Source: Alphaproteobacteria bacterium (GTDB taxonomy: Bacteria; Pseudomonadota; Alphaproteobacteria; Puniceispirillales; UBA1172). Taken from it: a stretch of 53,195 bases of DNA. The position numbers and the translations under genes were made by a program. Shown in pieces: positions 1-53,195 of the stretch; position 1 is the stretch's first letter; the number at the start of each line of letters is the position of its first letter. The notes under the pieces were generated by a model. That model was not told the origin of the DNA. It did not search any database and was given only the letters and a program-made list of their open reading frames with translations. The stretch covers positions 1-53,195 of the forward strand of contig JAHEII010000007.1 in the NCBI GenBank assembly GCA_024639485.1, written 5' to 3'.

Positions 1-368
1 GATAAGCCCATCTCAAAGAACCTGCTAATGGGCTAAAGAACCAACAAACAAAATAAGAACAACAACTCGACCCTTTAGCTCTATTTTGAAAAAGGTGAAT
101 TTCCAACGCTACCCAGGCCCTTCTCAGCTCACCATGGGACCCAAATACCCTGCCTCGGTCAAAATGACTTTACACATTTTGCATAAGAAACTGCCAGCTA
201 ACCAAGGCCTAGTCTGGTCTTCACGCGATTACGCCAGTCACAACTGGGTCACAATGGCTTTGACAAATAGCTAGTTTATGAGAGAATCTTAATCATTAAC
301 TATGAGTTGATGATTGGTGATTAAATCTTAAATAACTGTTGAATTACAATATATTAGAAGGGGAAAAG

Positions 369-444
<76 letters not shown>

Positions 445-547
445 ATCTGGTGCGTGATAAATGCAAAACATTATCACCTGCATTTATGATCTAGCCGATC
501 TTATCCCATATGTCCAGCCAAAGACGCGTGGGAAATATCAATGCAGA

Positions 548-805
548 CTATTTTCTTTGAAAAGGCATAATTTCAGCCCCTTGTTGGCTATCGGTTGCCT
601 TGTCATCACCGCTGATATCGGCATTTTCTGTTTCCATAGCATCAATGATAGCATCCAGTTCTTCTTCGTCTGGTTCAGCATCAGTAGGAACAGCATATTT
701 GCCGGAAAACCAGTTCCCCAGATCGACCGACGCGCATCGTTCTGAACAAAACGGGCTATATGGTTGCACGGATAGCGTTCCACATGTCGGACATTTGACT
801 GGCAT
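548..805 (-). CDS. yacG: DNA gyrase inhibitor YacG (zinc-ribbon protein) with an acidic C-terminal extension
   Basis: The N-terminus MPVKCPTCG...PFCSERCASVDLGNWFSGKY shows the YacG CxxC...CxxxC zinc-finger pattern. It lies downstream of rng-maf-infA, as in many alphaproteobacteria. Confidence 0.8.
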   Translation of the reverse strand: MPVKCPTCGTLSVQPYSPFCSERCASVDLGNWFSGKYAVPTDAEPDEEELDAIIDAMETENADISGDDKATDSQQGAEIMPFQRK

Positions 806-850
806 GCTGGCTGGCTCCTCATATTAAATCGCATGTTTTTATTACAATGC

Positions 851-2197
851 TTACGGCTGAACATTAATCCACTCCGGCGGCAATGGCAATGGCAAGTCCG
901 CACATACCGCGTCATAGATTGCCCGCCCATCTCCATTCAACCAGTCTTGCATAGACTGGGTCAGATGCAATCGGGGCGGCAAACCGTTTTTATTGCCGCT
1001 ATCCTTATTCTGTCCTGATTGCCCTGATTGTCCTGATTGCCATAGTTGGCGCAATGCGGCGATAGCCGCGTGTTTTGCCGGGACTTTATGCCAATCCAGA
1101 ACATCAGATAGCGGCCGTCTTTGGTGCCGTCTATCCAGCGTGTATAGCCCGCCTTTTGTCCATCCATAACATATTGGGCGCAACGGATCATTGCCGCATT
1201 CATCTAGCATGGTCTGATGAATACGGTCTTTGCCAGCGTGATCCATACGCGGAAAATCCACCACAATCGCGCCAGCTATCCGGCGAAGCTGTATCTGTCT
1301 GGCCAGTGGTGTGATCATGGCAGAGGCTAGCGCATCAGGCGATAGCCGCGATGTTCCACTATCACCATCAATTACCGCTGCCCCCGGCGGGGTAGATATA
1401 TGCAGAATTCCGCCTTCGGGGATGGGCAGGCTTGGGCTTAACGCTATGTCTATTTGCTGATCTATATCGGCATCTGCCCATTGCCGGCCATCATGATCAA
1501 TGCAGATATGTTCCGACTGAACATGTTGTTCTGCTATTTGTGCAAGCGATAACGCCGGTGCCAGTATGCCCTGTGTGGTTATGATTTTTGATTCTGCCAC
1601 CACATGATCAAGTGCTTTCACATGCGCAAGAATATTAGCCATCACCATGTCAATAGGGTGATGCAGGGCTGGTTCACGCAAGGTAATCTGGCATTGATGC
1701 GCTAATGCCAATGCGCGCAATGTGTCTATCGCATCCATCAATTCGCTTGCCTGCTGATTGGCCAGCCCTGCTTTTAGCCGCTGTGACAGATGCAACTGGC
1801 CGGATGTATCTGGCACATGATGAATAATAGCAAAGCGGGTTTCCCGAATAATACCATGCCGCATCTGGGCGGGTTTCTGCTCACGCGGTTCCGCCTGAAC
1901 GGTAACCGGTATTAACGCGCCTGCGGTAAATGTGCCAGATTTTGATCCGCGCATATTAGCCACACGCATACTGGCCATACCCATCTGTCCTATATTTAGC
2001 TGAACACGGTTATGTTCCGGAAATATGCTGGTAATCCGTGCCATGAATATACTGCCATATGCTGGCATTTTATCACTTAAATCATTGATCCAGATATCCG
2101 TCAGCTGGCCATGTTTGATAAGCGCAAGCCTTTGATAGCCCGGCATGGGATCAAGAATAGCCGCAAACCCGGAAACATCACCACTGGCATCAGTCAT
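851..2197 (-). CDS. rng: Rne/Rng family ribonuclease (RNase G-like)
   Basis: 448 aa. It has an N-terminal S1-like segment (GSIFMARITSIFPEHNRVQLNIG). The start overlaps the maf stop by 4 nt (ATGA), matching the conserved maf-rng-yacG context. Confidence 0.7.
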   Translation of the reverse strand: MTDASGDVSGFAAILDPMPGYQRLALIKHGQLTDIWINDLSDKMPAYGSIFMARITSIFPEHNRVQLNIGQMGMASMRVANMRGSKSGTFTAGALIPVTVQAEPREQKPAQMRHGIIRETRFAIIHHVPDTSGQLHLSQRLKAGLANQQASELMDAIDTLRALALAHQCQITLREPALHHPIDMVMANILAHVKALDHVVAESKIITTQGILAPALSLAQIAEQHVQSEHICIDHDGRQWADADIDQQIDIALSPSLPIPEGGILHISTPPGAAVIDGDSGTSRLSPDALASAMITPLARQIQLRRIAGAIVVDFPRMDHAGKDRIHQTMLDECGNDPLRPICYGWTKGGLYTLDRRHQRRPLSDVLDWHKVPAKHAAIAALRQLWQSGQSGQSGQNKDSGNKNGLPPRLHLTQSMQDWLNGDGRAIYDAVCADLPLPLPPEWINVQP

Positions 2198-2793
2198 GAT
2201 ATCGGCAACAATCCGGCATGGCGAAGCATCCGGCCAGTTTCGGATAATGGCAAACCGACAATCCCCGAATATGATCCACTGATCCAGTCAACCCATATCG
2301 CGGCACTGCCCTGAATAGCATAACCGCCAGCCTTACCTTGCCATTCATCACCGCTTAGATACGTTGCGATCATGGCATTATCAAGCCGCATAAAGCGCAC
2401 CTTGCTATGCGATAGCCGGAATAAAACCTGACCATCCGGATATATCAGAACAACCGCTGTCATGACATCATGGCGGCGACCAGAAAGCTGTTCCAGATAG
2501 GTTTTCGCCATGGCTTCATCATCAGGCTTACCCAAGATACGTCTGCCCATCGCAACAACCGTATCCGCCGCCAGCACATGGGAATCCGGATAAAGCACGG
2601 CAACAGCCAGGGCTTTTTCGCGTGCTATGCGCTCAACATATAATCGGGGACGTTCTGTTTTCGCTGGCGTTTCATCAATATCAGCCGGATGAATAATATC
2701 AGCAGTAACGCCAATCTGATCAAGCAATTCTACCCGCCTTGGTGATGCCGAAGCTAGCACCAGATGGCGGGGCGTATCCTGACAGGCTGTCAT
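2194..2793 (-). CDS. maf: Maf-like nucleoside triphosphate pyrophosphatase
   Basis: 199 aa with the LVLASASPRRVELLDQIGV N-terminal motif and a GKAGGYAIQG motif typical of Maf/YhdE. Confidence 0.9.
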   Translation of the reverse strand: MTACQDTPRHLVLASASPRRVELLDQIGVTADIIHPADIDETPAKTERPRLYVERIAREKALAVAVLYPDSHVLAADTVVAMGRRILGKPDDEAMAKTYLEQLSGRRHDVMTAVVLIYPDGQVLFRLSHSKVRFMRLDNAMIATYLSGDEWQGKAGGYAIQGSAAIWVDWISGSYSGIVGLPLSETGRMLRHAGLLPIS

Positions 2794-2803
2794 GATGCCG
2801 GCG

Positions 2804-3022
2804 TTACTTGTAACGGAAAGTAATGCGGCCTTTGGTCAGATCATAAGGGGTCATTTCAACATTAACCCGATCACCTGCCAATACACGAATACGGTTTTTC
2901 CGCATCTTGCCGCTTGTATGCGCTAACACTTCGTGATCATTGTCCAGTTTTACCCTGAACATCGCATTTGGTAGCAATTCGCTTACTACGCCCGAAAATT
3001 CAATTAAGTCTTCTTTAGCCAT
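2804..3022 (-). CDS. infA: translation initiation factor IF-1
   Basis: [72 protein letters not shown] is a canonical 72-aa IF-1. The ORF track extends to 3085, but the internal ATG at 3022 gives the conserved length. Confidence 0.93.
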
Positions 3023-3090
3023 CCATAAAATCCAGTTTGATAAAGAGTGGTGTTCATCTATTGCTAATGCGCTGTCCATGGTCAAGCATA

Positions 3091-3555
3091 TTATGCATTT
3101 AGACCCTCAAAACGGTCATTCAGCATGGTTTTTATATCATCACGCACATTCCGATAGGCATTTAGACGCGCTTCGCGGCCTTCTGCAATCAGCTCCATGT
3201 CATAGACAGGCCAGTATTCAATCGCGGCATTAGCCAGCATCGGCATCCGGCTTGCTTCCTCATAGCTGGATTCTGAAAAACAGATTACCAGATCAAACGG
3301 CAATAATTCCAGATCAGCAAAGCTTTTGGGTTCATGGTCCATCAGATCAAGTCCGACTTCCTGCATCACCGCAATGGTAAAGCCATCACCAATATCGCCG
3401 CCATCATCCATCCCGCAACTATCAACCATACCAATATGATGCGCATATGTTGATTTCATCATAGCCTCAGCCATAGGCGAGCGGATTTTATTATGCGTGC
3501 AGGCAAACAGTATATTCAGTGGCTTTTTATCCGTAGTCGGACTTTTATCAGTCAT
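3091..3555 (-). CDS. low-molecular-weight phosphotyrosine phosphatase / ArsC-like family protein
   Basis: [21 protein letters not shown] matches the CX5R(S/T) P-loop of the LMW-PTP fold. Confidence 0.7.
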
Positions 3556-3574
3556 GGGTCAATTTCCTTCCGGT

Positions 3575-4054
3575 TCATGCCCCTTGTTTTAAAACAAACA
3601 CAAGACTGAAAAGCCGTCTTGCCGTGCCTTTATCCATTTCAATTTTTCCATCCAGACGCGTTTGCAGGATTTCTGATCCTTCGTCATGTAAAGCGCGGCG
3701 CCCCATATCAATGGCCTGAATCTGTGATGGGGTCTTGGTGCGAATAGCTTCGTAATAGCTCTCACAGATCATATTATAATCACGCATTACCCGTCGTAAC
3801 GGCCCCATCGCCAGCATAAAATTGGCTAACAGCTGACTGGCATTATCCTTGACCTCAAAATGAATATGTCTGGCATCTATCCGCAAGGTAAGAATATAAG
3901 GGCCAGCAGCCGATAATAACTTGAAAAAATTTTCTTCGATCAAATCAAAAATAGCAATGGAACGCTCATGTTCGGATTCGGCGCTAAGACGCGGCTGATC
4001 TTTTTGATCAAGATGTATTTCAATAATACGGGATTGTTCAGATGCAGCGGTCAT
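3575..4054 (-). CDS. UPF0262 family protein
   Basis: The segments EHERSIAIFDLIEEN and ICESYYEAIRT..PSQIQAIDMGRRALHDEGSE match my recollection of the alphaproteobacterial UPF0262 family, which is usually adjacent to hisD. Confidence 0.8.
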   Translation of the reverse strand: MTAASEQSRIIEIHLDQKDQPRLSAESEHERSIAIFDLIEENFFKLLSAAGPYILTLRIDARHIHFEVKDNASQLLANFMLAMGPLRRVMRDYNMICESYYEAIRTKTPSQIQAIDMGRRALHDEGSEILQTRLDGKIEMDKGTARRLFSLVFVLKQGA

Positions 4055-4059
4055 GGCTA

Positions 4060-5355
4060 TCAGACATTCAATCGCCGGGATACCGATAGCGCATGCGCAT
4101 CCAGCCCTTCGGCAGTAGCCAGACGAACCGCCGCTGAACCGATTTCCCGCAAGGCATCACTATCACATGACACTGTTGTTGTTCTTTTCATAAAGTCCAG
4201 CACGCCAAGCCCGGATGAAAAACGGGCTGTTCGCGATGTTGGCAAAACATGATTGGGCCCGGCCACATAATCCCCTATCGCTTCCGGCGTGTAAGCACCA
4301 ATGAAAATAGCACCAGCATGTTTTATCTGCTGGCTGATCGCATCAGCATCTGGCAAGGCGATTTCCAGATGTTCCGGTGCTAGCCGGTTAGTAATGGCGA
4401 CGCCTTCTGCCCAATCGGAAACCGTAATGATAGCACCATGATCCCGCCATGACGCACCAGCGATTTCTGCGCGTGGTAAAGTCGTTAGAACATGATCCAC
4501 CGCATCAGACACCGCATCGGCAAAATCCTGATCATCAGTAACCAGAATGGATTGTGCCAGCTCATCATGTTCAGCCTGTGCCATTAAATCTATGGCAATC
4601 CAGTCCGGATTATTCTGGGCATCGGCCATGATCAGAACTTCGGATGGGCCAGCGATAGAATCAATGCCGACCTGACCGAATACCTGCCGCTTGGCTGTTG
4701 CAACCCATGCGTTGCCGGGACCTGTAATTTTATCAACTGGCCGGATGCTATCCGTGCCATAGGCCAGCGCCGCCACCGCTTGTGCGCCACCAATTGCCCA
4801 TACTTCATCAATGCCAGCCCGCCATGCCGCCGCCAGAACCAGATCATTAGCCACCCCATGCGGCATGGGCGTTACCATCACCAGACGATCAACCCCAGCA
4901 ACTCGGGCGGGAAGCGCATTCATCAGAACAGATGACGGATAGGCCGCTTTACCGCCGGGAACATATAACCCTGCCGCATCAACCGGATGATGCCGCATAC
5001 CCAGCCGGACACCTGCCTGATCTGTCCATTCTTCGGCAGATGGCCGTTGTTTTTCATGATAAGCAGTAATCCGGTCAGCAGCCAGATCAAGCGCTTGCCG
5101 CATATCCGGATCAAGCTGTTCATAGGCTTGTTTAAGCTGGCCAGATGGCACCGATAGCTTTGCCATATCGCTAGCGGCAAAATGATCAAATTGTTCGGTA
5201 TAACGAAGCAGAGCGGCATCACCTTCTTTGCGGATAGTGGCAATGATTTGCGCCACATCTGCGCCAACATCGGACACAACCGCGCGCGAGCCGGTAATAA
5301 AATGATCAAGCGTTGCCACACGATCCGGATGATTAACGGGAATTCTGAGTGTCAT
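4060..5355 (-). CDS. hisD: histidinol dehydrogenase
   Basis: 431 aa with QAEHD and APEHLE motifs and the GDYVAGPNHVLPT zinc/substrate motif. It follows hisG. Confidence 0.93.
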   Translation of the reverse strand: MTLRIPVNHPDRVATLDHFITGSRAVVSDVGADVAQIIATIRKEGDAALLRYTEQFDHFAASDMAKLSVPSGQLKQAYEQLDPDMRQALDLAADRITAYHEKQRPSAEEWTDQAGVRLGMRHHPVDAAGLYVPGGKAAYPSSVLMNALPARVAGVDRLVMVTPMPHGVANDLVLAAAWRAGIDEVWAIGGAQAVAALAYGTDSIRPVDKITGPGNAWVATAKRQVFGQVGIDSIAGPSEVLIMADAQNNPDWIAIDLMAQAEHDELAQSILVTDDQDFADAVSDAVDHVLTTLPRAEIAGASWRDHGAIITVSDWAEGVAITNRLAPEHLEIALPDADAISQQIKHAGAIFIGAYTPEAIGDYVAGPNHVLPTSRTARFSSGLGVLDFMKRTTTVSCDSDALREIGSAAVRLATAEGLDAHALSVSRRLNV

Positions 5356-6049
5356 CTATTGCCTCACGAAAGCGTTTGATCCAATTGCTGATAGCTTCAG
5401 GTCTGGTTTTCCATGCTACCCGATTTACAACGAGCTTGCTGGTAACTTTTGCAATTTCTTCAACTTCGACCAGTCCGTTTGCTTCCAGTGTTGATCCTGT
5501 TTCTACCAGATCAACAATCCGGCGGCATAACCCTAATCCGGGGGCAAGTTCCATCGCACCGTTTAGCTTGATACATTCTGCCTGCACGCCTCTTGCGGCA
5601 AAATACTGGCTGGTCAGGCGTGGATATTTTGTTGCCACACGAACATGGCTCCAGCTTCTGGGGTCTTCTTCGGTTAATGTTTCCGCCCGGGTTGCCACCA
5701 CCATCCGGCAATGCCCCGTGTTCAGATCAACCGGCGCGTAAATATCCGGATGGTCAAATTCCATCAACACGTCAGAACCGGCAACACCCATCTGCGCCGC
5801 CCCATATGCAAGGAATGTCGCCACATCAAAACTGCGGACACGGATAATATCCACCATCGGATCATTGGTGGTAAAACGCAACCGGCGATCTTTTTCATTA
5901 AAAAACCCATCTTCGGGGATCAGTCCGGCATGTTCCATAATTGGCCGGATAGCATGCAGTATCCGGCCTTTTGGCAAAGCCAGTATCAGCTTATCCTGTT
6001 TATCGGCGTTAACCGCCGTATCCAGCCATCCCTGCCCAAGGCTTGTCAT
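5333..6049 (-). CDS. hisG: ATP phosphoribosyltransferase
   Basis: 238 aa. It contains LILALPKGRI and the C-terminal DLVETGSTLEANGL motif characteristic of HisG. It overlaps the hisD start by 23 nt. Confidence 0.88.
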   Translation of the reverse strand: MTSLGQGWLDTAVNADKQDKLILALPKGRILHAIRPIMEHAGLIPEDGFFNEKDRRLRFTTNDPMVDIIRVRSFDVATFLAYGAAQMGVAGSDVLMEFDHPDIYAPVDLNTGHCRMVVATRAETLTEEDPRSWSHVRVATKYPRLTSQYFAARGVQAECIKLNGAMELAPGLGLCRRIVDLVETGSTLEANGLVEVEEIAKVTSKLVVNRVAWKTRPEAISNWIKRFREAIDDTQNSR

Positions 6050-6064
6050 CAGATTGTACTTTCC

Positions 6065-6472
6065 TCAATCGCTGTTATGCGAAGGCTGGAAACCTGTTGC
6101 CCATCCTTCATCCAGATCAGCGGCAAACACCCTGATCTGATCGGTTTCCAGTGATAGCATAGCATCACCGGAAAATGTTATATCAATCGACATACCGGAA
6201 AATGTCACACTGAGCAAGGATAGCACGTCTTCTTTTCGCCCCAGATCAATGCCCTGCCGCCGTGCCCGTTTCACACCGTCTATATTTATGCCCATCAAAC
6301 GGCGGCGTTTTTGATTATCGTCGGTGGTGAATCTGGCCGCAACCAGCATGAATTGTTCTGCCGCCGCATCATATCCCATATCACCAATCAGAACGGTGGC
6401 ATCCTGCAATAGCGCGGATATGACCGTCAAATCTGCCAGATCATATGCCGCCAGTTTTTGTCTGTCTGTCAT
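6065..6472 (-). CDS. DUF2948 family protein
   Basis: 135 aa. The N-terminal pattern DLADLTVISALLQDATVLIGDM matches this alphaproteobacterial family, which is commonly found between murA and hisG. Confidence 0.7.
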   Translation of the reverse strand: MTDRQKLAAYDLADLTVISALLQDATVLIGDMGYDAAAEQFMLVAARFTTDDNQKRRRLMGINIDGVKRARRQGIDLGRKEDVLSLLSVTFSGMSIDITFSGDAMLSLETDQIRVFAADLDEGWATGFQPSHNSD

Positions 6473-6518
6473 GGCATGATATCCTTATTTTCATTCATTC
6501 TATTATGATTCTACCAGA

Positions 6519-7775
6519 TTATTCCCTGACGCGGGTGATGTTCGCGCCGCAAGCATTCAGTTTTTCTTCTAGCCGATAATAACCGCGATCAAGATGATAG
6601 ATGCGCTGCACTGTTGTTGTCCCGCTAGCCACCAGACCACCCAGCACCAAAGATACCGAAGCCCGCAAATCGGTTGCCATCACCGGTGCACCGATTAATC
6701 CATCCACGCCTTGAATAGTGGCAGAGCCGCCAGATACGGAAATATTAGCACCCATGCGCATCAATTCAGGAACATGCATGAACCGGTTCTCAAAAATCGT
6801 TTCGTCAACATGCGATACCCCATCCGCCATAACCATCAGCGCCATAAATTGCGCCTGCAAGTCTGTTGGAAAATCCGGATAAGGCGCGGTAGTCACATCC
6901 ACCGGTTTAGGCCGGCCATGTCCGGCAACAATCATATGATCATCACCGGCGGTAACAGATGCTCCTGACTGGATCAAAAGCGTGGTTAATGCAGACAGAT
7001 GTTCTGGCCGCGCATGTTGCAATGTGACTTCACCGCCTGTTAGCGCGGCGGCAATCGCAAATGTTCCAGCCTCAATTCTATCCGGAACAACTCTATGGTC
7101 TGTGCCGCCAAGACGGTCAACACCATCAATAATAATGGTATCCGTGCCATGACCGGTGATATGCGCGCCCATCGCGATCAGGCATTCTGCCAGATCAGTA
7201 ATTTCAGGCTCTTTCGCGGCATGTTCCAGAATAGTCTGGCCTTTTGCCAGTACGGCCGCCATCAGCGCATTTTCTGTTGCCCCCACGCTAACCATGGGAA
7301 AAGTGATGCGATTGCCGATCAACCCCTGTTTGGCTTCGGCCAGAACATATCCGTCTTCTAATGTGATTGTCGCGCCCAGTTTTTCCATCACCATAATATG
7401 CAGATCAACCGGACGTGTGCCGATAGCACATCCCCCCGGAAGCGATACTCTGGCCGCGCCCATCCGTGCCAGCAACGGCCCTAGCACCAAAATGGATGCG
7501 CGCATTTTGCGGACGATATCATATGACGCTTCTATCCCTATCTGGCCGTTTATCTGCATATGCAAAGCATCATCCTGCATTGTGCTTTCCACATTCAGAC
7601 TAGCCAGCAATTCGCGCATGGATTGCGTATCAGCCAGATCAGGCCAGCCATCCAGTATCAATTTGTCATCTGTTAGCAAGGCCAGACACATCAACGGTAA
7701 AGCCGCATTTTTAGCACCACTGATCGGGATCACGCCATTAAGCTGGCCACCGCCAACAATGTTCAATTTATCCAT
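6519..7775 (-). CDS. murA: UDP-N-acetylglucosamine 1-carboxyvinyltransferase
   Basis: 418 aa. It shows [11 protein letters not shown]...[10 protein letters not shown], an active-site loop [15 protein letters not shown], and the C-terminal [13 protein letters not shown]. Confidence 0.95.
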
Positions 7776-7941
7776 GATCTGGCTCTCCTTTGCCGGCAGG
7801 CGGTGAGATCGGGTTATTTGTGCGGCCGCGTTTCTGGGATTTACGTTTCAGCAGATTTTCACGCAACGCCTGTGCCAGTCTGTCTGTTTTATCAGATGCC
7901 GGTTGTTCCGTGTTCTGTTTTTTCGATTTGGGTTTATTCAT
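7768..7941 (-). CDS. small basic hypothetical protein, about 57 aa
   Basis: The ORF has an internal ATG (MNKPKSKKQN...LRENLLKRKSQKRGR). Its stop overlaps the murA start by 8 nt, which suggests coupling. The protein is lysine/arginine rich. I could not name a family with confidence. Confidence 0.4.
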   Translation of the reverse strand: MNKPKSKKQNTEQPASDKTDRLAQALRENLLKRKSQKRGRTNNPISPPAGKGEPDHG

Positions 7942-8192
7942 GAATATTATCTCAAACCGGTTTCCTGCATGATCATATAACAACTGACAGCGATAAGGGA
8001 TATTATCCGTGATACTGTGATGTCATTCTAGAATAACTTTTACCATGAAAAACAGGCAGGAAAATGGCTAATTATCACTTTTTTGTGATTTGCCATTTTC
8101 ATACACATATTAGCATAAAGTAAAAAGCTACGTTGTATGGTGAATTGAATTTGCAATAACCGCTTTATAATGCCCTCAGCATAACGCTATTA

Positions 8193-8975
8193 GTGAAGGA
8201 TAAGCATTTGGTTAATCAGGCTCAGAACAATAGCCCCGATATTGATATTCCGGATACACCAAAGACATGGAAACGGTTTGTTCCGCTGTTTGTGCTAGTG
8301 GCTGGGCTAGGTCTGATTTTATCTGTGATGCAGATTTACGATATTGATATATGGGATAGCATGGCGGCGCAATACGGCACGTTAAGCCAGTGGATCATGC
8401 AACATGTTCTGGTCATGATCATTGGGTTTATTACCATTTACACGCTTGCGGTTGCATTTTCGGTTCCGGGGGCGGTTTTTCTAACGCTAATGGGTGGTGC
8501 ATTATTTGGCTGGATAGCGGTGATTATGGTGGTTTTCTCGGCCAGCCTTGGCGCTTTGATGGTGTTTTTAGCCGCGCGCGGGGCTTTGGCCACCTTTTTT
8601 CAGGTATCGGGTTCACGCTTTATCAACCGGCTAAAACATGGTTTTGACCGGTCGCCTTTTTACTGGCTTCTGGCTTTACGCATGATGCCCATAGCGCCAT
8701 TCTGGGTGGTAAATATTATTCCGGCTATGCTGGGGATGCGTGTTATGCCCTATATGCTGGCTACGGTTATCGGTATCATCCCCGGAAGCGCGGTATATGT
8801 TTATGTCGGGATCGGGTTTGGTGATTTCATCGCAGCCGGTGAGACGCCTAATCTGGCGGTGCTATCAGAACCACGTTATATTGGCCCCTTGCTGGCATTA
8901 TCGGCATTAGCGCTGATCCCGCCAATTTTGAAAACCATCCGGTCAAAACAGGCCGGTCATAAGGATCAATCATGA
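8193..8975 (+). CDS. TVP38/TMEM64 (DedA-related, SNARE-associated) family membrane protein
   Basis: 260 aa with multiple predicted TM helices and a family-like core (FSVPGAVFLTLMGGALFG). The GTG start is uncertain. The stop overlaps the next gene by 4 nt. Confidence 0.7.
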   Translation: MKDKHLVNQAQNNSPDIDIPDTPKTWKRFVPLFVLVAGLGLILSVMQIYDIDIWDSMAAQYGTLSQWIMQHVLVMIIGFITIYTLAVAFSVPGAVFLTLMGGALFGWIAVIMVVFSASLGALMVFLAARGALATFFQVSGSRFINRLKHGFDRSPFYWLLALRMMPIAPFWVVNIIPAMLGMRVMPYMLATVIGIIPGSAVYVYVGIGFGDFIAAGETPNLAVLSEPRYIGPLLALSALALIPPILKTIRSKQAGHKDQS

Positions 8976-10408
8976 CTATGCTGGAAACAGATATTTGTGT
9001 CATTGGTGGCGGGTCTGGCGGATTATCTGTTGCCGCCGGTGCCAGCCAGATGGGCGCCAGAGTTGTTTTATTCGAAGGCCATAAAATGGGCGGCGATTGT
9101 CTGAATTATGGCTGTGTTCCATCCAAGGCTTTGCTGGCAGCAGCGAAACTGGCCTATCATGATCCGCGTATGGCGGCCATGGGAATTACCGCAAAAAAAA
9201 CAGTAAACATGGCCGAAGTCAAAGCTCATATCGAAGATGTTATCGCAGGCATAGCGCCACATGATTCGGTGGAACGGTTCAGCGGTCTGGGAGTCAAAGT
9301 CATTGAAGCAAACGCAGGCTTTACCGGTCATCGCACCGTAACAGGTGGCGGCTATACCGTGAAAGCCAAGTATGTTGTTGTTGCCACCGGATCATCACCG
9401 TTTGTACCGCCCGTATCGGGATTGGCAGAAACGCCATATTACACGAATGAAACGATATTTACGCTTTCTGATGTGCCAAAGCATCTGATTATTATGGGTG
9501 GCGGGCCTATCGGAATTGAAATGGCGCAAGCCTGGCGGCGGCTAGGGGCGGCGGTTACTATCGTTGAGGCCGCATCATCTATCATGCGCCGGGACGAACC
9601 GCGTCTGGTTGCTATCCTGCGCCAGCAACTCACCCAAGAAGGCATCAATATCATCGAATCTACCGCGATTTCACATGTCACCGGACAGGATGGCGATATC
9701 ACGGTGACTCTTGATAAGGAAACCACAGGGGATAAGAAAACCACAGACACCCTCAATGGCTCACATCTTCTGGTGGCGGTGGGGCGGCAACCTAATCTGC
9801 ACGGCCTTGATCTGGAACAGGCTGGCATTGCCTATACCAGAACAGGCATCACAACCGATAACCGCTTGCGATCAAGCAATCGGCGTGTCTTTGCCATTGG
9901 TGATGTGTCTGGCCGGCAACAATTCACCCATATTGCCGGCTATCACGCCGGAATAGCAATCCGCAATATGCTATTCCGCTTACCCGCCCGCATTGATGAT
10001 AGCCTTGTGCCATGGGTGACTTACACTGACCCAGAGCTTGCCCATGTTGGCATGACTATGGATATGGCAACCGCCGCCGGACATAACCCTATACAGCTGA
10101 TCACTCCATTGGCTGAGAATGATCGGGCGCGTGCCGAACGCCGCACCGAGGGCATGATTATTGCCGTTACCAATAAAAAAGGCCGGATACTGGGTGCCAG
10201 CATTCTGGCTCCCCATGCTGGTGAAATGATCGGCACATGGGCGGTTGCCATCACCGCAAAAGCATCCATAAAAACCATGGCATCACATATCGCGCCTTAT
10301 CCTACTTATGGTGAGGCCAGCAAACGCACGGCAGGGGCGTTTTACACGCCTAAACTTTTCTCGCCACGGGTTAAACGGCTGGTGCGGTTTATGTTAAAAT
10401 GGTTTTGA
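8972..10408 (+). CDS. FAD-dependent pyridine nucleotide-disulfide oxidoreductase (dihydrolipoyl dehydrogenase / mercuric reductase-like, class I)
   Basis: 478 aa. It has a GGGSGG FAD-binding motif, the redox-active disulfide GGDCLNYGCVPSK, a second GGGPIG NAD(P) fold, and a C-terminal dimerisation region with HIAPYPTYGE. Confidence 0.85.
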   Translation: MTMLETDICVIGGGSGGLSVAAGASQMGARVVLFEGHKMGGDCLNYGCVPSKALLAAAKLAYHDPRMAAMGITAKKTVNMAEVKAHIEDVIAGIAPHDSVERFSGLGVKVIEANAGFTGHRTVTGGGYTVKAKYVVVATGSSPFVPPVSGLAETPYYTNETIFTLSDVPKHLIIMGGGPIGIEMAQAWRRLGAAVTIVEAASSIMRRDEPRLVAILRQQLTQEGINIIESTAISHVTGQDGDITVTLDKETTGDKKTTDTLNGSHLLVAVGRQPNLHGLDLEQAGIAYTRTGITTDNRLRSSNRRVFAIGDVSGRQQFTHIAGYHAGIAIRNMLFRLPARIDDSLVPWVTYTDPELAHVGMTMDMATAAGHNPIQLITPLAENDRARAERRTEGMIIAVTNKKGRILGASILAPHAGEMIGTWAVAITAKASIKTMASHIAPYPTYGEASKRTAGAFYTPKLFSPRVKRLVRFMLKWF

Positions 10409-10489
10409 ATAGGAATAGGTTTTATTGGCGGTAATCGGCATTGCTTTAGTCTTGCATCTTGTATCTCTTGCTGATAGAAACACGCCTAT

Positions 10490-10564
<75 letters not shown>

Positions 10565-10620
10565 TTTCCCCCCGCTTTATCAATACGGCTTCATTGCCTG
10601 TATTCTTATGAACATGCGGA

Positions 10621-10941
10621 TTAATAATCAGCGATAATCTGCAAAAGCCGAGCTTTCATTGTTTTGATTTCTGTTCTGAGCATGGCATTTTCCTGCTCTA
10701 ATGCTTCTATTCTGGCGGCATCACTGGCGGCATCACTGTTTGTATTATCGGCAGTATCATGGCCAGATGTCCCGGTAAGCAGATCGCTTTTGCAACTGTT
10801 ATAGGCAAATATATCCGCCGCCGAATTGCTGGCCGGAATGCATTCATGGCTCCACCCCTTGCTAACAGGCAGATAAAGATTAATCCCACAAACCATGACA
10901 GTTATCAAAGCTGCTTTTGCAAATAGACGCGTGTGATACAT
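10621..10941 (-). CDS. hypothetical exported or membrane-anchored protein with a C-terminal coiled-coil-like helix
   Basis: 106 aa. It has an N-terminal hydrophobic segment (AKAALITVMVCGINLYL), a Ser/Asp/Thr-rich middle, and the heptad-like end IEALEQENAMLRTEIKTMKARLLQII. No family recognised. Confidence 0.45.
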   Translation of the reverse strand: MYHTRLFAKAALITVMVCGINLYLPVSKGWSHECIPASNSAADIFAYNSCKSDLLTGTSGHDTADNTNSDAASDAARIEALEQENAMLRTEIKTMKARLLQIIADY

Positions 10942-11101
10942 ATAGAACCAATCTTCTAAAATTAGATTTTAATAATTAAACATAACATTAACTGATGTGA
11001 ACGGCATGATAAAAAAAAACTGGTATCCAGCACTTAAAAAATACAATAAAAATGATAGTTAGATATTTATCATATCATTAACAACATCAGGATTATACGC
11101 T

Positions 11102-11653
11102 ATGAACGCGCTTAATTACGCCTTTCTTCCCCTATTCAGGTATTTTGATTTCAAAGGACGGTCTAGCCGCAGTGAGTTCTGGTGGTATAGCCTGATGATA
11201 TTTTTAATCGGGGTGCTTTATTTTATCTATTCAATTGCCTCCATGCCATCTTTTGAAGACATGATGGACCCCTATTTTGATGAATCCAGTCTGGGCTATG
11301 GTTTTATCGATTATGTCTATATCATTTTTTCCCTGCTCACATTTATTCCGGGCATTGCCGTATCTGTCAGACGGCTTCATGATATTAATCGCACCGGATG
11401 GTGGCTTGCTGCTTTTTATGGATCAATGACTATGGCCTCCGCTTTGTTTGGTGGTGCCATGGTTACTATTTTTGTTTCGGCCATGTTTGTCTTGACAGGC
11501 GATACAGGCGGCGTTGCCTCCTCTTTCGGCGGGGCTTATGTGATGATGGCATTAGCTACTGGCATATTTATCGGCACATTTGTCTGGATGGTGGTCTGGT
11601 ATGCGTCACCAAGTGTCAGCACTGATAACCGTTTTGGCAATGATCCCATTTAA
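11102..11653 (+). CDS. DUF805 domain-containing inner membrane protein
   Basis: FDFKGRSSRSEFWWYSLM and VRRLHDINRTGWW are the two signature motifs of DUF805 (YhaH/YhaI-like). Confidence 0.8.
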   Translation: MNALNYAFLPLFRYFDFKGRSSRSEFWWYSLMIFLIGVLYFIYSIASMPSFEDMMDPYFDESSLGYGFIDYVYIIFSLLTFIPGIAVSVRRLHDINRTGWWLAAFYGSMTMASALFGGAMVTIFVSAMFVLTGDTGGVASSFGGAYVMMALATGIFIGTFVWMVVWYASPSVSTDNRFGNDPI

Positions 11654-11752
11654 CCCAATATGTTGTCGTTACCAGTGATTTAAATTTTTCATGTTGAATA
11701 TGGCTAAATTGTGTTAATGGTAATTTATATTGTTATTAATTAGGAGATTAAA

Positions 11753-12136
11753 ATGAAAGTAGCTGGTGGAGTATTAGGAATTATTGGTGGCATTATCAAT
11801 GCCATTATTGCTTATCTGGCCTATGCGGCAGCATCATTTGGCACAGCCTTATCACAAATCGATGCTGGAAGTGTTGGTTCAGCAGAATTAGCAGATGTAT
11901 CATCAACTCTGGCAACAGCTAGCCTGGTTATCCTGCTGCTATCTATTGTTATGTTTGTAGCTGGTATTATGGCTCTGGTTATGCAAAGCGCGCGGATGCC
12001 GGGCATCATCATGCTGGTTGTATGTGTTATCACTTTGGTAATGGGCGGATTTGCTGGAATTATTGGCATTATCCTTGGTCTGATTGGCGGCATTCTTGCT
12101 GTTCTGGCAGCACCAAAAGGTGCACCTGCTGCTTAA
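11753..12136 (+). CDS. small glycine-rich multi-pass membrane protein (possibly DUF4064-like)
   Basis: 127 aa, almost entirely hydrophobic, with GxxxG-type repeats (GGVLGIIGGIINAI, GGFAGIIGIILGLIGGILAV). An AGGAG RBS lies about 8 nt upstream and an intrinsic terminator follows. Confidence 0.6.
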   Translation: MKVAGGVLGIIGGIINAIIAYLAYAAASFGTALSQIDAGSVGSAELADVSSTLATASLVILLLSIVMFVAGIMALVMQSARMPGIIMLVVCVITLVMGGFAGIIGIILGLIGGILAVLAAPKGAPAA

Positions 12137-12158
12137 TCATTTTCCTAAACTTTTTTAA

Positions 12159-12188
12159 AATACCCCCCGTGATGGGGGTATTTTTTTG
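12159..12188 (+). terminator. rho-independent terminator
   Basis: The stem taccccc / gggggta has a 6-nt loop and is followed by a T7 tract, about 25 nt after the stop at 12136. Confidence 0.8.
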
Positions 12189-12302
12189 TGCAAAACGCTT
12201 TGCCGTTGCATGTTTATTCGTTACGCTGATTGGTAAAATATCATTCTAATCTTACGGCAAAGCCTGATCTTCAGCTGATTTTGACCTATTACTGGATTCT
12301 TC

Positions 12303-13577
12303 ATGTCCGCATTCAGCTTGCACAACAATATCCGCTTCATCACATCGCAATGGCGATTTCTGTTATTTGGTGTGTTGCTGGCGTTTTTCTCCTCACCCGG
12401 ACAAACATTTTTCATCTCACTATTTTCAGCAGAAATACGCGGTGAGCTAAATCTCAGCCATGGTGATTTTGGCATGATTTACGCCATGGGCACATTATGT
12501 AGTGCGGCAACCATTATCTTCTTGGGGCGGAGCGTTGATATCTTCCGGCTACAACCTGTCGCGCTTGCAGTCATTATCGGGCTTGCTTTTGCCACCAGCT
12601 TTTTTTCAATCGTGTCTTCTGCTGTCATGCTTGGTTTTGGCATTTATTTTCTGCGGCTCACCGGTCAGGGTATGATGAGTCATCTTTATGCTACCGCGAT
12701 GAGCCGCCGCTATGTTGCCGAACGTGGTCGGGCGGTTGCTATTGCCACGCAAGGCCATCCGTTATCCGAAGTTCTGATGCCTGCCTTTGCGCTGTTGCTA
12801 TTGGCAGTTATGGACTGGCGGCAAATCTGGCAGGTGACAACAATCCTACTTCTGGTGGTTATGATACCGGCAACACTGATGCTTTCTGGCCGGCAGGATG
12901 GTCAGGATGGCGCCGGCGTTGATGGTCTGGCCGCTGGCCGTGATGGTAATCACTGGACAACACGGCAGGTTATTTTTCAATGGCGGTTTCTGTTGCTAGC
13001 CGGGTTGGTATTAGCACCTAGCTTTACTTCAACCGGATTATTCTTTCACCAGATTTATTTTGCTGATCTGAAAAACATCCCGCTTCCATTATGGGCAAGC
13101 GGATATACGGTTTATGCCGCGTTAAGCATTTTTGGCTCACTGATTGGCGGTGCGATGGTTGACCGGTTTTCGGCCACCGCAATTGCACCGTTTATTGTGG
13201 CTTTTCTGGCATGGCCTGTCTTTCTGCTCGGCCAGATCAGCTCACCCATGATGGTCTGGGTATATTTTGCTATTTTCGGATTAATACAGGGCGGAGTGTA
13301 TCCGGTTGTCACGCCAATCTGGGCAGAACTATATGGCACGCGTCATCTGGGCGGAATCAAGGCGGTGATGCACGCGCTTATGGTATTTGCATCAGCATTA
13401 TCACCAGCTGGTATTGGCATTATGATTGATGCCGGTTATGGGCTGAACGCTATTTTGATTGTGATGGGTGCTGTTCCTGTTATTGCTGGCATGCTGGGCT
13501 TTGCCGGATGCTGGTTAGGTCGCCCTAAAGGTACTTCGCGAATTCACCCCCAAAGCAACCCCAAAAGCAACCCTTGA
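12303..13577 (+). CDS. MFS transporter
   Basis: 424 aa with about 12 hydrophobic segments split by a central hydrophilic loop (GRQDGQDGAGVDGLAAGRDGN). Confidence 0.7.
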   Translation: MSAFSLHNNIRFITSQWRFLLFGVLLAFFSSPGQTFFISLFSAEIRGELNLSHGDFGMIYAMGTLCSAATIIFLGRSVDIFRLQPVALAVIIGLAFATSFFSIVSSAVMLGFGIYFLRLTGQGMMSHLYATAMSRRYVAERGRAVAIATQGHPLSEVLMPAFALLLLAVMDWRQIWQVTTILLLVVMIPATLMLSGRQDGQDGAGVDGLAAGRDGNHWTTRQVIFQWRFLLLAGLVLAPSFTSTGLFFHQIYFADLKNIPLPLWASGYTVYAALSIFGSLIGGAMVDRFSATAIAPFIVAFLAWPVFLLGQISSPMMVWVYFAIFGLIQGGVYPVVTPIWAELYGTRHLGGIKAVMHALMVFASALSPAGIGIMIDAGYGLNAILIVMGAVPVIAGMLGFAGCWLGRPKGTSRIHPQSNPKSNP

Positions 13578-13611
13578 AGACTAGTAACAAAATGGCCATA
13601 TCATTATAATC

Positions 13612-14451
13612 ATGACAGATAATCAGATCATCATATGGCGCATTAATGGGCGTGGCTGTCTGGGCGTTACCGGCGTTGAGGCAGAAGCATTTCTCAATGA
13701 TTTGCTGACCCTTGATATGGCTACCATAACCGCCGATCAAGTTGTTCCGGCCATTTTGCTGACCCCGCAAGGACGGATTATTTTTGATCTGCTGATCAGC
13801 CGTATCCCCGATGGCTTCCGGCTAGAATGTGATGAACACCGGCTTGATGATCTGATCAAGAAACTCCGGCTATACCGGCTCCGGCGGGATATTGCGCTAA
13901 CACTGCTGGATGAGCCTGTTTTTGCTTTGGCAGTTCCAGATCATATGGATGGATGGCTCCGCGATAGCCGTTTTCAGGAAATCACCGCCAGCCGTTATTA
14001 TGGCATGCCGCATTCTAATCAAGCGGTCAGAATAGCAGATGATAATACTGCCTATCACGCGTTGCGCTATCGGCATGGCATCCCCGAAGGAAGCGCGGAG
14101 CTGCCAGCAGAAAAAGCACTACCACTAGAAGCCGGAATGGACAGGCAAGGCGCTATCAGTTTCAACAAAGGCTGTTTTATCGGTCAGGAAGTCACCGCAA
14201 GAACCCGCTATCGGGGCTTGTTAAAACGGCGATACATTCCTTTTGTGGCCACAACTGATATTTCTGTTCCTGCTGATATTCACGCAAATGATAAACTGGC
14301 TGGAGAAACGCTGGCGATTGTCAGGGACGGCGATGGCTGGATCGGGCTTGCCAATATCCGGCTAGATGCGCTGGACACCGGCCAAACATTAATGGTCGGA
14401 ACAGATCAAATTATACCGCTAACTATTGCCAAAAGCACCACAAAGGCTTGA
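13612..14451 (+). CDS. ygfZ: YgfZ/CAF17 family folate-binding protein (aminomethyltransferase-like, Fe-S cluster repair)
   Basis: 279 aa with the signature KGCFIGQEVTAR (the family KGCY.GQE motif) and GcvT-like N-terminal features. Confidence 0.8.
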   Translation: MTDNQIIIWRINGRGCLGVTGVEAEAFLNDLLTLDMATITADQVVPAILLTPQGRIIFDLLISRIPDGFRLECDEHRLDDLIKKLRLYRLRRDIALTLLDEPVFALAVPDHMDGWLRDSRFQEITASRYYGMPHSNQAVRIADDNTAYHALRYRHGIPEGSAELPAEKALPLEAGMDRQGAISFNKGCFIGQEVTARTRYRGLLKRRYIPFVATTDISVPADIHANDKLAGETLAIVRDGDGWIGLANIRLDALDTGQTLMVGTDQIIPLTIAKSTTKA

Positions 14452-14604
14452 TTTCAAGACAATTTGCGCGTATGCAATGGGGGTTGGATCAATAGTGACT
14501 GATGTCATGATCTTTTTTATTAATTTTCGGGTTATGGGTATCGCCCGCACTTCTGATTGTTTTGGTGCTGATCCTTATTTCCCGCCGCTCGCTCTGGAGG
14601 CAAA

Positions 14605-15171
14605 ATGACTGATTTGCTAATGCCTAAAGCTACCGCTGTATGGCTGATTGATAACACGGCGCTAACCTTTGCCCAGATTGCCGATTTTTGCCAACTTCAT
14701 GACCTGGAAGTCCAGGCCATTGCCGATGGTGATGTTGGTGGCGGCATACGCGGTTATGATCCGGTACTGAACAAACAGCTATCCCAGGAAGAACTGGATC
14801 GTTGCGAAGCCGATGCGGATGCAAGACTTGTCCGGTCAACAACCACTTTGCCTGAACCGACTAACCGCACCAAAGGCCCAACCTATATCCCGCTTGCCAA
14901 ACGTGGCGATAAGCCGGATGGCATTGCGTGGCTGGTTAAACATCACCCCAATATGAAAGACAGCTTGATTTCCAAGCTTGTTGGCACAACACGCGATACC
15001 ATTACGAAAATCCGTGAACGGTCACATTGGAACATTGCGAATATTTCTGCCAAACATCCGGTGATGCTTGGTCTATGTACGCAAGATGCGCTTGATCATG
15101 CTATCACCAAAACTGGCGATAACGTAAAATCACCATCTGATCAGGTGCAGGGTATATCCGAACTTCCCTGA
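14605..15171 (+). CDS. DUF1013 domain-containing protein
   Basis: LMPKATAVWLIDNTALTFAQIADFCQLHDLEVQAIADG matches the conserved DUF1013 N-terminus of alphaproteobacteria. A GGAGG RBS lies upstream. Confidence 0.8.
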   Translation: MTDLLMPKATAVWLIDNTALTFAQIADFCQLHDLEVQAIADGDVGGGIRGYDPVLNKQLSQEELDRCEADADARLVRSTTTLPEPTNRTKGPTYIPLAKRGDKPDGIAWLVKHHPNMKDSLISKLVGTTRDTITKIRERSHWNIANISAKHPVMLGLCTQDALDHAITKTGDNVKSPSDQVQGISELP

Positions 15172-15248
15172 TATGTGCGTTTGCGCGAATACATCTTCTG
15201 CACGGACGTTCACATATCTCATAACCACAAAAAGGCTGGTCATGTAAG

Positions 15249-15473
15249 ATGAGCACGGATGATTTTGATGATGATGCAATTAAAATTCAGCTTCGCAAAC
15301 GGCTAGAACAGCTGACGCTTGAACATCGTGATCTGGATGAAGTCATTGAACAGCTTGCGCTTGGGACAACGGTTGATATCCTCAAATTACAGCGGCTCAA
15401 AAAACGTAAGCTTGGTATCAAGGATGAGATCAGGATCATAAACCAGAAACTCTTACCCGATATCATTGCCTAA
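15249..15473 (+). CDS. DUF465 (YdcH-like) domain-containing protein
   Basis: 74 aa with a coiled-coil pattern LTLEHRDLDEVIEQL...LQRLKKRKLGIKDEI typical of DUF465. Confidence 0.75.
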   Translation: MSTDDFDDDAIKIQLRKRLEQLTLEHRDLDEVIEQLALGTTVDILKLQRLKKRKLGIKDEIRIINQKLLPDIIA

Positions 15474-15521
15474 TATTATGTTTATTATGTTCTGGCACCA
15501 TACTAAATTGAGGAGATTATC

Positions 15522-16019
15522 ATGACGATTAGCTCACCACGGATCGGTATTTGTATGGGTAGCCAGTCTGACTGGGTTTGCATGCGTCATGCTGCTGATA
15601 TACTGGATCAGCTTCAGGTGACTTATGAGACGCGCATTATTTCTGCGCATCGCACCCCTGACCGGCTCAAATCATATACCGAACAGGCACAGGATAATGG
15701 CATACAGGTTATTATTGCCGGTGCTGGCGGGGCGGCGCATCTGCCCGGCATGCTGGCGGCATATACAACGATTCCCGTTATGGGTGTTCCGGTGGAAAGC
15801 AAAGCATTGAAAGGCATGGATTCGCTTTTGTCTATTGTTCAGATGCCTGCTGGTGTTCCGGTGGCCAGTTTTGCTATCGGTCATGCTGGTGCAACAAATG
15901 CCGGATTAATGGCCGCGTCTATTGTTGCAGTGGCCGATGATGATCTATCCAAGCGGCTTAAGGCGTGGCGGCAAAATCAAACCGATGCCATTGCTGTTTC
16001 CCCTGTTGACGATAATTAG
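15522..16019 (+). CDS. purE: 5-(carboxyamino)imidazole ribonucleotide mutase
   Basis: IGICMGSQSDW...SAHRTPDRL...IIAGAGGAAHLPGM..PVMGVPV are canonical PurE class I motifs. Confidence 0.95.
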   Translation: MTISSPRIGICMGSQSDWVCMRHAADILDQLQVTYETRIISAHRTPDRLKSYTEQAQDNGIQVIIAGAGGAAHLPGMLAAYTTIPVMGVPVESKALKGMDSLLSIVQMPAGVPVASFAIGHAGATNAGLMAASIVAVADDDLSKRLKAWRQNQTDAIAVSPVDDN

Positions 16020-16034
16020 GAAAGCGGCCTGATC

Positions 16035-17117
16035 ATGATGCCACAACATGCTTTACCAGAAACAGCAATGATCGGGGTGCTTGGTGGTGGCCAGCTAGGG
16101 CGCATGATTATAGAATCCGCATCAGCGCTGGGTTATCGTTGTCATGTCTTTGCCCCGATGGGTGATGCGCCGGCGACCGATATTGCCAGCATGGTAACAC
16201 GCGCCGATTATGATGATACTACCGCGCTGACTGCATTTGCCAAATCAGTATCGGCCGTGGTCTGTGAGTTTGAAAATGTTCCGGTGACCGCAATGGATAT
16301 ACTGGCCGAACATATTCCCGTCTGTCCGGGGGGCAAGGCATTGGGCATTGCCCAGCACCGGCTAAAAGAAAAAACAATGGCGCAATCCCTTGGCATTGCC
16401 ACTCCGCGTTTTAGCGCCATTAATAATCCGGCCAGTTTAGCAGATGCCATAGCAACATTTGGCCACGGTATCCTGAAAACATGCCGCATGGGATATGATG
16501 GCAAAGGCCAGATGCGGTTATCTGTTGATACTATGCCGGATGATGCCTTTACCCAGATGGGGTCTGATGATCTGATACTGGAAGAGCTGATTGATTTTTC
16601 TGCTGAAGCCAGCTTTCTTGTTGCCAGAGATCAGCACGGCCAGATGACAACATGGCCAGCCAGTATTAATCAGCACCGCAACGGCATTCTGCATATTAGT
16701 GAAGCACCAGCAACCGCAGATATATTATCACCTGCACTGGAAAAAGAAGGTATGGATGCGGTTATGGCTATCGCTGAACATCTTGATCTGACTGGTGTTC
16801 TGGCGGTGGAAATGTTTATCACTTCATCTGGCACGCTATTATTTAATGAAATTGCCCCACGGCCACATAATTCATTCCACTGGACTATCGAAGGCGCGGA
16901 TACAAGCCAGTTTGCACAACTGGTTCGCATTGCCGCTGGATTACCGCTTGGTTCTACCCATGCTCATGCCCGATGGCGGATGACAAATATTCTGGGCGAA
17001 GACATGCCGGAACTAGACGCTGCTTTTGGCCGTTCAGGGGTGCATATCCACCGATACGGCAAAGCAGAAGCACGCCATGGCCGGAAAATGGCACATCTTA
17101 ACGAACGGCTGGATTAA
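16035..17117 (+). CDS. purK: 5-(carboxyamino)imidazole ribonucleotide synthase
   Basis: 360 aa ATP-grasp protein (IGVLGGGQLGRM, GYDGKGQ, NEIAPRPHNS) immediately downstream of purE. Confidence 0.93.
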   Translation: MMPQHALPETAMIGVLGGGQLGRMIIESASALGYRCHVFAPMGDAPATDIASMVTRADYDDTTALTAFAKSVSAVVCEFENVPVTAMDILAEHIPVCPGGKALGIAQHRLKEKTMAQSLGIATPRFSAINNPASLADAIATFGHGILKTCRMGYDGKGQMRLSVDTMPDDAFTQMGSDDLILEELIDFSAEASFLVARDQHGQMTTWPASINQHRNGILHISEAPATADILSPALEKEGMDAVMAIAEHLDLTGVLAVEMFITSSGTLLFNEIAPRPHNSFHWTIEGADTSQFAQLVRIAAGLPLGSTHAHARWRMTNILGEDMPELDAAFGRSGVHIHRYGKAEARHGRKMAHLNERLD

Positions 17118-18037
17118 TCCTGCTTGCGAAGTGTCGATAGATCAAATGGGGTGGCCTGATACAAATCATGTATCCAGTTTGTGATGAATAGAAACGCAAA
17201 TGGCCGCCAGTAATTGACTGGTGCATGATCAGGATCATCATTGGGAAAATAATTTAACGGCAAGGCGGTTTCCAGCCCCTCAATCTGATCGCGATGATAT
17301 TCCGCCGCCAGCGTATGCGCATCGTATTCCAGATGGTTAAGCACATATAAATCACCTGTATCGTGATGGCGAACAATACCGGGGCCGGCATCCGGGCTTT
17401 CAGCCAGAATATCCAAACGGTCATGATGGCGAATTTCCTCCGACCGGTTTTCGGTAAAGCGTGATACCGGCATAGGAAAACTATCGGTAAAGCCTTTCAT
17501 CAGCCGCGATGCATTTTCGGTAAGTTTATGATCAAAAACGCCAAACAGTTTTTGCCCGATAAGATGCTTTTTTATCTGATGGAAATGATAAAGAAGCGCC
17601 TGCCCGCCCCAGCATATCCCCAACCGGCGGAAACAATGATCGCGTGACCAATCCATAATGGCCACCAGTTCTTGCCAGTAATTGACATCTTCGAAATCCA
17701 GCTGTTCTACGGGTGCACCGGTGATAATAATACCGTCAAAAAACTCATCCCGCACATCATCCAGCGACCGGTAGAACCGGCGCAGATAGCCCGGTTCGGT
17801 ATTGCGCGGTTTATAGCTGGCGGTGGTCATCAGGGTAAGCTCAATTTGCAAAGGACTATTGCCCAGCAGACGCGCAAACTGAATTTCCGTTTCTTCTTTT
17901 TTGGGCATCAGATTAAGAAACAATAGCTTAATCGGCCGGATATCCTGCAGCACAGCACGATCACTAATGATCAGATCAACATTTTCGTCTTCCAGCACCG
18001 CACGGGCAGGAAGATCAGATTGAATTTTAATAGGCAC
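17114..18037 (-). CDS. metA: homoserine O-acyltransferase MetA (succinyl/acetyl specificity not resolvable by eye)
   Basis: 307 aa. It shows MPIKIQSDLPA...LNLMP.K..TE.Q..RLL, an active-site region ICWGGQA, and the NHLEYD motif. It uses a GTG start. Confidence 0.9.
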   Translation of the reverse strand: MPIKIQSDLPARAVLEDENVDLIISDRAVLQDIRPIKLLFLNLMPKKEETEIQFARLLGNSPLQIELTLMTTASYKPRNTEPGYLRRFYRSLDDVRDEFFDGIIITGAPVEQLDFEDVNYWQELVAIMDWSRDHCFRRLGICWGGQALLYHFHQIKKHLIGQKLFGVFDHKLTENASRLMKGFTDSFPMPVSRFTENRSEEIRHHDRLDILAESPDAGPGIVRHHDTGDLYVLNHLEYDAHTLAAEYHRDQIEGLETALPLNYFPNDDPDHAPVNYWRPFAFLFITNWIHDLYQATPFDLSTLRKQD

Positions 18038-18084
18038 GGCACAACTCTTTTCTAGAACATATCAACAACAGACAAATAACCGGT

Positions 18085-18735
18085 TCAGGAACGAACCCAT
18101 GGCGGCGATAGCCGCCCCATCATTCGTCCGGCCATTTTCATGCCTGTCTTTGCCATTTGGCGAGCAGGTGCCGTTACTTTAGGAAGGAATGATACCTCAC
18201 GCAGACGGCGAGAGATAAACTGATCCAGTTTGTCATGATCCGCCCCCGGATTAGCAACCCAATACGCCAGAGTTGCGCTATATACGCCAGCTAGCAATAT
18301 CCGCTTGGAATAGAAATTAAAATCAACCGATCTGTCACCGGCAATACGCCACATGCAATCAATAGAACGGTAAAGTGTCTGGACAGCAACCGGTGCATGT
18401 TGTGGGCGTGCCAGCATTTGCAATGCCCGTGATATCGCTTCGCGATGCGGAGCAGCGGCATCCAGTCTGATCATGATTAGCGCTTTGATAGTCGCGGTCA
18501 CACCGTCGGGACGATGTTCCAATGCGGCAAAGGCTTTGATCATGTCCTGATCGCTCATACTGACAAAGGCTTCTACTGCGCTGATAGCGCCACGCGGAAA
18601 CAGTTTTGCCAAGTCATCCGCTGACAGATTAAGGTCTTGCCCTGCGGCTTCCATGGCTTTATCTGTCCATCCATCGAATGGAACATGAACCAGCATGGCG
18701 TTTACTATGGTATGAATATCAACGTTTTCCATCAT
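18085..18735 (-). CDS. COQ9 family protein (rpsU-divergently transcribed protein)
   Basis: It is divergent from rpsU, the family-defining arrangement, and its helical protein sequence is consistent with COQ9. I placed the start at the ATGATG preceded by AGGTGA. The ORF track extends to 18801. Confidence 0.7.
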   Translation of the reverse strand: MMENVDIHTIVNAMLVHVPFDGWTDKAMEAAGQDLNLSADDLAKLFPRGAISAVEAFVSMSDQDMIKAFAALEHRPDGVTATIKALIMIRLDAAAPHREAISRALQMLARPQHAPVAVQTLYRSIDCMWRIAGDRSVDFNFYSKRILLAGVYSATLAYWVANPGADHDKLDQFISRRLREVSFLPKVTAPARQMAKTGMKMAGRMMGRLSPPWVRS

Positions 18736-18934
18736 TATCACCTTTGTTATGTTATATAGGTATGATCTGGTGATGTGCAATCCTTTTCGAAAACCCGCCA
18801 TTTATTAGGCGCATATTTGAGGAGTATTTGGCGGATTATATATGCCTTTGGGCTTTGCATGCGTTATGATCTATGCTATAAGCACCACTTCTTGAGTGAA
18901 AACTCTGTCTTTTTGATGGATTAATCCTCAAATT

Positions 18935-19189
18935 ATGATAGATAATGATAAATCATCGAGAATATTCGAAAGGAATGATGCCAAAGTGTTCGTAACAGTC
19001 AGAGACAATAATGTCGATCAAGCTCTGCGCGTCCTGAAAAAGAAGATGCAACGCGAAGGGATGTTCCGTGAAATGAAAAACCGTCGTAATTACGAAAAGC
19101 CGTCCGAACGGCGCGCTCGTGAAACGGCAGAATCAACTCGTCGTGTGCGTAAACTGATGCGTAAGCGGCTTGAGCGTGAGGGCTTTTAG
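18935..19189 (+). CDS. rpsU: 30S ribosomal protein S21
   Basis: [46 protein letters not shown] is canonical S21. The true start may be the GTG at 18986, which is preceded by an AGGAA RBS, rather than the ATG at 18935. Confidence 0.9.
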
Positions 19190-19215
19190 TCCAAGCCTTC
19201 CATAATTGATCTATT

Positions 19216-19252
19216 AAAAAAGCCACCTGTTTTTGAGGTGGCTTTATTTTTT
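19216..19252 (+). terminator. rho-independent terminator after rpsU (A-tract upstream, possibly bidirectional)
   Basis: aaaaaagccacc-tgtttttga-ggtggct followed by ttatttttt. Confidence 0.8.
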
Positions 19253-19356
19253 GTCATGTGATGGAAAATCAATTGGTTCCGGCCATTATGTATCCCGTCA
19301 TCATGCCGGTCATCTGGCCAGAACCGCAATTAATCCCATATCTGGTTTTAAATGAT

Positions 19357-20757
19357 CTAGTGACCACCTGACATGGTTTTAATAATGTCTTCACACACTT
19401 TCTTAGCATCACCAAATAGCATCATGGTGTTGTCGTTAAAGAATAACGGATTATCGACTCCGGCATAGCCCGATGCCATAGAACGCTTGACGAACAGTAC
19501 CGTCTTGGCACGTTCCACATCCAGAATAGGCATGCCGTAAATGGCAGATGTTGGATCCGTTTTCGCCAGCGGATTAGTCACATCATTCGCCCCAATGACA
19601 AACGCCACATCAGTCTGGGCAAAATCACGGTTGATTTCATCCAGTTCAAGCACTTCATCATATGGAACATTGGCTTCAGCTAGCAGAACATTCATATGCC
19701 CCGGCATACGGCCAGCCACCGGATGAATAGCGTATCGCACTTCAACGCCTTCGGCTTTCAACATATCCGTCATTTCGCGCAACGCGTGCTGTGCCTGTGC
19801 TACGGCCATGCCATAACCCGGAACAATAATGACAGATGACGCATTACCCATGATAAAGCTGGCATCATCGGCACTGCCCTGCTTAACGACTTTATCGCCG
19901 TTATCTGCGGCAGTACCTGTTGCCGCTTCACCGCCAAAGCCACCCAGAATCACGCTGAAGAAAGACCGGTTCATCCCCTTACACATAATATAGGACAGAA
20001 TAGCACCACTCGCCCCAACCAGTGAGCCAGTGATAATCAGTAACGGATTACCAAGCGTAAATCCGATACCAGCGGCCGCCCATCCCGAATAGGAATTAAG
20101 CATGGATATCACCACCGGCATATCCGCACCACCAATAGGAATAATGATCAGAACACCAGCAACCAGCGCAAGCACAAATACAAGCCAGAACGCAACAATG
20201 CTGTTTGTTGTTGCCATCCACGCCACTAGCGCAATCAGCAGAATACCAAGCGCGGCATTCAGAATATGCTGGCCGGGAAAGGTAACCGGCTTGCCCGTGA
20301 TCAGACCTTGCAGTTTACCAAACGCAATGATGGAACCGGTGAAGGTAATCGCACCAATCGCCAGACCTAATGACATTTCAATCAGACTGCCCATGGCAAT
20401 ATTGCCCGGAACACCAATGCCGTACGGCGTGGGGTTATAAAACGCCGCCATCGCAACGGTACAGGCCGCCAGACCAACCAGCGAATGGAACGCCGCCACC
20501 AGTTGTGGTAAGGCCGTCATTTGAATACGCATGGCAATAAAGGCGCCAATACCGCCACCAATGACGATACCGGCAATGATCAACCCATAACTGTTAACCT
20601 CAGGCAGGGATATCGTGGTCAGAATGGCAATCGCCATACCACCCATGCCATAAAAATTACCAGAACGTGCTGTTTCTGGTGACGATAGACCGCGCAAAGC
20701 CATGATAAACATCACGGCGGCGATCAGATAAAGATATGCTGAAAATGACGCGCCCAT
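19357..20757 (-). CDS. pntB: NAD(P) transhydrogenase subunit beta
   Basis: 466 aa with an N-terminal multi-TM domain and a C-terminal dIII NADP(H) domain (VIIVPGYGMAVAQAQH, GRMPGHMNVLLAEA, GANDVTNP). Confidence 0.95.
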   Translation of the reverse strand: MGASFSAYLYLIAAVMFIMALRGLSSPETARSGNFYGMGGMAIAILTTISLPEVNSYGLIIAGIVIGGGIGAFIAMRIQMTALPQLVAAFHSLVGLAACTVAMAAFYNPTPYGIGVPGNIAMGSLIEMSLGLAIGAITFTGSIIAFGKLQGLITGKPVTFPGQHILNAALGILLIALVAWMATTNSIVAFWLVFVLALVAGVLIIIPIGGADMPVVISMLNSYSGWAAAGIGFTLGNPLLIITGSLVGASGAILSYIMCKGMNRSFFSVILGGFGGEAATGTAADNGDKVVKQGSADDASFIMGNASSVIIVPGYGMAVAQAQHALREMTDMLKAEGVEVRYAIHPVAGRMPGHMNVLLAEANVPYDEVLELDEINRDFAQTDVAFVIGANDVTNPLAKTDPTSAIYGMPILDVERAKTVLFVKRSMASGYAGVDNPLFFNDNTMMLFGDAKKVCEDIIKTMSGGH

Positions 20758-20759
20758 AT

Positions 20760-21173
20760 CTATTTCCCTTTACGCTTGAACATGGCCAGCATGCGCTGGG
20801 TTACAATAAATCCACCAAAGATATTAATGGATGCCAGAATGACCCCGATAAAGCCCATGATCTGGGCAAAGCCAAACTCCGATGGCCCCGCCGCGATTAA
20901 AGCACCAACAATAATCACCGAAGAAATGGCATTGGTCACACCCATCAATGGCGAGTGCAGAGCAGGCGTTACACGCCAGACCACATAATAGCCAACAAAA
21001 CAGGCCAGAACCAGAACTGTTAATCCGAAATAAAGCGGCTCAACAGCCCCATGCCCAACCGCCTCAGAACTCATGCTGGTAATGGCATTCTCAAGCGACT
21101 TGCTGGATTCCAGCAATTCGGATGCCTGTCCGGAAATTGTTTTTGCTTGTGACAGCAGAACATCACTCGCCAT
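20760..21173 (-). CDS. pntAB: NAD(P) transhydrogenase subunit alpha part 2 (membrane dII piece)
   Basis: 137 aa hydrophobic protein ([24 protein letters not shown]) located between pntAA and pntB. Confidence 0.88.
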
Positions 21174-22338
21174 CTTTATCCCCTTCCTTTTCTGTAGACG
21201 CCTTAGCTGGCTTTGCCGCTTTTGTCGACTTGGCTGGCTTTGCCGTCTTGGTAATTAGGCTACTGGTAATGATTTCATCATCACTATCTGTTTTGAGGGA
21301 CTTGCTTTCTTCGTCCCACAGATTTGTCATAAAATTGAGCACATTCTTGGCATATAGACTGGACGCTACCTCAGGCAGACGACCAGCGATATTAGTATAT
21401 CCGACCAGAGTCACGCCATGTTTGACGGTGACTTTTCCGGATTCACTCAATGGACAGTTACCGCCCTGTTCCACCGCCAGATCAACAATAACCGACCCCG
21501 GTTTCATGGATTTAACCATGTCTTCCGTTACCAGAACCGGTGCCGGACGTCCGGGAATAAGCGCCGTTGTGATAATAATATCCTGTGTCTTGATTGTATC
21601 AGCAATCAGCTGGGCCTGTTTGGCTTTATAGCCATCGCTCATTTCTTTGGCATAGCCACCTGATGTTTCTGCCGCCTTGAACTCCTCGTCTTCGACAGCA
21701 ACAAATTTACCGCCCAGCGATTCAACCTGTTCTTTCACCGCTGGCCGCACATCCGTAGCAGACACCACCGCGCCAAGCCGTTTGGCCGTCGCGATTGCCT
21801 GCAATCCGGCAACACCGGCACCCATAACCAGCACCTTGGCTGGCGGCACTGTTCCTGCCGCCGTCATCATCATGGGAAAGGCACGGGTAAATACGGCGCT
21901 TGCCTCAAGCACGGCACGATATCCGGCCAGATTAGCCTGACTGGACAGAACATCCATTGATTGCGCCCGTGTAATCCGTGGCACCAGCTCAAGCGCGTAT
22001 CCGGTTACACCAGCATCACCCAGCATCGCACCGGTATCGGTTTCGCTATACGGCTCCATCAAGCTGATCAGCGTTGAGCCAGCAGACATTTTGCCAATCT
22101 CATCCTTGCTAGGTGGCCGCACCTTGAATACCAGATCAGCACCAAGCGCTTTGACGGTTGTTACCATGCTGGCACCAGCCGCTTCAAACGCGCTATCGGG
22201 AATAAGTGCAGCATCACCAGCACTTTTTTCAACAGCAACCGAAAAGCCCAGACCAATAAGTTTTTTAATGGTATCCGGTACGGCGGCGACACGACTTTCA
22301 TCACTTCGTGTTTCTTTTGGAATTCCAATTATCATCAT
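21163..22338 (-). CDS. pntAA: NAD(P) transhydrogenase subunit alpha part 1 (dI, Re/Si-specific), with a Lys/Ala-rich C-terminal tail
   Basis: 391 aa. It shows MIIGIPKE....E.RVA..P, the Rossmann motif [22 protein letters not shown], and an alanine-dehydrogenase/PNT fold. It overlaps pntAB by 11 nt. Confidence 0.92.
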
Positions 22339-23726
22339 TTATCCTCACGTTCAGCGTCTTCCGTAGTATTATGTTGCCAGAGATGGTCTGGCAGTCCTGC
22401 AAGTTGAGCCGTTTCTTTTTGGCGGCTCCTTAATGTTTCCACATCAAAATCATCTATCAAACCTTCAAACAGACGATGCCAGTTTACTTCAGCTTTCAGA
22501 TGCATGAAAACAGAGCCTAAACCAAGCGCGGCTCTATCCATTAAAACAAACTCCCGCGGGGGCTTTACGCCACCAATGCGTTTTAACTCTTCATGAACCT
22601 GCATCGCCAGCTCGCGCCCATAAGCACCACCACGCATATCCTGAATGGGTCTGGCACGATCTTCTAGTAATGGAGTGTAAATGAAACGTGCCCATATGTT
22701 CAAGACATTTACGGTTTCCCGATCCAGTCCTCTAAATCCCCAATACTCATAGGCGGCCACGGCCTGTTCTTCGTTATCATCACGCAGCGCTTGATAAAGT
22801 TCAATCACGCCCCGAACAAAATCCGGCCTAAACAAACGAATACAGCCATAATCCAGCAAATTCACACCACCATCTTTGGTAATGGTATAATTGCCGGGAT
22901 GGGGGTCACCATGAATAACGCCATAGTAATAAAACGGAACATACCATGTCCGGAACATGTTTTCTGCTACCTTATTACGCAGGGACTGATCTTCGTTTTC
23001 CTCAATAAATGTTTTCAGCTTAGAACCTTCTAGCCATGTCATAGACAACAACCGCTGTGTAGAAAGCGCATCAACCGTTTCCGGCACATGGGCGCCCTCA
23101 ACATCATTGAGCATGGCACGGTAAAGCCGCATATTTGCCGCCTCGCGCCGATAGTCCAGTTCTTCTTCCAGCCGTTCTGCCAGTTCTGTATGAATCTCGG
23201 ATGTTGAAATCGCTTTGTCATATCGCTCATAAAGCGAAAAGATCAATTTCAGCTGGCGCAAATCTGCTTGCACCGCTGACGCCATATCCGGATATTGTAG
23301 CTTACACGCCAGATGTGCTCCGTCATGGCCAGTGGCGCGATGCACCTGTCCCAGCGACGCGGCGGCGGCGGCGGTTTTTTCAAACTCGGCAAATTGCGCC
23401 TGCCAGTCCGAACCCAGTTCGGATGCCATGCGGCGCTTAACAAACAGCCAGCCCATAGACGGTGCATCAGTTTGCAGATTAGCCAGTTCTTCGGCATATT
23501 CACGCGGCAGGGCTTCGGGAATCGTGGCAAGGATTTGCGCGACTTTCATCAACGGGCCTTTCAGTCCACCCAGCGCATCACGCAACTTTGCCGCGTGTTC
23601 TTCGCGATTGATCTTAATGCCCAGATAGCGCTCACCAGCCATTTTTATAGCCAGATTACCCATCGTGCCGGTCACACGGGCATAACGCCGGAAACGGCCG
23701 CCTATTCCTGATTTCTCATCAGCCAT
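22335..23726 (-). CDS. ABC1/AarF/UbiB family atypical kinase
   Basis: 463 aa. It shows LGGLKGPLMKVAQILATIPEALPREYAEEL, AAASLGQVHRA, and the catalytic HGDPHPGN motif. The stop overlaps the pntAA start (ATGA). Confidence 0.88.
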   Translation of the reverse strand: MADEKSGIGGRFRRYARVTGTMGNLAIKMAGERYLGIKINREEHAAKLRDALGGLKGPLMKVAQILATIPEALPREYAEELANLQTDAPSMGWLFVKRRMASELGSDWQAQFAEFEKTAAAAASLGQVHRATGHDGAHLACKLQYPDMASAVQADLRQLKLIFSLYERYDKAISTSEIHTELAERLEEELDYRREAANMRLYRAMLNDVEGAHVPETVDALSTQRLLSMTWLEGSKLKTFIEENEDQSLRNKVAENMFRTWYVPFYYYGVIHGDPHPGNYTITKDGGVNLLDYGCIRLFRPDFVRGVIELYQALRDDNEEQAVAAYEYWGFRGLDRETVNVLNIWARFIYTPLLEDRARPIQDMRGGAYGRELAMQVHEELKRIGGVKPPREFVLMDRAALGLGSVFMHLKAEVNWHRLFEGLIDDFDVETLRSRQKETAQLAGLPDHLWQHNTTEDAEREDK

Positions 23727-25536
23727 CTGTCACCTTATTTCCGTTATCTGTTATGCCGGATAATTCATTTTCCAGCTGATCAATCATGCCTGCAATCATA
23801 TCCAGCCCTGATGACCAGAATGCCGGCTCACGCGCATCCAGTCCAAACGGTGCTAGCGCTTCGTCATGACGTTTGGTGCCGCCCGCGCGCAATAAATCCT
23901 GATAAGCCGCAACAAAAGCGGCACGATCAGCATCGGTGCCGGCATGTTGATATTTTTGCCACAGCGCCCCAACCAGTCCATCACCAAACGCATAGGCATA
24001 AACATAAAACGGCACATGGATAAAATGCGGGATAAACCCCCAAAGCGGCCGGTATGTATCATCCAAACGGATAGCAGAACCTAACGCTTCGCTTTGTGTT
24101 TCCATCCAGATATCGCTGATCTGATCCAGCGTTAGTTCAGCCGATTGCCGCATATCATGAACTCTGGTTTCAAAATTGTGAAAGCCGATTTGCCGCACGA
24201 CTGTGTTCAGCATGTCTTCGATTTTACCTGCCAGCAAAGCCCGCCGCTGGGTACTGTCTGTTGTCTGTTCCATAAGCCGGTTAAACACCAGCATCTCACC
24301 AAATACGGATGCCGTTTCGGCCAGTGTTAATGGCGTACCGGCCATCAGATGCCCCTGATCAGCGGCCAGCAATTGATGAATCCCGTGACCAAGTTCATGC
24401 GCCAATGTCATAACATCACGCACCTTGCCATGAAAATTGACCAGAATATACGGATGTGCAGAGGGCACAGTCGGATGCGAAAACGCGCCTGATGCCTTAC
24501 CGGAACGGGTTGGTGCATCAATCCAGTTGCGATCAAAAAACCATTCTGCCATCTGGGCAAACATCGGATCAAACTGACCAAAAGCATCAAGAATAATCGC
24601 CCGCGCCTCATCCCATGTGAACACACGGTCATCATCCCCCGGCACTGGCGCGTTACGATCCCACCAGTCCAGCTGATCCTTACCCATCCAGCGGGCTTTC
24701 ATCTGATAATAGCGATGGCTGAGATTTGGCATAGCCGCCGTGACGCTGTTAGCCAGCTGGTCTACCACCACATCCTCAACATCATTAGCCAGATTGCGGG
24801 ACGATACCGGACGGGTGAAGTTCCGCCATGTATCATCAACATGCTTATCCTTGGCAATCGTATTCAGAATTAACCCCATGATGCGGCTATTCGCGGCTAA
24901 TACCTCTGATCTGGCCAGTCCCGCTTTGCGCCGAATCTCCGGATCAGGGTCGCTCATCATATCCATGATTTCTGCTTCGGTAACATGCTTGTCGTCTATC
25001 GGAAAGCTCAACCCTGCCGCCGTTTCATCAAATAATCTGATCCATGCGCCGCGCCCCGAAGACTGGCGGTCAATCAGCATGGTTTCCAGTTCCAGCGACA
25101 GCTGATGATCACGAAACGCCCTGACCAGTCTGATCCATGGCGCCCATCTATGCATCACCGGATCAGCCATGATCCGTTGCATATCGGCATCATCCATCTG
25201 TGCCAGTTCATGTTCAATAAACACAAGCTTGGCGTGGATAGCGTTTTCTGCTTCCCGCGTATCTTGTGCCTGTTTGCTGGTTTCCGGCCGCGACAGGTCA
25301 GCCGCGAAAGACAAATCCGCAAAACTGGTTAAACGGGAAGTCAGCTCGGACAGGGATTGATAGGCAATCAGCAGCGTATTCAACGTAGCACCATCAGACG
25401 CGGCCAACTTGCCCTGATGCTTTTCAGCCAGTGCCGTTGCGTCTTTAAGCGCGGTTGTCATTTGATCATGTAACGGCACATCACTGGCCGGATCATACAG
25501 ATCGTCAAGCGACCATTCGGGTAAAATAGCATTCAT
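23719..25536 (-). CDS. pepF: M3 family oligoendopeptidase (PepF-like)
   Basis: 605 aa with the zinc motif HELGHGIH plus a downstream E (ETASVFGE). It overlaps the kinase start by 8 nt. Confidence 0.88.
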   Translation of the reverse strand: MNAILPEWSLDDLYDPASDVPLHDQMTTALKDATALAEKHQGKLAASDGATLNTLLIAYQSLSELTSRLTSFADLSFAADLSRPETSKQAQDTREAENAIHAKLVFIEHELAQMDDADMQRIMADPVMHRWAPWIRLVRAFRDHQLSLELETMLIDRQSSGRGAWIRLFDETAAGLSFPIDDKHVTEAEIMDMMSDPDPEIRRKAGLARSEVLAANSRIMGLILNTIAKDKHVDDTWRNFTRPVSSRNLANDVEDVVVDQLANSVTAAMPNLSHRYYQMKARWMGKDQLDWWDRNAPVPGDDDRVFTWDEARAIILDAFGQFDPMFAQMAEWFFDRNWIDAPTRSGKASGAFSHPTVPSAHPYILVNFHGKVRDVMTLAHELGHGIHQLLAADQGHLMAGTPLTLAETASVFGEMLVFNRLMEQTTDSTQRRALLAGKIEDMLNTVVRQIGFHNFETRVHDMRQSAELTLDQISDIWMETQSEALGSAIRLDDTYRPLWGFIPHFIHVPFYVYAYAFGDGLVGALWQKYQHAGTDADRAAFVAAYQDLLRAGGTKRHDEALAPFGLDAREPAFWSSGLDMIAGMIDQLENELSGITDNGNKVTDG

Positions 25537-25671
25537 GGTGTCATCCTCAACACTCTATATATATGGCCTAAGCAAAACAGCAAGATCAAGTTGCTAGCAA
25601 ATAATACTTGCAAAACGAAACATTAGAGAAAACAGTAAGATAATGAAGATAATTTTACAAAGGTGTGGAAA

Positions 25672-26625
25672 ATGAAAATCGGATTTATTGGCCTTGGCAA
25701 TGTTGGTGGCAAGCTGGCAGGAAGCCTTATTCGTAACGGTTATGATGTCACAGTTCGTGATCTGGATAAATCTGTCGCCCAGGCTTTTATCGATAAAGGC
25801 GCTGGTTGGGCAGACAGCCCCAAGGCGATGGCCGAACATTGTGATATGATCATCACCTGCTTGCCTTCACCCGCCGCATGCGCCGCTGTCATGGAAGCCG
25901 AAGATGGCATCCTTGGCGGATTAAGCGCTGGTAAAATCTGGGCAGAAATGAGCACCACAGACGAAACCGAGGTCAAACGGCTAGGCGCGTTAGTCGAATC
26001 AAAAGGCGCATCAGCGGTGGATTGTCCGGTATCTGGCGGATGCCATCGGGCGGCCACCGGAAATATTTCCATTTTTGCCGGTTGTGACCGCGACGTGTTT
26101 GAGCGCATCTGTCCCGTGCTAACCACATTAGGACGCCGGGTTCTGCATACTGGCGTGCTAGGCAGTGCATCCATCCTCAAAGTAGCAACAAATTATCTGG
26201 CCACTGCAAATCTGCTAACCGTATGCGAAGCGCTGGCTACAATGAAAAAAGCCGGCATGGACCTCAACACCGCTTATGAGGCGTTCCGCATTTCTTCTGG
26301 CACATCATTTGTTCATGAAACCGAAGGACAGATTATTCTGAACGGTAGCCGCGATATTAATTTCACCATGGATTTAGTGCTGAAAGATATCAGCCTGTTT
26401 CAGGATATTGCCGACCGAAGCGGCATCACGCTTGAGATATCACCATTAATGATTTCCATTTTTGAAGATGGCATAGCGCGTTACGGATCAAGAGAGCTAT
26501 CACCAAATATTATCCGACGACTGGAAGACGATAACGATGTCAGCGTTCTGGCCTCTGGCTTTCCGGCTGACATTGTCGATGATGAACCCGAAGAGCCGGG
26601 CTATGAGGTTGTACCAAAACGGTAA
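25672..26625 (+). CDS. NAD(P)-dependent oxidoreductase, 3-hydroxyisobutyrate dehydrogenase (HIBADH/beta-hydroxyacid dehydrogenase) family
   Basis: MKIGFIGLGNVGGKLA is a Rossmann motif, and the catalytic region GSASILKVATNY is present. I placed the start at the ATG after an AAAGG RBS. The ORF track begins at the GTG at 25663. The C-terminal end is acidic. Confidence 0.8.
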   Translation: MKIGFIGLGNVGGKLAGSLIRNGYDVTVRDLDKSVAQAFIDKGAGWADSPKAMAEHCDMIITCLPSPAACAAVMEAEDGILGGLSAGKIWAEMSTTDETEVKRLGALVESKGASAVDCPVSGGCHRAATGNISIFAGCDRDVFERICPVLTTLGRRVLHTGVLGSASILKVATNYLATANLLTVCEALATMKKAGMDLNTAYEAFRISSGTSFVHETEGQIILNGSRDINFTMDLVLKDISLFQDIADRSGITLEISPLMISIFEDGIARYGSRELSPNIIRRLEDDNDVSVLASGFPADIVDDEPEEPGYEVVPKR

Positions 26626-26688
26626 ATACCGGCTGAATTAACCTTGCCAATATGACAAGGAGTTTATGACTTGCGATATAGGTGATCT

Positions 26689-27174
26689 ATGAAATGGGGA
26701 CATGGTAAATTATTATTTATTCATATTGCAGATGCCGCGTCTGAAGATATGAAGGAGTTACCTTTTGCTGAACTAATCGAAGGCAAAGGCATCAAAGGTG
26801 ATAGATACTTTAAAGGGACAGGAACATATTCAGATATTCCTGACGTTAGGGATGTCACCCTGATCGAAAAAGAAGTGCTTGATGCTCTGGAACAGAATCA
26901 ACCACCCCTGCAGGATAAAAGCATAATATTAAAACCTCACGAACACCGGAGAAACCTGACGACTGTGGGCGTTCCTTTGAACTATCTTGTGGGAAAGCAA
27001 TTTAAAATTGGGGATGCCGTATTAGAAGGCGGAAGACTGAACTTCCCCTGCAAGTATCTTGAAAAATTGCTCAATAAACGTCTGGTTCTGCCCTTATATA
27101 ACAGGTCAGGTTTAAACTGCAGAGTCATTAAAAGCGGCACAATCAAACAGAATGATATTATAGAACCGCTTTGA
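26689..27174 (+). CDS. MOSC domain-containing protein
   Basis: 161 aa. It shows the EGKGIKGDRYF motif, is the size of a MOSC beta-barrel, and has a C-terminal GxIKxxDxI segment. The local sequence is AT-richer than its neighbours. Confidence 0.6.
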   Translation: MKWGHGKLLFIHIADAASEDMKELPFAELIEGKGIKGDRYFKGTGTYSDIPDVRDVTLIEKEVLDALEQNQPPLQDKSIILKPHEHRRNLTTVGVPLNYLVGKQFKIGDAVLEGGRLNFPCKYLEKLLNKRLVLPLYNRSGLNCRVIKSGTIKQNDIIEPL

Positions 27175-27296
27175 AATTACGTTCCATCCGTTATTGTCAC
27201 GCTTCGCACATATTATTTCTTAAACTTGTGAAAAGAAAATAGTCTACAGACATGCGTGCTGGGGGGACTTACCCCATCATAACTATTCTAGTATGT

Positions 27297-27677
27297 CTAT
27301 TTTTTAGAACTGGTATTATTCACCGCAATCTGACAATGCGCCAGCCGTTTAAACCGGTAATCCGCAAACCAGTTATAGCATAGTCTTGCGACTTGTTTCA
27401 CCACTGGCAGAGAAACCAGCATCGCCAGTAGCCGCCAGTAATTGAGCTGGCGCCAGATCACAAGGAACGCATCCGCGCCAATATGCCATCCCCCGGACGC
27501 ATCACGCACATGAAGCCGCCGCAACGCATCGCTTTGCGAAATCTGATATTGGCTGAGAGGGGCGGGATCATGTGCAATATCCAGCCAGTTAAAAATGCCG
27601 TCTGGAGCAATCCGGCGATAATAGGTGATTTCTTTGCTACAAAGCCCGCATTTACCATCATAGAAAACATCTAACAT
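27297..27677 (-). CDS. thiol-disulfide oxidoreductase DCC family protein (DUF393)
   Basis: The N-terminal VFYDGKCGLCSKEI contains the family-defining DxxCxxC motif. Confidence 0.8.
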   Translation of the reverse strand: MLDVFYDGKCGLCSKEITYYRRIAPDGIFNWLDIAHDPAPLSQYQISQSDALRRLHVRDASGGWHIGADAFLVIWRQLNYWRLLAMLVSLPVVKQVARLCYNWFADYRFKRLAHCQIAVNNTSSKK

Positions 27678-27816
27678 TATTATATCCTAATAAATATTAT
27701 GCTCTGCTCATCAGAAATGTCATAACAGGCTACATCATATAACCATAACATTGATTAGCAATGTATATATATTGATAGCGGCAAACCTAAATTCAAATTC
27801 TTATCAGAATCCGCAT

Positions 27817-28860
27817 TTATCGGGGCGCGTAATATTCAACACCATGCTGATCAGTATCACATGTTAGCGCATTCTGTTTCACCAGATGATACAAATGGGC
27901 ATGCGCCTCACCACTGGCAAAATAACGCTCATGTTCGTTCAATTCCATGGGGAAAAGCACATCCATCGCGGATGTCACGGTTAATGGCGCTTGATCTGCC
28001 TGATCCAGCAATTGCATCAACCGCCCCTGATGGTGCTGTATTAATCCGGCGGCGCGAGTTGATACAGCATGAAAAGCCCAGTCATGGCCGGGTAAAACCA
28101 GCCAGTCATCACCCCATGTCAGAATATCTGCCAGATAGGCAAAATAATGTCCAAGCATATCATCAACCGGCCCAGCCAGCGGCGTGGCAATATTCGGGGT
28201 GATGCGCGGCAACAGAAAATCACCACTGAGAAAAATCCGCCTATCCGGATCATAAAGCCCGATATGATGTTCAGAATGTCCCCGATCACAACGGATATGC
28301 CATTGCCCCGATATTCCGGCCAGTGTATCGCCAGCGTCTATATATCTGGCATCCGGCGTTCTGGTCGTTTTATCGCTGTAATGATTGCCGCGCTCAATCA
28401 GATCATTCAGGATAGTCTGATCAAATCCGTAAGCCCGATACCGGTCGACCATCATATCGGCAAAAGCCGCATCAGTCATAGTGGTCAGAGTCACCGATTT
28501 TTGATGTTCTATCCGGCTCATCAAAACCTCGGCACCGGTCAATTCCGATAAGGCATAGGCATAACCAATATGATCAGGGTGATAATGCGTAACCAGAATT
28601 CGCCGAACCGGATAATCCGTAAATGGCGGTGCCGCCAGCAGATTCTGCCAGCACTGGGCAATATGATCCGAATATATCCCCGTATCAATAATGGTCAGCC
28701 CGTCATCTGCCAGCAGGACATATAGATTGACGTGATTAAGCCGGAACGGTAGCGGCATTCTGATCCACCAGATATCCTCGGCAATTGCAACAATCTGGCC
28801 ATCAGCAGGTGCAGGAATATCAGCTTTAGGTGGTGGAGTTATGTTGGCAGACATGGTCAA
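27817..28860 (-). CDS. MBL-fold metallo-hydrolase
   Basis: 347 aa with THYHPDHIG (the HxHxDH motif) and downstream His/Asp ligands (GHSEHH, PGHDW). Confidence 0.8.
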   Translation of the reverse strand: MTMSANITPPPKADIPAPADGQIVAIAEDIWWIRMPLPFRLNHVNLYVLLADDGLTIIDTGIYSDHIAQCWQNLLAAPPFTDYPVRRILVTHYHPDHIGYAYALSELTGAEVLMSRIEHQKSVTLTTMTDAAFADMMVDRYRAYGFDQTILNDLIERGNHYSDKTTRTPDARYIDAGDTLAGISGQWHIRCDRGHSEHHIGLYDPDRRIFLSGDFLLPRITPNIATPLAGPVDDMLGHYFAYLADILTWGDDWLVLPGHDWAFHAVSTRAAGLIQHHQGRLMQLLDQADQAPLTVTSAMDVLFPMELNEHERYFASGEAHAHLYHLVKQNALTCDTDQHGVEYYAPR

Positions 28861-28959
28861 TCCATATATTTAAGAGCAGCCATGTGCTGATGGCTTGTTC
28901 GGTGGGTTGTCAGAATGCCAGAATAGCAGTAATTATGATCTATCGACAAGGAGCATAAA

Positions 28960-30141
28960 ATGAACCAAGTTTATATCGTATCAGCTACACGTTCAGCGAT
29001 TGGCAGCTTTGGCGGCACGCTCAAGGATATGCGGCCGATTGATCTGGGCATCACCATTGCTAAAAGTGCGATCAACCAAAGCGGATTAGACGCATCAGCA
29101 TTACAGCATGCCGTTATTGGTCATGTCATTCATACCGAACCCAAAGATCAATATATCTCACGCGCGATTTCTATTGGGGCAGGTATGCCAGAACAAGCCC
29201 CCGCGCTTACGGTTAACCGGCTATGCGGGTCAGGATTACAATCCATTGTTTCCGCCACCCAGATGATACAGCTTGGTGATGCGGCGGCGGCCATGGCAGG
29301 CGGGGTCGAAGTCATGAGCAAAAGCGGTTATCTTTTGCCAACTCAACGCTGGGGTGCCCGCATGGGAAATGCCAAAGTAGAAGACATGATGCTGGGCGCG
29401 CTGAATGATCCATTTGATATCGGGCATATGGGCATTACCGCAGAAAATGTGGCTAGTGATTTTGATATCAGCCGTGATGATATGGATGCCTTTGCCGCCG
29501 AAAGCCAACGCCGTGCCGCAAAAGCGCAAGCCGAAGGCTGGTTCACAAGCCAGATTACACCTGTTGAAATTGCATCCAGAAAAGAAACGATCAGTTTTGA
29601 TAAGGATGAATATATTCGCGGCGAAACCACTCAGGATAAACTTGGCGGCTTGCGTGCCGCCTTTCAAAAAGATGGCGCCGTAACCGCTGGCAATTCATCC
29701 GGCATTAATGATGGCAGTGCCATGCTGATCCTTGCCTCGGAACAGATGGTTGAACAACATGGACTAAAACCACTGGCAAAAATTGTCAGCTACGGGTTTG
29801 GCGGTGTTCCGCCCCGTATTATGGGAATGGGGCCTGTACCAGCGACTAAAATGGCGCTGGAAAAATCCGGACTTAAAATTAGCGATCTTGATGTGGTGGA
29901 AAGCAACGAAGCCTTTGCCGCCCAAGCCTGCGCCGTATCCAAGGAACTGGGTCTGGCGTCTGATATTGTCAACCCGAATGGTGGCGCTATTGCGCTAGGC
30001 CATCCAGTTGGCGCAACCGGTAGTATCATCATGACAAAACTGGTTTATGAATTACATCGCCGTTCTGCCCGTAGGGGTCTTGCCACCATGTGTATTGGCG
30101 GTGGACAGGGAATTAGCGTCATTATCGATACATCTATATAA
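28960..30141 (+). CDS. acetyl-CoA C-acyltransferase / acetoacetyl-CoA thiolase
   Basis: 393 aa. It has the active-site Cys in VNRLCGSGLQS, the NGGAIALGHPVGATG motif, and the C-terminal CIGGGQG. Confidence 0.92.
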   Translation: MNQVYIVSATRSAIGSFGGTLKDMRPIDLGITIAKSAINQSGLDASALQHAVIGHVIHTEPKDQYISRAISIGAGMPEQAPALTVNRLCGSGLQSIVSATQMIQLGDAAAAMAGGVEVMSKSGYLLPTQRWGARMGNAKVEDMMLGALNDPFDIGHMGITAENVASDFDISRDDMDAFAAESQRRAAKAQAEGWFTSQITPVEIASRKETISFDKDEYIRGETTQDKLGGLRAAFQKDGAVTAGNSSGINDGSAMLILASEQMVEQHGLKPLAKIVSYGFGGVPPRIMGMGPVPATKMALEKSGLKISDLDVVESNEAFAAQACAVSKELGLASDIVNPNGGAIALGHPVGATGSIIMTKLVYELHRRSARRGLATMCIGGGQGISVIIDTSI

Positions 30142-30162
30142 CAGAATTAACAGGAGCTTATT

Positions 30163-31188
30163 ATGCCGGAAACAATTGCCCTCAGTCTGGATACCATCTA
30201 TCAGCTGGCTTATCAGGCGATGCGCGATAATGGCGCAGATCACGATAACGCAGATGCGCTGGCCAATACCATATTCACGGCAGAACGTGACGGATCGGTA
30301 TCACACGGGCTGTTCCGGATGCCGGCCTATATCAAATCGCTGAAATCAGGCAAGGCCAAAGGTAATGCCAGCCCGACGGTTAGCACCCCGACCGCATCAA
30401 TTGTCAAATGCCATGGTGATAACGGTTTTGCCCCTATTGTTCAGCGCGTGGCTATCCCGCATCTGATTAAAGCCGCCAAAGATCAGGGTGTTGCCGTACT
30501 GGCCATGACACATACTCATCACATGGCCGCGTTATGGCCAGAAGTCGAAGCACTGGCAAATGAAAATCTGGCCGGACTTGCTTGCGTATCCTACATGCCG
30601 ATGGTCGCTCCTTCGGGCGCAGGAAAAGCATTTTTCGGCACCAACCCGATTGCCTTTGCATGGCCACGCCCCGGTAAACATCCCATGGTGTTTGATATGG
30701 CTACCGCATCCATGGCCATGGGTGAAGTGCAAGTCGCCAAACGCGAAGGCCATTCCGTCCCCGAAGGAACCGGACTTGATGCTAATGGTAATCCGACCAC
30801 TGATCCGGCAGCTATTGCTGATGGCGGTGTCTTGCTACCGTTTGGCGGGCATAAAGGATCGGCTATCGCCATGATGGTTGAATTGCTGGCAGGCGGGTTG
30901 ATTGGTGAGGCGTTTTCCTATGAAGCCCGTGAACGCGATAATGGTGACGGCGGCCCACCACAAGGGGGGCAATTTATTCTGGCACTAAATCCGGAAAAAC
31001 TCGCTGGTGCTGGCTGGGCTGACCATAGTGATGGGTTTTTTGAACGCTTAACCGGTATGGGTGATGTTCGCTTACCGGGTGGGCGGCGGTTTATCAACCG
31101 GCAGGATACTGGCCCACGTCATATCAATAAGGCATTGATAGATACTATCAGCGCAGATATCACCGACCCGTCGGCTATTCTGAAATAG
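30163..31188 (+). CDS. Ldh2 family (malate/L-lactate dehydrogenase type 2) oxidoreductase, DpkA-like (delta1-piperideine/pyrroline-2-carboxylate reductase-like)
   Basis: 341 aa. ERDGSVSHGLFRMPAY resembles the RDGSHSHG.FR.PGY motif of this family. FGGHKGSAIAMMVELLAG is also family-typical. Confidence 0.75.
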   Translation: MPETIALSLDTIYQLAYQAMRDNGADHDNADALANTIFTAERDGSVSHGLFRMPAYIKSLKSGKAKGNASPTVSTPTASIVKCHGDNGFAPIVQRVAIPHLIKAAKDQGVAVLAMTHTHHMAALWPEVEALANENLAGLACVSYMPMVAPSGAGKAFFGTNPIAFAWPRPGKHPMVFDMATASMAMGEVQVAKREGHSVPEGTGLDANGNPTTDPAAIADGGVLLPFGGHKGSAIAMMVELLAGGLIGEAFSYEARERDNGDGGPPQGGQFILALNPEKLAGAGWADHSDGFFERLTGMGDVRLPGGRRFINRQDTGPRHINKALIDTISADITDPSAILK

Positions 31189-31189
31189 T

Positions 31190-32299
31190 TCAGGCCGCAC
31201 AATCAGCAATATATTCGGCAATCGCCAGACTGGATGTCAGTCCGGGGGAATCCATGGCGTAAAGGGCAATATATCCGGCACAGCCATGGATGCTGGCATC
31301 ATGAAAGGTGAAATCCTGAAAATATGTGCCGTCTGGCCATATCTTTGGGCGCAAACCTGCCCATGCCGGAACCAGGTCTTCACGCTGTAACGCTGGCCAG
31401 TATGTGCTAATCGACTGATGGAATTTTTCCGCATCAGCCGGATTAACGTCATAAGACGGGCTGTCTACCCATGTGATATCAGGGCCAAATCGGGCGCCGC
31501 CGCCGCTATCCAGCGTCAGATGAATACCCAGCCCCCCACCAGATGGAACCGGATAGATTAAATGCTGAAAAGGCGGCTTGCGGGTTGTATTAAAATACTG
31601 GCCTTTCGCCATGTAATGCGGTGGGATGGTATCAACATCAATACCATGAACCGCTTGCGATACCAGATGCGCGCCATGACCTGCGGCATTAATCAGCGTC
31701 TGGCATGCAAATGTCATTTCCTCACCTTGGCTATCAATCACTACATGATATCCGTCTGGCTGTTTTTCGGCACGAATAAACCGGCTCTGATAGGCGATAA
31801 TCGCACCGTGATTTTCGGCATCTGCCTCTAATGCCGCCATATAATTATGACTATCAACAACACCGGTGAAAGGAGAATGGATAGCTGCCACCGCCTGTAA
31901 ATCCGGCTCTAGCTGATGCAATCTGGATTTGCCAATCAATTCCAGATCAGGAACATCATTTGCCATACCAGCTGTCATTAGCGCGTCCAGCCTGGCTTCC
32001 TGTTCCTGATTTGTTGCAACAATCAGCTTGCCATGCTGGCTGGTTTTTACGCCACGCGACGCGCAATATTCATACATCTTATGCGCGCCTTTAACGCATA
32101 GTCTGGCTTTATGCGATGCCGCCGGATAATAGATACCGGCATGAATCACTTCGGAATTGCGCGAGGATGTTTCCATCCCGAATCCGGCATTGCATTCAAT
32201 GAGCACAACCTGATCACCGGCCAGGGCAAACTGGCGGGCGATGGCCAGACCAATAGCACCCGCGCCTATAATTAACCGATCTGTTTTTGCATCAACCAT
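31190..32299 (-). CDS. FAD-dependent oxidoreductase, L-2-hydroxyglutarate oxidase/dehydrogenase-like (LhgO/YgaF-like)
   Basis: 369 aa with the GAGAIGLAIA dinucleotide fold and the SSRNSEVIHAGIYY motif typical of this subgroup. Confidence 0.75.
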   Translation of the reverse strand: MVDAKTDRLIIGAGAIGLAIARQFALAGDQVVLIECNAGFGMETSSRNSEVIHAGIYYPAASHKARLCVKGAHKMYEYCASRGVKTSQHGKLIVATNQEQEARLDALMTAGMANDVPDLELIGKSRLHQLEPDLQAVAAIHSPFTGVVDSHNYMAALEADAENHGAIIAYQSRFIRAEKQPDGYHVVIDSQGEEMTFACQTLINAAGHGAHLVSQAVHGIDVDTIPPHYMAKGQYFNTTRKPPFQHLIYPVPSGGGLGIHLTLDSGGGARFGPDITWVDSPSYDVNPADAEKFHQSISTYWPALQREDLVPAWAGLRPKIWPDGTYFQDFTFHDASIHGCAGYIALYAMDSPGLTSSLAIAEYIADCAA

Positions 32300-32337
32300 A
32301 ACGCCATACTCTACTTAAATGAATGTGAATGAAACTG

Positions 32338-33624
32338 TTACTCACCAGCAACAGGCACCTGACCTTTATAGCCTATCATGACCTCATTTCCCTGATCAGG
32401 ATGATGCGGAACATTAAAAGCCAGCAACAGCGATACAGCCGCCAGCCCAGCCCCTGTCATAAATACAAGCGGCGGCGAATACAACCAGATCAAGCCGAAC
32501 ACCGCTGGTAAAAATACCGCAACAATATGATTAATTGTAAATGCTACGCTGGATGTTCCGGCAAAATCAGCCGGATCAGCAATTTTTTGAAAATAGGTTT
32601 TAATGGCAATCGCCAGCGCAAAAAACAGGTGATCAATAATATAAAGCACCGCCGCAATCGTGGCATTGGAAACAAAAGCATAGGCCGTAAACACACCAAT
32701 CAGGCCAATATATTCAATGATCAGCGACCGGCGTTCGCCTATATTATTAATCATGCGCCCAACCAACGGCGCAAGCCAGATATTCATCACCGCATTAATC
32801 AGGAAAAGAAAAGCAATCTGGCCAATGGAATAGCCAAATTTTTCAACCATAAGAAAACCGGCAAATACGACAAAAATCTGGCGGCGCGCACCAGACATGA
32901 AAATCAGCGCATAATACAGCCAGTAACGCGACCGGATAATAATGCTCTTATTCTGATTGCTACCAATCTGAAAGATGGGAAAATACATATATCCCACCAA
33001 TGCCAGTCCACATGTGATCACCCCGAATACCACATACATGATCTGATAACTGCCAAGCGAGGATGGTACGGCTTCACCAAACACAAGCATGCTAATATCA
33101 AAACCGGGGGTTAACACAACCACCATCAGGAAAATGGCCAGCAATGTGGCCACCTGTGCTATGGATGCAATCCCGTAAATCCGCCCCAGCATGGCAGGCG
33201 CGGTTTTTTTATCTAGCCATTGCATAGCCAGCGATTGATGACAGGTTTCATAATAATGAAACCCGATTGAGGCAATAACCGTTGTGATGTAAAGCCCGAT
33301 AATAGATGGATAATATCCGGTTATTGCGGTGCCAGCACCAAGCAGACCAAGCGCAATTAGCGATAGCCGCTGTTCGCGAATAAATAACAACAAATAAACA
33401 ACAAGAAACGATAGAAAGCCGGGCACTTCTCGCAAGGATTGCAATATGCCAATCTCACGCCCGGTAAACGCGGCTTGTTCGACCGCAAAATTATTAATCA
33501 GTGTTGACCATGATACAAAGCTGATCGGCATAGCCGCCGCCGTGATCATCAACAGGATATGCGGCTTATGATACCAAGCCCGTGTATCGCTTTTATCTGA
33601 ATGAGTAGATTGTCTGGATTCCAT
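32338..33624 (-). CDS. MFS-type transporter
   Basis: 428 aa with about 12 hydrophobic helices and no soluble domain. Confidence 0.6.
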   Translation of the reverse strand: MESRQSTHSDKSDTRAWYHKPHILLMITAAAMPISFVSWSTLINNFAVEQAAFTGREIGILQSLREVPGFLSFLVVYLLLFIREQRLSLIALGLLGAGTAITGYYPSIIGLYITTVIASIGFHYYETCHQSLAMQWLDKKTAPAMLGRIYGIASIAQVATLLAIFLMVVVLTPGFDISMLVFGEAVPSSLGSYQIMYVVFGVITCGLALVGYMYFPIFQIGSNQNKSIIIRSRYWLYYALIFMSGARRQIFVVFAGFLMVEKFGYSIGQIAFLFLINAVMNIWLAPLVGRMINNIGERRSLIIEYIGLIGVFTAYAFVSNATIAAVLYIIDHLFFALAIAIKTYFQKIADPADFAGTSSVAFTINHIVAVFLPAVFGLIWLYSPPLVFMTGAGLAAVSLLLAFNVPHHPDQGNEVMIGYKGQVPVAGE

Positions 33625-33732
33625 ACACTTAATTTATGCTTTTTAATGATGAGTGCCAAGCCCAAAGCGCATGTCATGCCATGCCCCTGTATAATCGCCA
33701 TATCAATGGCTTTATTATTAAAATCAGCTGAT

Positions 33733-34833
33733 ATGAATAACCGATCTATCTCAACTAGCCGCACAAGCCAGTTCATAACCAACGGCATATCGCTGACCGA
33801 AATGCTGGTGGCTATAATATTATTAAGTCTGGTAACCGGATTTGCTTTTACGGCCATATCCACCATGCGGAAAAATTATCTGGTTGAGGCCGCAATAGCG
33901 TCTGACCGTATTAGCACCACCATGGCATTAACCAGCCTTGCCCGACAATATTATGAGAATCCTGATTTTGCCAGAAATGCGCCTGCCGCTTATCCTGTCA
34001 CCGATGATATCGATGATAGCCGCCTGACGATTTTAAGCTTGCGTGGCGGCCAGAGCAGTTATGACGCGTCAGGTGCAGTAAGATGCGTGTTAACCAATAT
34101 TGATACCGGCACCAGTTCAGCGACAATACCAGCGGCTTGTCTGGCCGCCTATCGCTTAACGCCAGATGACGTTATCACGACGTTTCAACATATGGCCCTG
34201 CCAGTTATTTTTCCTGAATGGTCGGCAGAACCCTGTCTGATCAATCAGATGGTCGCAGAACAGAATGTCATCCGCTTTACTGTTTATAACGCGGCTTGTC
34301 TGAGCGCTGGCATCGATGCAGGCCAGCCGTCAAGACAAGCGTTTCATCTGCCGCGATTAGTCGCTTTATCACATAACCGAAAACAAAAGCAGGATATGAT
34401 ACTGGGTGAAGCGGCGGCCAGTGATCATCATTTGGCAAGCCCCGGATTCATCAATCACCCTGTCCGCGCAGATGGCATCTGGATCAATTCCACAAGCACC
34501 CGCCCGGCAGACCGATTTGCTGTCCAGCCGGTTAGTCTGTTCCAATTTGGCGGTACAGCATGGATTTTGCCGCCCTTGATACATGGACTGAGCGCTGTTG
34601 AATTGCATATAGAAAGCCCGACCGACACTACTCTGATCATGCGTGATTGCACACAAGCCGGACAACAGAGCCTGCGTCTGAACGGGCTTACTCCGGCGAT
34701 GCTGGCATCTGTTTTTTATGGATTATGTTTTCAACGCCAAGGCCATGATACGGCTGAGCTGATGATCACTATCAGCGGCGGCAACAGTCAATGGCGGCGA
34801 GGGATCAGTTTCCGCTACATGCCAGCACCATGA
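33733..34833 (+). CDS. hypothetical protein with a prepilin-type (class III signal peptide) N-terminus
   Basis: From the internal ATG the protein begins MNNRSISTSRTSQFITNG|ISLTEMLVAIILLSLVTGFAFTAI. This is a basic leader, a Gly at -1, a Glu at +5 and then about 20 hydrophobic residues. It is a near match to the N-methylation site pattern G-[FYLIVM]-[ST]-[LT]-x-E. The remaining roughly 320 aa, with several Cys, match no family I recognise. The ORF track starts at 33601, which overlaps the divergent MFS gene. Confidence 0.55.
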   Translation: MNNRSISTSRTSQFITNGISLTEMLVAIILLSLVTGFAFTAISTMRKNYLVEAAIASDRISTTMALTSLARQYYENPDFARNAPAAYPVTDDIDDSRLTILSLRGGQSSYDASGAVRCVLTNIDTGTSSATIPAACLAAYRLTPDDVITTFQHMALPVIFPEWSAEPCLINQMVAEQNVIRFTVYNAACLSAGIDAGQPSRQAFHLPRLVALSHNRKQKQDMILGEAAASDHHLASPGFINHPVRADGIWINSTSTRPADRFAVQPVSLFQFGGTAWILPPLIHGLSAVELHIESPTDTTLIMRDCTQAGQQSLRLNGLTPAMLASVFYGLCFQRQGHDTAELMITISGGNSQWRRGISFRYMPAP

Positions 34834-35481
34834 TCAGCTTGTCCCCGCCTGCCAGTCGCCAGCGATAATTTTATCACCTATCTGCCAGTAAGTGCCACGA
34901 ATAACCGCCAGTTGAGAAAACGGCCGGTCAGTTATCACACAGCCCATAACAATATGAACTAGATACGGCGTATCAGACCGATCCAAATCACCGGATACAG
35001 GCACGCGGCCAATCGCCATGATCAGCTGATCACCATGATGCGGATGCGCGGCAGGAGCAATCGTCATTGCGCTCATCCGCGTATCCGGACGGTGCCAGTT
35101 ATCGTCACGGGATAACACATGGCGGCAGGATTCTACCGCTTTTATCTGTTCAGCAGACAGACGATCACCGCGAGTCCAACCCAGCGGTAATCCGGCATGG
35201 GTCAGATACATATCATAAGACAGGCTAAACATATGATGCGCCATAGCCAGCGCCGCCGCCCGTGATTGATGCTGGCGCATCGTGTTTCTGTTTTCTGATT
35301 CCAGATTTAACAGCATCGGCATCATGATCCCGATTACCGCCGAAAGCATGACTACCCCGATTAATGCAAAGCCTGAGCGTGCTTGCGTATCATGGCATCG
35401 GGATATGCAGATGCGATAGATTGATATCAGCAATGCCATGACAATGTCTTTCCACCCATACGGTAAGCAAGCACATATCAT
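34834..35481 (-). CDS. hypothetical protein with a GspK/PilX-like pseudopilin N-terminus (no Glu+5)
   Basis: ...CHDTQARSG|FALIGVVMLSAVIGIMMPMLLNL resembles the RG-x-AL-I/V hydrophobic N-terminus of GspK-type minor pseudopilins. It is the only long ORF in this interval. The start may be the ATG at 35439 (MALLIS...) rather than 35481. Confidence 0.45.
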   Translation of the reverse strand: MICACLPYGWKDIVMALLISIYRICISRCHDTQARSGFALIGVVMLSAVIGIMMPMLLNLESENRNTMRQHQSRAAALAMAHHMFSLSYDMYLTHAGLPLGWTRGDRLSAEQIKAVESCRHVLSRDDNWHRPDTRMSAMTIAPAAHPHHGDQLIMAIGRVPVSGDLDRSDTPYLVHIVMGCVITDRPFSQLAVIRGTYWQIGDKIIAGDWQAGTS

Positions 35482-35486
35482 AGATC

Positions 35487-36317
35487 ATGTATAAGATGTT
35501 TCCATTATCCTTACGGCATCGCGCATGCCGCCTTAGCATCAGGTGCAAATCGCCATATCCGGCCAGCGGTGTATCGCTGATGGAAACGCTGATCTATTTC
35601 AGTCTGTTTTCCATTATCAGTCTGGCCATGATGAGTATTCAAGGCATGTTGCTAAGCACCGGATCAGATATGCGCGATCCCGCACAGAGCCCATTATCAG
35701 ACGAAACCGTTGCCGCTCAATTATCTGTTAACATTCCGGCCGCTAGCCGCCGCGACTTTTGCCAATTCACCCCTGATCCGGCTTTACCCGCCCGATTCGG
35801 CCAGAATATATCTCAAATATGGATACAGATTACCCCAACCGGCCATGAAGCGGCACGCGACTGGCTCAGCTTTGTTGAATATGGTCAGAGTAGCGTTGAG
35901 AACATCACCGAAAATGGCACAACCAGATCACGCATCCGGTATCAGGATATCAGTATAAATGGCAGTATTATCTGGCCGCAAATCACCGCCGAGTTTGATC
36001 CGGCGACTGGCATCATGCAAATCTGTACCGCCGGTTCAGCCGGATGTTCAGCCGCTATGGATATTCCGCGATCCTACACCGCATGGCGCAAAGCCATATC
36101 GCGACTGACTTATCAGCCCCGGCTACCACCGCAAGAGCCGCTTAAACGAGTCATTATATCTGCTGGAATTGCGCCATCCTGCCCTGAAAATAGTGACGGA
36201 TTTTGCGGAATAACTGTCCGGAACAACAACATCACACCGCCATCTGGTCACGCGGCCATACAGTTTGATACCACCGACTGGATGAATATTTGCCGTGTAA
36301 CCGTTTCCAATCCGTAA
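35487..36317 (+). CDS. hypothetical protein with a prepilin-type (class III signal peptide) N-terminus
   Basis: MYKMFPLSLRHRACRLSIRCKSPYPASG|VSLMETLIYFSLFSIISLAMMSI has a basic leader, Gly at -1, Glu at +5 and a hydrophobic helix. The rest is unrecognised. Confidence 0.5.
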   Translation: MYKMFPLSLRHRACRLSIRCKSPYPASGVSLMETLIYFSLFSIISLAMMSIQGMLLSTGSDMRDPAQSPLSDETVAAQLSVNIPAASRRDFCQFTPDPALPARFGQNISQIWIQITPTGHEAARDWLSFVEYGQSSVENITENGTTRSRIRYQDISINGSIIWPQITAEFDPATGIMQICTAGSAGCSAAMDIPRSYTAWRKAISRLTYQPRLPPQEPLKRVIISAGIAPSCPENSDGFCGITVRNNNITPPSGHAAIQFDTTDWMNICRVTVSNP

Positions 36318-36395
36318 ATATTTTTGTAAAATAGTTAATAGAGCATTAAAAAAATAGACCGCCACGGATTTATAAAGACCAACAAGGGAGCGATA

Positions 36396-37406
36396 ATGTC
36401 CAAGCATAAATATGTATCTGGATCATTAAGACGCCGTGCCAGAACTGGCCGGCTTGTCCTGAATCGCCGTGGCCGGATTCTGAATGGAAAATCAGACGCG
36501 ACTGTTTTGAATGATAGTCATCACGAAAAAGCGGTCAAGGAAGTTACTATTGAAGCCGCTGATTCCGCCGTATTAGTTATGGAAAATGATCATAATTTTT
36601 CAAAACTTGATAGCGGTAATTTCATGATATTCAAAGCTGGCAAAACCAGCACAGCTGATCAGATGGCAGACACCAAAAAATCAAAAACCGCACAGCCGGC
36701 CATGGCATCTGCAAAAAATAAAGCAATATTTAGTCAATCTTTACATATAGATAGAAACGATGCGCTAGTATCTGAACGTCTGGATAATCATGTCCAGCCA
36801 GCCGGTAAATCACTAACAAAGGCCGGGATAGAAGCACGGGCAGGGACAGCAGAACCCGTAACCAAGAATAAAAAAGCACCCATAGCGGCAACCGTTGTCC
36901 AATTGCATGCCCCGGATAGAAAAGCCAAACATGACATGCCGACACAGCAGCCATATTCTGATCATCCGGATACAATGACCAATGCCAATAGCGCAGATTC
37001 AAGCCCCAAAATGACACCTGAAATAATACCGGAACAGATAGCTGAAAACCAAACGCCCGATGCAACGCCCGATGCGCAGATATTGGCGCAACTAGAACAT
37101 GATCATGCTGATCAGGATCAGCATATATCAACGGATATGGCACAAGAAGATATGCATCTTTTGCTCGATTCGGAACAGAATTCCTATCATGACCTGACCG
37201 CTGATGATAAAATGCGCATACAGAATTGGGAAATTGGCACAAAAGTCGGCGCAGCAATGGAAACTATCGTTGCCGAAGCCATTGGTGATCAGGTTCGGCA
37301 ATTAACACGCAAAATTATTCGCGATATGCTGGATGAAGGTATTTTGCAGTTGGCTAAGAATACGGATGCGGATGATAACCCCACCGATGAAATAAATAAC
37401 GCCTGA
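36396..37406 (+). CDS. hypothetical acidic, low-complexity protein with a basic N-terminus and a helical C-terminus
   Basis: 336 aa. A good RBS (GGGAG about 8 nt upstream) is present. The N-terminus is SLRRRARTGRLVLNRRGR. A long Asp/Glu/Pro/Thr/Gln-rich middle follows. The C-terminal segment METIVAEAIGDQVRQLTRKIIRDMLDEGILQLAK looks amphipathic. No TM segment. Confidence 0.55.
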   Translation: MSKHKYVSGSLRRRARTGRLVLNRRGRILNGKSDATVLNDSHHEKAVKEVTIEAADSAVLVMENDHNFSKLDSGNFMIFKAGKTSTADQMADTKKSKTAQPAMASAKNKAIFSQSLHIDRNDALVSERLDNHVQPAGKSLTKAGIEARAGTAEPVTKNKKAPIAATVVQLHAPDRKAKHDMPTQQPYSDHPDTMTNANSADSSPKMTPEIIPEQIAENQTPDATPDAQILAQLEHDHADQDQHISTDMAQEDMHLLLDSEQNSYHDLTADDKMRIQNWEIGTKVGAAMETIVAEAIGDQVRQLTRKIIRDMLDEGILQLAKNTDADDNPTDEINNA

Positions 37407-37458
37407 ACGATATTGCGTTCAGACGTTATCCATTACATCAGATATTCGGATAATGTGT

Positions 37459-38952
37459 TTAGTTATTCAGCGGAAAATTGAATTGCGCCCCTGAACGGAT
37501 GCCTGTTGGCCAACGCGATGTCACGGTTTTCAGTTTCGTATAAAACCGCACCGCTTCCATGCCATATGCGCCATGATCACCAAATAATGACCGTTTCCAG
37601 CCACCAAAAGAATGATAGGCAACCGGCACGGGAATAGGCACATTAACACCAACCATCCCGACTTGAATCTGATCAGCATAGCTTCTTGCCGCGTCACCAT
37701 CACGGGTGAAAATCGCCGTACCATTGCCATATTCATGATCATTAACCATGGAAACCGCTTGATCAAAACTATCGGCACGGGCAACGCATACCACAGGGCC
37801 GAAAATTTCTTCACGATAGATAGTCATATCAGTGGTGACATGGTCAAACAGCGTTCCACCAACAAAATAGCCATTCTCATAGCCCTGAAGCGCAAAGTCA
37901 CGGCCATCAACCACCAGATTAGCGCCTTCTTCTACGCCTTTATTGATATAGCCAAGCACTTTATCCTTATGCTGTTCAGTAACCAGAGGCCCCATTTCTG
38001 CATCCGGATCATTCCATGTTCCGATTTTAATGCCGGATACACGCGGTGCCAGTTTTTCAACCAGCCGGTCAGCGGTATCCTGTCCAACGGGAACAGCGAC
38101 CGATATCGCCATACAGCGTTCACCAGCAGACCCATATCCTGCCCCCATCAGCGCATCAACCGCCTGATCCATATCTGCATCGGGCATAATCACCATGTGA
38201 TTTTTTGCGCCGCCCAGTGCTTGCACTCTTTTGCCATTCGCGGTGCCAGTCTGATAGACATATTCGGCAATCGGGGTAGACCCGACAAAGCTAACCGCTT
38301 TAACAGATGGATGATGCAGAATAGCATCAACAGCTGGCTTGCCACCGTTAACAATATTCAGCACTCCTGCTGGCAGACCGGCTTCTTGCATTAACTCAAG
38401 AATCAGTTGCGGTGCCGCCGGATCACGTTCAGACGGCTTTAATATAAATGTGTTACCGCATGCAATCGCCATCGGGAACATCCACATTGGAACCATGGCC
38501 GGAAAGTTAAATGGTGTGATCCCAGCCACTACGCCAAGCGGTTGACGATCAGAATAGCTATCAATCGCGGGGCCAACATTGCGCGTGTAATCACCGCGCA
38601 ACAGATGCGGGATACCGCAAGCAAACTCAACAACCTCAATACCGCGTATCACTTCGCCTTTTGCATCTTCGAGGGTTTTGCCATGTTGCGTGCAAATGGC
38701 TTCGGCTACTTTTTCCAGATTGGCTTCCAGTAATTCTTTATAGGCAAACATAACCCGCGCCCGTTTAAGAGGCGGCGTATTTGCCCAGCCGGGAAGCGCT
38801 TCTTGCGCGGCCGCCACAGCTTGATCAACAATAGCCGCGCTTGAAAGCGTGACTTCGGCAATCTGCTCACCTGTTGCCGGATTATAAATAGGCTGTGTAC
38901 CCATATCGCCCGCAACAGCGTTGCCGCCAATAATATTCTGATAAATAGTCAT
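37459..38952 (-). CDS. mmsA: CoA-acylating methylmalonate-semialdehyde dehydrogenase
   Basis: 497 aa aldehyde dehydrogenase with the catalytic Cys in GERCMA and the hallmark C-terminal region VGVNVPIPVPVAYHSFGGWKRSLFGD. Confidence 0.92.
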   Translation of the reverse strand: MTIYQNIIGGNAVAGDMGTQPIYNPATGEQIAEVTLSSAAIVDQAVAAAQEALPGWANTPPLKRARVMFAYKELLEANLEKVAEAICTQHGKTLEDAKGEVIRGIEVVEFACGIPHLLRGDYTRNVGPAIDSYSDRQPLGVVAGITPFNFPAMVPMWMFPMAIACGNTFILKPSERDPAAPQLILELMQEAGLPAGVLNIVNGGKPAVDAILHHPSVKAVSFVGSTPIAEYVYQTGTANGKRVQALGGAKNHMVIMPDADMDQAVDALMGAGYGSAGERCMAISVAVPVGQDTADRLVEKLAPRVSGIKIGTWNDPDAEMGPLVTEQHKDKVLGYINKGVEEGANLVVDGRDFALQGYENGYFVGGTLFDHVTTDMTIYREEIFGPVVCVARADSFDQAVSMVNDHEYGNGTAIFTRDGDAARSYADQIQVGMVGVNVPIPVPVAYHSFGGWKRSLFGDHGAYGMEAVRFYTKLKTVTSRWPTGIRSGAQFNFPLNN

Positions 38953-39013
38953 AAATCATCTTCCCCAATAAAGCCGAATTATATCTTGTTCTAACGCTAG
39001 CACCCTTGCAAGA

Positions 39014-39487
39014 TCAAGCCTTAACCCCTGATTTTGCAGATATTGGCAATTTTGTTGTATATTTGATTTGTTCCATCGCAAAAGATGACGACACATCCGA
39101 TAATTTAACACTGCTGATTAGCTTTTTGTAAAACGCATCATAATGTTCGATATCCGGAACAACCACACGCAACAGATAATCAATCTCACCACTCATACGG
39201 TAGAATTCCACTACTTCGGGCATATCGGCAACCATATTTGCAAAATGCTGTAACCAGTCGGCATTATGCTCATTTGTTCTGACCGAAACAAAAACCGAGA
39301 TACCGGCACCTATTTTATGTGGGTCCAGCAACGCCACACGCCGCCGTATAATGCCCAGCTCATCCAGCCGTTGAATACGGCGCCAGCATGGGGTGACGGA
39401 AAGCCCGACATGTTTAGCTATTTCAGCCACAGCCAGACTGGCATCCTGTTGCAGAACATCAAGAATTTTTCTATCAATAGCATCCAT
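39014..39487 (-). CDS. Lrp/AsnC family transcriptional regulator
   Basis: MDAIDRKILDVLQQDASLAVAEIAKHVGLSVTPCWRRIQRLDELGII is an HTH_AsnC domain, followed by a RAM domain. I placed the start at the internal ATG. The ORF track extends to 39550. Confidence 0.88.
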   Translation of the reverse strand: MDAIDRKILDVLQQDASLAVAEIAKHVGLSVTPCWRRIQRLDELGIIRRRVALLDPHKIGAGISVFVSVRTNEHNADWLQHFANMVADMPEVVEFYRMSGEIDYLLRVVVPDIEHYDAFYKKLISSVKLSDVSSSFAMEQIKYTTKLPISAKSGVKA

Positions 39488-39576
39488 CAAGAAGTATCCA
39501 TTTGCGGTTAAATTGAAGCATATGTTAGAAATATTTTCTAAATATGGCAAATAATTACCATAAATTAAAATATTTT

Positions 39577-40470
39577 TTATGTAATTACATCAGCAAGGAA
39601 ATGATAGAAGCTGGGATAATGATGGCCATCGCGCATAAAACGCTGATTCCAGTTCCGTCTGTTCTGCAGTGCCTTGATCACCCGAAACTGGCTAGCACGC
39701 GGCACTTGTGTCTGGCCGGATAGCACCAATTGCCCCATCTGGCGATATGACCTATCCAGACGATGCGAAAATCCGGCACTGGCGGTCACGCTTCCGGAAT
39801 TCAGATTGAGCTGATATCTGGCCGCCGCCACCAATGGTGCATGCTGGCCAATTCTAGCCATGGATTCGATAGCGTGAAATACATCCTGTGCAGGCTGGTT
39901 CAAAAAATACGGCGTGAGTTGCCGCCGCATCAGTGGATGAAATGATCCCGGCCAGTGGCCAAAATGATCTATTTCTAATTGGGGCTTATTCCGACCAGCG
40001 GCATCACCCAATTGCATCAACCGCGAACCATCATGGGCATGTATAACCGTCTGTCCGAATGCCAGACCATGTGTTTTTGCCGCCGGATAAAGTGCATCAA
40101 GATAGCCATCTGCCCATTGATCATCGGCATCAAGAAACGCCAGAAATTGTCCGGACGCGGCCAGAATACCGCGATTACGGGCAGGCCCCGCCCCGGTTGC
40201 TGGCTTGCGCCCATAGCATGGAGTTATGTTTGAGCCATATGTTTTTGCCCAATCATATTTTTTTTCATCATCTACAGATAAAATAATTTCGATATCTTTT
40301 TCCGGCCAGCCCTGCGCTTTAACCGATAGCAAGGCACGCTCTAACGTTGATTTTGCACGGAAAACCGGAATAATCACACTGACCGCTGGCATCTGGCTGA
40401 TCCGGATCGGGGGGATTCTGTTAATACTTTTCACTAATAATTTACCAGATTTAGGATATTTTTTATCCAT
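39577..40470 (-). CDS. glycosyltransferase family 2 protein
   Basis: VSVIIPVFRAKSTLERALLSV is a GT-A N-terminus and FLDADD is a DxD motif. The start may instead be the internal MPAVSVIIP at about 40392. Confidence 0.75.
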   Translation of the reverse strand: MDKKYPKSGKLLVKSINRIPPIRISQMPAVSVIIPVFRAKSTLERALLSVKAQGWPEKDIEIILSVDDEKKYDWAKTYGSNITPCYGRKPATGAGPARNRGILAASGQFLAFLDADDQWADGYLDALYPAAKTHGLAFGQTVIHAHDGSRLMQLGDAAGRNKPQLEIDHFGHWPGSFHPLMRRQLTPYFLNQPAQDVFHAIESMARIGQHAPLVAAARYQLNLNSGSVTASAGFSHRLDRSYRQMGQLVLSGQTQVPRASQFRVIKALQNRRNWNQRFMRDGHHYPSFYHFLADVIT

Positions 40471-40529
40471 AATGTTAACACTTTTTTAACTATTTTATGA
40501 GATAACATTTTTATTGATCCTCCCCAACT

Positions 40530-40559
40530 GCACCACCATTTTTGGTGGTGCTTTTTTTT
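40530..40559 (+). terminator. intrinsic-terminator-like hairpin (or attenuator) in the leader of the downstream methyltransferase
   Basis: A perfect 8-bp stem gcaccacc / ggtggtgc has a 6-nt loop and is followed immediately by a T8 tract. It lies 22 nt upstream of the ATG at 40581. Confidence 0.5.
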
Positions 40560-40580
40560 GGATATCGTTATGGTGATATC

Positions 40581-41534
40581 ATGCAAGACACATCATCACA
40601 TCACCAATCACCGCATATTCTGACCCCAGAAGGATGGCATGACTATCAGCTTTTGGATAGTGGACACGGCCGCAAGCTGGAATCTGTTGGCGGATACCGT
40701 TTTATCCGGCCGGAACCGCAAGCGTTCTGGGCGCCTTTCCTTAATGATCAAGAATGGCAGAATCCGGCTGGCGTGTTCATAACCGGCTCACGCGATCAGG
40801 ATGATGGTGGCAAATGGGAACTTGATCCGGCGCTACCGGATGAGTGGGTCATATCTTATGAAGGGGTGAAGTTTAACGCCATGCCGACTCCATTTCGGCA
40901 TTTTGGTTTCTTTCCCGAACAATCCAGCCACTGGCAATGGTGTGATCAGCTTATCCGAACACGCGCCGCCACCGCACAAACCCGACCCAATATCCTCAAT
41001 CTGTTTGCCTATACTGGCGTTGCCAGCCTGCATGCCGCCCGCGCCGGTGCCGAAGTCACCCATGTTGATTCGTCCAAAAAAGCCATCGCACAGGCATTCG
41101 CCAATCGCGATATTGCCCAGATGCAGGATGCCCCCATCCGTTTCATCACCGAAGACGTGCGCCGGTTTGTGGCCAGAGAAGCACGCCGTGGCAAGCAATA
41201 TGATGGCATTATTCTTGATCCACCAAAATATGGACGTGGCGTCAAGGGTGAGATATGGCGGATGGAAGATGATATTCTTGATCTGCTTACCACGATCCGG
41301 TCTATCCTTTCTGATCAGCCATTATTTATCGTATTAACATCCTATGCCATCCGCGCCAGCTTTCTGTCATTGCATCATATTATGGCAGATGTGATGCGCG
41401 GCAAAGGCGGTATGGTGACATCGGGTGAGCTGGCCATTACGGAAACGCGACCAGCATCAACAATCGCTGATTTTTCAGAACCAAGACAAATTGGGCAGGC
41501 TAATTTTGCCCGCTGGCAGGTGATACAGGATTAA
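40581..41534 (+). CDS. class I SAM-dependent RNA methyltransferase (RlmI/RlmK-like, Methyltrans_SAM family)
   Basis: NLFAYTGVASLHAARAGAEVTHVDSSK is SAM motif I and IILDPPKYG is motif IV. I placed the start at the ATG (MQDTSS). The ORF-track TTG start at 40542 lies inside the hairpin. Confidence 0.75.
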   Translation: MQDTSSHHQSPHILTPEGWHDYQLLDSGHGRKLESVGGYRFIRPEPQAFWAPFLNDQEWQNPAGVFITGSRDQDDGGKWELDPALPDEWVISYEGVKFNAMPTPFRHFGFFPEQSSHWQWCDQLIRTRAATAQTRPNILNLFAYTGVASLHAARAGAEVTHVDSSKKAIAQAFANRDIAQMQDAPIRFITEDVRRFVAREARRGKQYDGIILDPPKYGRGVKGEIWRMEDDILDLLTTIRSILSDQPLFIVLTSYAIRASFLSLHHIMADVMRGKGGMVTSGELAITETRPASTIADFSEPRQIGQANFARWQVIQD

Positions 41535-41538
41535 TCCG

Positions 41539-42342
41539 CTATTTATGTTCCGGATGCGCGTGACGCACATATTCATAAAGCGAAATGCCGGTTGCAACTG
41601 CTAGATTAAGCGAATCAGACCGCCCCAGCATGGGCATACGGATGAGCTGTTTTGCCGCCGCCGTCAAGGCATCGGTCAATCCAGCCTGCTCATTCCCCAT
41701 CATGATGATTAAAGGCGATGACCAGTTTGCCTGGCGGTAATCCACCGATGCGGCAAGCGATGTGCCAATCAACTGGCCTTGCCATGATGGAATAGCGGCA
41801 AGGAACTCAGCTTCGCTACATTCAGCCAGTTTGATATTAAAACACGCTCCCATGGATGCGCGCACCGCCTCAACCGAAAATCCGTCTGTACAATCTCCGA
41901 TAAGGATAACGCCATCACCACCGGCGGCATCAACGCTTCGCATAATAGTTCCCAGATTACCCGGGTCGCGCACCCTGTCCAGCGCCACCCAGACCCCACG
42001 GCCAGATATCATCTGATCCAGTTCTGTCCATGTTTCATTAAAACTGGCTACTACGGCTTGCGGATTATCTTTGCGGCTGATCTTGGCTAGCACGTCATGG
42101 CTCACCGCCAGACATTCGGCTGATGCGTTTTCTGCGGCTACAATCAATGGCGCAACAAGCGGATCATCCTGCCGGCCATCAAGAAACGCCAGATGCTTTG
42201 GTGTCCACCCCAGATCAAGAGCTTCCATCACAATCCGCATGCCTTCCGCAAGAAAAAGCCCGGATTGCCGGCGATATTTACGCTCATGCAAGGCGCGCAA
42301 AGCTTTGACGGTAGTGTTGGTAAGGCTGTTGATATGGCGCAT
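41539..42342 (-). CDS. TrmH/SpoU family RNA 2'-O-methyltransferase
   Basis: The N-terminal substrate-binding region NTTVKALRALHERKYR is followed by SPOUT motifs VRDPGNLGTIMRSVDAAG, IIMMGNEQAGL and SLNLAVATGISLYE. Confidence 0.85.
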   Translation of the reverse strand: MRHINSLTNTTVKALRALHERKYRRQSGLFLAEGMRIVMEALDLGWTPKHLAFLDGRQDDPLVAPLIVAAENASAECLAVSHDVLAKISRKDNPQAVVASFNETWTELDQMISGRGVWVALDRVRDPGNLGTIMRSVDAAGGDGVILIGDCTDGFSVEAVRASMGACFNIKLAECSEAEFLAAIPSWQGQLIGTSLAASVDYRQANWSSPLIIMMGNEQAGLTDALTAAAKQLIRMPMLGRSDSLNLAVATGISLYEYVRHAHPEHK

Positions 42343-42558
42343 AACGTGTCCTGTTTCAAACAACCTATCCCGACTTATGGTTAGGATCAATCCAGAGAAT
42401 GAAACATTTTCTGAGCCTTACAAGTGTATCTAGTAGTATTTACTAATATAATGGCATCTATCCGACGGGTTTTAATGAAAATTCGCCTTGCAATTTAGAT
42501 GAAAATCTAGGCATGGTGGGATTAGTTATATTAGCGTTTAAAAGCTTGAGCAAAATAC

Positions 42559-43548
42559 ATGCAGCGCACATCCATTGTTGATCTGATGTCTTCTGGAAAC
42601 CAAACGGATACATTCCGGGTTGGTTTTTTTCTTTTACCTAATTTCTCCATGATGGCCTTTGCCTCAGCCATTGAGCCTTTGCGTTCAGCTAACCGGCTGA
42701 CCGAACAGAAACTTTTTGACTGGGTTATTGCATCCGAAAATGAAAAATATACCATGGCCAGCAATGGGGTTGAGGTGGCCGCAACGACCCAGATAGAGGA
42801 CTTAATCAGTTGCCGGTTAATATTCATTTGTGGCGGCATAGACATTCAAAACCACACCACTAAAAGCGTGATTTCTGCCTTACGCATGATTGATCGCCAT
42901 GGCGTTCTGATTGGCGCGATTTGCACTGGCACCTATGTTCTGGCCAAGGCCGGATTGCTGGATGATCGGCGATGCACCATCCATTGGGAAAACCGCGAAG
43001 GGCTGGAAGAAGAATTTCCCAATCTGGATGTTACCGAAGAATTATTTGAAATTGATGATGACCGGATCACCTGTTCGGGCGGCACGGCCGCGCTGGACAT
43101 GATGCTGCATCTGATTGCGCAAGCACATGGGCATGGTCTGGCAACATCCATATCAGAACAGTTTATTCATGACCGCATTCGGGACAGCCATGACCGGCAA
43201 CGCATGGAATTACGCTCGCGTCTGGGGGTTAGCCATCCAAAACTGCTGACTGTTGTGGCAGAAATGGAAAAAAACCTCGAAGAACCAATGCCACAAACAG
43301 AAATTGCCCGTCGGGCTAATCTATCCACGCGCCAGTTGGAACGGCTATTCAGAAAATATCTGGGGACAACGCCAACGCGATATTATCTGAACTTGCGCAT
43401 TGCCCGCGCCCGCCATTTGCTGCGCCAGACAAGCATGTCTATTCTTTCTGTTGCGCTGGCTTGCGGATTTGTTTCAGCATCGCATTTTTCAAAATGCTAT
43501 CGGGAAACATATGGCCGGACACCGCGTGATGAACGCGTCATACAATAA
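42559..43548 (+). CDS. GlxA family (DJ-1/PfpI domain + AraC-type HTH) transcriptional regulator
   Basis: The N-terminal amidotransferase-like fold (VGFFLLPNFSMMAFASAIEPLR, ICTGTYVLAKAGLL) is followed by C-terminal AraC HTH motifs (IARRANLSTRQLERLFRKYLG, GFVSASHFSKCYRETYG). Confidence 0.88.
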   Translation: MQRTSIVDLMSSGNQTDTFRVGFFLLPNFSMMAFASAIEPLRSANRLTEQKLFDWVIASENEKYTMASNGVEVAATTQIEDLISCRLIFICGGIDIQNHTTKSVISALRMIDRHGVLIGAICTGTYVLAKAGLLDDRRCTIHWENREGLEEEFPNLDVTEELFEIDDDRITCSGGTAALDMMLHLIAQAHGHGLATSISEQFIHDRIRDSHDRQRMELRSRLGVSHPKLLTVVAEMEKNLEEPMPQTEIARRANLSTRQLERLFRKYLGTTPTRYYLNLRIARARHLLRQTSMSILSVALACGFVSASHFSKCYRETYGRTPRDERVIQ

Positions 43549-43550
43549 CG

Positions 43551-43967
43551 TTAAACCGGTGCTTTCGCTTTCGCCTCGGCCATAATAGCCGTCACCATGG
43601 ATGCCAGTCCATTTTTGCGCGTAGGGGATAAATGCTCATCCAGCCCGATCTGTTTCAGAAATTCGGGCGGAAAGGCCATAATATCGGCTGGTGGCTGACC
43701 AGAATATACCCGCATCAGAAGCGCGATTAATCCCTGCACGATAGCGGCATCGCTTCCGGCCTGATATTGCATCCGGCCATCCGCAAAATCAGCCTTGAAA
43801 TGCACAACAGACTGACAACCGCGCAAACGGTTTTCGTCTATCATAACGGACGGATCAAGCGGTGCCAGTGTTCGCCCCATTCCGATTAAATGCTGATAAC
43901 GGTCTTCCCAGTCATCCAGAAAATCAAACTCATCAACAATATCTTGTGCTATGTCGGCCAGACTCAT
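43551..43967 (-). CDS. sufE: SufE family cysteine desulfuration protein
   Basis: 138 aa with DWEDRYQHLIGMG and the persulfide-acceptor Cys in RLRGCQSVVHF. Confidence 0.85.
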   Translation of the reverse strand: MSLADIAQDIVDEFDFLDDWEDRYQHLIGMGRTLAPLDPSVMIDENRLRGCQSVVHFKADFADGRMQYQAGSDAAIVQGLIALLMRVYSGQPPADIMAFPPEFLKQIGLDEHLSPTRKNGLASMVTAIMAEAKAKAPV

Positions 43968-44003
43968 CTTGGCTACCTTTATATGATGTTCATATATGCT
44001 TAT

Positions 44004-46145
44004 TTAGGCCGTGTTGCGGCGTTTTCCAAGGATAGACAATAAGCTTTCTGCAATATGTTCCATATTTGATCCCGGTGGGAAAATACCATCAATTCCGTTT
44101 TCACGCAGCTCTGCCATATCACCGGGCGGAATAACGCCACCAATGACCAGCGGTATCAATGCGCCACCACGCGCATCAAGTGCCTGCCGCATCGCTGGTG
44201 CAAATTGCCTATGTCCTGCCGCCAGCGACGAAAGCCCGACAACATCAACAGCATTATCCATAGCCATATCAGCAGCTTCCTGTTCTGTCTGGAACAATGG
44301 GCTGATCACAACCTCAAATCCTAAATCATCTAATGCAGATGCTACTACTTTTTGTCCGCGATCATGGCCATCCTGCCCTAGCTTGGCGATCAGAATTCGG
44401 GGCTTGCGTCCCATGTTATCGGTAAACCGTTCAATGGCCAGACTTAAACGCTGTGATGGTGGGGCTATGGTTTTCCAGATACCTTTGACACCGGATACAG
44501 GCGCTTTATAACGACTGAACGCCTGTTCCATTGCGTCTGACATTTCTCCCACTGTTGCCCCGGCACGCGCCGCCGCTACTGCTGCTGCCAGTAAGTTATC
44601 TGTTCCTCTGGCCGCCGATTCTAACGCCGCCAGCGCGGTTTTTGTAGCGCGGCTATTTCTGGTTTTGCGCAAATGTTCCAGTCGGGCTATTTGCTGTTTG
44701 CGTACGCTATCGGTATCAATACGCAACACTTCAATCATTTCGTCTTCGGGTTTCTGATCTGTTTGCTGGCACCAGTTAACGCCAATAATTTTCTGCTGTC
44801 CGGTATCAATCGCGGCTTGTGTTCGGGTGGCGGTTTCTTCTATGCGCTGTTTTGGTAATCCGGTTGCTATGGCTTTTGCCATGCCGCCAGCAGTATTAAT
44901 TTCATCCAGATGTGTTCGCGCCCGCGTGATTAGCGCATCTGTCAGAAACTCCACCGCACCACTGCCGCCCCATGGATCAATCAGCTGGGTGATGCCGCCC
45001 TCACCAGCCAGATGAAGCTGGGTGTTGCGGGCAATTCGTGCGGATGCATCTGTTGGCAAACCCAAGGCTTCGTCCAGTGAATTCGTATGCAGGGATTGTG
45101 TCTGACCGCCAACTGCCGCCGCCGCCTCAATCGTGGTGCGAACAACATTATTGTAGACATCCTGTGCCGCCAGCGACCATCCCGATGTCTGGCAATGGGT
45201 GCGTAACATCAGCAATTTGGGATCAGTAAAACCGAACTCTGCTTGAAGTAATTCCGCCCATAACTGCCGCGCGGCACGCAATTTTGCCACTTCAACCAGA
45301 TATGGCATCGCATTGGCAAAAAAGAACGATAATCGCGGCACAAACGTTTTGGCATCAAGTCCGGCCGCCAGCCCAGCCCGAATATATTCCAACCCGTCAC
45401 CAAGTGTATAGGCCAGTTCCAGATCAGCTGTCGCACCGGCTTCTTCTATATGATAGCCGGATATGGATATGGAATTAAATCGCGGCATATGGGTTGAGGT
45501 ATAGGCAAAGATATCAGACACAATCCGCATGGAATCCGCTGGTGGATAAATATAGGTATTGCGCACCATAAACTCTTTCAGAATATCATTCTGAATCGTT
45601 CCGGTAAGCTGCTCGGATGCAACCCCCTGTTCTTCGGCGGCAACAATATATAGCGCCATGATTGGCAATACGGCACCATTCATTGTCATGGATACGCTCA
45701 TCTTATCCAGCGGTATGCCTTTGAACAGAACGCGCATGTCTTCTATCGAATCAATAGCAACACCAGCCATGCCAACATCCGATTTCACGCGCGGGTTGTC
45801 CGAATCATAGCCACGATGCGTCGCCAGATCAAAAGCAATAGACAACCCCATCTGGCCTGCCGCCAGATTACGGCGGTAAAAGGCATTTGATTCCTCAGCC
45901 GTTGAAAATCCGGCATATTGACGGATCGTCCATGGCCGTGTGGTATACATGGTTGGATAAGGGCCACGGGTGAACGGAAACTGCCCCGGCATGGCTGTAT
46001 TCACGCGTTGCGAATAATCTGCCGATACCCATTCAGGCATGGCTATGCCCTCAGGCCAGTCTGTTGATCCCACATCATTATTGTCTGCTTGTGATGCTGA
46101 CTTTGAATCAAAATTGATGTTTCTAAAATCTGGAATCCGGCTCAT
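44004..46145 (-). CDS. scpA: methylmalonyl-CoA mutase large (alpha) subunit
   Basis: 713 aa. [25 protein letters not shown] is the N-terminal signature, RIARNTQ is present, and the C-terminal B12-binding motif is [11 protein letters not shown] (DxHxxG). Confidence 0.95.
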
Positions 46146-47869
46146 TCTGATTTGCCCTGCCCATCGTGTTTACTCGTTACCTGATCACCTGTCCGGATCA
46201 TATTTGTTATCATCTGTCGCCGCGTGGTACCATCTGCATCAAGTGCAACATATGTTTTCGATAGCGCGATACTGTCCTGACCATCGTGATCAGCCAGCAT
46301 ATGATATACCGCCTGACTAGCGACCAGAATATGTGGCTTGGCGGCGGCAATCTGGGCATTTGCTTCTGTTGTGTTGGTGATTCTTACCTCAGCCATCTGG
46401 ATACCAGCCATACGAAGCTCATCCGACCAGTTAGCAATGCACTGTTTATCGCTACGCCCATCATCCAGTATCAGACACCGCAAGCCTTTATCATAGGCGG
46501 CATCATAAGCGGCGATACGCATATCTTCCCAGGCCTGTGCCGGTCTTGCCATGCCACCCCTTGGCTGGCCAGTTTCCATGATCACCGGGGGCAATGGGTC
46601 TATCGGTTGCTGGGGGTGGTGGTTAATGCCAAGCATGGCGGCGTGACGGTTATCCATATCCGCTTGCCGCGCTTGCCGTGCCGCCGTTCCCCATTCCGCG
46701 ACCATAGTCAATGCAGCATCGGCCATAGCCCCGCCAGCCTGTTCGATATCCTGAAAGATTTGCCATGCTTTATGGGCGAGTGACTGGCTCATGGCTTCTA
46801 ATGTCGTGGCACCATGTGCCGGATCGGCAACCTGATCCAGCCGTGCCTCATCCCGCATGATCAGCTGAATATTTCTGGCCAGACGACGGCTCATCCCCGT
46901 GCTTCCGCTTAACCAGTCATGCGGCAAGGTGGTGATTAGCTCTGCTCCACCCAATGCCGCGCCTAGGCTGGCGGTCACATGCCTTAACACATTATTCATC
47001 GGTTCAATGCGCGTCATCATGCGGTCAGATGTAAAGACATGTAACACTGGCGTTTTATCCATATCCATCGCCGCCGATAGCCGGTTAAGAACCATGCGTG
47101 CCGCCCGTGTCTTTGCAAGGGAAGAATACAGATGTGATGTTACCGCCATCCGCATGACTGATCCGGCTATGGCATGTTCCAGCGATAAACCGGATTGTTC
47201 CAGCATCCGCCATTGCCACACCAGACTAGCCAGACATAGCCCCAATTCCTGTGCATCGGTTAGCCCATAGCGGTGATAGGCATCACCAGCAGCGGCAAAA
47301 CACCGGATATGCGGCAAATCTGTCTGATGTTTAGTCTGCCAAGCGGCCAGCGCGATAGCCTGATTAGTAGCCTCCTGATGCTCAAGCTGATCAGACATGA
47401 TATCTGCCACCGGATCAGCTCCGATATGCACATTAAGGGCTTGGCCATCCGCATCGGATTGCGCGGCATATTCTGCCCATAGATTTGTCCGGTGCATCGC
47501 ATCACCACCATGGGAATAGCCAAACTGGCAGGCATGGGTATAAACCCCATCAAGGATATCGGCCATTTGCGCGGCCGTCATAGATGCCGCCGCCATTTGC
47601 GGAAACATGATCATGCTGACACCGGATTCCAGTTCATCCAGAATGCTTCTGTTCAATGCCGTGGGCGCGGCATCATCCGCTACATATTGCGCCATTGCCC
47701 AGCCAGCTTTGGTGAAAACAGCTTGCCGTGATATAGCATCAGCAGGATAAATCGGCTGAATATCCAGACCGTCTTCGGTAGCGCGGGTAAGCGTATCCCA
47801 TTCGGCGCCAATGGTTTTCCTAACCATATCAGCCCAGCGTGTCCAATTGTCATTCTGTCCGGTATTCAT
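46142..47869 (-). CDS. mutA: methylmalonyl-CoA mutase small (beta) subunit
   Basis: 575 aa and mutase-like ([15 protein letters not shown]) but without a recognisable DxHxxG motif. The stop overlaps the alpha subunit start by 4 nt. Confidence 0.8.
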
Positions 47870-47942
47870 GTTTAGAGATTACTATGTTAAAGGTGAAAAA
47901 AACAAGGTTTTTACCAACAGAACAACATGATAGAATATCCAG

Positions 47943-49418
47943 ATGCTATCTTATAGCCAGAAATCTTCGCCAGCCAGTGTGATCATTTTCATGATCATTA
48001 TCGGCGTTGTCATGTTGCGTAGTTATGCGGTTTTTGTCAGCCCGCTTCAGTTGAGCGTTGACGAAGCCCAATACTGGCTATGGAGCCTGACCCCGGATGC
48101 CGGATATTTCACCAAACCGCCCATGATTGCATGGGTGATCAGCATTGGCACCAGTCTGGCCGGATCAGCGGAATCAGGGGTGCGAATTATGGCGCCGGTT
48201 TTGCATGGCATCACGGCATTGGTATTATGGCGACTAGCGGCATATTTATATCACCCTGCCGCTGGACGACTAGCCGCGCTTGGCTGGATATTCCTGCCCG
48301 CCGTCGGATTAGGCAGCTTCATCATGTCAACGGATACGCCGCTTTTGCTATTTACCAGCGCCATGATACTGGCGCTATCGCCGCTTGCTATGGGCAAATC
48401 ACCCGGCATGACCGGTTTCTGTCTGGCTGGCATCATGCTTGGGCTTGGCTTTCTGTCCAAATATGCGGCTATATACAGCCTGATTAGCTTAGCGTTGATA
48501 TGGCTATGTCAACCATCCGTCCGGCGCTTGATGCGAATATCGCATTGGGGCGTATTTATACTTTCCGCGCTTATTGTTTTAAGCCCCAATATCATCTGGA
48601 ATTGGCAAAACGGTTTTGCCACGGTCGCCCATCTGGAACATAATGCAAATATTGAACAGACCAGTATATCGGTGACATCAGGATTAAATTTTCTGCTATC
48701 CCAGGCTGGCGTTATCGGGCCGGTGTTGATACTTGCGGTCATTATGGCCATGGGCGCAAGAGGCCGGCATATCGGGTTCTTATCAGCGTTTATTCTGCCG
48801 CCGGTGATTGTTATTACCATACAGGCCATGATCAGTGATGCGAATGCAAACTGGGCGATTCTGGCATGGCCACCAGCGCTTATTCTGGTGGCTAGCTGGC
48901 TTTGTGATGATACCAAACATGCAAACGGAATCATAAAGCGTTCATGGTGGCTGGCCGGTATCAGTGCCAGTAACTTTGCGTTGGTTGGTTTACTATGGCT
49001 GACCAGCATTACCGGACATCTTGGCCATTTGACTCCGGCATCTGATCCATTGCGGCATTTGCGTGGGTGGGACACCCATCACGCGGATATTAACGCATTC
49101 ATGCATCAGCATCCCGCCAATATCATTATTACTGATCGCCGTGTAACTACGGCTTTATTAACCCATCAATTCAGAGATACGGATATCAGAATACGCATCC
49201 ATGATGCTGATCTTATTCCCAGCAATCATTACGAAGCTTATTTCCGCTATATCCCATCACCAGAAAACAGTCCGGTTCTGCTGGTAACAGAAAACAACCA
49301 GCCGCTTGATATTCCGGGGGTAGTCTGGACAGATGCCCGTTCGATTAGCCAGACCAGTATCAGCTATCGCCACAATCGTATTCTGTATCTTTATGCCGGA
49401 AATGTTGGTGGGCAATAG
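47943..49418 (+). CDS. glycosyltransferase family 39 (ArnT/PMT-like) membrane protein
   Basis: 491 aa. DEAQYWLWS in the first periplasmic loop is the GT-C DE motif. At least 10 TM helices are followed by a soluble C-terminus. Confidence 0.8.
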   Translation: MLSYSQKSSPASVIIFMIIIGVVMLRSYAVFVSPLQLSVDEAQYWLWSLTPDAGYFTKPPMIAWVISIGTSLAGSAESGVRIMAPVLHGITALVLWRLAAYLYHPAAGRLAALGWIFLPAVGLGSFIMSTDTPLLLFTSAMILALSPLAMGKSPGMTGFCLAGIMLGLGFLSKYAAIYSLISLALIWLCQPSVRRLMRISHWGVFILSALIVLSPNIIWNWQNGFATVAHLEHNANIEQTSISVTSGLNFLLSQAGVIGPVLILAVIMAMGARGRHIGFLSAFILPPVIVITIQAMISDANANWAILAWPPALILVASWLCDDTKHANGIIKRSWWLAGISASNFALVGLLWLTSITGHLGHLTPASDPLRHLRGWDTHHADINAFMHQHPANIIITDRRVTTALLTHQFRDTDIRIRIHDADLIPSNHYEAYFRYIPSPENSPVLLVTENNQPLDIPGVVWTDARSISQTSISYRHNRILYLYAGNVGGQ

Positions 49419-49428
49419 TTACGGATTA

Positions 49429-49899
49429 TCAATCCTGTTTCCGGCCAGTCATCTGTTTGAATACCGCCAGTGTTTCATCGCTGATGTGATGCTCCATGCC
49501 TTCGGCATCGGCATCTGCCGTAATGGGATCGACACCGATAGATAACAGAAAATCCCGCAGAACAGCATGCCGCAGAGAACAGCGTTTTGCCAGTGTCTGG
49601 CCTTTATCAGACAGCGTAATAGGCTGATACGGAGCGGTAATGACCAACCCTTCCCGATGTAATCGCTGAATTGTTGCATTAACCGTTGGCGCAGAAACAC
49701 CGAATCTAGCGGCTAGATCGCTGGTTCTTGCCTCACCTGACTGGTCAATTAATTCAGCAATCATTTCTACATAGTCTTCGGCGACTTCTTTTTGATGCGC
49801 GCGGCGAATACGGTCAAAACGCGCCGCTGAAGTAGCAATATCACTATCCGCTGGCGTTTCCGCTTTTTTAGGTTCTGTTCCTTTTTTAGCTTTCATCAT
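49429..49899 (-). CDS. mntR: DtxR family manganese-responsive transcriptional regulator MntR
   Basis: EDYVEMIAELIDQSGEARTSDLAARFGVSAPTVNATIQRL is a winged HTH, followed by the metal-binding helices RHAVLRDFL..GV and EGMEHHIS. Confidence 0.85.
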   Translation of the reverse strand: MMKAKKGTEPKKAETPADSDIATSAARFDRIRRAHQKEVAEDYVEMIAELIDQSGEARTSDLAARFGVSAPTVNATIQRLHREGLVITAPYQPITLSDKGQTLAKRCSLRHAVLRDFLLSIGVDPITADADAEGMEHHISDETLAVFKQMTGRKQD

Positions 49900-50021
49900 A
49901 ACCCGCCTGATCCTTCTATCAACCTAGGCAAGTCCAATTCTGGACGCAAGGTGAAAATTCTCTTGTTATTCGGTTGTCTCACTGGCATGTCTAAAATATA
50001 ATATGTTTCCAGAGGGTACAG

Positions 50022-50306
50022 ATGACAAACACAGAATTAGAAGCAGCGGCATTCCGGCGACTCGTCAAACATTTGCAGGAACGGACTGACGTTCAGAATA
50101 TCGACTTGATGAATTTATCGGGGTTTTGCCGCAACTGCTTATCGCGCTGGTATCGCGAAGCCGCTGAGGACATGGGTATAAGCATGGATCAGGACACGGC
50201 CAAAGAACGGGTTTACGGCATGCCATATGCCGAATGGAAAGATAAATATCAAACCGAAGCCACCCCCGAACAAAAGGCTACGTTAAAGAAAAACGCCACA
50301 CATTAA
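50022..50306 (+). CDS. DUF1244 domain-containing protein
   Basis: ELEAAAFRRLVKHLQERTDVQNIDLMNLSGFCRNCLSRWY is the conserved DUF1244 core. Confidence 0.8.
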   Translation: MTNTELEAAAFRRLVKHLQERTDVQNIDLMNLSGFCRNCLSRWYREAAEDMGISMDQDTAKERVYGMPYAEWKDKYQTEATPEQKATLKKNATH

Positions 50307-50359
50307 CCGCAAATTTAAGGTGATATACCTGATTTGCCTAACAAGATGGACAAATAGAC

Positions 50360-50617
50360 ATGAATACAACTGCGATGAATGCTGGTAATCAGACTCCTGA
50401 AATGCTGCGTCAATTTATTGAGCGCGTGGAACGGCTCGAAGAAGAAAAATCCGGAATCCTATCCGATATCAGAGATGTTTATAGCGAAGCAAAGGGATAT
50501 GGATTTGATCCTAAAATCATGCGGCAAGTGGTCAAAATGCGTGCCATGGATAAACAGGATCTTGATGAACATGATCAGCTGATTGAAACCTATCGTTCCG
50601 CGCTTGGGTTAATATAG
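50360..50617 (+). CDS. gapR: GapR/UPF0335 (DUF2312) family DNA-binding protein
   Basis: LRQFIERVERLEEEKSGILSDIRDVYSEAKGYGFDPKIMRQVVKMR matches the family core almost position for position. Confidence 0.88.
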   Translation: MNTTAMNAGNQTPEMLRQFIERVERLEEEKSGILSDIRDVYSEAKGYGFDPKIMRQVVKMRAMDKQDLDEHDQLIETYRSALGLI

Positions 50618-50623
50618 GATAGC

Positions 50624-51502
50624 ATGATGGCTGGTTTTGCTGCCCGATTGACTGATTCTATTCGCGCCCGAAATTCGGTGCTATGTGCCGGAATTGATCC
50701 ACATATGGATCGCATCCCGTCATTATTCCAGCAAAAAGATAAAGCCAGCGCCGTGCGCGACTGGGCATTTGAGCTCATCCCGCTTCTGGCCGGATCAGCA
50801 CCTGTTATCAAACCTCAAGCCGCCATGTTTGAACAACTGGGCGTGCGGGGCATGCAGATTCTGGCCGATTTATCCCAAGCGGCGATGGCAGAAGGATTAA
50901 TGGTCATCATGGATGCCAAACGTGGTGATATTGGATCAACCGCGAAAGCTTATGCAGAAGGCTGGCTTGGCCATGATGCCGGATTCCCGTCCGATGCATT
51001 GACCATAAACCCCTATCTGGGCAGAGACAGCCTTGATCCATTTGTTGCCAAAGCCAGACAAAGCGATAGCGGGCTTTTTGCGTTGCTCCGCACAAGTAAT
51101 CCCGGCTCACAGGATGTTCAAATGATCCCGTCTGCTGATAACCGACCCGTTTTTCATCATGTGGCTGATATGATCCGGCCATTAATGGAAGCATTAACCG
51201 ATTCATCCGGATTCTCATCATTTGGTGTGGTTGTCGGTGCGACATGGCCCGAAGAATCCGTTGCCTTACGCCGCATGTTGCCAGAATGTCTTTTCCTTAT
51301 TCCGGGATATGGCGCACAGGGTGGCAGTGCCGCTGATGCCTTGGCCGGTCTGGTCAAAGGCCCGGAAGGATGGGAAGGCGGGCTGATCAATTCTTCGCGC
51401 GGATTAACCATGCCTGCCGATGCTGATGAAGCACGGAATCTGACCGACTGGCGACAGGCCATACAGCGTTCTATTAGCGATACTATCGCCGCTTTACGTT
51501 AA
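50624..51502 (+). CDS. pyrF: orotidine 5'-phosphate decarboxylase (type 2)
   Basis: 292 aa with LCAGIDPH, MDAKRGDIGSTA (DxKxxD active site) and LIPGYGAQGG. Confidence 0.9.
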   Translation: MMAGFAARLTDSIRARNSVLCAGIDPHMDRIPSLFQQKDKASAVRDWAFELIPLLAGSAPVIKPQAAMFEQLGVRGMQILADLSQAAMAEGLMVIMDAKRGDIGSTAKAYAEGWLGHDAGFPSDALTINPYLGRDSLDPFVAKARQSDSGLFALLRTSNPGSQDVQMIPSADNRPVFHHVADMIRPLMEALTDSSGFSSFGVVVGATWPEESVALRRMLPECLFLIPGYGAQGGSAADALAGLVKGPEGWEGGLINSSRGLTMPADADEARNLTDWRQAIQRSISDTIAALR

Positions 51503-51698
51503 AACCCCCCTTTTTTATCAATTTTTTATGCTTTTTTAGCTTTCAGCAGAGAATCTTTGCTGGCGTTAAGAATTTTTTAACTATTTTCCAATAGGATAGC
51601 AAAATAGGAATAGCAGGTAGTTGTGCCTATTCGACAGTAATTGCTTTGAAAAATGTAACCGAAACTATGCCATTTGCTCAGTTTTGAAAGTTTTGCTT

Positions 51699-52412
51699 AT
51701 GACCAGTATTAAGTCTCACCCTGTGCTAACTGACAGGGATAAATGTAAAAAAGGTATCGTTCGCTGGTTCAGCGAGCGACTAGGATATGGATTTATTGAT
51801 GTTGATAACAACGAAGTCTTTATCCATCGTTCCACCCTTACACAATTTGGTGCTACCCGTCTGCTTTCGGATGACCGCGTTCTTGTGACAATAGAAACAT
51901 CAACACGCGGATTAATCGTCGAAACGCTGCTTGGAATTGAACGTATGGCAATTGATGAGAGTCTGATCGCATCACACCCTGATGCAGATGAACATCCCGC
52001 TTATGTGAAGTTCTTTAATGAAGTCCGTGGATACGGCTTTATCGAAGTTGAGGGCTATGATCAGGATATTTTTGTTCATTCCCGTGTTGTTGAGCGCAAT
52101 GGGCTATCCACTATCTATGATAACCAGCGTCTGTTTGTCACGGTTGAACAGGGTGAAAAAGGATATCAGATCAAAACCATCCGGCTTCTTGTAGCAGATA
52201 ATACGAATGATCTTTCCCCAGAACATCTGACGGATATGTCATCCACAGATCAGGCTATTGTTAGTTCAGATAATGAAGCTGGCGATAATGAAACTGGCGA
52301 AAACATTCAAGCCGCATCAGATATGCCAAAAACAGATGCTGAACCCGATACCAGAATAGACGAAAAAATAGATGCCGAAACAGTTCCGGATATAGACACG
52401 CCTCACGATTGA
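51699..52412 (+). CDS. cold-shock-domain protein with two tandem CSDs and an acidic C-terminal tail
   Basis: CSD1 is GIVRWFSERLGYGFIDVDNNEVFIHRS and CSD2 is AYVKFFNEVRGYGFIEVEGYDQDIFVHSR, both with RNP1/RNP2-like motifs. A roughly 70-aa Asp/Glu-rich tail follows. I placed the start at the ATG at 51699. The ORF track begins at 51621. Confidence 0.8.
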   Translation: MTSIKSHPVLTDRDKCKKGIVRWFSERLGYGFIDVDNNEVFIHRSTLTQFGATRLLSDDRVLVTIETSTRGLIVETLLGIERMAIDESLIASHPDADEHPAYVKFFNEVRGYGFIEVEGYDQDIFVHSRVVERNGLSTIYDNQRLFVTVEQGEKGYQIKTIRLLVADNTNDLSPEHLTDMSSTDQAIVSSDNEAGDNETGENIQAASDMPKTDAEPDTRIDEKIDAETVPDIDTPHD

Positions 52413-52447
52413 TCAGCTATTTAGCAGTATCATAGGCGGTGATCCGG

Positions 52448-53195
52448 TTACTGCATCGCCAGCCATTTTTCTGCATCAAGCGCCGCCATACATCCCATAC
52501 CGGCGGCGGTGACAGCTTGTCTGTATATTTTGTCAACGCAATCCCCAGCGGCAAATACTCCCTCAACTGAGGTTTGGGTTCGGCCGGGGGCAACAACAAT
52601 ATACCCTTCGTCATCCAGATCGATATGATCACGGAATGGCGCGGTGGCCGGATCATGCCCGATAGCAACAAATAATCCATCCACCGCCAGCTCTTGTGTT
52701 GTCTGGTCTATCGTGGATTGCAACCGAACACCGGTTACCCCACCCATGGGGGCATCATCACCTAGCACTTCTTCGACCACATGATTCCAGATAATATTGA
52801 TATTGGCGGTTTTATCCAGCCGTTCCTGCATGACTTTTTCCGCACGCAAATGGTCACGGCGATGGATTAGCGTTACACTTTCACATAAATTTGAAAGATA
52901 TAATGCTTCCTCGACAGCGGTATTACCGCCACCAACAACCGCCACTTTCTTGCCACGATAGAAAAAACCGTCACAAGTGGCGCAGGCAGATACACCTTTA
53001 CCATTATAGGTTTTCTCACTCTCAAGCCCTAACCAACGCGCTTGTGCACCGGTAGAAATCACCACCGTATCCGCCAGATATGTATCACCACTATCCATAA
53101 ATAACCGGAACGGCCGCTGGCTAAAATCAACCGATGCGACCAGATCATATGCCACACGCGCGCCCACATGTTCGGCCTGTTGTTGCATCTGTTCC
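52448..53195 (-). CDS. trxB: thioredoxin-disulfide reductase (partial; the N-terminus lies beyond the window end)
   Basis: It has the redox-active [31 protein letters not shown] and the C-terminal [30 protein letters not shown]. The reading frame stays open to the window edge. Confidence 0.92.

Follow-up and report, generated by a model that had tools for sequence, protein, structure and literature searches.

In Streptococcus sanguinis, a small PilA subunit that lacks Glu5 and two modular, Glu5-bearing pilins, PilB and PilC (the latter with a ConA-like lectin), form a tip complex that has been proposed to initiate assembly and to present adhesins (PMC9934059; PMC8179133). The HIJK minor pilins take in GspH/I/J/K and FimU/PilV/PilW/PilX, from the priming complexes of T2SS and T4aP, as well as ComGD-G. 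In HIJK complexes, a Glu5-less K subunit caps the tip (PMC9934059; PMC8179133). The genes for these four-subunit sets form co-directional operons, usually near pil or gsp genes. Gene sets that stand alone, away from assembly genes, are represented by the Verru_Chthon cassettes, whose proteins A-D (TIGR02596, TIGR02598-02600) carry a prepilin-type N-terminal domain and have no assigned function. Few heterotrophic clades are as abundant in the surface ocean as SAR116 (Puniceispirillales). In the literature searched, next to nothing is said of pili or of pseudopili for secretion in this clade, and nothing specific to it was found. For the sister lineage Micavibrio, dispersed pil genes and prepilin-type operons have been reported (PMC3189940). 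Here we describe three adjacent genes, g1, g2 and g3 (the triad), in a 53-kb stretch of DNA from an uncultured SAR116 bacterium (Ca. Puniceispirillales), the whole of which is referred to as the window, and we lean, on balance, toward reading their products as a set of minor pilin-like subunits that forms the tip of, or primes, a type 4 filament whose machinery is encoded elsewhere in the genome.

All three products carry a prepilin-type N-terminus (Gly at -1 followed by a hydrophobic helix), and the genes are arranged + - +. The first, g1 (33733..34833, +), encodes a 366-aa type IV pilin-like protein with Glu at +5. From its start at 33733 it reads MNNRSISTSRTSQFITNG|ISLTEMLVAIILLSLVTGFAF, with a leader of 18 residues and a class III signal core at 33784..33852 (+; Gly-1 at 33784-33786, followed by ISLTEMLVAIILLSLVTGFAFT, whose residue +5 is Glu); gene calls in relatives give either 366 or 375 aa, the latter length being reached in the window from an alternative start at 33706. 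The longest ORF of g2 (34834-35481, -) spans 215 aa, and the 201-aa form starting at 35439 (34834..35439, -) is the version found in public gene calls; this pilin-like protein has the N-terminal region ...QARSG|FALIGVVMLSAVIGIMMPML (Gly-1 at 35373-35371), with Gly and not Glu at +5. The third gene, g3 (35487..36317, +), encodes a 276-aa type IV pilin-like protein with a 28-residue leader, the N-terminus ...YPASG|VSLMETLIYFSLFSIISLAM (Gly-1 at 35568-35570) and Glu at +5. The stop codons of g1 and g2 lie back-to-back (34833/34834), and the g2 and g3 starts are separated by a 47-bp divergent intergenic region (35440..35486), equivalent to a spacer of 30-185 bp in relatives, in which overlapping divergent promoters are presumed to reside.

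The original prediction had called three ORFs with class III-type N-termini, a Gly-1 common to all, Glu+5 in g1 and g3 and not in g2, and genes that are not co-oriented; the sequences were found where it had placed them, the translations and a motif scan bore out the residue pattern, and the + - + order was read directly. When all six frames were scanned for the motif G-[hydrophobic]-[STA]-[LIFM]-x-[EG] with 16 uncharged residues behind it, the 53 kb yielded three matches, one in each of the three genes and none elsewhere, against 0.05-0.1 expected from shuffled windows. Substitutions in g1, g2 and g3 cluster at third codon positions, and all three frames are under purifying selection; the third-position bias also confirms the minus-strand frame of g2. 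Homologues of the triad are traceable to about 15-25% identity, and the public gene-call clusters number 105 and 76 members. The GC content of the triad (0.50-0.52, vs 0.487 for the window) agrees with the earlier view that its composition is not foreign; a recent island was rejected on the grounds of this native composition and of ancient synteny, as was the idea that g2 is an invertible element, since no inverted repeats flank it and no locus shows it turned the other way.

Profile searches, which had been proposed as a check, divided between the window proteins and their relatives. Against N_methyl (PF07963), window g1 and g3 score 14.4 and 12.0 bits, under the curated cut-off of 21.2, and g2 has no match; across Pfam and NCBIfam, the window proteins gave sub-threshold matches alone, confined to the N-terminus. 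Type IV pilin-like proteins are recognized by a short polar leader that ends in Gly and by about 20 hydrophobic residues after it, with Glu at +5. The more canonical orthologues, with which window g1 and g3 align column for column, do pass, such that type IV pilin-like membership by N_methyl/TIGR02532 is found at the level of the family. For three g1 orthologues, the N_methyl scores are 28.3, 23.0 and 20.4 bits and the TIGR02532 scores 22.6, 17.2 and 17.1 bits (cut-off 16.3), N_methyl matches 7/7 members of the g3 family (best E = 1.2e-6; 22.4 bits for one orthologue), and distant orthologues pass both PF07963 and TIGR02532 with canonical leaders (MSRPG|FTLIELLIY, MFAARHIG|FSLIELLVA). The predicted class III signals of the window proteins are thus read from the motif and the orthologues, not from a direct HMM call. 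As is usual for pilins, the g1 and g3 families resemble one another solely over the N-terminal ~48 columns (hhalign); the N-terminal relation of the g2 family to either was not significant by the same method. No Pfam or NCBIfam model exists for any of the three families.

The residues expected to matter in such signals are strongly conserved. In the whole-family alignment of g1, Glu+5 never changes and no residue other than G or A occurs at -1; the g3 family, too, keeps Glu+5 throughout; nine aligned g2 orthologues share Gly-1, Ala+2, a GLP motif and two Cys, and in 9/9 of them position +5 is G, A or T, never E. The pattern as a whole (Glu+5 in g1 and g3, none in g2, Gly or Ala at -1) is kept down to 15-25% identity. 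The g1 family has four invariant Cys, and the invariant Cys pairs suggest disulfide-bonded domains in the periplasm or outside the cell. Less canonical features are also present: position +1 of the window N-termini is I or V instead of Phe, and in two loci (L004 and L009) Ala replaces Gly-1 in g1 and g3. To our knowledge, from pilin mutagenesis, Ala is the sole substitution at -1 that prepilin peptidases tolerate. The non-Phe +1, the leaders of 18-28 residues and the Ala-1 variants are also compatible with relaxed processing. The claim of unusually long leaders stands for g1 and g3, where they are real because no ATG, GTG or TTG occurs between the listed start and the Gly, but the length is a derived trait of the marine lineage, since the leaders of distant orthologues have 5-9 residues.

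Type IV pilin-like proteins have a long N-terminal alpha1 helix, of about 50 residues, that carries a globular domain. A first AlphaFold2 model of g1 reached a pLDDT of 52, and a deeper alignment raised the mean to 74.7; the latter model shows a long N-terminal helix (residues 21-75, 55 residues) followed by predicted beta-rich domains. By Foldseek against the PDB, it matched no solved pilin head domain, the best hits being generic Ig-like or beta-sandwich folds at TM <= 0.23. Sequence searches of the PDB with a profile of each of the three families gave no relevant match, and those of g1 residues 239-335 to MoaC (E = 0.004) and of g2 to APC (E = 0.36) were treated as chance. At E <= 10, the window proteins do not match T2SSI, T2SSJ, T2SSK, PilW, PilX_N or TadE. 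The hallmarks of Tad/Flp pseudopilins are an N-terminal domain of the TadE type and the motif G|xxxxEY; the window proteins matched neither TadE nor a Flp family, and position +6 is M, V or T, with no Tyr or Phe.

The g3 family appears to have had an adhesin ancestry. Residues 88-233 of window g3 align to about positions 405-625 of large orthologues, three of which (loci L012, L013 and L014) carry Laminin_G_3 at 50.8-74.4 bits, and the orthologues end in a weak EPN...WND C-type-lectin-like motif. Neither the LamG nor the C-type-lectin-like region is present in the 276 residues of window g3. In its ancestral form, g3 is a modular pilin of 800-900 aa that carries LamG and, at its end, a C-type-lectin-like module; window g3 is a reduced orthologue that has lost both. 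A modular type IV pilin is defined by a motif of the IPR012902 type at the N-terminus and, after it, a recognizable non-pilin domain; by this definition the g3 orthologues qualify and window g3 does not. A match to TafC reflects merely the similarity of the LamG domain to that of a haloarchaeal Tat-fimbria protein. The impression that the triad proteins are abnormally large did not hold, as 366, 215 and 276 aa are within the range for minor or modular pilins; window g3 is in truth the shrunken form of the 800-900 aa LamG-bearing pilin.

By analogy of layout, the nearest counterpart of the triad would be PilA/B/C of S. sanguinis, and the set appears to follow GspI/J/K logic. Both the triad and the S. 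sanguinis set consist of three minor pilins, in which g2 compares with the small PilA and its degenerate class III signal without Glu5, and in which two large Glu5 subunits bear grafted modules of the ConA/LamG-type lectin and Ig-like kinds: the lectin module of PilC compares with that of the g3 orthologues, and the g1 model gives weak Ig-like matches. Unlike the S. sanguinis genes, the triad lies outside a pil locus, has an inverted middle gene and belongs to a diderm alphaproteobacterium; no sequence similarity of its proteins to any solved structure, PilA, PilB and PilC included, was detected, and window g3 is without the lectin modules. With the HIJK sets, the triad shares one Glu5-less member, which in HIJK caps a quasi-helical tip complex, sizes comparable to those of PilX and PilW (about 200 and 270 aa), and, in the proposed reading, cooperation with machinery whose genes may lie at a different locus. 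In contrast to HIJK, it has three subunits and not four, lacks the T2SSK alpha-domain signature, is + - + and orphan in all loci read, and falls under the GspH/I/J/K, PilV/W/X and ComG cut-offs, the matches covering the N-terminus only (gspI, 13.8 bits vs 44.35; ComGE, 17 vs 49; PilV, 16.7 vs 52.2). The minor-pseudopilin logic put forward earlier survives as an invariant pattern of two Glu5 members and one without, but not as sequence membership in GspI/J/K or PilV/W/X. Like the Verru_Chthon cassettes, the triad is a stand-alone prepilin-type gene set away from assembly genes, and TIGR02599 is the best NCBIfam match for some triad orthologues. These matches span the first 56-66 residues only, at 16-28 bits vs a cut-off of 256.5, and the Verru_Chthon cassettes differ further in having four genes, against three, and in occurring in other taxa.

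Conservation of synteny was confirmed: the triad recurs in 17 loci, always + - +. In three of these (L014, L015 and L019/L020) it sits amid unrelated flanks, from which we conclude that the genes are selected as a set. In one SAR116 MAG (L010), g2, g3 and the end of g1 are apparently deleted; the module is therefore dispensable there. Tblastn of distant g1 and g3 against a plasmid collection gave no match, and a metagenome scan for the triad yielded two short contigs only. The surroundings are metabolic, as had been noted: a Pfam scan of 44 other ORFs of the window gave housekeeping and metabolic families alone, and the other flanking genes correspond to syntenic genes with Pfam annotation in a related locus (L001). 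These Pfam scans and the syntenic annotation also upheld the statement that assembly machinery is missing from the window, with no peptidase A24, T2SSE, T2SSF, secretin or further pilin in the 53 kb. No annotated relative has genes of pilus or secretion machinery in the 10 kb around the triad, and no major pilin-like ORF adjoins the triad in the loci scanned.

Under the reading that we consider probable on balance, the triad would contribute to either a type IV pilus or a type II-secretion-like pseudopilus, and a distantly encoded system with the triad proteins as its substrates is favored. Each protein would enter the inner membrane via its hydrophobic N-terminal helix, and a prepilin peptidase would cleave behind Gly-1, or behind Ala-1 in some lineages, and so remove the leader. 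The three alpha1 helices would then stack as a short quasi-helical bundle, with g2, a candidate cap or nucleator subunit, on top, where it needs no Glu5 to neutralize a subunit above, and with the Glu5-bearing g1 and g3 beneath it, joining to the major subunit. The ancestral g3 may have displayed its LamG and C-type-lectin-like modules, as carbohydrate-binding units, at the filament tip and so acted as an adhesin; deletion of these modules in the streamlined marine SAR116 lineage would leave mainly a priming and structural role. The peptidase, ATPase, platform and any secretin would be supplied by genes elsewhere in the genome. Against such a complex stand the missing assembly genes in the window and within 10 kb of the triad in annotated relatives, the N_methyl scores under cut-off, globular parts that match no minor-pilin family or solved pilin structure, a middle gene inverted in a manner unlike known minor-pilin operons, and the apparent loss of the module in L010.

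Several of these points are shared by a relic or repurposed state, which we regard as possible though rather unlikely, and in which the pilin-derived helix has become a mere membrane anchor in marine SAR116 and the proteins form a bitopic inner-membrane or periplasmic complex, with neither cleavage nor a filament. The sub-threshold window N-termini, the I or V at +1, the long leaders, the Ala-1 of g1 and g3 in L004 and L009, the stripped g3, the deletion in L010 and the lack of nearby machinery would all fit. However, a plain anchor would not be so constrained as to keep Glu+5 invariant in g1 and g3 and only G or A at -1; the missing Glu+5 of g2 is equally conserved, and in the marine lineage the genes are still under purifying selection and in their fixed order.

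We give little credence to a further reading, in which the triad is a so far unrecognized type of pilin-derived surface or envelope module that works without a dedicated canonical type 4 machine in a streamlined bacterioplankton clade, abundant worldwide and otherwise devoid of pili, either as a stand-alone three-subunit stub or by riding an unrelated export system; if so, the fixed + - + arrangement might encode a transcription circuit, convergent or divergent, by which the stoichiometry of the subunits is set. One option of the original prediction, a minimal filament or tip module that is complete in itself and needs no canonical machine for its assembly, is in our estimation very improbable: the orphan state of the triad in every context read, its movement as a unit between unrelated neighborhoods and the want of a neighboring major pilin-like ORF are consistent with it, but we know of no pilin that polymerizes without peptidase, ATPase and platform, and minor pilin sets are often found in orphan locations, which tell nothing of the rest of the genome. 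Chance likeness, with the genes as ordinary signal anchors or spurious ORFs, would suit the low window HMM scores and the Foldseek outcome but is effectively refuted by conservation (17 loci, the large gene-call clusters, third-position bias) and by orthologue scores above curated thresholds, with all three motif matches adjacent where about 0.1 would be expected.

Read as a tip or priming complex, the triad offers a handle on how SAR116 cells might adhere to particles, algae or polysaccharides or might import DNA, and it would add a diderm case, with one Glu5-less and two modular members, to a layout so far worked out in S. sanguinis. The inverted middle gene is unusual and strictly conserved. 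The open-ocean lineage, which has lost the adhesin modules, and the one MAG that has lost the entire set make up a natural series in which the streamlining of surface structures can be studied. Downstream of g3, ORF4 (36396..37406, +; 336 aa) is a lineage-specific neighbor that is not pilin-like and has no family match in Pfam or NCBIfam. The original prediction had counted it in a four-gene block, but the conserved unit has three genes, and ORF4 probably lies outside the core module because it is missing from L013-L016. It is conserved in the SAR116-type synteny and in L012, with conserved basic N-terminal and helical C-terminal segments on either side of a variable acidic middle.

The three adjacent genes at 33733-36317 of the window, termed g1, g2, and g3, are new as a triad of pilin-like families in a fixed, orphan + - + order. 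As read from the ORF list and the DNA, g1 (33733-34833, plus strand, 366 aa) and g3 (35487-36317, plus strand, 276 aa) flank g2 (34834-35481, minus strand), whose longest form is 215 aa and whose 201-aa form, starting at 35439, is that of the public gene-call record. Class III-like N-termini are present in all three, exactly as originally quoted: ...FITNG↓ISLTEMLVAIILLSLVTGFAF in g1, ...QARSG↓FALIGVVMLSAVIGIMMPML in g2, and ...YPASG↓VSLMETLIYFSLFSIISLAM in g3 (arrows, predicted prepilin peptidase cleavage sites). A six-frame regular-expression scan for Gly at -1, a hydrophobic stretch, Glu or Gly at +5, and an uncharged tail matched three sites in 53 kb, all of them in g1-g3; shuffled control windows yielded 0.05-0.1 sites. 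The unusually long leaders ascribed to these proteins hold for g1 and g3: the DNA contains no alternative start codon between the listed start and Gly-1, so leaders of 18 (g1) and 25-28 (g3) residues are real. The composition is likewise not foreign, with a GC content of 0.50-0.52 and both GC and GC3 similar to those of adjoining genes.

The lack of co-orientation noted in the window extends to all 17 loci in which the triad was found again, among gene neighborhoods read in relatives at every distance. Invariably, g1 lies on the plus strand, g2 (178-210 aa) lies on the minus strand and ends 0-50 bp from the g1 end, and g3 diverges from g2 over 30-185 bp. SAR116-type loci also keep their flanks, an MFS gene upstream and a methylmalonate-semialdehyde-type dehydrogenase downstream, and the window flanks have annotated syntenic counterparts in relatives (thiolase, Ldh_2, DAO, and MFS before the block; aldehyde dehydrogenase, AsnC, and GT2 after it). 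Among the numbered loci of relatives, L013 retains only the MFS gene of the usual flanks, and in L014, L015, and L019/L020 the triad sits among unrelated flanks; because the unit persists there, the three genes are held together on their own account. The original prediction proposed a synteny test of a four-gene block, of which g1-g2-g3 withstood the comparison but the fourth gene, ORF4 (36396-37406, plus strand, 336 aa), did not. ORF4 lies just after the triad in L012 and the SAR116-type loci but is absent from L013-L015 and from L016, where flanks persist, and was therefore rejected as a core member. It has a basic, conserved N-terminus (RRRARTGRLVLNRRGRILN ... ENDHNFSKLDSGNFMIFKA) and a helical, conserved C-terminus (QNWEIGTKVGAAMETIVAEAIGDQVRQLTRKIIRDML) separated by an acidic, Pro-rich, fast-evolving middle, with no Pfam/NCBIfam match and no pilin-like features. 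When every locus was scanned with a relaxed motif, no additional pilin-like ORF turned up next to the three genes. The idea that g2 is an invertible switch was also rejected, since flanking inverted repeats are absent and its orientation is constant.

Across the SAR116 loci, the N-terminal signature is the best-conserved stretch of the triad proteins, while the upstream leaders vary widely. The aligned consensus is [G/A]↓[ILV]SL[TV]E[ML]L[VM]A... for g1, [G/A]↓[VF]SL[MI]E.L[IV]Y... for g3, and G↓[FV]ALIGV... for g2; only Gly or Ala occupies -1, and every g1 and g3 carries Glu+5, which no g2 has. The predicted pattern of two Glu+5 subunits plus one Glu-less subunit is thus kept throughout the relatives aligned. 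Twelve g1 sequences (15-71% identity) share the Glu+5, the ensuing L-V-A, and four Cys; nine lineages of g2 keep Gly-1, Ala+2, a GLP motif, and two Cys, with G, A, or T at +5. In one SAR116 sublineage, g1 and g3 both carry Ala at -1 (AGA↓VSLTE and ASA↓VSLIE; L004 positions 10034 and 11835, L009 positions 10034 and 11832) and g2 still carries Gly; as two genes changed alike within the same lineage, this parallel substitution could reflect a changed peptidase specificity or less stringent processing. In marine SAR116, the g1 and g3 leaders span 18-28 residues, are conserved in part, and precede I, V, or L at +1, traits that are type IVb-like; distant orthologs (L012 10001-11092 and 11745-14093) are type IVa-like, with 5-9-residue leaders and Phe at +1. 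Given these short leaders, the extension in marine SAR116 is derived.

Profile searches with the prepilin models gave a split outcome: distant orthologs pass, but the window copies are sub-threshold. Window g1 and g3 score 14.4 and 12.0 bits against Pfam N_methyl (PF07963, cut-off 21.2), whereas g1 orthologs reach 28.3 and 23.0 bits, and 22.6, 17.2, and 17.1 bits against TIGR02532 (cut-off 16.3). One g3 ortholog scores 22.4 bits against N_methyl, all seven aligned g3 members match that model (best E = 1.2e-6), and g1 and g3 of L001 have precomputed N_methyl matches. Class III signals with short leaders occur in distant relatives, e.g. MFAARHIG↓FSLIELLVALSLLSIVL and KIKSG↓FSLVELLVAISLLSIVL. At the family level, these profiles place the triad proteins in the broad prepilin-type N-terminal domain class, with divergent copies in the window. 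The Glu5 pattern fits the GspI/J/K or PilV/W/X logic initially suggested, but sequence membership in GspH-K, PilV/W/X, ComG, TadE/F, or the Verru_Chthon cassette was not found, matches being N-terminal only and far under cut-offs. Profile-profile comparison confined the likeness of g1 and g3 to the N-terminal ~48 columns and detected no significant similarity of g2 to either. Pilins commonly resemble one another only at the N-terminus.

Beyond this segment, large g3 orthologs are modular. Outside marine SAR116 lineages, g3 comprises 780-910 aa and carries a Laminin_G_3 (ConA-like lectin) domain (50.8-74.4 bits). Its C-terminus, 'FTKWADNEPND...GKWNDY', with EPN and WND motifs (L014 14196-14291, g3 residues 810-841; similar in L012 and L013), aligns weakly (E = 0.18) to the Ca2+/sugar-binding EPN...WND region of the surfactant protein D C-type lectin domain and does not match Pfam Lectin_C; the resemblance serves as a lead rather than as proof of such a domain. 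Because window g3 aligns with its large counterparts over their pilin segment at the N-terminus and over residues ~405-625, the LamG region and lectin-like end have been deleted in the window lineage. For g1, an AlphaFold2 model from the 12-sequence alignment (mean pLDDT 74.7) supports a long alpha1 helix, predicted as a single helix at residues 21-75 followed by beta-rich domains; Foldseek against the PDB returned only weak Ig-like or beta-sandwich matches (TM <= 0.23). The sole sub-0.01 match of the globular part to the PDB, by family profile, is a borderline one of residues 239-335 to MoaC (cyclic pyranopterin monophosphate synthase; E = 0.004, 19 bits), probably by chance.

We favor, with moderate confidence, the view that the triad is a minor-pilin tip or priming complex of a filament whose machinery is encoded elsewhere, because a small Glu5-less subunit and two larger Glu5 subunits, one modular and lectin-bearing, fit known logic. 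In T2SS and T4aP, HIJK complexes form a quasi-helical stack capped by the Glu5-less K subunit (PMC9934059, PMC8179133), and in Streptococcus sanguinis a tip complex is nucleated by PilA, which is small and lacks Glu5, together with two modular pilins that have Glu5, PilB (with a vWA module) and PilC (with an Ig-like and a ConA-like lectin module) (PMC9934059). Modular pilins are reportedly widespread in monoderms and diderms (PMC8179133). The triad likewise pairs one Glu5-less subunit (g2) with Glu5 partners (g1 and g3), and the PilC lectin module has its counterpart in the LamG domain of large g3 orthologs, though not in window g3. By analogy, we propose that these three unmodeled families work like an HIJK or PilABC set: g2 would serve as cap or nucleator, g1 and g3 would stack beneath it via their alpha1 helices, and the ancestral complex would have displayed carbohydrate-binding modules at the filament tip. 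We infer leader cleavage, complex formation, and tip location. So viewed, the triad would be the counterpart, in a diderm, of the S. sanguinis tip complex and would offer a testable way into the study of surface filaments in an important marine clade.

Alternatively, and in our judgment unlikely, the triad could be a relic or a repurposed membrane anchor. The marine copies are degenerate in scoring below the HMM thresholds, in having I or V at +1, and in their long leaders; L004 and L009 carry Ala-1 in g1 and g3; the g3 lectin module is lost; and one MAG, L010, lacks g2, g3, and the g1 end with flanks retained. Yet a plain anchor would need neither a -1 position restricted to Gly or Ala, nor an invariant Glu+5, nor its strict absence from g2. 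In L010 itself (9947-11700; MAG JAYQOF010000005.1, 1.6-Mb contig), g1 is interrupted, being detectable for its first ~250 residues only, and a frameshifted ORF4 lies directly next at 10694; the gap is either a natural ~1.9-kb module deletion or a long-read assembly artifact.

A self-sufficient minimal filament, for which orphan status is the sole argument, seems very improbable. As originally noted, the window has no assembly genes: Pfam scans of 44 other ORFs and the syntenic matches of the flank genes revealed neither a prepilin peptidase nor an assembly ATPase, platform protein, secretin, or additional pilin. The scanned ORFs gave housekeeping and metabolic families only (his, pur, pnt, methylmalonyl-CoA mutase, tRNA/rRNA methylases, and others), and every Pfam-annotated neighborhood of relatives lacks type 4 filament machinery. 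In the sister lineage Micavibrio, pil genes are reportedly scattered, there are several prepilin-type operons, and the T2SS has no annotated GspC/G/H/K (PMC3189940); the dispersed organization that the tip-complex proposal calls for is therefore plausible among these Alphaproteobacteria.

Conservation excludes chance resemblance or spurious ORFs, a reading of negligible probability. Third codon positions take most substitutions in g1, g2, and g3, including the minus-strand reading of g2 (35/20/83 differences from L002 at positions 1/2/3), which shows the ORFs to be real genes that evolve under purifying selection. Public clusters contain g2, g3, and ORF4 as exact proteins and have 105, 76, and 53 members, respectively, all labeled 'hypothetical protein' and from marine Alphaproteobacteria MAGs. 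A genome scan located g1 homologs, spanning 99% to 39% identity, in MAGs named Candidatus Puniceispirillales or only Alphaproteobacteria, which identifies the source as an uncultured SAR116 clade member. Only 22 of 1.84 billion representative proteins matched the g1 alignment in an exhaustive profile search; among them are relatives that align in full length (E = 1e-27 to 1e-5), and some g1 relatives are enlarged to 650-768 aa. The triad is restricted to Puniceispirillales plus a small number of allied lineages. In L011 (9995-10923; MAG JAQCJL010000030.1), g1 is broken across two frames near residue 60, probably by sequencing error rather than pseudogenization given the very low assembly coverage (cov 0.07). 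Finally, the g1 and g2 stops converge back-to-back at 34833/34834, with equivalent junctions in L002 and L012; as no terminator-like structure is present, g1 transcription would run antisense into g2, and the 0-50 bp spacing, conserved in every locus, may constitute a transcriptional-interference device.
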